From: Lepidodermella squamata
Lineage: Eukaryota > Animalia > Gastrotricha
Direction: 5' to 3'
Assembly: GCA_047495785.1 (NCBI GenBank)
Contig: JBLDXI010000004.1
Span: 62,001 to 126,000 of the forward strand
DNA length: 64,000 nucleotides
Shown here piece after piece: positions 1 through 64,000 of the stretch. A program made the translations under genes and the position numbers. The notes under the pieces are model-generated. The model worked only from the letters and a program-made list of their open reading frames with translations. It was not told the DNA's origin and did no database searches. Position 1 is the stretch's first letter. The number at the start of each line of letters is the position of its first letter.

Positions 1-1056
1 ATTGTAGTCGGCGGGTGCAGTCGAGTGGGGACTTGCCATAGGCCCAGTTGAGCGCGTCGTCCGCATAAGTCCCGTTGGCAACGCGACGCTTGCCATCGTC
101 CGGCTTGACATCGAGTGGTTGCATATTAGTGGTAAAAAAAGATGAAAAGTAAGGGGCTTAACGGGGAGCCTTGCGGCACGCCGCAGTGAATCTCATGTTC
201 ACAACTGGTTTCTCCGTCCACTTTCAGCTTGAATCACCTTTCGCGAAGGAAGTCCGAGACCCAGCGGAAAATAGGCTCAGGAACGCCCGCTTCTGGAAGT
301 TTGTGGATCAGGCCATGATGCCATACTACGTCGAAGGCGCTTTTGAAATCAAGGGCTACAGCGACTAGTTTCCAGTGTCGCGCCAGGGCTATGGCCACGT
401 CGTTGACCAGACGGAATGAGGGATCTGTGGCGCTTTTGCCTCGCCAAAATCCGAACTGGTGGCTGGGCAGCAAGTTTCTGCTAACGAGATAGTCCATCAG
501 AACCTTGGTCAGCAGGAGCTCCAGACACTTTCCCAATGCAGAAAGCAGAGCGACGGGACGATAGGAATCAGGTTGCTCTGGATCCTTTCCATCCTTGTGT
601 ATTGGTACGATAATCGCGATCTTCCAACTTTTGGGCCGCAATTCAGGCTCAGCTCATAAAGTCGGCGCAGGTGAGACGCTAGGCTTGGACCACCATTTTT
701 TATCACAATGTTCGATATTTCATCATGACCGGGAGCTTTTTGAAAAGCTCTTCCATCGAAGATTTCGGGATTCGAACACTCAGCTTTTTCGGTATGCATA
801 ATGGCTTTGTGGCGGGGTTAGATTCGATCCCATCGTCTACCGCACGCCAAAAATCGCGATCTGAGGTGAGTTCTGATGTCACAGGAGGAGCTGAGACTAC
901 TTTGGCGAACGTCTTGGCAATGAGTTCAGCTTTTGCCTTGCTGTCGGTGATGGATTTTCCATTCCCGGTCTTGAGGCTAACAACACGCAAAATTATGAAA
1001 AGCAAAGATATTTCAACCGCTGAATCGCAGCTCGACAACACCGTCACTTGGTGCAA
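1..1056 (-). mobile_element. Non-LTR retrotransposon (LINE, Jockey/I-like) reverse transcriptase fragment, frameshifted, runs off the window edge
   Basis: Minus-strand RT motifs: KAPGHDEI, WKIAIIVPIHKDGKD..SYRPVALLS..K.LE, HQFGF, LDFKSAFD, GVPQGSPLSPLLF (~150-185) and YADD (~57-70). They are split over several frames. Confidence 0.92.
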
Positions 1057-1639
1057 CCCGTAGGAACAAAATACTTAAGATCCCTGTAAAATTAATTATG
1101 CAAATTAGTTGATCCTGTAAAACAAGGCATTTTCAAGTATTCTGTCGGAACAAGAAAAGTATGTAAAACAGGAAAAATTCTGTATTTATTTCGTTAAAAG
1201 GGAAAAACAAATAACACAGATATATTTACTAAATACTAAAAACAGCTCACGTGAAACAGGATACAGGATTGATGGGATACAGGATTATGGTTACGAGAAA
1301 CCTACAACGAATTACAAAAAAGGAAGCAATTTAATATTACAGGAAACGGCAAGCCGGAAAAAATACAGGAAACATGAAACTAGAAAAAATCCGGATTTTA
1401 CTGACGCATTTTGACTCGAAAAAATCTAGAATATTCCATGTTTAAATTTATCGTTTATTTTTTTACCGATTCCCACGAAATTCATTATCGAATGATGGTT
1501 ATTATTATGTTCACAGGAACTTGTAAAAAAAACAATCGGTTATATTTAAGTGAAAATTAATTGTTCAACAATGGCAAATTTATTCAGAAGCTTGGTCTTT
1601 TTTGTATTTTCTATTTGAGGTATTCAACAATTCAACAAA

Positions 1640-4410
1640 GGCGGTATGCACCGTCGCCTCGCCAAGTGCCGCTTTCATTGCCACGGCTGTCGCTTCTGTC
1701 ACAAAACATAAATTGTAATTTAAAAAAATTGACATTTTTCATGTGCGAGGCAATCAGTTTCCATCTCCCCGAACGTCAGCACACCGCTTTTGATGACTTT
1801 GAAGGCTTTGTTAGGGCCACCGCCCGCTAAAACCGCGCGTTTTCTGGATACAAATAAATTGATAAATGTTAAGGTGGAAAGATATTGAGCAATTTTTTAC
1901 ATTGTAAATCTCGCTGTAGGCCGTCTCAACCTTGAGACGGCAAACTGTGCCCGGCGTGCGGCGCTCTTCGTAAATAGCCTCAGCCGTTTTCAACATTGAA
2001 GCGTAACGAGGACCTTGATCTTTGTTCATTCTCCATTCAGCCTTAATAACCGAAAAACAATGCAAACATGATGATTGATTCAGGAACAAATTAATTTTCT
2101 ATATCCACAAGGAACTCATAAGATACCTATATGAATTTAGGAACTTGAAAATAAAGCTTACTCCCAGTCTCAGCCTCTCGTTTTCGGCATTGACAGCGGC
2201 TTCATCTGCAGCTGCCTTCGCGGCAGATTTCCGATTTGAAATCTTTGCTTTGCTCGAGGAGCGTGGTACAGCAGTGCAATCCTCACTCGTACCTGGAGCA
2301 TCCACGCCAGGACCATCCAAGGCCACAACTACGTCAAGGCCAAGCTCGGCCAAACCTGAGGCGAGAAAACGGCCATCATAGGGCCAGCCTGGGCAGGACC
2401 AGCTATGAGAGGGCAAGCCACAACAGGAGCAACAACCGATGTTGCAACGGTCGTAGTTGTAATCGCTGTGTTTGGACCAGCTGTTGTTGCCGACCCAGCC
2501 ACGCCAAGATTATTTGTGCCGGGATCAGACTCGTTCTGACCAGCCGCAACTCCAGCCAGGCTGACAGTGGATTCGTCGAACAGAATGCCTTCGATGCCTG
2601 GGTTATCGAATTTCATCTATCAGCAGAACGAGAAAGAAAGAAAATTTACCTGCTTCGTGATTTCTTTCTCCCGACTGTTCTTCTGTAAAAAAATTGATGG
2701 AAATTTTGGCTCATTAATTTGCTAAACAAACCAGCTGAATCTTGTACAACTTACGCAACACCTGAGGAGAGAGCCTGAGGTTGATCTGAAAAATCATAAT
2801 TTATTCATTTTCCACAGAAATCGATGACACGAACTGGATATTTAGTAACTGCGATTATTCAATAAAAATTACCAATATTGTCAGCCTCCATTGTCTCCAT
2901 TGGGGCGGCACCTGGCTGAGATAGATCGCCAGGAGGCTCTGAACCGGCCGGAATTTCACGACAAAAAAATAGCCCTGATTTACCAGCGTATTAGAAATGG
3001 CCTCACTGAGCATCTGAGATCACAACAAACAATTAAAGCGTGACTTTCACATCTGACTGATGTCATACCTGAGGTAAATCGCGGTAAAGTTTTTTGAATC
3101 GATCTTCGATATGCCTATATCGATATGCGGGAAGCGAGTAGTCGAGTGGTCACAGCGTCTCACTGGCTGCGAAGAGGCACGGGTTCAATCCCCAGAACCG
3201 CACAACGTCAATCTTGCGTCTCCGCACAACGTCTGCATTCTTCTGCGGTTCTGGGACCGTAAATCAAGCTGCCATGAAGAGTCATGCGGCCAACTGGAGC
3301 CAAGGATTTAATCCTCGAGTGTGAAAGCTGCTGGTAATTCCCGCCAAGCAGTTCCTCCGAGACCGCGGTTCCCTTCCTCCCGGTGTAGGACGCCATTCAC
3401 CGGCAATCAAGAGATGGCTACTCGGTGCGAAAGCCTGGGGACCATGGATCGATGAGCAATAATCGGCTCATGTGTAGATGACTCTTAGGCCTCATATATG
3501 TGATGACATGTGATCCAAGTGCTAAATGTCGAAAGGCGAATCGCGCAATAAAGTATGAGTATGAGTATGAGTATAGACTGTGTCAAACTTACAATCCACT
3601 TGACGCATAACGTATCCAGTTTCCTTGTCCAACGCTTCCTGAACAAGAAAATTTCGCACGTGAAAAATAATTAATTCTTAAATAAGGGCAATAGTGACCT
3701 ACTGTAACGATTTCACGAAATTCTGAGGGGGTCATTTTCTGCGGCTAAAAAAACATGATGAAGTTGGACATGATTTGGATGAAGTTGAAAATTTACTTCT
3801 TTGACAGTAGCCGGCGGCTTAGCTGCGATCACTGGCTGATTCACCTTTTCAATCAATTTCTGGCCGCTTTCGCCGATTTCATCCAAGCTGACGTTGACGC
3901 CGGCGCAATGCAGGATCGCCATGGTAACCTATAATATTATTAGCTTGAAATTTGCAAGTCTTTGAAAAAACTCTTACAGATTTTTGCTCTTTCGATAGAA
4001 CAGGGGCTGGTTTAGGTTTTGGATTGGACTGCGCCTGGGCCGATTTAGGCTTCGGTTTAGACGGCGCGGGGACTTTTATTTCGGGACTTTCAGTCGATTC
4101 GGCATTTCTTGGAGGGCAATTGTTGAAAGTGACATCTGGCTCGCCAATGTCCGGAAGGTCCAAGTCGGCCTCGGTGTCTGCCTTGTTGTCAACCTCGGTG
4201 TCGGCCTTGCAAACGGTATTGGACTCGGCCTTGGCCTCGGCCTTGGAGTCAGCCATCAATCTCGGCCTTTTGGCACTTGATTGCTTATTGGCCTGAGGGC
4301 GAGATTCTTTCTTAGCCGAATCTTCGTTCGAGACATTGGCGTTTTTCCGAGACGAATTCCTAGTTGTTATCCGAGAATTATTTGACCTGCAATAATCAAA
4401 ATTAAACAAT
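1640..4410 (-). other. Possible multi-exon gene or relic of unknown product (low-complexity Ala/Thr/Pro-rich exons)
   Basis: GC-richer coding-like blocks (1926-2040, 2162-2618, 3590-3650, 3713-3925, 3977-4385) alternate with short AT-rich stretches carrying minus-strand GT/AG signals. No recognisable domain. Confidence 0.3.
3128..3576 (+). mobile_element. tRNA-derived SINE
   Basis: Pol III A-box-like TAGTCGAGTGGT and B-box GGGTTCAATCCC in a tRNA-like head (3128-3202), a GC-rich body, then AATAAA and a (GTATGA)n tail at 3553-3575. Confidence 0.75.
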
Positions 4411-6452
4411 TAAATGGATAAAACGTATTCCATAACCAACATGGTATATGTAGTTGTAGGATCGATGAGCGATGAATTGGTACCTTAGCTCGAATTTCAA
4501 AAATTGAACAGTACTTGGTCGTTAAATAACTGCAAATTCTTTATAACATGTCGTAAATTTATTGAAAATTTTTGAATGAAGAGCCTTCGCGACTACGCAG
4601 ATCTGCTTGAAACTTGAGGATGACATTGTTAAGAAAGAGCGTTCGATTACAGTTATGAGAATAGTCTTCGCGGGATTAATTAAATTGGCCCACGATAGCA
4701 GGAGAATTAACCGGATTTAATAGTTTCTACTAACTATATTTCTTTGTTGTGTAAGACTTTCATAGATAATATTTTTTTTTCAACGCGATGATATTTCTCA
4801 TAACTGTCTGCAAGTCTAAGGAGTCACCGTCACTTCGCTAATCAAACTTGTTTATGACTTTATGAAATAAATTTTAGGCAGATTTTTTGAGAATTTTTTA
4901 GATATTCTCCAGAATTCTATGAAAATAATGTAGAAAATTATTAAGAAAAATTGATCAAATTCAAACATCTCTATTTTTTTATTTTTTTCACATTTTTAGG
5001 AATTATTATGGGTAATAAAAGGGGTTGACCCTATCACAAGCCTCCGAGAGGTATCGAGCCCGATGCAATACAGCCCGAAGAAATAGACCCTGGTCCATAA
5101 TTTATGCCGTTGAAGGCCGGCATTGAATACAACCAGATGAATCAGCAAATAATTGAGAGCCAGCTTAATCCTAGCTCAGACGAAATTGCTGAGATGCCGG
5201 CGTTTAAAAATTATCAAAGTGATGAATCGGAATCAAAATTCGATAGCCAAACAAATCGCAATGTGCCGCTCGAGGCCATCCTCTGGCTTCTCGAAAAAAA
5301 CGAAGAACAGGCTGTTGCATTTCATAACAGCTTTTCATCCCGATTCCGAGCTATATACGGACAACAGATCACACGAAAAGCTGTTTCCCTCACGGTTCAA
5401 AGTCACCAGAGTAGATCAGCCTGACAATTGCAACTTGTTTTTACTGGATTTGCCTTCTCAAATTATTCGAATTCTAACTAAAGGCAAATACTGCCGCGCG
5501 GTTATCCGATGTCCGATTTTGTTCGAAAATGGGAGGAGATCTATGGCTCGAGGCACATGGTATTTGTCGTGCATTCTCTGCTCCATCTCGCCGCGGATTG
5601 CCAAGATCTGGGTCCCCTGTGAGCATGCGACATGTACCCGTTCGAATCCCTAATAGCATGTTAAAACAACTGGCCAAGGGCACTCAGGTTAGTATCTTTC
5701 CTTTTCACAATCACACTGCTGAAAATAATAGATTTCCAAGTTTTCGCGATTTTATTGTGCTTAAAGTTCTTCAACTAGTTTGAGATAATCTTGAAGATGA
5801 ATGGATTGATTGCATTGAAAAGCTTGTTTGTGTCCATCGATGCTTGAATTTTACAAAAAAAAATCTTGTTAAACAGAAAAAAACCGTGGGGGTGGTGATC
5901 GAAGGTAGTAAAAAATAAACATTTTAGCTAAAAGTTCTTGTTTACGAAAAAATGGAAGCAAATTTTGGCTTGTTAAAATAGAGTTGAACTTTTTTTCAAG
6001 AATTTAATTTCATTGTTACATTTCTGCCGATTTCATTGTTACATCACAATAATAACAATGGATGGGAATGACCTAGTTTTGGACATTGCGTCTTTTGGGC
6101 ATTTCCTTTAAAACAGTTTTACTGGAGAAAAACGTGCCAAAGCAACATAAAATATAACATTCAATAATTCGGCAGATAAACGTTATTTATATACGAATTT
6201 TTGACGTTTATCGACCATTTATGGCAATCTCTGAGGCTCTGAGGCATGTTCATGATAAAATAATTTTCCAGCCAAAATCGCACCTTAATGACGCAAGTTG
6301 GCCCAATTTTCGCGAATAGATTCGGATTGCATGCTGCATGATTTTTTTAATTTAAACGAAATTGATGACGTCACACCGAGTCACGTGAGCAGCACAAGCC
6401 TTATTTCATTATTTCCAATTCCCATGCCAAGCTTTCTTCTTATTGAAGTCAA

Positions 6453-6998
6453 ATGGAACTATTTAACCGAAGAAGAGTGTACGGTCGTCGGTTCGACCCG
6501 TTCGCGAGATTTTCAGATTACGAATTTTCAAGGCGCTATAGATTTTCCAAAGCAGGTGTTCGCTACATCCACGATTTGATTCGAGATGACGTGCCTCGGC
6601 GAATAACTAATCGAAGTAGGGCAATAACGACCATGGTTCAGGTCCTGATTGCCTTGCGGTTTTTTGCGACCGGCACGACTCAGCGTGAAATAGGTGATCC
6701 ATTAGGTGATTTTTGATTTTTTTACTCGTCACATTGACCCTTTGTTCTCTCAGCGATTTACACGGTTTAAACCGAACTACAGTTTGCAAGGTTGTCCATA
6801 TCGTGGCAGCTGTTCTGGCCTCGAAGTTGGCAGAATTCGTGTTTATGCCTCGGCAATTAGAAGAAGTGCGAGAAATTGCGCGCGAATTTCGCCATTATGG
6901 CCGAATGCCCCATTGCACAGGGGCGGTTGATTGCACGTTGGTCAAAATTCGTCGTCCCTACGAGTTTCCTGACCCTGATGCCTTTTGGAGTAGGAAAA
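6453..6998 (+). mobile_element. PIF/Harbinger transposase (HARBI1-like) N-terminal half, disrupted and 3'-truncated
   Basis: Typical Harbinger motifs: FSDYEFSRRYRFSK, QVLIALRFFATG, GLNRTTVCKVV, FVFMP, GAVDCTLVKI, FWSRK. An intron-like gap at ~6694-6753 does not restore the frame, and the ORF is broken after SRK by a repeat insertion. Confidence 0.88.
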
Positions 6999-7057
6999 GT
7001 AATTGGTCCTCAAAAGCAATTTGCAATTTGCGAGCATCCTAATGAAAGATACTTTAA

Positions 7058-7890
7058 TCCGCAGCAATTTCTTTCTTTTCGCAGCAAATTTGTTCTTTCC
7101 GCAGCAATTTTTTTTTCTCGCAGTATCACTTTCTTTTCGCAGCAAATCAACGTTTTTTCCGCAGTAAATGCTAATTGAATAACTAATTGAAACAATATAG
7201 CCACCGAACTATATTAAGGCTATTCAATATTTAAAATCACGCCAGGTGATTGCAGCGAGCAGGCGCCCAAAATTTGACGCGACTTGAGCGAGTGGAACGA
7301 CGGCTTAAGGTCGTTAACAAATTGTTTTTCACATTTTAAACATCGCGACTTGATTAACTGCCAAATGCAATTACTAAAATATATGAATTATTTATGCCGT
7401 CTCCATCAACAATTGTAAGCTCTGCCTACGGGAGGCAGCGAATGCTCGAGGGTCAAATGTATCTTACTACATGTACCCCGTACATTTATCCCGTATGTCT
7501 CCGTACATGTACTTGTATCCCGTGAAGAAATGCCCCAAAAACCTTTAAGAAATAGCCCCACAATAAATCTCGTTGGGCAAATCTTAATGCGGTACGAAAT
7601 TTCATTAAATTCAATACCTAACCAGTTTAGTCGGTTATTCAACTGGTTAGGGTGAGGGTTAGGGTTAGGGTTAGGGTTAGGGTGAAATGCTGGGTCTTAA
7701 AATCGGGGACTGTAAACGGATTGGTATATTAAGGGATATGAGGATATTTCAAGGCTCTAAGCCGTCCTAGATTTTCGTTTTCGTTTACTAATACATATTT
7801 ATATTCCCCGTTCTTTTTCCATTTTAGCTAATAAAAATAAATTGCTGCATAAAAAACGTTTATTTGCTGCGAAAATAAAGCGATACTGAT
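7058..7890. repeat. Foldback-like non-autonomous element with inverted TTTTCGCAGCAA arrays and an internal telomere-like tract
   Basis: Tandem ttttcgcagcaa units at 7058-7170 match in inverse 7838-7875 (aattgctgcataaaaaacgtttatttgctgcgaaaa). Confidence 0.55.
7645..7684 (+). repeat. Interstitial (TTAGGG)n tract
   Basis: ggttagggtgagggttagggttagggttagggttagggtg. Confidence 0.9.
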
Positions 7891-8058
7891 ACTGAAAGAT
7901 ACAAATTTGTAGAAAAAAAGGAAAATTAGTCATAGAAGAAAGTCTGTTTTCGTTGAAGTCAGTTGAAGCGCTGGCAAATCAAGAGGCGGCAAATCGTCAT
8001 TGGCGAGTGATTCAGGAAGAGTGGGTAACATCATTCGCAATTTGCTAACTTTGTCTAG

Positions 8059-8348
8059 TTGTCAAGCAGACCTTCGCTTCCAAACTCGGCTACAGCACGG
8101 TGACGTACCACGACTGGCGCTACGAGGAGACGAGCACGTTTTCGGCTTCGGTTACCTCTTCGGTTGAGTTCGAATGCCCGGCTCGTAACGAGTGCGAAAT
8201 CATGCAGGTCCTTGGCCAGTGTGGTGTCTACTACGTGAGAACTTATGATATCATACGTACGACAAGGAGGACCCGCGCCCTCGCAAGTCGAGGAACGTTG
8301 GCTTCTACAACGCGAAAACTCGCAAAATCGATTGGCTCCAGTGAATGA
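8059..8348 (+). pseudogene. Terminal exon of an aerolysin-like beta-pore-forming domain; upstream exons missing
   Basis: VVKQTFASKLGYSTVTYHDWRYEETSTFSASVTSSVEFECPARNECEIMQVLGQCGVYYVRT is clearly paralogous to 13800-14017. It follows an AG acceptor and is followed by AATAAA. Confidence 0.55.
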
Positions 8349-9323
8349 AACCAAGCTAACTAAAAAACCTGATTTTTTCCAAAGGTTTCTCCATTTTTCT
8401 TCAAATAAAAATACTATGTGACTATGGCTAAGACAACCAGATCTTGCGACGATCGAATGCAGTTTACTAAATATAAGAATTATGGTTGTACGCGAGCGAA
8501 GCGAGAAATTTCTGAGAATTCATCCATCAAAGTGAACATTTCGATAGAATAAGTCACTGTAATCGCTAAAATGGGATTCTCGCACCTAGAAACCCCTAAC
8601 CCGCCAGGGATTTCAGCGTACCTGGCAGGTACAGCTTGAGCCCAAACCTGCCAGGTACGCGTACCCGGCGCTGTACTCGGCGTCCCTTGCGTACCTGGCA
8701 CTACTTTCAGCGCTGGTTTAATTGATTTGCATGCAGTTTAACTAAAGGTTGACTTCAGAATTTCTACATTTCTCGGGTATTACCCGATTTCGGTATGTTT
8801 GGTAGATTCTGATTGTAAAAATATTTTCTGGATTCTCGGTTAAAAATTCATTACCGAAATTTCTGTACATTGGCAGTGCAGTAACCCTATACAAGAGCCT
8901 CCACTTGGTTATCAACCTTCAAATACCGCGCGGTAAAACCCGATTTCGGTATTTTGCTGAATAAATATTGTTCTATTCCATGTTTTCCAAAATGCCGTAG
9001 GTACAGCAGTTTTCTGAGTTAAAAGGTTTATGAATTTCTGCGTTTAATCAGGATAATACCCTATTTTGATAGTTTTTTCAATTCACCGATTTTTCCTTTC
9101 AACTTTTAATCCTAGTTTTAAATTGTATAATTAAATGAATTAAATTTTTTCTTGGTCAACGCTGGGTTCAGTGTTCACGTATATTTTTAGCCGCGCTCCC
9201 ACGGATCCATTTTACCAGACACGTCCTCTTATCATTTAACCTAGGCTCGTAAAATTTACTCCCGGCAAAGCAAACAAGCCTAGTAAGAAAACCTACATCT
9301 CTAATCATTCCACATTCCACATT

Positions 9324-9325
<2 letters not shown>

Positions 9326-9383
<58 letters not shown>
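9326..9383 (+). repeat. (CA)n microsatellite preceded by CATTCCA repeats
   Basis: Directly visible; it abuts the ATG at 9386. Confidence 0.97.
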
Positions 9384-9385
<2 letters not shown>

Positions 9386-9386
<1 letters not shown>

Positions 9387-9950
9387 TGCTTTCCAAGATT
9401 ACTTTTCTCCTCAGTGCTCTGATAGAGCTAACATGGGGCAATATACCAGCCACGAAACAGGCTGGACTCATAACGGCGGCGGGGGCGTTCGCTACCTCGA
9501 CCAGCAGTACGTTGGTTGTAATGACGGTTGGATCCTGCGCCAGTTCCAGATGCAAAGTAATGACGATCACATGAATACCGCTACCAGTGCCAACAGCCGT
9601 TGAACCACGTCAACTCGCCTACATTTCGCAACTCAGGCTGAAAGCCTATGTCCAAGATCTGGGATCTGCCCAACGCGCCAGTCAGTTGTCCAATCAACAT
9701 AATGCTACGCAGTTTCCAGTTTGAAACCAACCCGAACAATGCGGACGAGTTCCGGTACGAATACATGTGCACCTCCGTTCAACAGGATAAATGCAATAGC
9801 TTCTCGACGCAATGGGCCAGTGAAGGCAGCGGGCGTAACTGGCAGTTGACACCGTTCAATGTCAACTGCCCGCATCTTCTACGATTCATCATCGAGGTCG
9901 GGAATGACCAGTTGAGGTACAGATACGGCTGTTGCTCGGCAAAGCTTTAG
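9386..9950 (+). pseudogene. Secreted three-repeat Cys/aromatic domain protein, frameshifted
   Basis: Signal-like MLSKITFLLSALIELTWG, then three repeats of the pattern W...L....V.C....L..F......Y.Y.C (TGWTHNGGGGVRYLDQQYVGC..LRQFQM; IWDLPNAPVSC..LRSFQF..RYEYMC; TQWASEGSGRNWQLTPFNVNC..LRF..RYRYGCC). It has at least two frameshifts and an in-frame stop. Confidence 0.65.
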
Positions 9951-10481
9951 GAAAGGCAGTGAATTCAAGTCGTGAGTCGTGAAGAAAAATGATGATTGGT
10001 GAAAAAAGATATTCAGGACATTTCAAGTCCATTTTAAAGCTGCTATCTCTTCAGCATCAGCTAAATAAATAAATAACATGGACATTAATAGCTGATTTTT
10101 AGGTCTGAAATCCTTTGGTTGCGGAATCATTGTTGGCGTCGTGCACGAAACTAAACGAGGTCCAGAATGTTAATCCTAGGTTCAAAGTTTAAGGCTGAAC
10201 CTAGCCAAGTTCCCAAAGTGCCATTTCAGCAGACAAGGCCGCTTATCATTTTGCCTTGGCCACCAGCCAGAGTGTAAGAAACCAACCTTATCTACAGCTT
10301 TTCAATTTAATTACATAGTATTTTTCGTTAAAAATGTGTTAAAAATTGGTCAACATGTTTACGATTCCGACTTATTTCCACGCGATTTCTGAGCACGAGC
10401 CTATTGCTTTTCTCTGCCGTGCGCAAAATATCACTCACAAATTATATTCTGAATTTTATTTATAAATTTCATTTTCGTATC

Positions 10482-13048
10482 ATGAAGTTTTCCGAAGTGC
10501 TTGGCCTTATTTTGGCCGCATTTTTGGTGGATGTTGTAGCTGGCGATGATTTCATTCGATGCTTCTCCCAATTCGACAGCAGTTTCATAGATTGCCGCAA
10601 GCTGACAACCGGCTGTAGTTCAACGATGGAGTACCGGGTTAGAATAGACCCTTCTCATGAAAAAAATGTCACTTCCTTAACTTCCCGAACAGATCGGGGG
10701 TGTGAAGTTTCCGAGCTATCAATTGTGCATGCAAGGGGTATTTTTTTGCTCCACACCTTCTTGATTTGAATTTGCATGTTCTAGACGGCAAGATTGGCAT
10801 ACAAGTACAAGGCATTGACACCCATCTGCCGACCAGGCATTATTCCTCTTTCTGCCGATGAAATCGAGGTATCACCGATATATTTTTCTTATTCAAACTT
10901 TGATGATCTTGTCAAAAAAAATTTTGCTCCTTCATCCCAAATTACTGATTTCAACTTGAATTCTCTAAAATAAATGTTTAAATTTAATCTGAAATTAATT
11001 TGAATTTTATGTGAATCCCCCATATGAAAATTCGCCCCACAGTTGTCACGCAAAATGGACGAATTTTCCATATTTACACCTTCGATAATCGTCATTAAAT
11101 CGCTGTTTCGATTTAGATAAAACGGTTCAACTACGCCTCACTTTATTTGAGGCAAAATTTGGCGCTGTGCCAACAGGCGATTGATTCTTTCGCGGTATGT
11201 GAATTTTTTGTATCAAACTAAAAAAATTATCGACCTTTTATTGCTAACGCAGAATCAAGATTTTACCCGGTGCTTGACTGGCGGCGAAATCGTCACCTGC
11301 GTACCATCAGTAGTTACCTGCCCGACCAATACTGTAAGAAATTTGTCACGATTTATTCCTGCTCCCATAATGCAATTTTTGAATAGTCTTCTGTAACTGG
11401 CTTCACAAGCCTTCAGTCATGCCTCAATGGGATGAGTCAGCCTCTCCTTTATTATACAAGGAGCTTTGCTCAATTGTAATTTCTGTTTCAGTGCAAGTTC
11501 CTGATGATTTCAAACCGCAAGTTCGCTGCTTCAATAAAGACAACCGAGCATTTGTAGCCTGCCGGCTTGATGCGACGAAATGCGCATCGAACGAAACAAG
11601 CGACTACTCTCTACTCACCTACCGCTTCAAAGAGAACTGTGAATCATTTGTAAGATGACGTTGAGCCTTTTCAATGATCTTGTCATTTTTTGGTCTTGCA
11701 GCAATCTGTTCAATGTGAAAATTTTGGCAATAGCACTTGCTACAACCATTGCCCGAAGGGATCAAATCTGGTAGATTTGTTTTAATATTTATTCAGCTCG
11801 AGTTGAAAACCACTTTTCAAGGTTAAGCTATTCAACAATGCCACGAAATTTACTGACAATTACGCCAGCTGCCTGGCAAATCTGCAAAACGTCAGTTTCC
11901 ATCCATTTCCTCCATCAGAGGGATGATGTTGTTTTGATTGGCAGGAACTTTCTCCTTGCCTAAATAATGGCACGTTTAACAAGACGGCAGGAAAATGCAA
12001 ATGCCCAGCCGCGAATGCTGGCACGCTGTGCGAGAAAGGCTAGTTTTTCCTAGCTGGCAACTGCCTCACAATCTACGATCCTGTAATCTGTAATGGGAGC
12101 TTGGAAAATCTGAGCCCCTTGGCAAAATTTAAGGAAATTCCTTTTAGCTTTACCCAAATTTATTAATTATATCAATAATAATTTAATTCGTAAATTATTT
12201 TTCTTTCACAGTTCGGTACTTCGTCTCCGCAGTTTCTGGTCCTTACCGCGTGGCAGCGTTGAACTGCACAACAAATAGCAGTCGTGTTGCTTCGATTTTG
12301 AGCGCAGCAGACAAAGCGGCTGCTCGTGGGCTCGGCTCATTTTCTCACATTGGCTTGACCGCGGTTATTCGCTGGTCAGACGGCGTACTCGTGGATTTTC
12401 TATCGCCTCTGTGGAAATTGAACATGCCAGGATACGCCAAGCCATGTTGAATTATCTCATTCTCGCTCGCATTGATGTATTGATTCTCATTTTTGCAGGT
12501 CTGTCATTCACTGTGGATGGTCTCGACGAAGAGTCGTGCGGTTCCCAGCTAAATTTGGCGATATGCCAAGATCCAACGACCGTAACCATCTCCAAATCAT
12601 GAGAAGTGAATCATCTTCTTTCAATATATGCCTTCCCTTAGGGTGCTCTGTCATTTTTCGAAAACACGGGTGATTACGACGCGCAGGTGGCATTTTGCCT
12701 GGGAAAAGGCCTGAGGCTACCAATTATAAGAGAGCAGGCAGTTTTCGATGACGCGGCAAATCTCTTGCGTAACTACACTGGTAATTTCAGTCAGTATGTG
12801 TTTATTGGGGCGAAAAGAAGCAGCATCGTGGGTGAGTTCGTGTGGTCGAACGGCGATATAATCACGTCTTCTCCAAGTTATTTAACCGTCATTAACGCTG
12901 CAGGCGAACAATGTGAGCCATTTGCTGATTTTTGCTGATTTTCCTTACGCAATTTCATACTTACGCAGGTGTGGGAATGAGTTCAACCGGGTTTTCGTCA
13001 TATGGACCATGCGCTTTCAACTATACGGCATTGTGCGAAAATCTGTAA
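10482..13048 (+). CDS. Multi-exon secreted protein: Cys-rich N-terminal repeats, EGF domain, two C-type lectin-like domains (paralog 1)
   Basis: Signal peptide MKFSEVLGLILAAFLVDVVAG; RCFSQFD and RCFNKDN repeats; EGF exon CLNNGTFNKTAGKCKCPAANAGTLCE (~11945-12038); CTLD motifs HIGL..IRWSDG and VFIGAKR..FVWSNG; ends TALCENL-stop. Not every exon was checked for frame. Confidence 0.75.
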
Positions 13049-13357
13049 AGCAGATGAATTTGCAGCAAGCATTGGAATCAAAATTCCGCGGTTAACATTG
13101 CGAATCAGCTAAATATTTCTGTTTTTTTCTCTCATCAAGCTCATATCCTGAGTAATGTCGATTTCACAATAATAAGTCGAGGCGCAATACAATGCGAAAT
13201 CTCGTATTTTGCGACCCTAAATAAATTCTCAAGGCAAAACTTGTTTACATTCATTTCCATTAAACTAGACATTCCTTTTCAATATTTTTTGGCTGCAATC
13301 TTTTCCAGGTCAATCATTGGTTCAAGGTTTATGGCTATAATCTCACGGTTCCATTTT

Positions 13358-14017
13358 ACCAGACATCATGGTTCGGAATTTCCAGTTCAAAACCAACCCG
13401 AACAACCAGGACCATCATTTCCAGTACTAATACGTTTGCACCTCGGTTCAAGAGGAACAGTGTGATAATTACTACACGCAATGGGCAAGTGAAGGGAGTG
13501 GCCGTAACTGGCAACTCACCCCGTTCAACGTCAACTGACCGAACGATAGGCCCCATCTTCAACGCTTCGTCCTAGAGGTCGTGAATGGCCTGCTGAGGTA
13601 CAAATTCGGCTGCTGTTCGGCCAAGGTGATTCACTAAACTTGCGACAACCCGACTGATCAATGGGTCGTTTTGAAGACTGTGCGGAACATGTTCGGCAAT
13701 TCTACTATCACACCAAGCAGACGGGCATGTCTCGGTCCAGTGAAATCTCCAGCAGCGGCGGCAGTTCTGAAGAGTTTTCTGCCGAAGTGTCCATCAATTT
13801 GAAGAATGTATTTGCTAGCAAGTTGGGTTACAGTTACGTTACGTACCATGGCTGGAGATTTGAGGAGAGTAGATCGTTCCAGGGTTCTGTTAAGATGGAG
13901 ATGGAGTTCACGTGCCCGCCTTATACTGACTGCGAGCTGAGCCAGGTTATGTGGCAATGCGGTGCCTTTTACGCGCGTACTGATGATATCAAAGTCGTTA
14001 CCCACGACAGACGCTAA
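13358..14017 (+). pseudogene. Three-repeat domain (partial) directly followed by an aerolysin-like beta-PFT domain; contains stops and a frameshift
   Basis: 13358-13625 is homologous to 9700-9945 (TQWASEGSGRNWQLTPFNVN, LRYKFGCCSAK). It continues TCDNPTDQWVVLKTVRN, then TKQTGMSRSSEISSSGGSSEEFSAEVSINLKNVFASKLGYSYVTYHGW..EFTCP..QVMWQCG, homologous to 8059-8348. Confidence 0.6.
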
Positions 14018-14362
14018 CTCGGAAAAAATCAAAACTTATCATAACATTTTTGCTTAATTAAATAAAAACGTGTTCCCATACTTCGTACAATCAGTTTTTC
14101 TTGAATTTTTTGAATATTTAATGATTATTAATCGCTAGCCAAATTTGTAATTTTTCAAAATGTTTCGAAAACCTTCAAAATTGTCAGAAAGAAAACGGAA
14201 GTTCTTGCGATACAATCATTCCCATAGAATTCAAATTCATAACTATCGAAATCGTCATAACACGCAGATAATCTTGAATTCCAGATAATATTACCTGGGC
14301 TAAGAGTTGAATTTCAATGAAAAGTTGGAACTAGCATTTTCCTTACATTCGGTTCAGAAGCT

Positions 14363-14830
14363 ATGCGTTTGAAAGCGTATAAGACGTATGTTTTATACTA
14401 TTGCTCTTCAGCCTATTCGCCGTTTTTACTAAATGCAATCGATGAGCTAGAATCGATCCAGTCACGCTTTTTGAAAAAGCTCTGTGGTTACAAGCTTAGT
14501 AATTACGATGAATTACTTGATAAATATAACTCTCAGGAAAAGAGGCGCTTCTCGCGTGACATTGTTCTGACTTTTAAAATGTATCGAAATATTTTGGATA
14601 TCAACTTTGAAGATTTTTTTACCTCATCTAGAAACAAATATGCGCCTTTACACCGTCTCAGACGAACTGCCGTATTGACTGTGAAACGTTTTCGTTCCAT
14701 TGACGATGTATCAACTTTTGGAATTCTTTGAAGCCTGAAACTATTAATTGTAGCTTTAACAAATTTAAGATTGCCATTTCGTTCGTTGAGTAATTTTACA
14801 CACAAAATGTGGCTTTTTCCCTTCATTGAT
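14363..14830 (+). mobile_element. 3' fragment of a CR1/L2-like LINE ORF2
   Basis: LKAYKTYV..Y.SS.Y.P....I..LESIQ..F and NKYAPLHR; same family as 40163-40900. Confidence 0.85.
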
Positions 14831-14954
14831 TTAACACGAAGCTGAAGGGTCTTAATTTTGATACATTATTATCCTGACCGATTTCCTCTGAGGTTCTCAG
14901 TGATCACCTCTAATTAGGAGAACGTTAGACAGATAGACGTTAACCAATTAAAAA

Positions 14955-16370
14955 ATGTCAGCAGAATCTTCAAAAGTCCACGATGTTCATGAAATGCTCA
15001 GCAGGTAGTAAGTTGATTGCTTCTAGAAGTTAATTCCTTCATGCAAGGCCTAAATTTAGCTAAAACTTGCGGAATTTTACTAATTGAAGGCAGCCAGGTT
15101 GGGCTGATGTAACTTACCACGTAAAGGATCAAGATTCCGGCAAAGAGTTCAAAGTCGTCTTAGGCGAACGCTCATCGAACGAAAAATACGCTGGCAAGTT
15201 ATTTCCATACCTAATCCCATATTTCACTCGAAAATTACCTTTCAGCGGCAGAAATAGCGTTGATAAATTATTTGAGAGGCAAAGGTTTGCCTGTACCTGA
15301 AATAATTCCCACAAAACATGGAGAATTCTATGGCAAAACTACCCACATTTTCCGAATGCAGACCTACCTGAAAGGATCGTTAGTGGATGGGACTTTTTCA
15401 TCCGAAATGGCTTCAAAGATCGGTTATCTCACTGGTAAGAATATGAAATTAGAAATCGATCTATAACATTGAGGGATTTAGGCCGCCATCTTGTTTCTTC
15501 ACATCGCGATTTTCACCTCCACTACTACGACGATGATCTGGATTTCCTCCTCAACTCTGTGGATCAGTACAAAACCTCTGAGTTGATTCAACACATCAAA
15601 GACGAGCATAAACTGCAGCTTATCCAGCAATTTTCTAAACTATACCAGGCTCAAATAATGGATAAGCTGGATCGGTTGGTAATTCAGCAAATTCATGCTG
15701 ATGTCCACGGTGGAAATACTGGTAGGATTCTTGATCTTTCTTTACAGTATTTCGTATTTTCCCGTTCCTTTGCAGTTTTGTCCGAAGACGGTAAGGAAAT
15801 TACGGGGCTGATAGATTTCGGATATTCGAGGCAATCGAGGAAATATGGGTAGAATTCTTACTTCTTCCTATTCCTAAGTTTCGCTGAATCCCTTATTATT
15901 CGCAGTATTGTCCGAAGACGGTAACGAAATAACTGGGCTGATAGATTTCGGAAATTCGAGGCAATCTTTGAGAATCTTCGAACCAGCAATCACGTTTTTC
16001 ACAATTCTTGTATTCAGCGAGAATAGAATCGAAGGTAAAAATTCGGATTCCTTTGTTAATTTTTCACTGTATTCCCCTGCCCAACAGGAATCATTTCGTT
16101 TTTGAAGAGCTTTCTTACTGAGGTAAACCTCAACATGGATGAGAGGTTGGCTTTGCCCGTTGCTGTGGTTGGCGTTATTATCCGATGCATAGCCGTTGAT
16201 AATTACTTGAGATTGCAAGATCCTAACAATCAAGTCTAAGGCTACCTTCACCGACTTTATTCCAATGCTTGGCAACTTTTATAATAGTCGAAGCTCTATT
16301 GGATCCGACTTTAGAAGAAATTCAAGCCTTTGCCACAGCTCTTGAAGCTTCATTGACAAATTTGACTAGT
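14955..16370 (+). pseudogene. APH/hydroxylysine-kinase-like phosphotransferase, multi-exon, probably disrupted
   Basis: LINYLRGKGLPVPEIIPT, RMQTYLKG, Brenner motif IHADVHGGN, GLIDFG. There is an apparent stop or frameshift in the exon near 15050-15190, and the DFG exon is duplicated. Confidence 0.75.
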
Positions 16371-18282
16371 GAACCGTCTTGATGGCATTCGAAAAGGACT
16401 TTTTGAAGAATGAAGTTTTATTTTTTAACAACGCTTGGAATTTCTATGCTTGGATAAACTTTATTTTTCAAACGCAAAGAAGAGGCAAGTTAATTTTTCA
16501 CGATTTCGTTCTTGTCGCGCAATATGTGCGAAATAGTGAATTTTATATATTAGTGATTGCGCGCCTATGGCACATATGTGAGTGCGCGCGACCACGCGTA
16601 GTGGCGAATGGCTTTGTGCTTTGTGCCCTTACTTATATAATTCCCTCGGCGCCAGGCGGCGGGCTAGTTATTGAGCCACGTTATGCGGGAGAAGTGTTGT
16701 ATCGTGGATATCACTGATAGAGGTCAACCAATGCCAAACATATGCCAATCTGATCAATTTTATCACATCAGTTAAATCAGAAATATGTCAGTATAAAAAT
16801 TTCAAATAATGCCCTTATTTGCCGCTTCAAACATATAATTTCAGCCTTTTATGAAAATGTCTCACATTCATAGTTTTCAGATGGCGCTTTTGATAATTCA
16901 TTTAATTTTTTGCTTCATTTAAGCTTCAATACAATTACCACTGTCGGCCTGCGGCCTTTGACAGTTGACGGGGAACTCCGTGACTTTCTCGAACACGTGG
17001 GCACGTGTGACCTTGAACATGCCTAACCTAAGACCTAAGTATAACTTTCTTGCACATCCGTGACTTGCTGCCCAGCTTTGCGCATAACCACGTATCGTGT
17101 CACCCATGCGCGACGACGGCGACGACGGCGACGACGGGATGGAGATGATCATTCGTTTGAGAGTCATTCCGTAAGCGCCACCTACACTTATTGGCATCAG
17201 GGTCCATATCACGCAGGCCGAGCTGTTATTCGAGATGGGTTGCAAGTTAATGTATCGTTGCTCAGGTGGGCTTCAATTCGAGCTACAAATCACGAATTTG
17301 AATATCTACGTGGTAGTAACATTTGCTTGTTATTCGGTAAAAATAGCGCACATGCATAGCGCATAGCGTAAAAGTTTTTACGAAAACGTGAGCGGGTCTG
17401 GGAATGTGCTATTGCCGTTAGTCTCGGGTCAAAAGTTGCCAGTCGTACATGCTAAAATAGGACGAATTGCATATCGCTAGCGGCGTTGAATAACTCGGAT
17501 ATAGGCTTGTTGACATCAATTTCAAGGTCACGGGTGACAAGTAAAAAGCGGCTTTTTTAACGTGAATGGAGAGGCAAAAACAAAAGACTTTTTACTTGTC
17601 ACCTATCCCCTTCAAATGGATGAAAACAAACTTAAATCCGAGTTATTCAACGACGCTAACGATATGTACGGGAACTTTTCATTGGAGGATTGAAAACAGG
17701 TGATAGACGATCTATGACGCCATGTCACGAGAGTCAGCATGTCATCGGATGCTGCGCGTTGACGTCGTGCGCACAACGCGGTTATCGACAGCGGCACAGC
17801 GCACGGTTGGCGACTGCACAGGGCTGTAGTATTTTACCGTGTAGATTCGTCGTCTGATGTTTGTGCTATACGAATAGCACGTTACATGGAGAGCGTGAAG
17901 ATGGCGTGAAGATTTTCGCACGTCGCCGTGTGGCAATCTTGAACACGCCTTTTACATCCTTCTTCAGTAATAACAATAAGTCGATGGTTGTGAGACAGTT
18001 GGACAGTCTGTTTTTTTTACGTACACCACTATCCTCCTTCACGACACACCTAACAACGGAATACAGCCTGCATGGGGTAACTGTGACACCGCTATTTTTT
18101 ATAGGTACCCCACTATCCTCCCTGACGACCGACAGACCGACAGACCGACAGACGGACCGGCTGAACACGACCTACGACAACGGGAGTTCCCCGTCATTTT
18201 AACAATTTCATATTCTCTCCTTTTCCAATTTACTATTCAAATGTTATTCATTGTTTGATGGTATCTGGATTATATTGAAATA

Positions 18283-18716
18283 CCGTAATTTTCAGTATAA
18301 AGGCCGCGGCGAGTAATTTTCCAGTTTTTCGAAAAATGGGTAAAAAATGCGGCGATTAATCCGGTGCGGTCGTTATTCGAGTGCGGCCATTATTTTTTCC
18401 AAGTTTTTATTAGGCAACATGGTCTTTCCCCTAAAGATTAGCTTGCAGGCGTGCGCATTAAACAAGGATTACACGTCATTTATTCACTTTCCGACTCGCC
18501 TAAGGTGAATCTAATCTGTTAGCATACTTGAGAGGTTGCCTAACAAGAGTGTCAACGGGCGGCTTACGGTCGTTGAGAGCTAATCGCTTGAACCGTGCGG
18601 TGATTAAACGAGTGCGGCCTTTATTTACACCCAAACTTAGTTCCAAGGGTGATGTTGGGGCGATTATTCGGGTGCGGCCTTTTTTCAGGTAGCGGCCTTT
18701 ATACTGAAAATTACGG
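18283..18716. mobile_element. Tc1/pogo-type MITE
   Basis: TIR CCGTAATTTTCAGTATAAAGGCCGC ... GCGGCCTTTATACTGAAAATTACGG, TA on both sides, and internal GTGCGG repeats. Confidence 0.9.
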
Positions 18717-19148
18717 TAATAATTCCTTAAATGTTTTAATCATTAGAAAACCTTTTAAGATGGCTGGAACGTCTTATGAAAAAGAACTGAACGCCGATGT
18801 TGATGAACTTTTACAGACCGGAGAATATTATTTTCAGCCAATAAACAGCACGTCAATCGAAACGAGGAGCGAAGCGACCGGGAAAGAGCCGTTGCTACGC
18901 TCCATAGACGACATCGACTTTCCCGACTTCCCCGCGGCCGAAGAGGCGTCGTCCTAACCACCAGTTTCTAATAGAGAAAGAACGACTCCGCGCTGGTGTT
19001 GCTCATGTGAGAGAACAGATTGTGCGCAAGAAATCAGGCGCAGTTGTACGAAAACATCGGTTTGTTCGACAGAGAGCAGCAAAATTACTGCAATGCAAGT
19101 GTAAAGGGCGCTGCCATGAAAAGTTTACCCTGGAATCGCTAATGTTAC

Positions 19149-19450
19149 GTTCACAAACTGCTTCGAAGACGCGTCCGAAGTTTTAGCCTCCGAAGTTTCG
19201 TAATCGCTCTCCGAAGTTGCGTAATCGCAGACCAAAGTTTGAGATTTTCGTTCACAAACGCGCGCACTTCGGACTGCGCGCCCGAAGTGAGAACAATGGG
19301 CGGCGCGCACGCACTGAACAAAGGACGCGCACAAACTTCGGTTCGGAGAGGCCCACAACTGCTCTCCGAAGCGACTCCGAACCGAAGTTTGTGCGTGTCC
19401 GAAGTTACTACGTACGCACGCGCGCGCGGCCACTTGACCGCGCGAGGTAG
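19149..19450. repeat. GC-rich CCGAAG/CTTCGG repeat array, probably a MITE end; a related end lies inverted at 46980-47160
   Basis: GTTCACAAACTGCTTCG at 19149 versus CGAAGTAGTTTGTGAACGCAC at ~47140-47160; many ccgaagtt units. Confidence 0.5.
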
Positions 19451-20719
19451 GGCGACGGCATGTTCCTGTGGCATCTTTAATTCGTATTATTGACTATAAT
19501 TGACGAAAATGACGTAAATTTCAAGTATATGAAACGCGCGCAGTAAAATCCTTGTTTTCACAAAAAAATTCAATATTATAGAAATTATCGGGTGCCCTTA
19601 AAAATAGCTTATAGTGCGCGTTGAAAAAATTCAATTTAATTTTTATTTATTTTTTACTTATTAATCTTATGGGATTAGGGTATTCTCACTGTCATGGGAA
19701 TGCTAATGAACTATCATAGTTGTCGAGTAGAACGAAAAACAGGTAAAATCCGGTCGAGTATAGCAAAATACCAAAAATTACCAAACCATTCCCATCTGGT
19801 TTTTTCGGGAGTTTTTCGGGGAATTTATATTTTCCTTCCGCGAAATCCTAGAAATCCTCCTTATTACGAAAGGCCTTTGATGGCATTTGTTAGGGAATAA
19901 TACTCAAATTGTTTGCACGACCGAAAAAAATCGGTAAATTCGGGGTGTCTGAAAGTAGTGTCAAAGTTTTGTTTTAAATATTTCAATTTTTTTCGAAAAA
20001 ATAAGATTTAGTTTTATTGAATGTGAGATATTAAAATAATGTCTCTCATCTACCACTGCACCGAAGGAAATTCGAAATTAACCGGTAATAATCCGAAATA
20101 ACCCGATTGGAATGGTTTGGTAATTTTCCATTGGATAATTGATGAGTCTGCCTAGATCGTTAAAAGAAGTCGGGGCTCATATTATCATTCTTTTATATAA
20201 AGGAAACAGCCGTTTGAGCTTTTTGATTGAAAACAAAAAAATTCACCGAAGAATTACCTTACTGCGCCGACTTGAAACTTTCGGTACTTTCAGGTCTTAC
20301 CGCACATTTGGTAGAACTGTGATTTCTTGCCTCATTGTCATTCTCAAAAGCGTATTCAATACGGGAATAAAAAGATGTAGTAGGCATTGGCACAACAAAA
20401 TCGCACAAAAATATCACTTTACCTGAGGTTAACCACATTGGCGCTTTTTATGTGTTTTGCAAATATTATTGTTTCCACTCAGTGAATTTTTCCCAATCAA
20501 GCGTCCATTGCATATGCCGTTTTAATATTGGTCTCTTGCAATACTTGTTTCTATTGTTGATCAGTTTTTAGCTGAGTTATCCAAGAGTTATAAATAATAA
20601 TCAATAATCAATAATCAATAATAACCGCGAGTTACAAAGAAATTCCCCCGCGAACACACGCGCCCCCATAAACGGGGCCTCATTAATATGCAAGTATTGA
20701 CTTCTCGCTTGGCGCTACA

Positions 20720-23700
20720 GCATATCGATGATTTTGCGCTAAAGGCGACCAGCGAGAAAAAACCTCTATACAGAGTACTGCGCACTATAAACAGTACTAC
20801 GCACTATAAACAGTACTACGCGCGCGCACAATACTATGAAATATACTTATAGCCCGCATTCAGTGTGAAAAATAATGAATGCACTGGACAATTGACCAAC
20901 AATACTGAGCTTTTTGTGGATGTTTCCATGAAATTTTCGGATTACCTGGTGGAGAAGAGTCGAACGTATCCAGAAATTGATAAAAATGCATGTGTAACCG
21001 TGGGTTTTCTGCCGTTAGGCGACCTTATAGCGATCCGAAAGCGCAAAAACCTTGGAAAAATGCACCCACTGGCGTTTTTGGCGGCGCTTCTTCCATAAGC
21101 AGAATGGGTTCAACCACAGGTTTGTCACATTCCCTAGTAGAGCACATAAAGGCTTTGTGGGGAACCAAGAAATAGCTAGTTAATATGGTGGTTATCCACG
21201 GCTTTTCAGTCGTTTCCCTCCCGGCTTGCAAATCAGTGAGAAAGTGAAAATTTGGTGTTTTCAGTCGCCCTTATCTCGAAAAAACCCATGGTTGCACCAT
21301 AGCTTTTTGTTGTCAAATTGGAGACGGCGCTGGGAGGAAGGCTTTGACAGGAAAAGCAGCAAGGATCCCCACATCTTATCCACGACTTTTTCATCGTGAT
21401 TAGCACTCACTTCGTCCTACCCAACATCTCGAAAATGCATGACCTTGCGTCTTTTGGAGTACTGCTGCAAGAAACGGAATGGGTTCAACTACAGTTTTGT
21501 CAAATTCCCTAGTAGAGCACAACAAGATCTTACTAAGGAAGTAAGAAATTGCCAGTAAATGTAGTGTTTATCCACTGCTTTTCAGTCTTTTCCCTCCACT
21601 TCCGAATCAAGTCCGAATCGAAGGAAAAGTGAGCATTTAGGATCTTTCATCGCACTCATCTCGAAAAAAACCATGGCAGCACCGTAATTTTTCGTAGTCA
21701 AATGGGGGAGGCAATTGAGAAGAAGGTTTTAAAAGGGAAAAAAGCAAAAACCACCACAACTTATCCACGACTTTTTCGTAATGTTTAGCAATGGCATTTC
21801 AAGCACAAAATCGAGATTCGGAGCCGTTCTATTTTGAAACCGCACAACGCGGAGACTTTATTCCAAGTCTCACAAGTTGATAAGAGTGCCTTCTTCTAAA
21901 AGGATAACTAATATGCCGGTGATACCATGAATTGGGGTATGCATTCCGCCCTGAACCGTTGCCCTGACCGCGGCAACAAGACGCTCGAGATGCGGACCCA
22001 TACCATTTAAATCCCTGGTATCTGTGGACTAGCGTAGTACAGTTCGGTTTCCGATTATCCTTCTTGACTCTCATGCTCGCTTGCATCAACTTAAAGAAAA
22101 TACGGTGGTAAAACCAGTAGATTTTGCTAATTACTCCTGCGGAATGCTCTTTGTGAGATGTAAGTAAGTTGGCTTCCCTTTGATTTAGTAGGAGTGGTAA
22201 AGGTACCATTTTGGCACTATGGTAGTCTTCACTTTGTATCAAGAACGCGGACAAGATTTACAAAATGCCCACAATGGCAGTTTGATTCATTGTTGCGGCC
22301 GCGGTTGGCCCTTGTTCTTGGCCTTGATCTTGCAACAGCATGAGTGCCTACAACATGCGCCACCGCACCACCGACAATTGGCCTCTTTGTCGAGTTGCGC
22401 TGCTGGACTGCCTAGGGATCGGGATAACTTTTCCCCGTTGGCGCTAAAACGTGATAGAGTGCCATCTAATATGGCTAAAAATCCTTGCTTTTGAGTCATT
22501 TCACTCAACGGTGCACTTTCCAAACCGCGGAAAAACCTTGATCCGTCATTTTTCAACTGCGTCAATCGCGTTCTATTGTTGGCGCCGCCCACCGTCAAAT
22601 TTTTAACTTCATGTTCAAAGAGCAAAGTAGCTTGCGTGTGCCTGTAGAATGGGAAGCATAATCTGGGGGCAGCTGGTTGTATGTAAGTTGGGTAGGTTGC
22701 TTTTGGTTAGGACCAGAGGGGAGACTCCCGTAGCCCGATACCTCCACATCCATCTCCTTGTAGTTCGATGTTGTGAACATGTAAAGCACTGGGGCCCCGC
22801 CAAGGCAGGAGATGACGGTCACTCGTCACTTTTAAACCAAGACCAAGTCTCCCAATTTGCTGGTAGCTAGTTAGCTAACGCGTGGAGGCTTTCCTAGACG
22901 ATCGTTTTACACTCGCCGAGAGTCACTTTCAACGACAGCAGGGCGTACGCGACCCGACCCAACATTTGCCGTGAATTACGTTGCCCGCTACCGCCACGGG
23001 GAGACTGCCGTTGTCGCTTGAACAGTAGTAAGGTCTACCATCAAAAGACTCATTTGGGTAATTTAGTTAAGCTCGGTGGGTGGAAGGTTTTAGAGAACTA
23101 AATCGTTCAGCCAAACCATGGCTGCAACTCGAAAGCGAGAAAAGTTGCCAGTGGTTATTAGTACGGCCGTGCATGCCGCTGCAGGATCCAGCCCAAGGGC
23201 CAACAGAGGCCGCTACAATGAATCAGAGGGCCATTGTAGGCCACTACAGTGATACTTTTCCGACTAATGGTTTTACCACCAAAATGTCTTGGATACGATG
23301 CAAGTTAAAACGGGTGTGGATACTATGATGGGGAACGCATCTTTACTAAGCAGCTAAACGGAAACGAGCAACTGAAATCGGACTAAAATCGGATGACTCC
23401 TTACCTCAACCATCTTGTTACCGCGGTCTGGGACCGAATGGATAGCAAATCGTGGTAGCACCCGCATATTTGCTATTTTATAAGAAGTATGCGCTTCCTT
23501 CAACTTGTTACAAGTGAAATAAGGGCTCTGCTGTTTAAGGTCTCGGAACAGCCCAATTTTGAAACTCGATTTTGAGCTTGAAATGTGATTGCCCATCAGG
23601 TCGAAAAATTCGTGGATAAGTTGACGTGGTTCTTGCTGTTTTCTCTTTTAAAACCTTCTTCTCAATCTCCTCTCCTTTTTGAATACAAAAGCTTATGGTG

Positions 23701-24661
23701 CAGCCATGGGTTTTTTCAAGATAAGTGCCATGAAAGATGAAAAATGCTCACTTTCTCTTCGATTCGAACTTGAATCGGATGTGGAGGGTAAAGGCTTTTA
23801 AACTGTGGATAAAAACCGCATTTACTGGCAATTTCTTACTTCCTTAGTAAGATCTTGTTGTGCTCTACTAGAGAACGCGAAATAACTGTGGTTGAAACCA
23901 ATCTGTTTCTTGCAGCAATGCCCCAAAAGACGCCATGCCATGCAGTTTCGAGGTGTTGGGTCTGACGTAGTGAGTGCTAATCGGGACAAAAAAGTCTTGG
24001 ATAAGTTGGGGTGGTTCTTGCTGCTTTCCCTGTCAAAACCTTCCTCCCAGTGCCTTCTCCTATTTGACTACAAAAAGCTACGGTGCAACCATGGGTTTTT
24101 TCGAGATAAGACAGGCTAAAAACACACCATTTTCACTTTTTCCTCGTTTTGCAAGCCGGGAAGGAAAAGACTTCAAAGCCGTGGATGACAACCATATTAA
24201 CTGGCTATTTCTTACTTCGCTAATAGGCTCTCCATGTGCTCTGCTAGGGAATGTGAAAAAACTGTGGTTGAACCCATTCTGCTTATGGAAGAAGCGCCGC
24301 CAAAAACGCCAGTGGGTGCATTTTTCCAAGGTTTTTGCGCTTTCGGATCGCTATAAGGTCGCCTAACGGCAGAAAACCCACGGTTACACATGCATTTTTA
24401 TCAATTTCTGGATACGTTCGACTCTTCTCCACCAGGTAATCCGAAAATTTCATGGAAACATCCACAAAAAGCTCAGTATTGTTGGTCAATTGTCCAGTGC
24501 ATTCATTATTTTTCACACTGAATGCGGGCTATAAGTATATTTCATAGTATTGTGCGCGCGCGTAGTACTGTTTATAGTGCGTAGTACTGTTTATAGTGCG
24601 CAGTACTCTGTATAGAGGTTTTTTCTCGCTGGTCGCCTTTAGCGCAAAATCATCGATATGC
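20720..24661. mobile_element. Foldback-type element with very long modular inverted repeats
   Basis: 20720-~21110 is the near-perfect reverse complement of ~24270-24661 (the identical 77-aa ORF appears on both strands). Diverged ~380-bp subunits extend the arms to ~21790 and ~23600. Confidence 0.85.
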
Positions 24662-26780
24662 CGCATGCGCGTAATCACTAATATCCTACCTGGGGTAATC
24701 GAACTCACAATTAAAACGTAACCTGGAATCTCATTGTTTCGATTTACTTCAAACAAGCTCATCTTGTCCACTTAAAATAGTAAATAAGGTCATTTAAAAA
24801 AATTCAAATTAATTACTAAAAAATTCCCCGCCGATTTTTTTCCCAAACCTTATGATTTATCAGAAAAATTTAGGAATTCACTTTGTACTGAAATCATTTA
24901 ATTTAGAAATTTCTGCATAAAAGATTATGAAGAAACGTGGTGTTTTTGGCAGATTGCACCTGAACCGTTCACCTTTGCGGTACCGACCGCATTATTTACC
25001 CCGTTGTTGCAGAAAGAAATGTACACGTACAAGTGTTGTCAGGCTGGTTGTGATGAGTTTCGCCAACTGTGTGCTAGATACGTTATGGTCAACAATCCTT
25101 CCTTGAAATCGCTCAGCCCAGAACATGCCGACGTGGTGTTGACGGCAGTCAAGGCGGAGTTTACTTGGCTCTTTCAGTTTTCAGACCAGGAGGTAGAGTT
25201 TTCGTGATATTTACGTCGATCAAAATTAGTTGACCCTCATTTTTTGGCTCGCGATTGATACTTTTTTAATCTAAATGAAACCGATTTTCTGAACACGATC
25301 AGTCATTAGGATTTTTTCCTATTCCTTTAAAAAAAATTCCGAAACGTCGCACGTCGCGCAATTTTGAGTATACAGTTGAGCGACAAAATCTGTGGGTGGG
25401 ATCAAAATTATTCGAAAATGCCTCAGATTAAAATTTGGGGCCAAATAATTGTTAAATAATTAATTGAAAAAATAATTGAAAAAATTTCTTCAACAAATTC
25501 GTCGCAAAATTCTAGAACAAATTGTTTTATAAAATTCTAAAAAAATCTTCGGCAAAATTCTCTAAACAATTCTTCAAAAAAACTTGAACAAAATTGCTTA
25601 AAAAATTCGGGAAAAAATTCTCGTATTAATTTCTTTCTTAATTTTTTAATTTCCTAAAAATTCAGCGAGTAAAGCGTTTATTTGAAATTAATTTTGTTTA
25701 TCAAATCTTTTAATAATTTAATTTAAAAAATTTGCATAATTTTTGATAAATTTTGTCCTATAGTACGTCTCATGAACTCATAGAGCTTGTTGCCGGAGGA
25801 AATTTCCATTGAAAATAGTGAATTCCTTAAATCAGATAAAGGCGAGCGGATTCAAAGTCGAACGAATTATTGGAAATTTTTCATTAGGTGAAGTTCTGGG
25901 GTGAACGGGTGACTCTACGTGAGTGCGCGCTGCACTCAAAGCGGCTTGTTTGCTTTAGTATAGCCCGTTGAGATTTGAACTCCAAAAGGACTTGTCGCTT
26001 TTCCGCTTTCAGGAGATATTTCATCCGTGATTGCTTTTTTATTTTTATTAAGGTGGATCGTAAAAGTAATTCCATTAATTTGAACGCGAACATCGACTTT
26101 GTCAAGAGAGCCTAATAGCGTGGCCAAGCAGCAATTTAAAAAATTTCTCGCTGCCCGTCTACGGCTAAAAACCACATTTCAAAATCAATCTTGATTGCGA
26201 GATAGATTCACTTTCAGTCTTCAGGGGCCTGCCGCGTCCGCCAAGTAGTGATCACTATTTATGTTGAGGTGATTCATGTTGTCAACATTTAAAGTGATAA
26301 ATGTTTGATAGCAAACAGTTTAAGATGGTGATCAAAACTCTGTTTATCACGCAGTACAATTTTTTCAAATTTTAAATAAATAAATTTTTTAAATTTGTGT
26401 TCGCAGTTGGGCGAATTGGCTGGACAAATACACGGCTGGTTGAAAATTCCGTGAATGTGCACTTTTGCGCGGTTGAACTAATGGGAATTACCTCGTGTTT
26501 TGACTTATTTTTTTACGCACAGCAGGTTTCGCCCAACACGAAAAGTTACGCACAAACGAGGTTACGCTCATGAGGTTGCGCTTACGGGACACAACCGTGT
26601 ATACACGCGTTTTTCACTTTTAATACCCGACAAATTCAGATTTTATCAATCAGCCTTTTCTTTTCACCTGATAATTTATTTCACTATGATTGCGATACAA
26701 AATATCGACCTCGAAAATATTTTGCTGAAACACCTGTGCTCTCTGTCGACGCAAAGTTGGCAAGTGCCTAATCCCTAATT

Positions 26781-27450
26781 CAGTGGTTCGCAAATACCTT
26801 TCCCCAGGTGCACAAGATTGGCGCACGCGGCCGGTCCAGCGTGCGCCACTCTTGCGTATTGTATTCTCCTCAACTAGCCAGTTACAAAGAACTAATTTTC
26901 AGGGTGTTTCTCAAGAATTGCTTGGTTTTCCGCTTGGTTTGTGCTAATTTGAACTTGGATCTTCATATAATATCGTAGGTCAATATTGGCTGTTACAATC
27001 GATTTGTTGGTAGCATTGACTGAATTATTTCTGTGGTTGGTAGTTACTTTGCTCGTAAATGAACATCTGTGTTCTGCATTGGTAAAAATTACATGTAATT
27101 TGAACAAATAATACGAGCGAAGCGAGGAAAATTTGAGTATTTTCCACTAAATAAGTCTCCGAAACCTCCAAATAATGAGGGTATAGCAGTTTTTTCCGGA
27201 CGCTACTTCGATTTTGGTTACATATTACATTCGGTCCGATTGGTTGTTACGTTGTAACATGCTTAAACAACACTGCCTATAGCTAGAAAATCTAACAAGC
27301 TGAAAACCCTTGGCTTCATGATATCAAGTGAAAGAAACCATGCGAGCGAAGCGAGCCAAAGTTTTTGTAATTTGCACTCTTAAAAGCTGAAAATATCGAA
27401 TTTTTCGAAATGCGCCAATGCGCACGGGTGCGCCACTTTGCGAACCGCTG
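26781..27450. mobile_element. hAT-type MITE
   Basis: CAGTGGTTCGCAAA ... TTTGCGAACCGCTG; 8-bp TSD CCCTAATT/CCCTAATC. Confidence 0.85.
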
Positions 27451-27613
27451 CCCTAATCGCTGGTTTACACGCTTATGGTGCGTCTTAACACGCCACAATG
27501 GTCACACAGCTAGTGCGTGTTCACACGCGAACAATGTTGCGTCACAAGACGCCAAAGACATTAGCTGCTTTTACACGAGAGCGTAAGTATGAAGGGTAAT
27601 TAATATGTGCGTC

Positions 27614-27756
27614 CAGTGGTCCGAGTACGGGGGGTAAGAGGGGTAAAAAAACCCCCTGGCGTTCGAAAATTTCTGTAAGGGTCCCCCCCTGTTGATTTGC
27701 AAATTTTGGTCTAAATATGCTCGATTTACCCCCCTCAGAGCTGGACCGGAACCATG
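27614..27756. mobile_element. Small hAT-type MITE
   Basis: Imperfect TIRs (CAGTGGTCCG / CGGAACCATG) flanked by a perfect 8-bp TSD, TGTGCGTC. Confidence 0.75.
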
Positions 27757-29638
27757 TGTGCGTCATTAATTAAGACAAAGAATTGATTGCGCAATACTCA
27801 AACTCGAGTTTTCTCGCAAGGTTTTTCAAGGTTTTACGGGTTTTGAAGGTATCAAATATTTTTTATAATTATTGAGAATGATGCGAAAATTCGGGAAAAT
27901 TGGTCATTATGCCTTTTGATTGCTTCTCCATCCCTCGGAAAAATAACTTGCCAATAATTGCAGTTATTTTGAAAGAAAAATGAAAATACCTACCGTTGAT
28001 ACAAAAAATTGACTTGAATTACTGTTTTTGAGGCCTGTAATCAAATTTTCCATAAACATTTTCCATATACAATCTTGATGCATCCAAAATGAGATAAATA
28101 ACAAAGAAATTTTTCGAATTAGGCGGTGAGGTAGGCACGAGAATATTGCTGTGGCTCTCAAATTTTAAAACAATAATTAGAAGCTAAATAAAGGGCTTGT
28201 TCGGCCGGAAATAATCGATTTTCTCCGCGGATTATCCACCTCAATTTCTTCAGCTTGGAACCTCCACCCCAAAAATATTAAATTCAACTGAGCATTCTCA
28301 TCAAAGAAGTTGAAGCCAAAATTGTAATCAAAATTGTAATCAAAAATATTTCAATTAAAATAATTTTTGTCGAGCAGGAAATGGATCTTTTTATTTGGCT
28401 TAGCTGCCAATTCATGCTAGAAATTTATTTAAAATGCTGAGTCTAATCGAAGTTCGAAGTCTAACCGAGTCTAATCTAGGTAAGCGGTAAGAAGAGCCAT
28501 ATTTGATTGATATATATTATGGGGATTTTTTATAATTTCTGGGTCCAAATTTAGCGCTGCGGCCAACTTAATTATATTAGTGACAAAAATGACAGAATTC
28601 TCTCATCGCCATCTTAATATTTATTACCGTCAATACCTCAATAATTACCTCCAAAATTACAGTGACCTTCAAATTGGAACTCGGATTTCCAAAAAATTAA
28701 AATTTTATTTGGCATTTTCATCGCTTGCGGCGATTGCGCAACACCTAATACTGCTGTGTAGACTTAATTACTATGAACAGTCAGAATACATATGTGTTTG
28801 TAGTGTAAAAGCGGCTATTAACTAGGGCAAAAATAGCTATAAAACGCGAGCTGAATGCATTGAAAAAAATCAGAGTTTTATCGATACTTAGTTTTTGAGA
28901 TTTTCTGATCTTTTTCGGGCAATTCTACTGGCATTTCCATGGCTTCTGGCGCAAGGGCACTAGGTGGACCTGCTGAATACCGCGCTGGCTATCAATAACG
29001 AAAACAATCAAATTGATTGCGCAAGCGGCCTGATTTCGACATTGCGCGCTACCTTGGCAATTATGGCAATTGATGGCGTAGTCTTCACACGCCTTCGTGA
29101 CCTTTGAGAGGGAAAAATTGGTGGAATAGTTTTTTTATAAACACCTTCGAATCCGTTAGGCACGTCAGAGTTTGGCAATTTGTCAAAATTATCTGAAACT
29201 GACAGTAAGTGATTCAATTTCACTGATTTCGAGTTGAAATAATCGAACCTAATGATTTCAAATAAAAAATCTACTAGGAAGATTTTCTACTAAAAAACGC
29301 TTAAACCTCTCAAAATTGACGACAAAGTGGGATAAATATTATTATTTTGTACGCCGTAGTTTTGTAGTCCTTATAAGTGTACGCCGATAAACTAACCCTT
29401 ACCCCATTTCTCAACGGTTTTAATACTAAATATTTTTTGTGTCTGCCACTGAACGTGGTCCAGTGACGAAAAGTCGGAAGCCTGGTGGTTAGGCGAGATT
29501 TAAAATTAATATTAATACTAGTAATACTTTATTTTTCCATTTCGAAGGCTACACTTAAAGGTTTTTTCATTATATTCGAGGCGAGTCAAACTGAAAAGTT
29601 TATTTTGCGGAAATTCATCATCAAAATAATGTAAATCA

Positions 29639-29811
29639 CAGGGCTGCAAAACCTGCGAAATTTCCCGCGCACTTTCTCAAAATTTCTCGCTAGTTTTGAC
29701 CCATTTCAGCAAATTTTCCTGCAATTTACTGTAATTTTTCGAAAATTTCCCCAAATTCAGCCAAATTCGGCCAAATTTCCCGCGCACATTTTTGCATGTT
29801 TTGCAGGCCTG
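29639..29811. mobile_element. Small hAT-type MITE
   Basis: CAGGGCTGCAAAAC ... GTTTTGCAGGCCTG with a perfect 8-bp TSD, GTAAATCA. A related solo end lies at ~30725-30761. Confidence 0.9.
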
Positions 29812-29877
29812 GTAAATCATAATGTAATCGTCCGGTTAAGAAGTTTAAGAAGTAGGCGACAGCTAGGCAGCACATCC

Positions 29878-32800
29878 CTAAAGACGCTCACATGCGGCCT
29901 GGAGATAACCGCCGCAACTTTCCCACACCAGCATGTTATATGTCGCTAACACACCTGAATTGTGAAACAGGAGAATCAAGAAAATGAGTATAAGCGCCTC
30001 TTCCCTTACATACATTTGTTCATATCGCTGGGCGCACTATGAATTGTAAAAAACGTCGCATTTACTGGATCGCCGGTAATCCAAGAATAAGTGGCCGGCT
30101 TCGTTTGTTTCGCACCAATGAACGGATAACCTTTCGTTACGAGTGCTTTGGCGGCGTCAAACATCGCCTGATCCTTGAGTATCGCCAGCGATTTTCCGAG
30201 ACCCAGGCAAGCATTCACCGCACTGTCCCGGTTTCCTGATGCTGTAGTCAGAGTCAAGTTGGCCGGTGTCTAAAAGCAAGAAGCAGATAAAAAGCGTCGC
30301 ATCGTATCATCGACAATTTGACTCACATCACCGCAAAGGGCTGTGAATGATTTTGAGCAATCTATATCGAGGATACCGTCTGGCGTCATGCTCATACCTA
30401 AGAAAAACCGAGTAAATAAGTTGAAAAAACATTATTACGCTGATGATATATAAAATAGGAGAAAATAGGGGTTTGCATGGTTTTTCATTAATCTTCTTCA
30501 ATTAACATTAATGGATAGATCATCTGCAGAGCAGCATACCGATGTAAATTTTGGGCCATATTCGGTTTTCATAACATATTGCGACAATATAATATATTTC
30601 GCAGCCCCTTTCAAACGCAACGCGGCGACATAATATTAGTATAATTCATTATAGAAAGCGCCATGCAATTATACAACGGAATATGCGAGCGAAGCGAGCG
30701 AGCGGGTTTAGCGTGAAATTCAAATCGGTGCGCGGGAAGTCGTGCATGTTTTGCAGCCCTGATTCTTTGTTGAGAAGCCCGGAACTAAAGTATGAGCAGT
30801 ATTTTTTCGTATTTTTTGGATCTTAAGTCTCAAATAAGATTTCAAATGGCGGGATTATAGTGGGCGCCTCAAGAATTAAAAGGCATATTAACATGTTAGC
30901 AGTGAAGCGAGGGCGTTGTTTAATCAAAAAGCTAAGCTTGCCCCTGGCTCGCATTTCTCTTATTCTCATTAGGCAACAAGCTGCCAGTGGGATCCTAGTA
31001 TACTAAATACTAAATAATTTTTTGGTGGCCGAATTTCTATAATATTAAATTTTTCTCTTCTTCAACTGTAAAATTGCTGTATTTTTCACAGCATGTATTT
31101 CGAGTAATTTACCCAAATGAAGCTGCAAAGTAAAAACAAGATGTCGGCGTTTTAAATAAGAGCAATTAAATCCCTTGAAAATGTCGAAATTGAACCAGTT
31201 TTTGAATGGTGCAAATAGGTTAAATTGCGATCCACTTCTGTGAATTGCAGCGACCGTGGATGATTTTTCCTGCTTTTCTGGGAATTCCAAGAAAAAAACA
31301 ATTCAAACATAACTGTGGATTCAATTATTGAAAAATCATCCAAAATTGCTCCAGGTATCAAAAATTAGCTCTTGATATTAAGAATAATCTACTTTCGTCA
31401 ATAAATTGTTCAATTTAATTATTTCATTTAAAAAAAATTGAAATATTAATCCTTGGGTTTCAAACTAGTCGATTCAGTTATTTTTGGCGATAATTTATAT
31501 TGGCTATTGCTATGAATCCGAAGCATAATGTAATGGCTAGCATAAGAACGGTCAATGTAGTCATTAATAATTATAAAAATTGAATTAACGCTAGTTTTAC
31601 AGTTCTGATACTGCGCAAGTCAATAGCAAAAATGGAAGATAATGACAGAAACGCTCGCAATCACCGAAGCTCGCTAGTGGTATAGTGGTTCTGTACTGAA
31701 CGTGCGAAACCAGCATCATGGGTTTCTATGCTCAGTGGCGACGCAGAGTCGCACACACAAAAAATCGCTATTTGATTCGTGAATTATGACAAATAATTGT
31801 GAGCGGGTTTCGTTCATCGTTCATGATTCTAATGGCTTCTCGACAGTTTTTTTGCAAGAGAATTAACAATGAATCATGAATGTTTATTTTACACACGAGT
31901 TTGTGAACCGCCCTTTATAATGCGCCACGCTATTTAGATCGTCACTTATAACTTCAGGTTGCCTTTTGTTATTGTTATTCGTGTTAATTGGATCATAGAT
32001 TTTCTCTAAAGACAACTTACATTCACCCGAGGCCGGTGTGTGCAATGTCCAGAATGGCGAATCTATAACAACAGGGCTGCCATCGTCCCATTTGAAATCA
32101 ACGACAATTCCCACGAATACAGATGGCGAAGTAGCTGAATTAGCTAATCGCATGATCGCGGCTAAATCATCCGGAGTAGAGAAGGTCGCCAAGCGCCCTC
32201 CCGCATTTTTACAGGCGAGTCTTTGGGTATAAAAGTCACTTCCGCTTGGCGTAAGGAAGTACTTGGAGGGTGGCGCCACGTCTGCCAAGCAGTTTGCGTA
32301 GTTATCGGGAAAATATGGCGAATTGGAGTATATTTGAACCTATAAAAATGCAGAGCACCGCAGTAAAAGTACACTGTCAATTTGATGTCTTCGCATCACA
32401 TTACTTTAGTGGAACCATCCGGGCAGATGTTGTAACACTTCTTGCCACTTGGCGTGTCGCACTGAACAGCATTCTAAAGAAAATGACATACAAGTGATTA
32501 GCAAAGAATTATTGGCCTTATTCAGGTGTCACAAAGTGCGCATTCGGTTAATTTTCGCACATTTCCCCATCCGCCGGTGTTTCCTCCACGCGCGCACTCC
32601 TATTGGTTGGTTAAATTTACGCGTAACCGCACGTCGCGCGCATTTATTGCGCAACAAATAATTGCAGCTTTCTACGCGCGCGCTGCAAAATCACAAGAAA
32701 ATCACAAGTCAGCTAGCCCGAACTGACCAAGTCCAGTATATCATGTGAAGCGCGTGCATAGAGAGTACATTTTTCAATTAGTACCAAGTTTAAAAAAAAA

Positions 32801-35800
32801 ATGCAAATCAAGAAGATATGCGAGAAATGATGATGCCTTACAATCGAAATATTTCCAAGAAAAATAAAATCGCGCCACCGTATGGTTCATCATGATATTA
32901 TGTCGCTTTTATGAAATCGCAATTTTTCTACATTTTTAGAAGCGCTTGAGTTTTGATCATTCTAAGGAATTTTTACATCCACTTCATATTATCAGCGGCT
33001 CCGGTAATGACCGGTAACTTTTCAAACGCACAAACTTTCAAGGGCAAGAAACATTTTTCAATCATTTCGATGTAGCACGAAAATAATCAAATGGTTAGAT
33101 TTGGTTAGAGTCTCAAGCTATATTTTGATGAAATTACCCCAAATTCACCGAAAATAGCTCGTGTCATCGGTGCGTGCTTTCGCAATTTGTTAGGTAAAAT
33201 TTGAATTTTGCGCGCGCACTATTTTCTATTTTCTATTTAATCGATAAGTAAAGAAGAACAAAATACATGATAATCCAAATTTTGTCAAGTTTTTTGACAA
33301 CAAAATCTGCCTTAATTTAAGCTTTTTTATTTTCTTGAAAGCATTTCGCTCAGCGCAGGGCGCAGTCGTCTTTGCTCTCGTCCGTGCGCGCGCACACGAA
33401 GGCTGTAATTATCTTAGTTGTTGCGCAACAAGGCCCAGCCAATAGGAGCGCGCGCGCGGAGGAAACACCGGCGGATGGGGAAATGTGCTTAATTTTCAAA
33501 AACTACTCACCCATGAAAAGCAATTAAATTGGTTCCTATAGACGCCAGTCGAGAATTCCGCAGTTTCATTAGCCAAGCTGCATCCAGTGAACGCGTTCGT
33601 TGTGGAATCGAAACAGCGGATGTGAGGCTTCAAGGAATCAGCTCTCGTGGCTGGGATTATAGAGGCATTGCAGATCAGTAGAAAATTGCTAGCAAACTTA
33701 CTGTCGTAGTTCCGAAGACAGGCTTCTAGGCCTGATAATTGCAATTGCAATTTCACCTTTTAACATGACCTTTAAAATATATGTGAGCAGATAAGTAATC
33801 TAAAAGAAAATACCGTATTGGTCGGACAGGGAAAGTCGCTCGGAACGCAGGTAATAAATTGCCGGCCCCCAACGACGCAAGGATTGAATGTCTTTTTCTG
33901 ATAATTCTTATTTTTTTCAAGCTCGTAAAAATAAGTCGTAAATCATACCGGGAATTCGTTAAAGTCCTTAGTACAGTTGGCCATGTTAGTCCTCAGTGGA
34001 TAGAAACCATTATACGAGTTGCCGATCTGTAATTGAATGTTGCAAATTTCAGCAGAATGATATACATTGACTTCCGTGTAGCTCAGGCTTGCATTATTAT
34101 TAGTTTAGTTGAATAAGGCGAGCGACATTCTTTCGGGTCAATATTGGGAACACACCACACACCAGCTCGGAAAGCCTAATTTAGCATACTAGGATCCCAC
34201 TGGAAACTTGTTGCCTAATGAGAATAAGAGAAATGCGAGCCAGGGGCAAGCTTAGCACCACACACCAGAAAAAATATCACCCTAATTTATCTGACGAAAG
34301 TAAATAAATAACTGCATTTTTGTACATGAATTAGGGTGATTTTGAGCATGAATTCAGATAAATGTTGAAAATCCGTGAATTAGGATACTCACAGGGCCCT
34401 GATTGAGGGGATTTCACAAGCTAAAAGTCCGATTTTTATCACCCAAATTAGGGTGATTTTTTTTCTAGTGCATGATCACCGGCTTTTGACTTATGAGTAA
34501 ACAACGCTCTCGCTTCACTGCTAACATGCATTTTAATTCTTGAGGCGCCCACTATAATATAGAGGCAAAAAAAGACTGCTCATACTTTAGTTCCGGGCTT
34601 CTCAACAGAGAACCCTTGGTGACCCCAAAACATAAAATTTCGCGAACGAAGCAAGCTTTTTCAGCTGACGCTAGTTTTGAAGATTTTTTCTGGAAATTCA
34701 ACCAAAAATGAACCTGACCGTCGTATACTGTTTCCGGTATTGAAGAGGGCGAAGACAGGCGAGGAATTATCCTCACCAGGGTATTATACCGACCGGTTTT
34801 TATTCTGAAAAAAACCGCCTACCAGTTTAAACTGATTTATACGGGTAATAAACACCGGTTTTTAATGAATTTCAATAATCCGAGGATCTGACCAAAGGAG
34901 AGTCGAACAACTCAAATACCTGACCTTCCATTGGATTTTCGAGTGCACTACGTTAATCTACGCAAAAACTGCGTAGTTTGATATGTTACTCGACTATTTT
35001 CACGAAAATTCGATTAAATGCAATAAAGTAATACAAATTAAAAAAGGGCTAATTATCTTCAAATCTGTGATAGCTATGAAAATTCTGAAAACGAGATTGA
35101 GTTCCCCGTGCAAACTCCACCTAAGGGGGATTTTACGATCAAAAGACGCGGTTTTGCCGATGCCTTTGAAATTTTTTTTTTACAATTTTCCGCTCAACAA
35201 TTATTAATAAACCGTAGAATGAATTTTGATTTGTCGATATTTTCGCTATTTTTACGAATTATGTAGAGATATTATAGTTCTAGGGATAATTTGAGGCGCT
35301 GAACACGCCGAGCGCATCAGTTTTTACACTGGCAGTATCGGTTATCGATTATACTGTGAATGATTGATTTTTGTTCGAATTTGTCCGAATCTTACTTGGC
35401 AAATGATCCTTCACGCTAAGAATCAAAACTGATTATCATAACTAATGCAACTGCTGATGATGTAGCTGATCTTTGTGCTAACACTTTCAGCTAGGACGAC
35501 ATATTCCTTGTGATGTCTTACTAAGGTCTTACTAAGGAGATTCGCTGGAAAAATAATACCAATAATACAAATAAGGTCAAGGATAAAAATGAACCTATTC
35601 TTCGCAGTTTGGCGACCCACAGAAAATGACCCCGCGACCCCCAGTTTGAGAAGCGCTGCTTCACCTTGTTATACCAAGCGTTTTTTTGAGCCGAGGTCTA
35701 GTTTTTTTAATATCTGTGAGAAGGATTGAGGAACGAAAATCGAGGCGTGAGAATGTGAACGATTTATACGCTTTGAAGCGAAGATATTTAGACGTAGTAA

Positions 35801-36218
35801 AATACAAGAAATTTCGATGCAACTAACCATGATCTCGTCTGCTTTCGAGCAGCCAGGGCTGCCAGGTCGACATGTTGCTGCATTGGTTGTCCATCGGTAG
35901 CACAATCTAGCAGTCTGTGAATGATGAAACGAATCGAGTCAAGCCGTTAACTCAATTAAATCATGAAACTCACCGACTTCATACACTTAGATTGATCCGA
36001 CCATGTTTCGCCGAGCTGCCCACGAGACAATTTTAGGGATAATCTAGAAAAGCAAGAAATTTGAAATTATTAACCTGGTATTCGCCCAATTTGAAACAGC
36101 CATTTGGTAACTCGCGGCAACTGGTGAACGTGTCGTCGAATTGTGAGAAGCAACGCACCCAGTCGCCACACAGAACCGCGTCAATTGATACGAAGAAGAC
36201 GATAAAAAGTGGCTTCAT
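29878..36218 (-). CDS. Multi-exon secreted Cys-rich/C-type lectin protein (paralog 2), with introns expanded by MITEs
   Basis: MKPLFIVFFVSIDAVLCGDWVRCFSQFDDTFTSCRELPNGC; KPHIRCFD; CTLD exons ACKNAGGRLATF..VFVGI..KWDDG and CLGLGKSLAILKDQ..FIGAK..YSWITG; ends AACERL-stop. Exon order is collinear with paralog 1, but no EGF exon was found, so it may be degenerate. Confidence 0.7.
31669..31745 (+). pseudogene. Degenerate tRNA-like sequence or SINE head
   Basis: A-box TGGTATAGTGGT, eroded B-box GGGTTTCTATGC, ~75 nt long. Confidence 0.4.
32557..33488. mobile_element. Mutator-like (MULE) non-autonomous element in an intron
   Basis: TIR of ~55 bp, GCACATTTCCCCATCCGCCGGTGTTTCCTCC, at both ends; perfect 9-bp TSD, TTAATTTTC. 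Confidence 0.9.
34263..34470. mobile_element. CACTA/EnSpm-type MITE
   Basis: CACCAGAAAAAATATCACCCTAATTT / AAATTAGGGTGATTTTTTTTCTAGTG (reads CACTAG from the right end); 2-bp TSD, CA. Confidence 0.8.
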
Positions 36219-37736
36219 TGTAAAACACAAAAAGTGTTGTGATAATAGTAGTGAAATCAGCGTTTAGAATGAGCATTTAAAAGAAAACATGTTTTGATTT
36301 TTAAGAAGAAATCGCGTGGTTATATGTTTAGGCACGTGAAGCTCATCCTGAAAGTCATCAAGCTTATCAAAAAAATTAAAAGTAGTCATCAGGCCAAAAT
36401 TCCAAATTCCGAATTTGCGAGAAAAAACAGTGAGCAAACTAGGTGGCGGGCCACAAAACTAGGAAAAAAGAAGCGGCGAGCGGCGAAAAGCGGAAATAAA
36501 AACTATTAGTGAAGGAGAGGAAACGGTTACATAAAGTTGGCGTTGCTGCTAACAAAGATTTAAATATGATCGATTAAGTTAAGGAGAGCAACAGCGAAAC
36601 GAAGGTCATACTAAAAGAGGAAGATATGTTTTACGCGCTCAAAGATAAGCCTCAGGAAGCACAGTCGATTTTTTGGCTCTGGTAGCATCTTTAACCAAAG
36701 AATCGAGACTGCAAAACTTGCAACAAACATGAGAATATTTTATCCGACAACATTCAAGTAGTATACGATGGAGACATAGAGCACGGCTTTTTTCATTCGA
36801 ACGATCCAAGTAACTACTAGAAATCCTTAGTGATGTTTAAAGCGACTTTTAAGTCACAGAGGGGTCAGCTTAGCTTTCAGTATCGTGGCCCACACCTGTG
36901 GAACATCACAAAGTTCGAAGTTGTGGACTGTGGATGAAGTAGGATTCTCGAGGTAATCGAGGGTACGCTTGGGTATTTACCGCTCTGAATTTATCGAACT
37001 CAATAGTCCCCTCTGTGGTTTTTCTGGGGTTTTCTTGCCTGGAGCTCTCGAGTACCCTGTACTTTGCACGAATGTTCCGAAAGTCCACGATGCTGAGACC
37101 GCAAACAGCTATACATACTCGTATTATTTCAACTGCGATTCATCTACTTTGAACGCCAGTTCTATATATTTCTTCTCAATTTGATCTTGGGTAATTTATT
37201 TTTATTTTAGTCGTTAACACAATAAGCCTTGCAGAATCAAATTTACGCAGGAGTTTTTCTTTCATTTTGAATTTTGATTAGGAAAAACACATATTTTGCA
37301 GCCATTTTGATTCAAGCGACGACAAGCCTCATTCATTAGAAAAATCCAAATCTGAGTATTCGAGTGCAAACTTTACTTGTAGAGCAAAAATTACAAATCC
37401 TACGCGGAAACGAATGGCGCCATTCAAAAAAGCGGCGTCCCTTCCGTGATATCTATCTTAGCTTGTAATTATGATGTTGAGCGATTCTCAATGGTGTAAA
37501 ATTGCGTGTTTTTCTTTCATCTCGAAATGCCGTTTCATGGACATCGCAAGATTCTCTGCACTTTTATCGCGCCGACGGCAAGTTAGATTTGTCAGTTTGC
37601 GCGAGCTACGTTGTCTCATTTCACCTCACATTCCGCGTCAATCATCAGAACACGAACAGACATTGTAGAAAAATATGTCGAAAAGCTTGATAATTATTTT
37701 GTGTCTCTCGACCTTTGAATTAGCAAGGCTCAAATT

Positions 37737-39100
37737 TTGAAGAAGCGCTTCACGGCCCTATTATTTGCAACAGCGACCTATACAGGCGCCGAGCCTCGAG
37801 ACGGCAAAATTTGCCAAGCGGCTATGCAGGTCGCGGTTGAAATTGTCAACGCGCGACGCGACATACTGGGTGACTACAACATTAACGTCGACTACCGTGA
37901 CGAAGCATCGAGTGCTGTTTTATCGCCGCGCAATTTTAATGCCTTCTTGCGTGATTCGAGCGAAATCGCCTCACTTGATATAGATAATAGGACATTCATT
38001 GCGCCGGCCTTTGTCGGCAATGCACTGGCGTTTAACCGAATTTCACGGTTGGTTAATCAAATGAAAATGGTTCAGTTCACGCCTGGCTGCAGCGGTGACC
38101 AGTTTACGGCTAAACGGGACATTTACCCGGCGCTGTACCGAAATCGCATCCCAGCCGATCTGCAATACATACAGCTGCATTTTTCATCGCTGAAAAATCG
38201 TGGCGACAAGTCGGAATCTTGAACGCTGATATCGGCACCAAGACACACTCTGCGGTTTTGAGGGCTGGTAAACAGGTCGTCAACAACCCGATTATTCAAG
38301 ATTTCGATGATGCGACTATGCTGGCGATCAGGGCGAGTGATGCGCGAGTATTCATTGTTCCATTAGGGGTTCACGCTTTTCCTGTGCCAGGCGTTTGCTT
38401 ATGGACTGAGGCGGCCGAATTACTTGTTCATAACGGCTACGTCGAATTTCATCGACCCGTATGCGAGCGATTTGAAATTGCCGATTGGAAATTGCACAAG
38501 AAACATGTTCATCGAACAGGTGAGCAAATGTTTTTTGAAAGAAAATCAGGAAAAAATTAGAAAAGAAAAATGTCTGATATAGGGCAAGGTTACCTAAATC
38601 TGCATAAAAAATTTCCAAACGCTTTTTTTCAAACGCTTGTCTTTCCATAACCATAAGGTTCTCCGGGCTCAAATTTTGACCATGAACAGTCAGAACCCAT
38701 ACCAGTAAGCTCACAAATCTCATGAGCCAATTCCTCACCGTTAGGGAGCCATCGTTGGTGAAAGTCAACAAAGGCAAAAATTTAAAATCGCTCGAGAGTG
38801 CCATAAATCTGCATACAAGCTTCACTTCTGAACCTAAACTGGAATTTTTTTATGCAGATTTAGGTAACCTTACCCTACATTTTCTCATACATTTTTAACT
38901 TTTTAATTTTAGAAAAGTTTGGAAAATTCCATCCGGAAATGATATTTTTGTAATTTTGAGAATTATGAGAATGATACAATTCTATTTTTTAATTAGAAAT
39001 TTCTAAATGTTTTCAGGTTGGAATCACATTTTGGGGCGGTCCTTTTGATTTCGCGCTCGAGAATACCGGTCCAAGCGTGTTTGGCTACGACGTGAATGGC
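37737..39100 (+). pseudogene. Class C GPCR / GABA-B-receptor-like Venus-flytrap (ANF-receptor) domain, frameshifted and truncated by transposons
   Basis: ICQAAMQVAVEIVNARRDILGDYNI, IYPALYR, then after frameshifts WRQVGIL, SDARVFI, CQAFAYGL..PNYLFI and NCT. The next exon (39017-39100) is cut by a CCCAG-element end. Confidence 0.75.
38582..38875. mobile_element. MITE with TA TSD
   Basis: GGGCAAGGTTACCTAAATCTGCATAAAAA ... TTTTTATGCAGATTTAGGTAACCTTACCC, with TA on both sides. Confidence 0.85.
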
Positions 39101-39318
39101 TTCGAAAATTTGGTCGAAGTGTTTCGCCTATTTCGGGGTATCAGAAAGATGAGCCAAATTTTAGGCCGAGATTATCGCGGTAAATTTTCATCTGGGTGGT
39201 CTTAGCGACCATTAAGGTACGGCGATGGTTATAAAGGATGAAGGTAACACTCAACACTGGAGTTAAGGTGTTCCGCGACTTACCCAGTGTCAATGGTGAA
39301 CGACTGAACCTTGTCTTG

Positions 39319-42108
39319 CCAAGATGAAAATTCACCGCGAAAATCTCGGCCTAGAATTTGGCTCATCTTTCTGATACCCCCAAATAGGCGAAACACTTCG
39401 ACCAAATATCGGCGAAAAACATTCTCGGCCGAAATTTCAGCTAAATCTGTTGCTGAAATCACCAAATTTCGGCCAAACTGATAGATGAAAATTTCGGAGA
39501 AACTGCTTTCGGAGTTAAAAATTAGGCCAAAACCACCTTTGCTCATATCACCTTTGCTCTTTTGTTACTCTGGTTTTTTAAGTTCTGCATATGATAGCAT
39601 ATAGCATATGTGATAGAGCCGTAGGAATAATTTCCCAGTTAGCCCTGAAAACACATTAGTTTGAAGCGGTTTTTATTCTCTAGATAATTTTCAGAACAAC
39701 ACATTTTCAGGAATAGTATTTCTAGAAATTGAAAAAATATCAAATTCAAGTTTTAAAAATCCAAATTTTTAAAATTTTAAAATTTTTCTAAATTGCAAGA
39801 AAAATTTAAGAAGATCTTTAAATTTCAAGAAAAATAATAGAAAACTTCTGAAAAATGTGTTCTCTGTAGGAAAAATTCAAATAATTACATGAAGAGCTCA
39901 ATTTTTAATTTTGTTAATTTCAATTTTTTCAAATTGAGATCGAAATCCCGCATCCACGAAACTGCTGCTGTTTTGATAAACGCGCTCTTCATTGCAAATA
40001 GCAAATTGCGAATATCGAATTTAACCTGCTGAAAACCAGCTTAGAATGAATGACGGAAATAATTTTTTTTTTTATTATTTATTTTTTTTTATTATATTTG
40101 ACTTGCAATTATCGCACTTGCGATTGTAGCAAACAGTAAAACAGAAAAAGAAAGATAATTTTTCACGTATTACGGCGCCTCACTGACGACACAAGATGTT
40201 TATCAATATCAATATTCATAAGAAATTTTTTAAATGAATTGAGGCTAGAATTAACATTTTCGATGTTGAAAGTATTCCAAACATTAACAATTCGTCTGTC
40301 AAGAGAATATTTTCTGCAGTTCAAACGGCATTCAGATTGACGAATGCGATGAAGAGGAGCATATTTGTTGCTAGAAGGCGTAAATAAATCTGTAAATTTA
40401 GCGTCAACAAGATTATGATAGAATTTGTAAGTGAAAACAATATCTTTAGTGAATCGGCGCTGTTCCAGAGACAACAAATCAAATTTTTTAAGTAGAAAAT
40501 TATAATCAGATGACTCGTAATTCGACAGTTTCATTAAAAATTTTCGCTGAATTGATTCCAGATCATCAATAATCCCGAGATGGAAAGGATTATAAACCGA
40601 GGACGCATAGTCGAGTAGTGGTAAAACATAGGTTTTATAGGCTTTCAAACGAAGATTTCTGCTTTTTAAAGATTTGAGAATACAACCAATCAAATTATTG
40701 CACCTTTTCTTTAGTAAACAACAATGAGTCTCGAAAGATAGCTCGCTATCCACTTGAACACCTAGGTCTCGTACACAGTCGACAGTTTCAAGTTTGATAC
40801 CATCGATATGGTAATCGTATGAAAAGCGACGATGCCCTAGTCGAAGAACATAACATTTTCTAGGTTTATCAGCAAGCCGTTTTCTGTGAACCAAGAGCAT
40901 AGTTTGGATAAATCATTCTGCAATTTGTCGCAGTCGGAAGAATTATTCACAATTTTATATAGCTTTTATATAGCGACGCATTTTATCAGTTTTCATTTCA
41001 TGTCTGTCTGAAACGCAAGTTATTTCTTTTCTTTGACCCGGAATTAATTTATAACTTTAAATCATTTGTCCGCACTTTATATTTTTGTGATAGCACCGGT
41101 GCCTGGCAAACAGCCGTAAATGTGGTCTAGCCAACTCTCCTTCTAACGCCAATCGACTGCGGTAGCAGCAACGCATTGAACGTAGTTGTTTTTTACTATT
41201 TTCGAAAAAATCTTGAAACCTGATTTTATTTAAATTGCTTCTCAAGCCTTGAAAAAATAATTCAACCCTAATTAAATTTTCTTACTATTTTTATAGCTCG
41301 AAATGCGCCATGATGACGCGCACTAAATCAAGGCAAGTTATTCCCAAGAAATTGCGGTTCAGGAAAAATTGAAATTAAATTATTAAATTTCAATTTTACG
41401 GAATTTTAAAAAATTATTAATCTAATTTTTTTTGAATTTATAGGTCGATGGTTCGACGGCAATGCCGTACCAATGCCGCCAATGCCAATGCTAACGGCTA
41501 TCATGGCTATTCAAGTCTGAGCGGCATCAGGAAGGCTTTGAAAATGCATGCATCTCGAACATTTAGAACTTGAATTCGAAATTTCACTTTGCTATGATTA
41601 AGATTATCTGAAGTTTAACTTGGATATTAATTACTAGAATAAAAACGCAAATAACTTTGTTCTGACTTGAGCAACTTGAGGAACCAAGTGACATGAAGCC
41701 GAGCAGTTGCATTACAGGGTTGTAGTCTACTTGAATGAAGAGCAAAGGTGATATGAGCAAAGGTGGTTTTGGCCAAATTTATAACTCCGAAAGCAGTTTC
41801 GCCGAAATTTTCATCTATCAGTTTGGCCGAAATTTGGTGATTTCAGCAAACGATTTAGCTGAAATTTTGACCGCGAGAGTTTTTCGCTGAAATTTGGTCG
41901 AAGTGTTTCGCCTATTTGGGGGTATCAGAAAGATGAGCCAAATTTTAGGCCGAGATTATCGCGGTAAATTTTCATCTGATTTTCATCTTTTCATTCGCTG
42001 AAAAATGGCGCCAAAATTCCACATGATTATTGTTGAATCCCTTCAACAAGAAATTTGGCCGAGGATTTGGCCAAAATGACCATTTGGGCAGACGGATTTT
42101 TATCTGGG
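39319..42108 (-). mobile_element. Rearranged inverted copy of the CCCAG-ended element, containing a LINE insertion and an internally inverted segment
   Basis: One end, CCAAGATGAAAATTCACCGCG, at 39319 and the other, GGATTTTTATCTGGG, at 42108. 39560-40040 is the inverse of ~42830-43290, and 40975-41978 is a direct copy of ~43400-44440. Confidence 0.75.
40060..40965 (-). mobile_element. 5'-truncated CR1/L2-like LINE with A-rich tail
   Basis: KCYVLRLG, VRDLGV..DSELSF..H, AYKTYVLPLLDYAS, LESIQRKF, LEQRR, VNVWN. The T-rich run at 40060-40095 is the tail on the minus strand. Confidence 0.92.
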
Positions 42109-42286
42109 TATCGCTTGGCCTCCGATAGATAGCAGTTAACGCCAGTCGTTTGCCTGAAGGCATCAAAATTATACACTGCTGGTTATCAATCGATTTTGAG
42201 GGAATCGATCGATCTGTTAAGACCTTGTAAGATTTGTAGATCAACAGGCCGACGCCACCTCCTCTAGACCGATTCCGACCTTTCCA
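42109..42286 (-). mobile_element. LINE apurinic-endonuclease (APE) fragment, the target of repeated insertions; it continues at 44444-44468 and 46572-46606
   Basis: Removing the inserted elements gives DEFQPNISLKDPFLGYECFWKGRNRSRGGGVGLLIYKSY...LTAIYRRPSD, with APE motifs GY..R..GGGV and YRxP. Confidence 0.75.
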
Positions 42287-44443
42287 CCCAGATAAAAATC
42301 CGTCTGCCCAAATGCATGTTTTGGCCAAATCCTCGGCCAAATTTCTTGTTGAAGGGATTCAACCATAATCATGTGGAATTTTGGTGCTATTTTTCACAGA
42401 ACTCATTTTCGGGAAATTCAGCCATCGTTTTAGCAGCAATTTTAGACGAATATCGAGTTTGCACTTGTTGGGTAAAATATTGCGAGAAATATTTGGCTGA
42501 AGCAGCTTCGCGATGAATATGATGAGTAATTTGAGCGAAATAAGTTTGTTTCAAAATAATTTACCATTCACTCAAAGAAGTGCCGATTCATTATAAACTG
42601 AAGGTTTCGGCCAAAATGACTTGAACGGTCAGCTAAAAATTACGCAGCTCGCAGCTTCTGTACAGAATACAGCCTGGCCAGTGGCCAGAATCAATTCAGA
42701 AAATCGTAATAATCCGGCTATATGATTTCCGTTGTTAATAGCCTGCATCGGTCATCTCCAAGCTCCACAACCTTTCTTTCCGACTACACCAGAATTATTT
42801 TGAATTATTATTTCCGTATCACTCTGGTTTTCAGCAGGTTCAATTCGATATTCGCAATTTGCTATTTGCAATGAAGAGCGCGTTTATCAAAACAGCAGCA
42901 GTTTCGTGGATGCGGGATTTCGATCTCAATTTGAAAAAATTGAAATTAACAAAATTAAAAATTGAGCTCTTCATGTAATTATTTGAATTTTTCCTACAGA
43001 GAACACATTTTTCGGAAGTTTTCTATTATTTTTCTTGAAATTTAAAGATCTTCTTAAATTTTTCTTGCAATTTAGAAAAATTTTAAAATTTTAAAAATTT
43101 GGATTTTTAAAACTTGAATTTGATATTTTTTCAATTTCTAGAAATACTATTCCTGAAAATGTGTTGTTCTGAAAATTATCTAGAGAATAAAAACCGCTTC
43201 AAACTAATGTGTTTTCAGGGCTAACTGGGAAATTATTCCTACGGCTCTATCACATATGCTATCATATGCAGAACTCAAAAAACCAGAGTAACAAAATAAA
43301 ATGAAATGAACGTGAAAAAGTCGAAATGAGACGCGACCACGTTCTGCGCCATTGTTGTGCAACACACAGCTGTGTTACGCCACAGCTGAAGTCAGCGCGA
43401 CGCATTTTATCAGTTTTCATTTCATCTTTTTTCTGTCTGAAACGCAAGTTATTTCTTTTCCTTGGCCCGGAATTCATTTATAACTTTAAATCATTTGTCT
43501 GCACTTGATATTTTTGTAGTAGCACCGGTGCTAGGCAAACAGCCGCCAATGTGGTCTGGCCAGTTCTCCTTCTAACGCCAATCGACTGCGGTAGCAGCGA
43601 CGCATTTTACGTAATTTTTTTGTACCATTTTAGAAAAAAATCTTTAAATCTGATTTTATTTAAATTGCTTCTCAAGCCTTGAAAAAATAATTCAACCCTA
43701 ATTAAATTTTCTTACTATTTTTATAGCTCGAAATGCGCCATGATGACTGCGACTTCATCGCCCGGTTGGTCACTAAATTCAAACTCTAAATCAAGGCAAG
43801 TTATTCCCAAGAAATTGCGGTTCAGGAAAAATTGAAATTAAATTATTAAATTTCAATTTTACGGAATTTTAATAAATTATAAATCTATTTTTTTTTAATT
43901 TATAGGTCGATGGTTCGATGGCAATGCCGTACCAATGCCGCCAATGCCAATGCTAACGGCTATCATGGCTATTCAAGTCTGAGCGGCATCAGGAAGGCTT
44001 TGAAAATGCATGCATCTCGAACATTTAGAACTTGAATTCGAAATTTCACTTTGCTATGATTAAGATTATCTGAAGTTTAACTTGGATATTAATTACTAGA
44101 ATAAAAACGCAAATAACTTTGTTCTGACTTGAGCAACTTGAGGAACCAAGTGACATGAAGCCGAGCAGTTGCATTACAGGGTTGTAGTCTACTTGAATGA
44201 AGAGCAAAGGTGATATGAGCAAAGGTGGTTTTGGCCAAATTTATAACTCCGAAAGCAGTTTCGCCGAAATTTTCATCTATCAGTTTGGCCGAAATTTGGT
44301 GATTTCAGCAAAAGATTTAGCTGAAATTTTGGCCGAGAATGTTTTTCGCTGATTCTTAGGTCGAAGTGTTTCGCCTATTTGGGGGTATCAGAAAGATGAG
44401 CCAAATTTTAGGCCGAGATTATCGCGGTAAATTTTCATCTGGG
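42287..44443 (+). mobile_element. 2.1-kb non-autonomous CMC/EnSpm-like element, copy A
   Basis: TIR CCCAGATAAAAAT ... ATTTTCATCTGGG; 2-bp TSD, CA. Confidence 0.88.
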
Positions 44444-44468
44444 CAGAAGCACTCGTACCCAAGAAAAG

Positions 44469-46571
44469 CCCAGATAAAAATCCGTCTGCCCAAATGCACG
44501 TTTTGGCCAAATCCTCGGCCAAATTTCTTGTTGAAGGGATTCAACAATAATCATGTGGAATTTTGGCGCCATTTTTCAGCGACCTCATTTCAGGAAATTC
44601 AGCCATCGTTTTTAGCAGCAATTTTAGACGAAAGTCGAGTTTGCACCTGTTGGCTAAAAAATTGCGAGAAATATTTGGCTGAAGCAGCTTCGCGATGAAT
44701 ATGCTGAGTTATTTGGGCGAAATAAGTTTGTTCCAAAATAATTTACCATTCACTCAAAAAATTGCCGATCGCAATACACTGAAGGTTTCGGCCAGAAAGG
44801 CTAGAGTGGTCAACTTAAAATTACGCAGCTTTTAAACAGAATACAGCCTGGCCAGATATCGATTCAGAGAATCTATCGTAATAGTCCGGCTATGATTTCC
44901 GTTGTTAATAGCCTTCATCAGCCATCTCCAAGCTCCGGAACCTTTCTTTGTGACTATACCGCAATTATTTTTAATTATTATTTATTTCCGTATCGTCTAA
45001 GCTGGTTTTCAGATTCGATATTCTACGCTATTTACAACGGAGAGCGCATTTATCAAAACAGCAGCTTCGTGGATGGATGGATGCGAGATTTCGATCTCGT
45101 TTTGAAAATTGGTTAACAAAAATTAAAATCAAAATTAAAATTAAAATTAAAATTAGAAATTGAGCTGTTTATGTAAGTTATTTGAACTTTCTGACATTTT
45201 CCCTACAGTGTAATAATTTTACGAGAATTTTCTTAAATTGTAGAAATTTGAAATTTGAAATTTTTAAAATTTTAAATTTCTAGAAATCTAATTTATGAAA
45301 ATGTGTTGTTCTGAAAGTTATGTAGAAAAACCGCCTCGAACTAATGTGTTTCCAGGGCTAATTGAGAAATTATTGCAACGGCTCTATCACATGCTATCAC
45401 ATGCAGATTTAAAAAATCCGGAGTAACGAAATAAAATAAAATGAGCATGAAAAAGTCGAAATGAGACGCGACCACGTTCTGCGTCATTGTTGTGCAACAC
45501 ACAGCTGTGTTACGCCACAGCTGAAGTCAGCGCGACGCATTTTATCAGTTTAGTTTTCATTTCATCTTTTTTCAGTTTCAAAAGCAAGTTAATTCTTTTC
45601 CTTGGCCCGGAATTAATTTATAACTTTAAATCATTTGTCTGCACTTGATATTTTTGTAGTAGCACCGGTGCTAGGCAAACAGCCGCCAATGTGGTCTGGC
45701 CAGTTCTCCTTCTAACGCCAATCGACTGCGGTAGCAGCAACGCATTGAACGTAGTTGTTTTTTACTATTTTCGAAAAAATCTTGAAACCTGATTATATTT
45801 AAATTGCTTCTCAAGCCTTGAAAAAATAATTCAACCCTAATTAAATTTTCTTACTATTTTTATAGCTCGAAATGCGCCATGATGACTGCGACTTCATCGC
45901 CCGGTTGGTCACTAAATCAAGGCAAGTTATTCCCAAGAAATTGCGGTTCAGGAAAAATTGAAATTAAATTATTAAATTTCAATTTTACGGAATTTTAAAA
46001 AATTATTAATCTAATTTTTTTTGAATTTATAGGTCGATGGTTCGACGGCAATGCCGTACCAATGCCGCCAATGCCAATGCTAACGGCTATCATGGCTATT
46101 CAAGTCTGAGCGGCATCAGGAAGGCTTTGAAAATGCATGCATCTCGAACATTTAGAACTTGGAACTTGAATTCGAAATTTCACTTTGCTATGATTAAGAT
46201 TATCTGAAGTTTAACTTGGATATTAATTACTAGAATAAAAACGCAAATAACTTTGTTCTGACTTGAGTAACTTGAGGAACCAAGTGACATGAAGCCGAGC
46301 AGTTGCATTACAGGGTTGTACTTGAATGAAGAGCAAAGGTGATATGAGCAAAGGTGGTTTTGGCCTAATTTTCAACTCCGAAAGCAGTTTCGCCGACATT
46401 TTCATCTGTCAGTTTGGCCGAAATTTGGTGATTTCAGCAAAAGATTTAGCTGAAATTTTGGCCGCGAGAGTTTTTGGCTGAAATTTGGTCGAAGTCTTTC
46501 GCCTATTTGGGGGTATCAGAAAGATGAGCCAAATTTTAGACCGAGATTATCGCGGTAAATTTTCATCTGGG
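44469..46571 (+). mobile_element. 2.1-kb non-autonomous CMC/EnSpm-like element, copy B
   Basis: Same TIRs; 2-bp TSD, AG; collinear with copy A. Confidence 0.88.
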
Positions 46572-47585
46572 AGGATCTTTGAGACTGATATTTGGTTGAA
46601 ACTCGTCTTCGACATGTTTCTTCGACATACTTTCGACATACTTCGACATATGTCGAAAATAATGTCCATAACAGGGCAACATGCAGAAATTGATGTTCAT
46701 ATCTAGCATATAATTTTACAATATAAATTTAATATGTAGGGTGGCGCCATAGAGAACGAAATCGGGTGGCGCATTGGTTCGAGCTATTCTCGAAGATCCT
46801 AATTCTGAATTCAAGCTAGGGCCCTAACTCAGGATGTTAATTCGGCTAAAGCTAAGGCCACAGCTGACCAGGGCGTTGAATTTGTTCAAGTCGAGGACTT
46901 GAACAAATTCAACGCCCTGGTCATGCTAGTCCGGATTTGCATTGTTCAATTGCATTGACCGTGAGGAGGAGCCATACCCGCGCGTTGCGTGTGAGCGCGC
47001 GGCCAAACTTCGGCCGCGAACAATAGGAACTTCGGTCGTCACGCTGCGCGCGCGCGTAGAAAATGCCACTGATAAGGCCTCCGAAGTTCTGCTATTTCTC
47101 TCCGAAGTTTCTACTTCGCTCTCCGAAGCGGTCGGTCTCCGAAGTAGTTTGTGAACGCACTATTACCTGTCGTTAAATCGATGAGAGCGCTCTGATGTTG
47201 CGGCCAAAAGGTATTTTGTGCTGTCATAGATGAAATTCGCTTTTTTAAATATTTAGCACGCAAATCGGTTGAAGCAAATCGGTTCACTTTTCCCATCGTT
47301 AGGTTACGGCAAAAATAATTATTTGTTACCCAAAATTTACAAATAATTCCAATATTTCTGATTTTTTCAAAAAATGAAAATAGTCATTCCAAACAGCGCA
47401 TTTTACCGCAATATCTGCTTGTTAAAAAAATTGCAGAATTTTGTATAACATTAAAAGGAATTTTTCGTTTTAATATTTTTTATAAAATTAAATTTTTTAT
47501 TAACATTTTTAATATTAATTTAATTAATTTAATATTTAAAAATATTTAAGAATGCTTCTTGTATTTTACCTCTCCGTCCCACTAG

Positions 47586-49193
47586 ATTGGTAACGTTAGG
47601 ATTGCGGTTCGGCATAAATGCCAGCAAAATACTTGCAATGAAGGACCACATTGGTTTTCGATAAGTCTCGAAAGAAAGATTTTACGAAATAAGGAGAGAA
47701 ATGGGTATTTTTCATCCGATAAACAGCATCGATGACGGCCTGGGGGCTTATCGCTCCATTTCTTCAATCGCAAACGTATGGGCACATAGAGGTGAGCTGT
47801 CACCCACTGCTCCCAATGATATTCGATTTCAGGTTTTCAATTTTTTAATTTCATGCGAATGACCGATTAACCAAGAAATTCAGGTTGATGGGCTGGCTGG
47901 ACGCACCTCTTCATCTAATCCGATAGTTACATCTTACGTTTGTGTTGCTAGCCGGAAACGCAAGGTTGGCATGGATGACGAGCATCAGTTTGCTGTCTAT
48001 AACGAAGCTGAGTCCAGCGAAAATTTTCGGAAATATTTGCAATCGCCTGTTGATGAACTAGTAAAGCTAGTTGAGCAGGGTATATCAGTCGATGGAACAA
48101 ACTATTCATTTAGGCTCCTGACTTGCTGTGATTACCCCGCTCTTGTGAAATTGTTCGGCTGCGGGCATCAAGGAGCTCATCATCGATGTGTTATTTGCGA
48201 AATCGACATACGTAATCCCAACTCACCGGCCAAACGTCGTCGGTTTGATGAGTATTCACCCGACCTAGCCGGTAAGTTGGGCTGGTCAAAGGACTATGGG
48301 CCAATGATTCGACTTGGACCTGCTAAACTCGTCATCCTACCCGATTTTTTTCATATGCAAGTTAATCTTGCCAAGCCCTTGCTTACTCAGGTAATGATTG
48401 GACTAAAATTGAAATTTTTGAAAACAATTCTGGAAATTTTTCAGATCATTTCAAAGTTGAAACTTTTCGGCCAAAAAGAAGCTGTCAAACAATTGACTGA
48501 ATTATTGAAAAATGACTTGAAACCGAGGCCGGCTCTTTCGCCTAAAATGAAAAAAAATCTCAAAAAATCGAAGCTCACTATCGACGTGACTCGTAATTCG
48601 AAGGGCAAAGTCAAAGTTAACATAAAAAATTCGAATCATTACGGCATCGTCGCGGTAATTTTTGTGATTTGTTTTTAATTTTTGAATGAATTTCAAATTT
48701 TTAATTCTAGGCTTTTAAACGATTGACGCAACGTCTGGCTCAGCACAGTCTTGCCGATGCGTTATTTTTGCCGCAAAACTGGCGACGACAAAAGCCATTT
48801 TCAAGTGTTATATCCCCAGTAATTGCTAAAATCCGGGAAAATCAATTTTTAACCGCATTGGCAGGTCTTCGGAAACTCTGCTTCGCAACATGTGCAGCGT
48901 TCGACGACATTAAAGAAAATCGACCGACGGGTAAAGGAAGATTTTTCATGCCGAGATTTATATCACTCTGGCGAAAAAACGTTGGTCCAGTCACTTCATA
49001 CGCCCATTTACTGTCGAGTCATGTTTACGAGCTGCTTGAAAAAGGCATTAATCTGGCTGCTTTGTCAGCTGAGACAATTGAAATCTTGATTAAGGAGCTA
49101 CGGTCTACTGTCAGCACTCAGACTACAAACTGGCGGCCTTTGTGTCCTCAACTTTTAACTATCCAAAACATGAGAGATAACTCGAAAATATGA
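47586..49193 (+). pseudogene. RAG1/Transib-like DDE transposase, copy 1 (exon 1 mostly deleted, in-frame TAA near 47662)
   Basis: VDGLAG, CCDYPAL, RCVIC, PDFFHM, VTSYAHLLSSHV, SAETIE; same intron positions as copy 2. Confidence 0.75.
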
Positions 49194-49456
49194 TTTGCTC
49201 TTAATTATTTGAATTAGGATTACTTTTATTTTCTATTATTTTTTCGAAAAAATGTTTGAGTGAAATAAAACACGGATTGAAACGATGTCTCTAATGTGTC
49301 TCATGTTAAGCTGTCGCTGAAATTATTCGAAAAAATATGATTGTTTTATTCAATATTCTCAGTCAATTCGTCGCTTTTTATTTTCCAGCTCATTTTCCAA
49401 AAATCACATAATTTTTCGCTACAATCTCACAGTTAACGTCAAGACTTTTCAGAAAA

Positions 49457-50390
49457 TCACTTCTTCTTGTACACGTACTCGCCCTCAAATCTGTCGAAAT
49501 GCAATTCGAACTTATCCTCCGCGGACCAAGTAAAGGAGAAAAGGCCAGCACGACACAGCTGATCGATCCTGACAATTTGACGACAAATGGCGTTCAAACT
49601 TCGGCCCAACTCAAAGTCCAAATGTTCATCTTTTTGGCAGTTACGAATCCAAAACTTCAACAAACCAAGCGGAGCAGTTTCTACTTTCCGCCGTTTAGCG
49701 AAAAATGCGAAAACATGGCGAAGACGATTGCGGTCGTCATAGGTCCACTCCATGCGAGAATTTGTGAAATAGACTAAATTTGAAGAAAATAGAATAAGAA
49801 TTTGAAAAATAGCTACAAGTCTCACTTTTATCATATTTTCTTGACGCGGCTCTGATAAAATTCCAAGTTCCAAAGGCAGCGCCAGATAAAGTTGAATTTA
49901 AAGTAGAGTTGGTTAATTCAAACATTTCTTGTTCTTCTTGTTGCTGCTGTTGCTGTGGCTGTTGCTGCGGCTGTTGCTGCGGTTGTTCCTGCGGCTGTTG
50001 CTGCGGCTGTTCCATCGGCTGTTCCATTGGCTGTTGCTGCGGCTGTTGCTGCGACTGTTGCTGCGGCTGTTGCTGCGGCTGTTCCAGCGGCTGTTCCAGC
50101 GGCTGTTCCAGCGGCTGTTGCTGTTGCTGCTGGTGTACTGCAGGAGGTAGATGAAATTGGTCGTTATTGTTGTGAGCAACCGCGCCAGATTTCTTTTGCT
50201 GCTTGCCACGCGCGTTCTCACCAAAGAATGACCTAATGTCCGCATGTCGTTTGGAGCGGTTAGCTTGCTGTTTTTCCAGAGCGGCTTGGCGATTTCGATC
50301 CTTTTCGAGGGCTTTTAATTGTTTTTTTCTCTGATTTTTCGACAGAGTCTTGGGCGTTGAGTGATTTAAATCGCCGTTGTCTTCTGCCAT
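49457..50390 (-). CDS. Transposon partner protein, copy 1: basic N-terminus, Q/P repeats, C-terminal Myb/SANT-like domain (exons 50390-49826 and 49773-49457)
   Basis: The GT-AG splice keeps the frame. EWTYDDRNRLRHVF...LGRSLNAICRQI is conserved with copy 2. Confidence 0.75.
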
Positions 50391-51385
50391 CGAAATGCGC
50401 TCACAAAATGACAGACGAAGAAATGACCGAATAACGCAGAGGCCGACAGCGCGACCTCACCACCACACCACCACCACCATCTAAACATGCCAGTACTGCA
50501 CACATGATAGCTAGCAATAAATAACTGAGGATGATTCATCTAGGTCACCCTGCAAACCCGGACTAGTATGGAAGAGGCTTTGCCTGAGTCTCGGCTATCG
50601 CTTGGCACGGTCCTGAAAGAGAAGTTCAATAAATTCAAGCCATGGCTGACGCGGCAAGGTAAATTTGGATAATTTTCAAAAACATTGTATTCAGCATTCA
50701 AGAATAATTTAAAAAACAAAATTATTGAATTTAAATTAAACGAACTTAAATGTTCAAAAATTTCAAAAATTTATCTACAATGAATTTAAAATGTTTATGT
50801 AAGGGGTCTAGGCTGTATTATTAATATTACTTCATTTATCCTTCAACTATATTATTTGCCGCAAGCGATTAGGCTAGTGCCACGTGGCGTCGCTGGAAGC
50901 ATGAATGGCGCAGCTTCCAGCGTATAAATATGCGTCAGTTATAATCATTCGGGGCTCGTTACTTCATTGATAGTATTACTTATAGTATTAATAAATCTGT
51001 CGTTGGTGTATTTGCATTGTAGGCCGGGTTTGCAGGGTCAAAGTCCGATTTTTTTTGCCCGGTTGTTTACTGCGTCGTTTATGTGGTGGGGTGGTGGTGC
51101 GGTGGAGAATTCGTATTTTTTGCTGATGTTCCTCATTCATCACAAACCAAATAATTTATTGAGTGAGGATTTTGGATGGTTTGTGCAATTTTCTTTGCTG
51201 ACCTCCTTGACAAGTGAAAAAGGGCCATTGTTAACAAGTACACATAGCGAGAAACAATGTATTTATCGTTTGACCCGAGTTATATCGAACAGACATGACG
51301 AAAAATCATCATAGGAAAGGATTGCAAATAATAAATAATTTTGTGAAAGCATTTGCATCAATATTGCACGATCACGATCATAAAA

Positions 51386-53439
51386 ATGCCAGTTTCATTT
51401 ACTTTTGATGCGGAGTTTGACGTCTCGTCGTTAATGGGATCGATTAGTCAACGGATTGCTAGGATGCCACCAGGGTCAATCGACGATCTTCAAGTTCGCT
51501 CCCGCAGATCGAGGGCGCAATTTGCTCAAGAGAGCTTACTTAAACTGTTACCATCTTTATCACCGTACAGCGAAATTATGGATGGTGCAATAATAAAGCA
51601 CGCAAAATTGTCTGTTGAATACGAAGGTTTTGGGGTGATCGAGGCTGAGCTTCCGTTGGTAAATCCGCTTCCACCGCGCAAGCGTGCGAATGATCTTGCG
51701 AAAAGGTATGATATTAAAGCAAAACTTTCACAGGCGAGAATTCAAGAGCATTCGCGCATTTATTTATAAATCTGATATAATTTAATTTGACGAAAATATC
51801 GAATTGCTACAATTACAATATACGTTCCTCAATAGGCTGGTAACGTTGGGCTTACGGTTTGGCATTAATGCCAGCAAGCTTCTAGCAATGAAGTCATTTA
51901 TTGGCTTCGGCTCGGTTACAAAAGATATGTTTTATAGCATCAGAAATGAATTAGCCCAATTACATCCGATAACGTCATCGCAAGATGGGAAATCTGCATT
52001 TCGATCCATAACGTCGCTTGCGCATAGTTGGGTTCAGCAGGGCATCCTATCGCCACTGATTCCTAATGACATCCGATTTCAGGTGATAACCCTATGTATC
52101 TATGTAACTATGATTGCTTTACTTTTGGTGATTTTATAAGGTTGATGGATTTGCCGGCCGCACTACTTATTCTGATCCTTTTGTGACTTCTAACGTGTGT
52201 GTTGCCAGTCGAAAACGCAAAATAGGGGTTGAAGGAGAAGACAATTATGCTATATTCAATGACGCTGAAACCAGCAAAAATTTTCGCAAGTATCTGCAAC
52301 AGCCGGTTGATGAACTGGTCCAGCTTGTAGAAAAAGGTGTGACGGTGGATGGCACGGATTATTCATTCCGTCTGCTAGTGTGTTGTGACTATCCGGCGCT
52401 TGTGAAGCTCTTTGGTTGCGGACATCAGGGCAGTCACCACCGCTGCGTTGTGTGCGAAGTGAGCATTAAAAACCCGACTTCCCCAGCGAAGAAGCGAAGA
52501 TTCGACCTGTATTCGCCCGATTTAGCTGGGAAGCTTGGTTGGTCGGAGGAGTTCGGGCCGATGATCAGGCTGGGTCCCGAGAAACTCGTGATATTGCCAG
52601 ACTTTTTTCACATGGAGGTCAACTTGGCCAAGCCATTAATCACTCAGGTATTTATTTCCTTTATTTAAAAAAATATAGCTACTCACTGATTTTTTATCGA
52701 TTAGCTATTTTGCAAACTGCGATCATTCGGTCAGAGGGAAGCTATCCGGAAAGTCAGCGAGTTTCTGAAGATGAGAATAAAGGAGAACGGTGCAAATAAC
52801 CAACCTCAAGGAACCAAGGCAACCAAGCTGTCGATCGATGTTCGTCGTACTCTCAAAGGGAAGACTCTTGTCACTATCAAGAATTCGAATCACCATGGCA
52901 TAATCGAAGTAATATTTCTCCAAATTTCTTCAGTTGTTAAAACATTGTTTTGCCAGGCTTTCAAAAACTTGACCGAGCACATGAGTCAAAATTCGCTCAC
53001 AGATGCTTTCTTTCTACCGAAAAATTGGCAAAAGAAAAGGCAATTTACTGCCGGCAATTCAACGTCCGTTTCTAAGGCCAGAGAAACGCAGTTTTTGAAA
53101 GATCTTTCACACCTTCGCAAACTGTGCGTGGCTACTTGCGCTGCTTTTGACGATATACAGGAGAACAGGGCTACTGGAAAAGGAAGATTCTTCATGCCGC
53201 GATATCTGCAGTTATGGAAAACTGTGGTCGGCCGGGTCACGTCGTATGCGCACCTTCTAGCTTGTCATACTTACGATTTGATTGAACAAAAGGTAAATCT
53301 AGCAGCACTTGCAGCAGAAACTATCGAATTGGATATCAAGCAGCTTCGATCGACCATCAGCTCTCAAACCTCTAATTATCGGCCCTTGCCTGGTCAGCTG
53401 CTGAGGATTCGGAACATGAAAGACAGCTTGAAAGTTTAA
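51386..53439 (+). CDS. RAG1/Transib-like DDE transposase, copy 2, ~586 aa (exons 51386-51705, 51836-52082, 52141-52647, 52705-52908, 52957-53439)
   Basis: All four GT-AG splices keep an open frame. Motifs occur in RAG1-core order: VDGFAG, VCCDYPAL, RCVVC, PDFFHMEVNLA, VTSYAHLLACH, AAETIELDIK. Confidence 0.8.
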
Positions 53440-53578
53440 TTGTGTTCCTTTCTTGTGAATAAGTGAAAAAGCTGAATATTATGTGCTTTACTCAATTTAT
53501 TTCATTTATTCATTCTCATGCCAACAAATCTTCAAGATTCAAAATTCTCACCGAAGGAACACAGCGGAGTAATAAATT

Positions 53579-54121
53579 TCATTTTTTCACACTGTACATG
53601 TACGTGTTGCTGTTTTTGTCAAAATTCAGCTCGTACTTATCAGCAGCAGTCCACGTAAATGCGAACAAACCAGCACGGCAAAGTTCATCAAGCTTTGCGA
53701 TTTGACGGCATATGGCATTCTTGCTACGTCCAAGATCGTAATCCAAATGCTTGTCACTCGGTGTGGTAGCCATCCAGAAAGTCAGCAAACGTCGGGGCGC
53801 TGTTGCTAGTTTGCTTCGTTTCGCATAAAACGCAAACACATGTCGTAACCTATTCCGGTCTTGAGGGCTCCATTCGGTACGCGAATTCGCGGCACTGACT
53901 GAAACACAGAAAAATCTAGCTATATTTATCCAATTAAAGTTACGACTCACCTCTCACCTTTATCAAACTGTTTCGATGCGAGACGTATATATTCCCACGT
54001 GCCTACTTCCGCACTTGACAGCGTTGTATTGACAGTCGAATCACCCAAATCGATGAAGTCAATATCATTTCCCTGTTGCAGTTGCTGCTGATGCTGCTGC
54101 TGCTGCTGTTGTTGTTGTTGT

Positions 54122-54153
<32 letters not shown>

Positions 54154-54558
54154 TTGTTGCTGCTGCTGTTGTTGCTGCTGCTGTTGTTGCTGCTGCTGTT
54201 GTTGCTGCTGTTGCTGTTGCTGTTGAAACTCATGTAGCTCCCGTTCTAGCCGTTGAAATTCGATGTCCTGTTGGTGCAGTTGAAACTGCATGTCCTGTTG
54301 ATGTTCGTCGCTGTTGCTGTTGTTGCTGGTGTTGTTGCTATTGTTCTCGCTCTTTTTATTGTTCTTATTGTTCTTCTTGCCGTTGTTGTTGTTGAGCATG
54401 GAGCGAATGTCCGCCTGCTTCTGGTATCGTTTGCCTTGCTGTTGTCGCTGCTGATCAGCTCGCTTTTTCTCAGCTTTCTGCAACTTGTTAAGCTGTTTAT
54501 GTTGTTTCTTGGACAGCGCTTTGGCATCGAGCATTTCTTCCGCGTCTTCGTAATCCAT
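53579..54558 (-). CDS. Transposon partner protein, copy 2, ~306 aa: basic N-terminus, long polyQ, Myb/SANT-like C-terminus (exons 54558-53958 and 53898-53579)
   Basis: In-frame GT-AG splice; EWSPQDRNRLRHVF...LGRSKNAICRQIAKL; CAG/CAA tract at ~54077-54225. Confidence 0.75.
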
Positions 54559-55454
54559 TATTGCTTGTGAGGAGGAGACGAATTAATCGGAAATTGAAAA
54601 GAAAGTTGAATAAATCAAGAAATCAAGAAAATATAAATTGACCGACTGCACGACCTCACGACCGCACCACCGCACCACCACCACATCGTCGGAAATAAAA
54701 AAGCATCGCGCACACACATCGATGAAAAAAACACGTCTGTGATTCATCGAGTTCACTATGCAAAACACCGCCTACAATGTTCCTCTTCTTTTGCGGCTAC
54801 CTTTCATTGGCGCCTGGCGCCGAGACCCGGCTAGGTCTTCATCGGTATTATTTTTCTGATTCTTCGCTGCTTCGGTGAAAGTAACGAGCTACCAAGTGAC
54901 GAGCAACGTCAGATCATTACATTTTTTTTAGATAAATTGACTTCTTTATTTCAGATTATTTATTCGTAAACCCTCTGCCATAATCATAATCACAATCCCC
55001 CAAACACACCGTTCAAAACATACCTATTCCCCACGTAAAGAGACGAAAAAGTCGGAAAATTTAAGACCAATAGGTGACGAAAAGTCGGACAAATAAAAAT
55101 ATCAAATTTAGAAATTCCTCCCGCAGCATCCCGCAGTTTGTTCACGTGATGCGGGACTGCGGGATGACTGCGGGACTGCGGGATAAGGGTGCGGGATAAG
55201 CTGTATCCCACCCGGCCCACCCTACAAACATGATTTTTTGCCAGTATCAATGAGTAAGCATTCATCTTCTCGCAAAATCATTAACATATGCACACTATTT
55301 TTTGTATGGGAGAATGCAGAGAAATTTTTATCACGCTGCAATACACGTGGACGTCCACATGATGAACTGCGGGATGTGCGGGATGACTGCGGGAGGAATT
55401 CGTATATTTATTCCGGTCCACTTTTATTTTTCCCAAATAAACAACCAAATCAAC

Positions 55455-57195
55455 ATGACAGACAGGCGCAAGTCAATTGTCGACGTTCTCCCGATCGACC
55501 CCCGTATCCTGAGCTCCAACGCCATCACCCCGTTCGAGAAGAAACCAGGCTACTCGCTCCGACAGTACCTAGATAACAATGAAGGCACGTGGGAAAGCAT
55601 GGGAGTATACAATCTAACCAAAGCAATCCTGTTGAAAAAGGTGCTGGGCCAACGGGGCTTCGTAGTCACCCGCGCACTAGAAGATCTCGAAGAAGATGCT
55701 TCCTGGAAAAACCTGCGCACGGAGGTAATACGCGTGATCGACGGTGAACCCCCCCACGCCGGAGGAAGCGAAACGTGAAAGGCTCTTCCTACATCAAGGC
55801 GACTTCCCTTTGATCGATTTTGAAGCCAAGCTAGAAGAATGGGGGCGATGGGCGTACCCAAACAACGAAAGAGAGAGGTCGACCTCCATTGTGCACCAGT
55901 TGGTCGCAGGTCTAGCCGACCAGAAATTCAGCCGAGAGTTGGCCATGCGGATGAAATCGGGTGAGATTACCACGCGCAAACAGGTGATTCAGCGCATTCG
56001 GGACCGCGAAACCAGAAACCGTCAGCAATTGAACCACCGGGTGTCAGGAAACCTACCTCCCCCGGTGGCTGCCTACCATCACCCACAACAGCAACCGCAC
56101 TGGCAACAGTCAACCACAGTAGCCCCAGTTGATGACAGCGACCTCATGAGCTTCGCGAGCAGCTACGAACGGTCAAGGCCACCGACACCAGCAATGGTCA
56201 ACATGGTCACACGTTCAGGCGCTAATTACGGCCGTGAAAGTCGACGATCGCAGTTCGAGGGCGACGAAACCAGACGCGTTCAATTTGAACAGCGTGATGA
56301 ACGCATTGAACGTTTGGAAGCCCGCGTCGAGGAGAATCATCGGACCGTACAAGAAACCCGCGAAGATATGAGGGCAGTGAGAGCGCTCCTGGAATCATTA
56401 GCTCGCACCAACGTAGCAGCCACGCCGAATGTGGTGGTCCCGATGTTACCGACACCGATCGCATCGAGCACACCGGCAGAACCGCTGGTTAACCTAACGA
56501 ATTGGACAGGTGACCCGACCTTATCATCCGTATCTTCGACACCGTCTTCGGCAGGCACCACACGCCAAGTGACGCATACGAGCACGCAGTGGACGCAGAC
56601 ACCAAATTCATCAAGGCTGATCACTCCCGGCCAATTGGCAGCTCCTGCCCGCCCCACCCTGTCAAATTTGACGGCCCAAGAATACACCCGTCCCGGAGAC
56701 GCCGCCGTTCGAGAAGCGGCCCAGCGAGCAGCCAACCGCACCCGCTCCAGGTCCCCATCTGGAAATCGACAGGCCTGCAATAACTGTGGCTCCATCGATC
56801 ACGCACGCTTTTACTGCCCCAGGATCGATCCAAGGTTCGCCGACAAATCTTGCTATGTATGTGGCGACCCGATCCTTCGGAATGGCAAGCTAGAGGTCGA
56901 GAATATTGTGAAATTAATAGCCTGGAAAAACCAACCCGACGAGTTGAAATTGCTGGAAGAAATCGACCCGATCGAGGAGCCGCCAGAACCCATCAAAAAA
57001 CCGGTAACTGAGAAGGTCGCAAAAGAGAAAACGTGTAAGGTAACGGCACAGAAGGGTGAACAAATAAACATACCTCCCCAACCAAGTCGGGATGAAAGGG
57101 CAAGATCGGATGTTAAGTCCGGCTCGACAAGACAATCGTCGAGGACCCGCATCCCCAGCACTAAATACAGTGCGGATGAATTTGATCATTCGTAA
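55455..57195 (+). CDS. Gag (capsid plus CCHC knuckle), frameshifted at the C-run ~55749 and fused to an apparent integrase C-terminal tail
   Basis: MHR-like LHQGDFPLIDFEAKL, HQLVAGLAD, CNNCGSIDHARFYC, and a truncated second knuckle CYVCGDP. It ends RQSSRTRIPSTKY, resembling gypsy pol C-termini. Confidence 0.7.
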
Positions 57196-57393
57196 TCTTG
57201 CTTCGATGTTTTGTTCCTTTTTTAGCACTGTGAGTATCTTCCTGGAACGCTTGGTATGAAAACGTATTCGATAGAGATGCGTTATTCGGAAACAAGGCTC
57301 AATCTTCCATCTTCCCTAATAAAAATATGCTGATAGGAGTGTTTATAAATTTACGGTTATTTTTTTTTGAAAAATACCTTTGTTGCCTCTGAA

Positions 57394-58835
57394 ATGCTTC
57401 CCGCACTGAATGAAGAAGAGTTGTTGGGCCCAATGGGGAACGCTGTGATCACGAACGGCGAGCTTCAACGTATGGAGGCCATGACTCCGATCGTTATTGA
57501 GGACGATCCGGTGGATACGACGTCACGGAGACCGACACGTCCTAAAGCTTGGGGAGTCGGACGACGAGCAAAAACCTCGTAGTGGCTAGACCGAAAGCAA
57601 AGGAAGGGTCGTCAGCGGTAGCGTCAGCAGCGAGGACGGCGTCCAGGTCAGTTGCGTCGACCGCAGGGGTCAAGGGTACGCCGGTGGCGCGGGAACGCCC
57701 GTCGACATCGAGGCTGGCGACGAGAACGGCAACTGCACGAGAACCAGGCTCGTCAACACGACCGGGTAGGCCGACGGAACCGGCAGTCAAGCCAAGCGTG
57801 AAATCGAGGCCGGCTCAAGAAACGAGGAAGGGTCCGGCGGCACCTCCGGTGAAATCCGTGAAACGGGTCCAGTTGAGAAAACGGCGTCGAACGCCGCGTC
57901 TACGTCGAAGGCTGACAAAGCCCCAGCGACTTCGGGCGTAGTTACTGTTCCGGCAACCAAAGTGAAGCCGAAGAAGTAACCGGAAATAAAACTCATGGAA
58001 GCATTGTCATGGAAACCGTCCAGAGCGGTTGCCTGGAAAGCTTTACAAAAATGTCTTAGTTTCCGGTATTCTAGGAATGTCTCCACCCAAACGGAGTCCC
58101 CCGGTCGAGAGTGTCTCCACTCAAACGGAGGCGTGCCCCCCAACCCCGCGTGAAACGTCGGCCATGGACGTGGACCCCGTAATTCCCCCGGAAAATTCCC
58201 AGGAAACGAGTCAGGCTGCGAGTCGAGCTCACTTGCTCCCTAGGTTGAAGAAAATATTTTGTTTCAATTGTGGTAAGAAGAACCATGAAAGGGCTGACTG
58301 CTTATATCCCCCGTTAGCGTGTATTCTCTGTAAGGAACCCGGACATTTGCAATACTACTGCAGGCAAGCGGCAGCGCATTTGGACCCCCAAGTTAGGGAA
58401 AACTTGAGTACCGGCAAATTTGCTGAGTCGTTGTGTACACAATTAAGAGGTACCCAAGATCAATCAATTCCCCCGTTGTTGCCTCCCCCGGTGCTACCTC
58501 CCCCGTTAATACCGCACCAGGATGTTCAGCAATTGCCTCCGCCGTTATTTGCCCCGGTCAGGTTACCCCCACCCTTGTTACCACCAACGGGGCAGGTGAG
58601 ACCCCCTATGCTTTTTCAAAAATTTCAAAATTACAGGTACGAACCTGCGGATGTTCCGTCAACAGCGTCGATGGTGGCTCCATATGGCCAGCAGGCTTGG
58701 TCGCAACCTGTGGCACAAGAACGCCAGCCGGTTGTGAGTGCTAGGCCAACGCACAGTGTTCAACCGATGCAGCATGGTCAACAAGTACGGGAGGATCGAC
58801 AGGTCGAGCAAGGCCAGGCTATGTGGCAGTGGTAA
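57394..58835 (+). CDS. Extra downstream ORF of the LTR element with two CCHC zinc knuckles and a Pro/Gln-rich tail (frameshifted)
   Basis: FCFNCGKKNHERADC and ACILCKEPGHLQYYC; the low-complexity N-terminal part is spread over three frames. Confidence 0.65.
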
Positions 58836-59820
58836 TGGCCAAATGGCGTAAATGTTGTCTCCTCGGCTGATAACCAGCAGCCAAATGAGTGGTAGTTCAG
58901 CATTGCGTGTCCTGGCAGTTCAGTTCGGTTGTCAAGACAAACTGTTAGCACTTGGCACACAAAAAAACCTAGAAAATGATAATAAATAACTGTGTGTCCT
59001 TCTCAGCGTAATAGGTGTGTCGAAATAATGTATATATGCGTGTAAATAGGTTGCAAAAGGCTTCTTCTACGGTCAGAACTTCAAACTTTGTTCAAACGGT
59101 GTGGTAATAAATCTGTCGTTGGTGTATTTCCTCGTCTTTTGTATCCAGACTCCGAACCAGGTCAAGGCAGCGCGGATACCTTTCAGTTTGAATTTTGTGT
59201 CGTTTGTGAATTTTTAAAATTATTTTTGAAGGCTGGTATCAAGCACGTGATTTGGTCCGCCCTGGACGATACATCGAAATTTATCCCGCTGAATGATGAC
59301 CTGATGCCTACGCTCTACGGCAAGTACAAGGTGCCTCATTACGAAATGAAATCTCAATCAGACAAATTTTTCGCCGACCAGCCTGTGACCTACTTAATGA
59401 CCCAAGGATTCCCACCGGCCTGTTCCCACTGTGACGCGTAACCGCGAGGGAAAAGTTGCGTTTTCAATGCCATTCGGGCTTCGGGCAAAATCGCCAGGAA
59501 TTTCTGTCGACGATATCTGCCGATTTTGCCTGGGAATTTTTTGTCTACGATATCTGCCGATTTCGCCCGCCACATTTTTTTCTAATTTCGTAACATTATC
59601 GCTGTAAAAAAAATGGGAACAATTTAGTAAATCGATATGCATCTTCAATTATTGATGAAACTAATATTTTATTAAGCATCTACTAGATTGAACAAAACTT
59701 GACCTACTCAGGTCAAATTTAGCCTATCCAGCCTAGTCGGCTGCTACAGTATAAAAGCGGTTAAAAAATAACAAGTTTCTCACTCTAAGACACTTTGCAT
59801 CTCCAATATTTCGAGTTTAA

Positions 59821-60185
59821 ATGGCAGCTGTCAAGAAAATTATTTCCGTTGTAGGCGCAACTGGCCAACAGGTAAAATATCGATATTTCAGTATTATTTC
59901 AGTAAATGTTGTTAATTTTATTAAGGGCGGCGGTGTTGTTCGAGCAATTTTGGAAGATCCTAATTCTAAATTCAAGGCTCGAGCTCTAACTCGTGATGTC
60001 AACTCGGAAAAAGCCAAGGCCTTGGCTAAGCAAGGCGTCGAGGTTGTTCAAGTCGATGCCAATGATGAAGAAGCCCTAGCTGAGGCTATCAAAGGCTCCT
60101 ACGGCATGTACTGTGTCTCTGTCCACGATTGGAGTGACCCGGAGAAGGAACTCACTCAGATCAAATCAATGGCAAATGCTGCAAG
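59821..60185 (+). CDS. NmrA-like (NMRAL1/HSCARG family) copy B, exons 1-2 (59821-59871, 59926-60185)
   Basis: Rossmann motif VVGATGQQG, then GGVVRAIL and ARALTRD; clean GT-AG intron. Confidence 0.85.
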
Positions 60186-60444
60186 GTATGAGATTCAAAT
60201 TTTCGTTCATATCGATTTTCTTGATTTCAAAAATTGGTTTTAAATAATAATTAGGATTTTTAAATTTGATTTTAGGAATAGGTTTTTTCTTTGAACTTTT
60301 TTTACTTTCATCTTTGAGATGAAAATATCAGAGTTAATTTTCAAGATTTTCAGAGAGATAAACATTTATTAAAAATGTGGACTGCCTAATTCAGTAATAA
60401 TTAGGTTGCCTTGCGACACAGTGAGTATACATTATATTTCAAAA

Positions 60445-60890
60445 TTATTTGTGTTTTTTGTGGTTGAAATAGATATGGATTGAATCTTTAAGAATCGATT
60501 TTGTAATGTCAGAAAGAAGTTGTTTTGGTAATTGCCATTCCTTAAAAAGTTTCAATGTTTCTTTAGTTATAGTTCCACGGCTACCCAGGTAGAGTCCTTG
60601 CACGGTAACTTCGTCCAGCTTCCATTGTTCACAGATGTCGTTTGCACAGGGTTCGTAAATTGATTTTTTCTCCTCGTCAACAGTGTCGAATTGATCGTTT
60701 CGTCCTTCGAATCGGATTGTTGGATCGATAACCAGGCCTTGTTTTCCCTTGATGACGAGAGTGTCAAAACGATTATTTCGCCCAGGTCCGGCTACGCAGT
60801 GGCCTTCTTCATACACCCTATCTATCTGCTTTACTGCCTTACGAAACTCTATATCGACGCGATGAAGGAAAGATGCTGTCAGATTTCGTA
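60445..60890 (-). mobile_element. 3' fragment of a restriction-like-endonuclease (RLE) non-LTR retrotransposon (R2/NeSL/Utopia-type)
   Basis: VYEE, RFDTLV..GLVIDPTIRFE, EKKSIY, GLYLGSRGTI. Confidence 0.75.
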
Positions 60891-61462
60891 AGGGAGCGTT
60901 TTGAATTTTCAAAACAATATCAAAGTCAAATATTCAATTTAAAATTTTTTTCAATACGATTACATTTGTTTCATATATTTTAAGAAGAAAATTCTGAAAT
61001 TAACTTGAGGATCCAATACCCCAAATACACAAAGGCTAATGACGACATTTTATTTTTTTAACGTCAGATTTTCGGTATTTAATTTCAAGTAAAGTTCAAT
61101 TAATTTTTCAATTTTGACATTGTTATTATTATTAATTACTTATTAATATTTTGGTCCTTGTTTAGGTAGACAAGCGCGCGTGATCTGGAAATCTAGGTCA
61201 TGATAAGCGGACAAGAGTGCGAAAAAAAATGTATGATAATAATAACAGCTAAACACTTCAATAATCTGCGGTCATTGTTTACTGCCGGTAAATGGGTTGT
61301 CGTCTCGAAAGTCGGTCAAAAAATGTATTCTTACCGCATGTATAAGACACCAGTTGGTTTGCGCGATGTACATAATAATATAACGTGATTCGTGGTTTTT
61401 TCTGCTCACTTCACATCATAATACTTTCATTTCAACATTATTTTTCGTGAATTTCTACAATA

Positions 61463-62788
61463 ATGGCCACTGAAAAGAAAATTATCTCTGTCGTTGGAGC
61501 AACTGGCCAGCAGGTGAATTTTCTCAATTTAATTGATAATTTAATCTCGAATATAATCTGAATTTCATTTACAGGGCGTAGGCGTTGTCCGAGCGATTTT
61601 GGAAGATCCCAATACCCAATTCAAGGCTCGAGCTTTGACCCGAGATGCCACCTCGGCCGCTTCCAAGGCCTTGGCTGAGCAAGGCGTCGACGTTGTTCAG
61701 GTCGATGCTAATGATGAAGACGCCATAGCTGAAGCTATCAAAGGCTCGTATGGCTTTTACTGTGTTATCGTCTGTTATCGATTGGAATGACCCCGAAAAA
61801 GAACTTGCTCAAATCAAATCAATGGCAAATGCCTCAGGGTTCGCGATGGACCTGAATTTTTATTTATTTTGAATTTATTACAAAAAATGGTACCCAATCA
61901 GATTTTCGGATCCAAATTTGTGAATTTTTAAATAAATTCTGATTTCGTTTCGAAATTTTCGAAAAATTTCAAAGTTGAAATAGACTCGGAACTTAAACTT
62001 TAATTTTTTCAAATGTTAAATCGACTTTTGGGAATTGAGGAAAGTTCAAATTTCCTAAATCTGTGGAATTAAATTATACAATCTAAATTTCAAAAATTGG
62101 AATTTTCAAGACTTTGAATCGAATTGAAGTCAAAATAGGAGGAAATTTGTAGAAAATTGAATGGAATATTGTATCCATTAGGAAAGCTGGTATTAAGCAC
62201 GTTATCTGGTCGACCCTAGATGATACCTCCAAATTTATCCCACTGAGCGATGACCGCATGCCAACGCTGTTCGGAAAGTACAAGGTGCCTCATTTCGAGA
62301 CGAAAGCCTCCTGCGACCACCTCTTCGCGGACCAGCCTGTGACCTACATGATGACGCCGTTTTTCTGGGACAACTTCTACAACGGCAACGTCCCAATCCA
62401 CCGCGGCCCGGATTGCAAACTGTCGACTTCAATACCCGGAGGGCAGATCACCATGCCTGGGTTAGCCGTCGACGATATCGGCCGATGTGCCTGGATCGGC
62501 AAGAGAATCGCGATTTCCAGTGAATTTTTGACATTTCCGGAGTACCTTGAAAAAGTTTCGAAAAATGTCGGGGAAGAAGTCGCCTATCGCCCTGTTCCGT
62601 TTGATGTTTTCCGAAAATTCCCATTCCCTGGCGCGGCTGATCTCGGGAATATGTTCCAGGTCTGGCATGATTTTCCGGATAAAGTTGGGTCGATTCGAGA
62701 CCCGGAAGGGTCGAAAAAACTAAACCCCAGAATGATGAATTTCGATCAATTTCTGGAGAAATACGGCAAGCTGATCAAAATTAATTGA
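61463..62788 (+). CDS. NmrA-like copy C (exon 2 has a 4-bp insertion frameshift near 61767; exon 3 at 62182-62788 is open)
   Basis: MATEKKIISVVGATGQQ; GIKHVIWSTLDD; KYKVPHFETK; FFWDNF; AVDDIG; FPGAADLGNMF. Confidence 0.8.
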
Positions 62789-63295
62789 TAAACGAAAAAT
62801 CAGCCCATGTGACATTCAGAAAAGTTCTTGATTTTTTTCTAATATTAATAGCTCAAGTAGATTACATTTTAGCGCAGCCTGTAAATTTTCGGAATGTTTC
62901 CTAATTTTTCAAATTTTCATTTAAAGTCGAATGAGCAATCGAATATGTTCTGCCGATAAAGCAATCAATAAAACATGACTGATACCTAACATCAAACTAG
63001 TATTTTTCCAATATGAGAGGTTATCCGCACCTCTGAGTTTGTCCTACTTTCTATTCTGTTGGACTTTGATAACTCGAATCAATTATCGATCTCAACAAGT
63101 GACTGTTTCTGGGAGCGTGACCAACATCGAAAAATAGCACGAGCCTTGAGGTGTTGCTATTTTCAGATTTTCGAAAAACAAGCTAGAAAAAGCCACGTGC
63201 TGGTGTTTTTTCTGAATTGCTCATCTCGAATTTATTGTTTTGAATTATATTATACATTCATTTTAAATTCTCAATTTTTCTCATTTGAAAGCAAA

Positions 63296-64000
63296 ATGCG
63301 GCAATTATTTGTAACAATGATGTTTTGCTTGGCGGCCGTTAAAGTGGCGCTTGGCGGCGAGTGGGCTCGCTGCGTCTCGCAATTCGATGACAAATTCGCT
63401 GATTGCCGCGAACTGCCGACCGGCTGCCAGCTATTGAGCGAATATCAAGTTAGTTCCAGCCTAATTGAAAGCCTATTTGACTTCCTTTATTATCGCGAAG
63501 GTTGGAAGCAGCATTTCTGATCAAACCAGTTGTCTAAGAGCGGTTTGATGTTTTATTAATTTCAGCTTTTATTCAGCCATCTTCAGGGTCTGACAACAAG
63601 TAAGGAAATCAACAATCAAGTTTCGAGACTAATATTAAAACAAGTTTACCAATTTTGTCACCAATCGTTTTTTCGTGTAATTATCAAAAATTAATCAAAA
63701 GAATCAAAAACAGAAATCATGATCTATTAAAATAAATAAATTGTATGAGTAATTATTTGGATTATTTGGATTAGGCGACTGGTTTTTCATTTTTGAGTCA
63801 TAATTATGATATCGCTTTTCCATCAAATCCTACGACTAAAAATTTTATTAATTTGTTCCAATTTTCCATGTTTTTTTTAATAGACTGCGAGAATGTGCTA
63901 CAGATACGATACTTTCATAGCAACATGTCGGCCAGGAATACCGGGATGCGGCAAAACCACCGAAGTCATGGTGAGTTCCTCATGTTCGAAATTGAAAACA
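63296..64000 (+). CDS. Secreted Cys-rich/C-type lectin family, paralog 3, 5' part
   Basis: MRQLFVTMMFCLAAVKVALGGEWARCVSQFDDKFADCRELPTGC. An exon at ~63884-63970 (CYRY....ATCRPG..AE) matches paralogs 1 and 2. Confidence 0.75.

Follow-up and report, generated by a model that had tools for sequence, protein, structure and literature searches.

A two-gene element between inverted repeats

The window analyzed here is a 64,000-nucleotide stretch of a Lepidodermella squamata contig (JBLDXI010000004.1), numbered from its first letter. It holds two neighboring units, each with a predicted transposase gene (T) and a convergent partner gene (M) between terminal inverted repeats (TIRs), and the locus raises the question of whether these units are relatives of RAG1/Transib and ProtoRAG, as the original prediction emphasized, or another kind of transposon. 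Our verdict is that the T/M family is a two-gene lineage, rare and undescribed, within the CMCT clade (CACTA/EnSpm, Mirage, Chapaev, Transib/RAG1, and allies). The two copies are probably independent insertions, representing diverged subfamilies of one rare, autonomous-type cut-and-paste family of this clade. The transposase is then a member of the wider CACTA-Mirage-Chapaev-Transib group and no special relative of RAG1.

Two TIR-bounded units of about 3.7 kb had been predicted at 46922-54779, and both were recovered on the plus strand in identical orientation: copy 1 at 46922..50570 (3649 nt) and copy 2 at 51015..54779 (3765 nt). They are separated by 444 nt, and the DNA flanking one is unrelated to that flanking the other. 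Each is delimited by TIRs of about 24 nt with the form CAT...ATG. The left TIR of copy 1 (46922..46945, plus strand, CATGCTAGTCCGGATTTGCA...) pairs as an inverted repeat with the right end (50547..50570, minus strand) at 20 of 24 positions. In copy 2, the left TIR (51015..51038, plus strand, CATTGTAGGCCGGGTTTGCAGGGT) matches the right TIR (54756..54779, minus strand, reverse complement CATTGTAGGCGGTGTTTTGCATAG) at about 19 of 24 positions with one indel. The CAT...ATG form was present in 6/6 element ends examined across the window copies and metagenome elements, with terminal heptamers CATTGTA, CATGCTA, CATACTA, and CATTATA. A degenerate TIR pattern searched over the 64-kb window matched three of the four known ends and nothing else; the right end of copy 2 was missed because it is too diverged. 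Subterminal repeats of the GGTGGTG/GTCGG type lie 70-130 nt inward of the element ends. In copy 1, a GGTGGTG-type block occupies 50452..50475 (minus strand), about 95-118 nt inside the right end; in copy 2, a GGTGGTG-type block at 51082..51114 (plus strand) is the inverted partner of a block of GGTGGTG and GTCG repeats at 54650..54685 (minus strand).

Gene models confirmed a spliced plus-strand gene and a tail-to-tail minus-strand gene in each unit. The T gene of copy 2 (T2; 51386..53439, plus strand) has five predicted exons (51386-51705, 51836-52082, 52141-52647, 52705-52908, and 52957-53439), which reproduce the 586-aa protein proposed earlier in an open frame. Its partner, M2 (53579..54558, minus strand; predicted exons 54558-53958 and 53898-53579), is open over 306 aa. 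Copy 2 thus has both reading frames open and a TIR at both ends, as had been proposed, and is a structurally intact element. Copy 1 also has a TIR at either end with T and M homologues inside, and it is degenerate. Its M gene (M1; 49457..50390, minus strand; predicted exons 50390-49826 and 49773-49457) is open over 293 aa, and its T gene (T1; 47587..49193, plus strand; predicted exons 47587-47832, 47884-48390, 48445-48654, and 48711-49193) is a pseudogene. The claim that the copies keep the same introns and motifs therefore stood for intron positions and candidate residues, but T1 lacks exon 1 and carries an in-frame TAA in exon 2 (translation 'GFR*VS').

Every predicted T intron in copies 1 and 2 has GT-AG borders, three intron positions of T1 coincide with those of T2, and M1 and M2 have their single intron position in common. 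We infer the splicing itself from sequence, and two T junctions are corroborated by homologues without those introns: P0002, P0011, and L001 are continuous across the 'RxQ(I/V)DG' junction, and L001 is also continuous at the exon 4/5 junction, where the intron is absent.

T1 and T2 have 64.9% amino-acid identity, with pN 0.23 and pS 0.86 (pS saturated), and M1 and M2 differ with pN 0.32 and pS 0.85. The measured divergence bears out the purifying selection suspected from the codon-level differences, and the copies are best seen as two old subfamilies evolving under it.

The partner gene M

M2 has a conserved module of about 105 aa at its C-terminus; its N-terminus is basic, and it contains a long poly-Q tract. 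M1 carries a mid-protein Q/P/E-rich repeat. The module is predicted to form three helices and a beta hairpin (model pLDDT 62.8), and between copies 1 and 2 it has pN 0.26 and pS 0.80, a pattern indicative of purifying selection. No Pfam domain was found in M, and the model gave no significant fold match to solved structures (Foldseek E about 1). For this weak model, the best VIA Z was 4.4, to homeodomains, GT-1, and SB RED, and an atlas feature score of 0.86 to Myb_Rap1 is a lead only. We also considered a kelch-type protein and rejected it: 306 largely low-complexity residues leave no room for kelch repeats, and the C-terminal model is three helices and a hairpin. The earlier statement that the partner is not RAG2-like agrees with the missing Pfam domains and with this predicted shape.

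The T/M arrangement recurs beyond the window, with T on the plus strand and M tail-to-tail on the minus strand in two additional lineages known from metagenome contigs (L001/L007 and L004). The pair is therefore found inside TIRs in at least three lineages, among which M identity is 26-36%. Together with the TIRs and gene models at this locus, this recurrence supports the predicted TIR-bounded two-gene DNA transposon.

T has no recognizable DNA-binding finger of its own, and M is therefore most likely a trans-acting factor for end recognition or assembly, whose C-terminal helical module would bind the subterminal repeats of the GGTGGTG/GTCGG type, by analogy with TnpA of En/Spm and the Myb-like ORF of PIF/Harbinger. 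PIF/Harbinger offers a functional model for M in its two-gene logic of a DDE transposase that relies on a separate small DNA-binding protein, and it also makes a 3-bp target-site duplication (TSD). It differs in its transposase, which belongs to an unrelated superfamily (PHIS), and its second ORF is Myb/SANT-like, a kinship that M does not clearly show, with a best Z of 4.4 to homeodomains.

M could instead be a passenger or regulator with no part as a transposition cofactor, for example a host gene picked up by the element, a repressor, or an adaptor for nuclear import or chromatin. We found no detectable homologue of M outside the family and no significant fold match, the N-terminal two-thirds are low-complexity, Q-rich, and fast-evolving, and M1 is still open though the T gene of copy 1 is dead, all of which would suit such a role. 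However, we regard it as fairly unlikely, given that M has been kept within the TIRs and tail-to-tail with T in three lineages despite the low identity among them, that its C-terminal module is under purifying selection, that T has no obvious DNA-binding domain, and that the conserved subterminal repeats need a reader. A cofactor that recognizes the ends or helps assemble the complex is thus the role we prefer for M.

Placement of the transposase

The motif order of T is D, D, C(2)C, H(4)H, E. The motif residues in T2 are D191, D272, C291/C294, H346, H525/H530, and E547/E550, of which D191, D272, C291/C294, H525/H530, and E547 (or E550) are the candidate catalytic and zinc residues; the candidates are kept in T1, L001, L004, and P0001-P0005. 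The order put forward as a RAG1/Transib core was therefore found, but it has been published as common to the whole CMCT clade, whose members have CA..TG termini, the C(2)C and H(3-4)H motifs, and TSDs of 2-5 bp in common (PMC12730594).

We examined the fold through a structural model of the family member P0002, a 253-aa relative with 40% identity that spans exons 2-3 only (pLDDT 62.5, pTM 0.67), in which strands end on D70 and D155. The fold check that had been proposed turned out positive for this relative: the top 40 Foldseek matches in the PDB were all RAG1, BbRAG1L, or HzTransib (best E 1.1e-3, probability 0.97-0.99), and VIA-align gave Z 8.6 for RAG1 (218 residues aligned), 7.9 for BbRAGL, and 6.2 for HzTransib, with the next unrelated chain at 5.0. 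Because the PDB holds no CMC transposase, RAG1 should rank first among solved structures whichever CMCT member is modeled. Against ESM Atlas clusters, the model matched Transposase_21, DUF1280, DUF1258, and RAG1 with TM 0.58-0.63 (DUF1280 at 0.63 and DUF1258 at 0.59 being among the nearest by shape) and Plavaka with TM 0.48. In the literature, DUF1258 is Mirage, DUF1280 is Chapaev, and Transposase_21 is CACTA (PMC3985635). By this modeling, P0002 is as close to the predicted transposases of EnSpm, Chapaev, Mirage, and Plavaka as to RAG1, and family T is predicted to have an RNase-H-like DDE catalytic fold. Language-model features of T agree with a fold common to the clade.

Sequence profiles gave a different emphasis. 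Searches of the full PDB sequence set, in which RAG1, BbRAG1L, and HzTransib are represented, gave no match at E ≤ 10 with phmmer or with three family profiles, and Pfam scans of family T reported no RAG1 family. All Pfam matches fell under the gathering scores, and the only weak ones were Transposase_21, with E 0.0016-0.23 in T1, T2, and L001 (16-18 bits; the best, 18.1 bits with E 0.0016, compares with a cut-off of 28.6), and DUF1280, with E 0.042 in L001 alone.

The insertion sites add a further criterion. Copy 2 has a putative 3-bp TSD, TTG at 51012..51014 on the left and TTC at 54780-54782 on the right (one mismatch), and the flanks of copy 1 do not match (GGT vs GAA). With its flanks, the metagenome element L004 reads ATG, then CAT...ATG, then ATG; L005 has an L004-type TIR with a different flank, so the base preceding CAT belongs to the flank. 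The TSD of the family is therefore best taken to be 3 bp long rather than 5.

The family thus has the CMCT traits of D-D-CxxC-HxxxxH-E order, a modeled RNase-H-like fold, CA...TG termini, and a TSD in the 2-5 bp range, and it lacks the Transib/RAG1-like traits of profile similarity, a 5-bp TSD, and a CACAATG-type terminal heptamer. What it shares with Transib, RAG1, and ProtoRAG is a predicted DDE core of the RNase-H type and its zinc module. Its TSD length and sole weak HMM matches lean toward the CMC side, away from Transib/RAG1. Of the known CMC systems, EnSpm/CACTA has a 3-bp TSD, CA...TG termini, short subterminal repeats, and a second element-encoded protein, TnpA, which binds those repeats as we infer for M; its Transposase_21 (tnp2) is also the sole recurrent Pfam signal in family T. 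Unlike EnSpm/CACTA, the family has termini of CATTG, CATGC, or CATAC rather than CACTA, its Transposase_21 score remains far under the cut-off, and T, with 586 aa, is much shorter and has no DUF4218 or Transpos_assoc modules. In addition, M is a separate convergent gene, whereas the EnSpm products TnpD and TnpA arise by alternative splicing of one transcription unit. Chapaev and Mirage are CMCT members with animal-type hosts and are near by predicted shape, but they have no significant sequence match to family T, and we found no description of a convergent partner gene in the literature on either.

In a contrasting placement, the family would be sister to Transib/RAG1 or branch off early in that lineage, rather than belong with the CMC side, and would have acquired an unrelated partner on its own, in parallel with RAG1-RAG2. 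The leading solved-structure matches fit this placement, as do the language-model clusters RAG1_RNase_H/ZnC2 and RAG1_ZnH2, which score 0.93-0.97. The spacings in T2 also resemble those of RAG1, where the corresponding D, D, and C residues would be D600, D708, and C727/C730, with 19 residues from the second D to CxxC, the same HxxxxH spacing, and 20 residues from the second H to E550. Moreover, Chapaev (DUF1280) has been grouped with RAG1 (PMC3985635), and some Transib-lineage elements make 3-bp TSDs (bioRxiv 10.64898/2026.08.26.747230), so TSD length cannot exclude Transib. Even so, we consider this placement quite unlikely, since the rank of RAG1 would be expected anyway, predicted CMC transposases match the model equally well, no HMM profile finds a RAG1, RAGL, or Transib chain at E ≤ 10, the sole weak Pfam matches are to CMC families, and the CAC heptamer is missing from the termini. 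The hedged label of the original prediction, 'RAG1/Transib/CMC-related', was right, but its stress on RAG1/Transib is not supported, given the equal CMC model matches, the absent profile match, the CAT termini, and the 3-bp TSD. Its stress on ProtoRAG fares no better: two convergent genes between TIRs, as in RAG1L-RAG2L, are the only ProtoRAG-like trait, and M is a small, predicted helical protein unrelated to RAG2, with neither kelch nor PHD.

Proposed mechanism and evidence of mobility

As a CMCT-type cut-and-paste transposase, T would act as a multimer on both TIRs, where its DDE triad, with two metal ions, would nick the DNA and free the element. Release would probably proceed via hairpins on the flanking DNA, as RAG1 and Transib suggest by analogy, and T would then join the 3'-OH ends into the target with a 3-bp stagger.

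In public run X1, a contig joins 51011 directly to 54780 and skips 3768 nt, equal to the 3765 nt of copy 2 plus 3, with 2 shared letters. This joint is an apparent empty site of copy 2; it is one short contig with a shorter side of 28 letters, read at 80% likeness, and could be a paralogous site. That the two units are instead non-mobile, whether as domesticated host genes or through segmental duplication in tandem, is extremely unlikely: they are adjacent, co-oriented, equal in gene structure, and under strong purifying selection, but each has its own TIRs and unrelated flanks, copy 1 is decaying, an L004-type element was found at two different sites, and, besides the apparent empty site, run X1 contains an internally deleted derivative.

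Two old subfamilies of a convergent-gene element

Two elements of the same layout lie 444 nt apart and in the same orientation. Copy 1 occupies 46922-50570 (3649 nt, + strand) and copy 2 occupies 51015-54779 (3765 nt, + strand); each starts with 5'-CAT, ends with ATG-3', and carries between its terminal inverted repeats (TIRs) a plus-strand DDE transposase gene (T1 and T2) and a convergent minus-strand partner gene (M1 and M2). The TIRs are about 24 nt long, with 20 of 24 positions matching in copy 1 and about 19 of 24, with one indel, in copy 2. Across the 64-kb window, a degenerate TIR pattern matches only three of the four element ends, as the right end of copy 2 is too diverged.

The predicted exons of T2 (51386-51705, 51836-52082, 52141-52647, 52705-52908, and 52957-53439, + strand) give an open frame of 586 aa with GT-AG introns throughout, and those of M2 (54558-53958 and 53898-53579, - strand) give 306 aa. 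The genes are tail-to-tail, with 139 nt from the T2 stop to the M2 stop. The predicted introns of copy 1 fall at the same positions as those of copy 2, and two of the splice junctions are backed by relatives in which those introns are missing and the frame runs on uninterrupted. T1 is without exon 1 and has an in-frame TAA in exon 2, while M1 is open (293 aa). Copy 1 died recently, with a single stop codon and its 5' part lost.

T1 and T2 share 64.9% identity over 479 residues, with a non-synonymous difference of 0.23 per site and a synonymous difference of 0.86, which is saturated. The corresponding values for M1 and M2 are 0.32 and 0.85, and the introns of the two copies are essentially unalignable. 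Given the low non-synonymous difference against a saturated synonymous one, together with these introns, copies 1 and 2 represent two old subfamilies, held under purifying selection as they diverged, and not a recent duplication.

Relatives of the family

Public sequences yielded no more than a handful of family members. A HMMER search with T exon 3 as query against 1.84 billion representative proteins gave eight matches, six of them real, all short fragments of ENA metagenome assemblies. Match P0007 was spurious, being a bacterial Calx-beta adhesin, and the eighth, P0008, is a surface-anchored protein by its source name alone. Word-indexed protein searches with family alignments returned family fragments only, even at E<=10, and two scans of metagenome contigs for related loci gave no result.

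Metagenome contigs were informative about the gene pair. In L001 (and L007), the + strand has a T homologue of about 43% identity, with an M homologue (30-36% identical) tail-to-tail to it and truncated by the contig end. A complete 3248-nt element lies at 264-3511 of contig L004, with T on the + strand, M on the - strand, inverted repeats (CATTATAAC...), and an exact ATG/ATG duplication. The original prediction of a two-gene TIR transposon is therefore borne out beyond the window, with both genes enclosed by TIRs in L004 and the same tail-to-tail pair in L001/L007. Contig L005 has the same element end as L004 with a different flank; the L004-type element thus occupies two or more sites, and the base preceding CAT is part of the flank. 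Between the T and M stop codons of L004, a 46-nt tandem repeat (2421-2562) is present in 3.1 copies with 92% matches. In X2, a public sequencing run of organism B, contigs at 3-7x depth on window positions 50461-53271 match parts of copy 2 and the right end of copy 1 at 89-98% identity, which places a close relative of the element in organism B.

Target duplication and mobility

In a second public run, X1, a single contig runs from 51011 straight into 54780, skipping copy 2 and 3 nt, and so presents an apparent empty site for copy 2; the two sides of the joint have two letters in common. This contig has a depth of about 60, compared with about 250 for the filled contigs; it is short and was read at 80% likeness, so that the joint may instead come from a paralogous site. 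X1 and L004 together read best as a 3-bp target duplication, which in copy 2 is TTG/TTC with one mismatch. For copy 2 and L004, a 2-bp duplication beside a G owned by the element would explain the flanks no less well; it was rejected because an A precedes the same TIR in L005. The flanks of copy 1 gave no matching duplication (GGT vs GAA).

Another X1 contig (depth 46.6) holds a copy-2-like element with two internal deletions, from 52030 to 52213 and from 52274 to 53968, and filler letters at the joints. It is a typical non-autonomous derivative located somewhere in that genome. The X1 contigs and the duplications suggest past and possibly recent mobility.

A transposase of the CMCT clade

The T2 residues D191, D272, C291-x2-C294, H525-x4-H530, and E547/E550 are conserved in all lineages. 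For structure prediction, we used P0002, a contiguous relative of 253 aa that is about 40% identical and equivalent to T exons 2-3. The model is of middling quality (pLDDT 62.5, pTM 0.67) and contains an RNase-H-type sheet whose strands 1 and 4 carry the two aspartates at their ends. When it was searched against the PDB with Foldseek, the best 40 matches were all RAG1, BbRAG1L, or HzTransib (best E 1.1e-3, probability 0.97-0.99), and exhaustive structural alignment gave Z scores of 8.6 over 218 residues for RAG1, 7.9 for BbRAGL, and 6.2 for HzTransib, compared with 5.0 for the best unrelated chain. On this model, the predicted RAG1/Transib-type transposase fold is supported by both methods.

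To our knowledge, no CMC (CACTA-Mirage-Chapaev) transposase has a solved structure, and we know of solved structures or biochemistry in this clade for RAG and Transib only. RAG1 would therefore be expected to rank first in the PDB for any member of the wider clade. Among predicted structures, clusters with Transposase_21, DUF1280, DUF1258, and RAG1 domains all matched at TM 0.58-0.63, and Plavaka matched at 0.48. Transposase_21 corresponds to CACTA, DUF1280 to Chapaev, and DUF1258 to Mirage (PMC3985635). The only recurring Pfam signals of T, both below threshold, are Transposase_21 (E 0.0016-0.23 in T1, T2, and L001) and DUF1280 (E 0.042 in L001), and single T pieces and three family profiles matched none of the RAG1, RAGL, and Transib chains, even at E<=10.

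The order of catalytic motifs had been taken as a pointer to RAG1/Transib, but it defines the whole CMCT clade, a name given to CACTA/EnSpm, Mirage, Chapaev, Transib/RAG1, and their allies (PMC12730594), and thus marks the clade and not RAG1. The same paper lists C(2)C and H(3-4)H, CA..TG termini, and target duplications of 2-5 bp as traits common to the clade. Transib elements have a CACAATG-like terminal heptamer and a 5-bp duplication, whereas the elements described here have different termini and a duplication that is not 5 bp. Duplication length is supportive only, because a recent preprint shows 3-bp or TA duplications for some elements of the Transib lineage as well (bioRxiv 10.64898/2026.08.26.747230). 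With predicted CMC folds matching equally well, sequence profiles free of RAG1/Transib, and differing termini and duplication, the emphasis of the original prediction on RAG1/Transib is not supported, and we conclude that the family is an unplaced CMCT lineage leaning to the CMC side.

A more far-reaching reading would make the family a deep-branching, independent sister of Transib/RAG1 with ends read by a separate small helical protein, in which case a two-subunit RAG-type recombinase would have arisen twice, by convergence, with copy 2 still mobile and polymorphic in the sampled population. We consider this improbable; if true, the family would be a tractable natural system for studying why RAG1-type enzymes recruit obligate partners.

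The family is a rare, newly seen lineage within a known clade. Antibody genes are assembled by RAG1, itself a descendant of this transposase clade, and the picture of RAG origins is not changed by this family alone. Literature searches turned up no CMC or Transib element described with a partner of this kind. The lineage is compact (3.7 kb, with an enzyme of 586 aa and an orphan partner that looks obligate). It adds to the diversity known within the clade and offers a small candidate system for end recognition, flank hairpins, and the need for a second subunit.

The partner protein and a proposed mechanism

M consists of a basic N-terminus, a Gln-rich tract, and a conserved C-terminal module, the last with 59% identity and a pN of 0.26 between M1 and M2. 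The Gln-rich tracts (54075-54236 and 49940-50140) expanded independently in M2 and M1: that of M2 is a pure CAG/CAA poly-Q of about 50 residues, and that of M1 is built of 12-nt repeats of QQQP/LEQP type. Many unrelated public-run contigs pile up on both tracts.

The C-terminal module had no match in a Pfam search, and a homologue search found, outside the window copies, only the L004 partner. Its model (pLDDT 62.8) has three helices followed by a beta hairpin. The best matches were homeodomains, the GT-1 trihelix, and the Sleeping Beauty RED subdomain, at Z<=4.4, which is under the tool's stated noise level, and language-model features gave 0.86 to a Rap1-Myb cluster. It is reasonable to guess at a DNA binder of helix-turn-helix type. 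The label "Myb/SANT-like" was not adopted, since no significant structural match was obtained in the PDB or Atlas (Foldseek E ~1). M is certainly not RAG2-like, in line with the original prediction. Its otherwise disordered N-terminus contains a conserved motif, QADIRSML in M2 (54394-54417, - strand) and HADIRSFF in M1 (within 50390-49826); the L004 partner has a possible counterpart, GGIKKYF, which MAFFT did not align. The motif weakly resembles the PCNA-interacting PIP box, which is known in pogo transposase.

A block of GGTGGTG/GTCG-type repeats lies 70-130 nt inside the termini, in inverted orientation, at both ends of copy 2 and at the right end of copy 1, and these blocks have been kept despite saturation of silent sites between the copies. 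In L004 the corresponding subterminal position is taken by a tandem array of about eight GAGTGTCG units. A match to the motif at 22360-22372, with no element end nearby, looks like chance.

Alongside the observed anatomy and conservation, we infer a mechanism in which M would bind the subterminal repeats and help T, which has no recognisable DNA-binding finger, to assemble on the ends. TnpA of En/Spm and the Myb-like protein of Harbinger may serve as models for such a role. T would then cut with its DDE triad, probably via flank hairpins as in RAG1 and Transib, and would integrate with a 3-bp stagger.

Surroundings of the copies

A perfect 28-nt inverted repeat, unique in the window, has arms at 46865-46892 and 46896-46923 with a 3-nt spacer, and ends exactly on the first two bases of the left TIR of copy 1. 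Copy 1 may have inserted into a foldback element here; alternatively, an aborted excision of hairpin type may have left an inverted duplication of the flank. Immediately to the left of copy 1, about 445 nt are repeated in direct orientation (44000-44443 and 46127-46571; 94-100% identity, spacing about 2.13 kb), either through duplication on the spot or because another repeat is present twice. Right after copy 2, an ORF at 55744-57195 (+ strand, 483 aa, local G+C 0.54) is Pro/Ser/Thr-rich and shows two CCHC-like zinc-knuckle motifs by eye; it had no Pfam match at E<=0.01 and looks like a retroelement gag. ORF fragments at 37737-38222 (+ strand; Pfam ANF_receptor, E 3e-08) and 62258-62788 (+ strand; NmrA-like, E 1.1e-10) are probably host gene exons flanking this repeat-rich patch.
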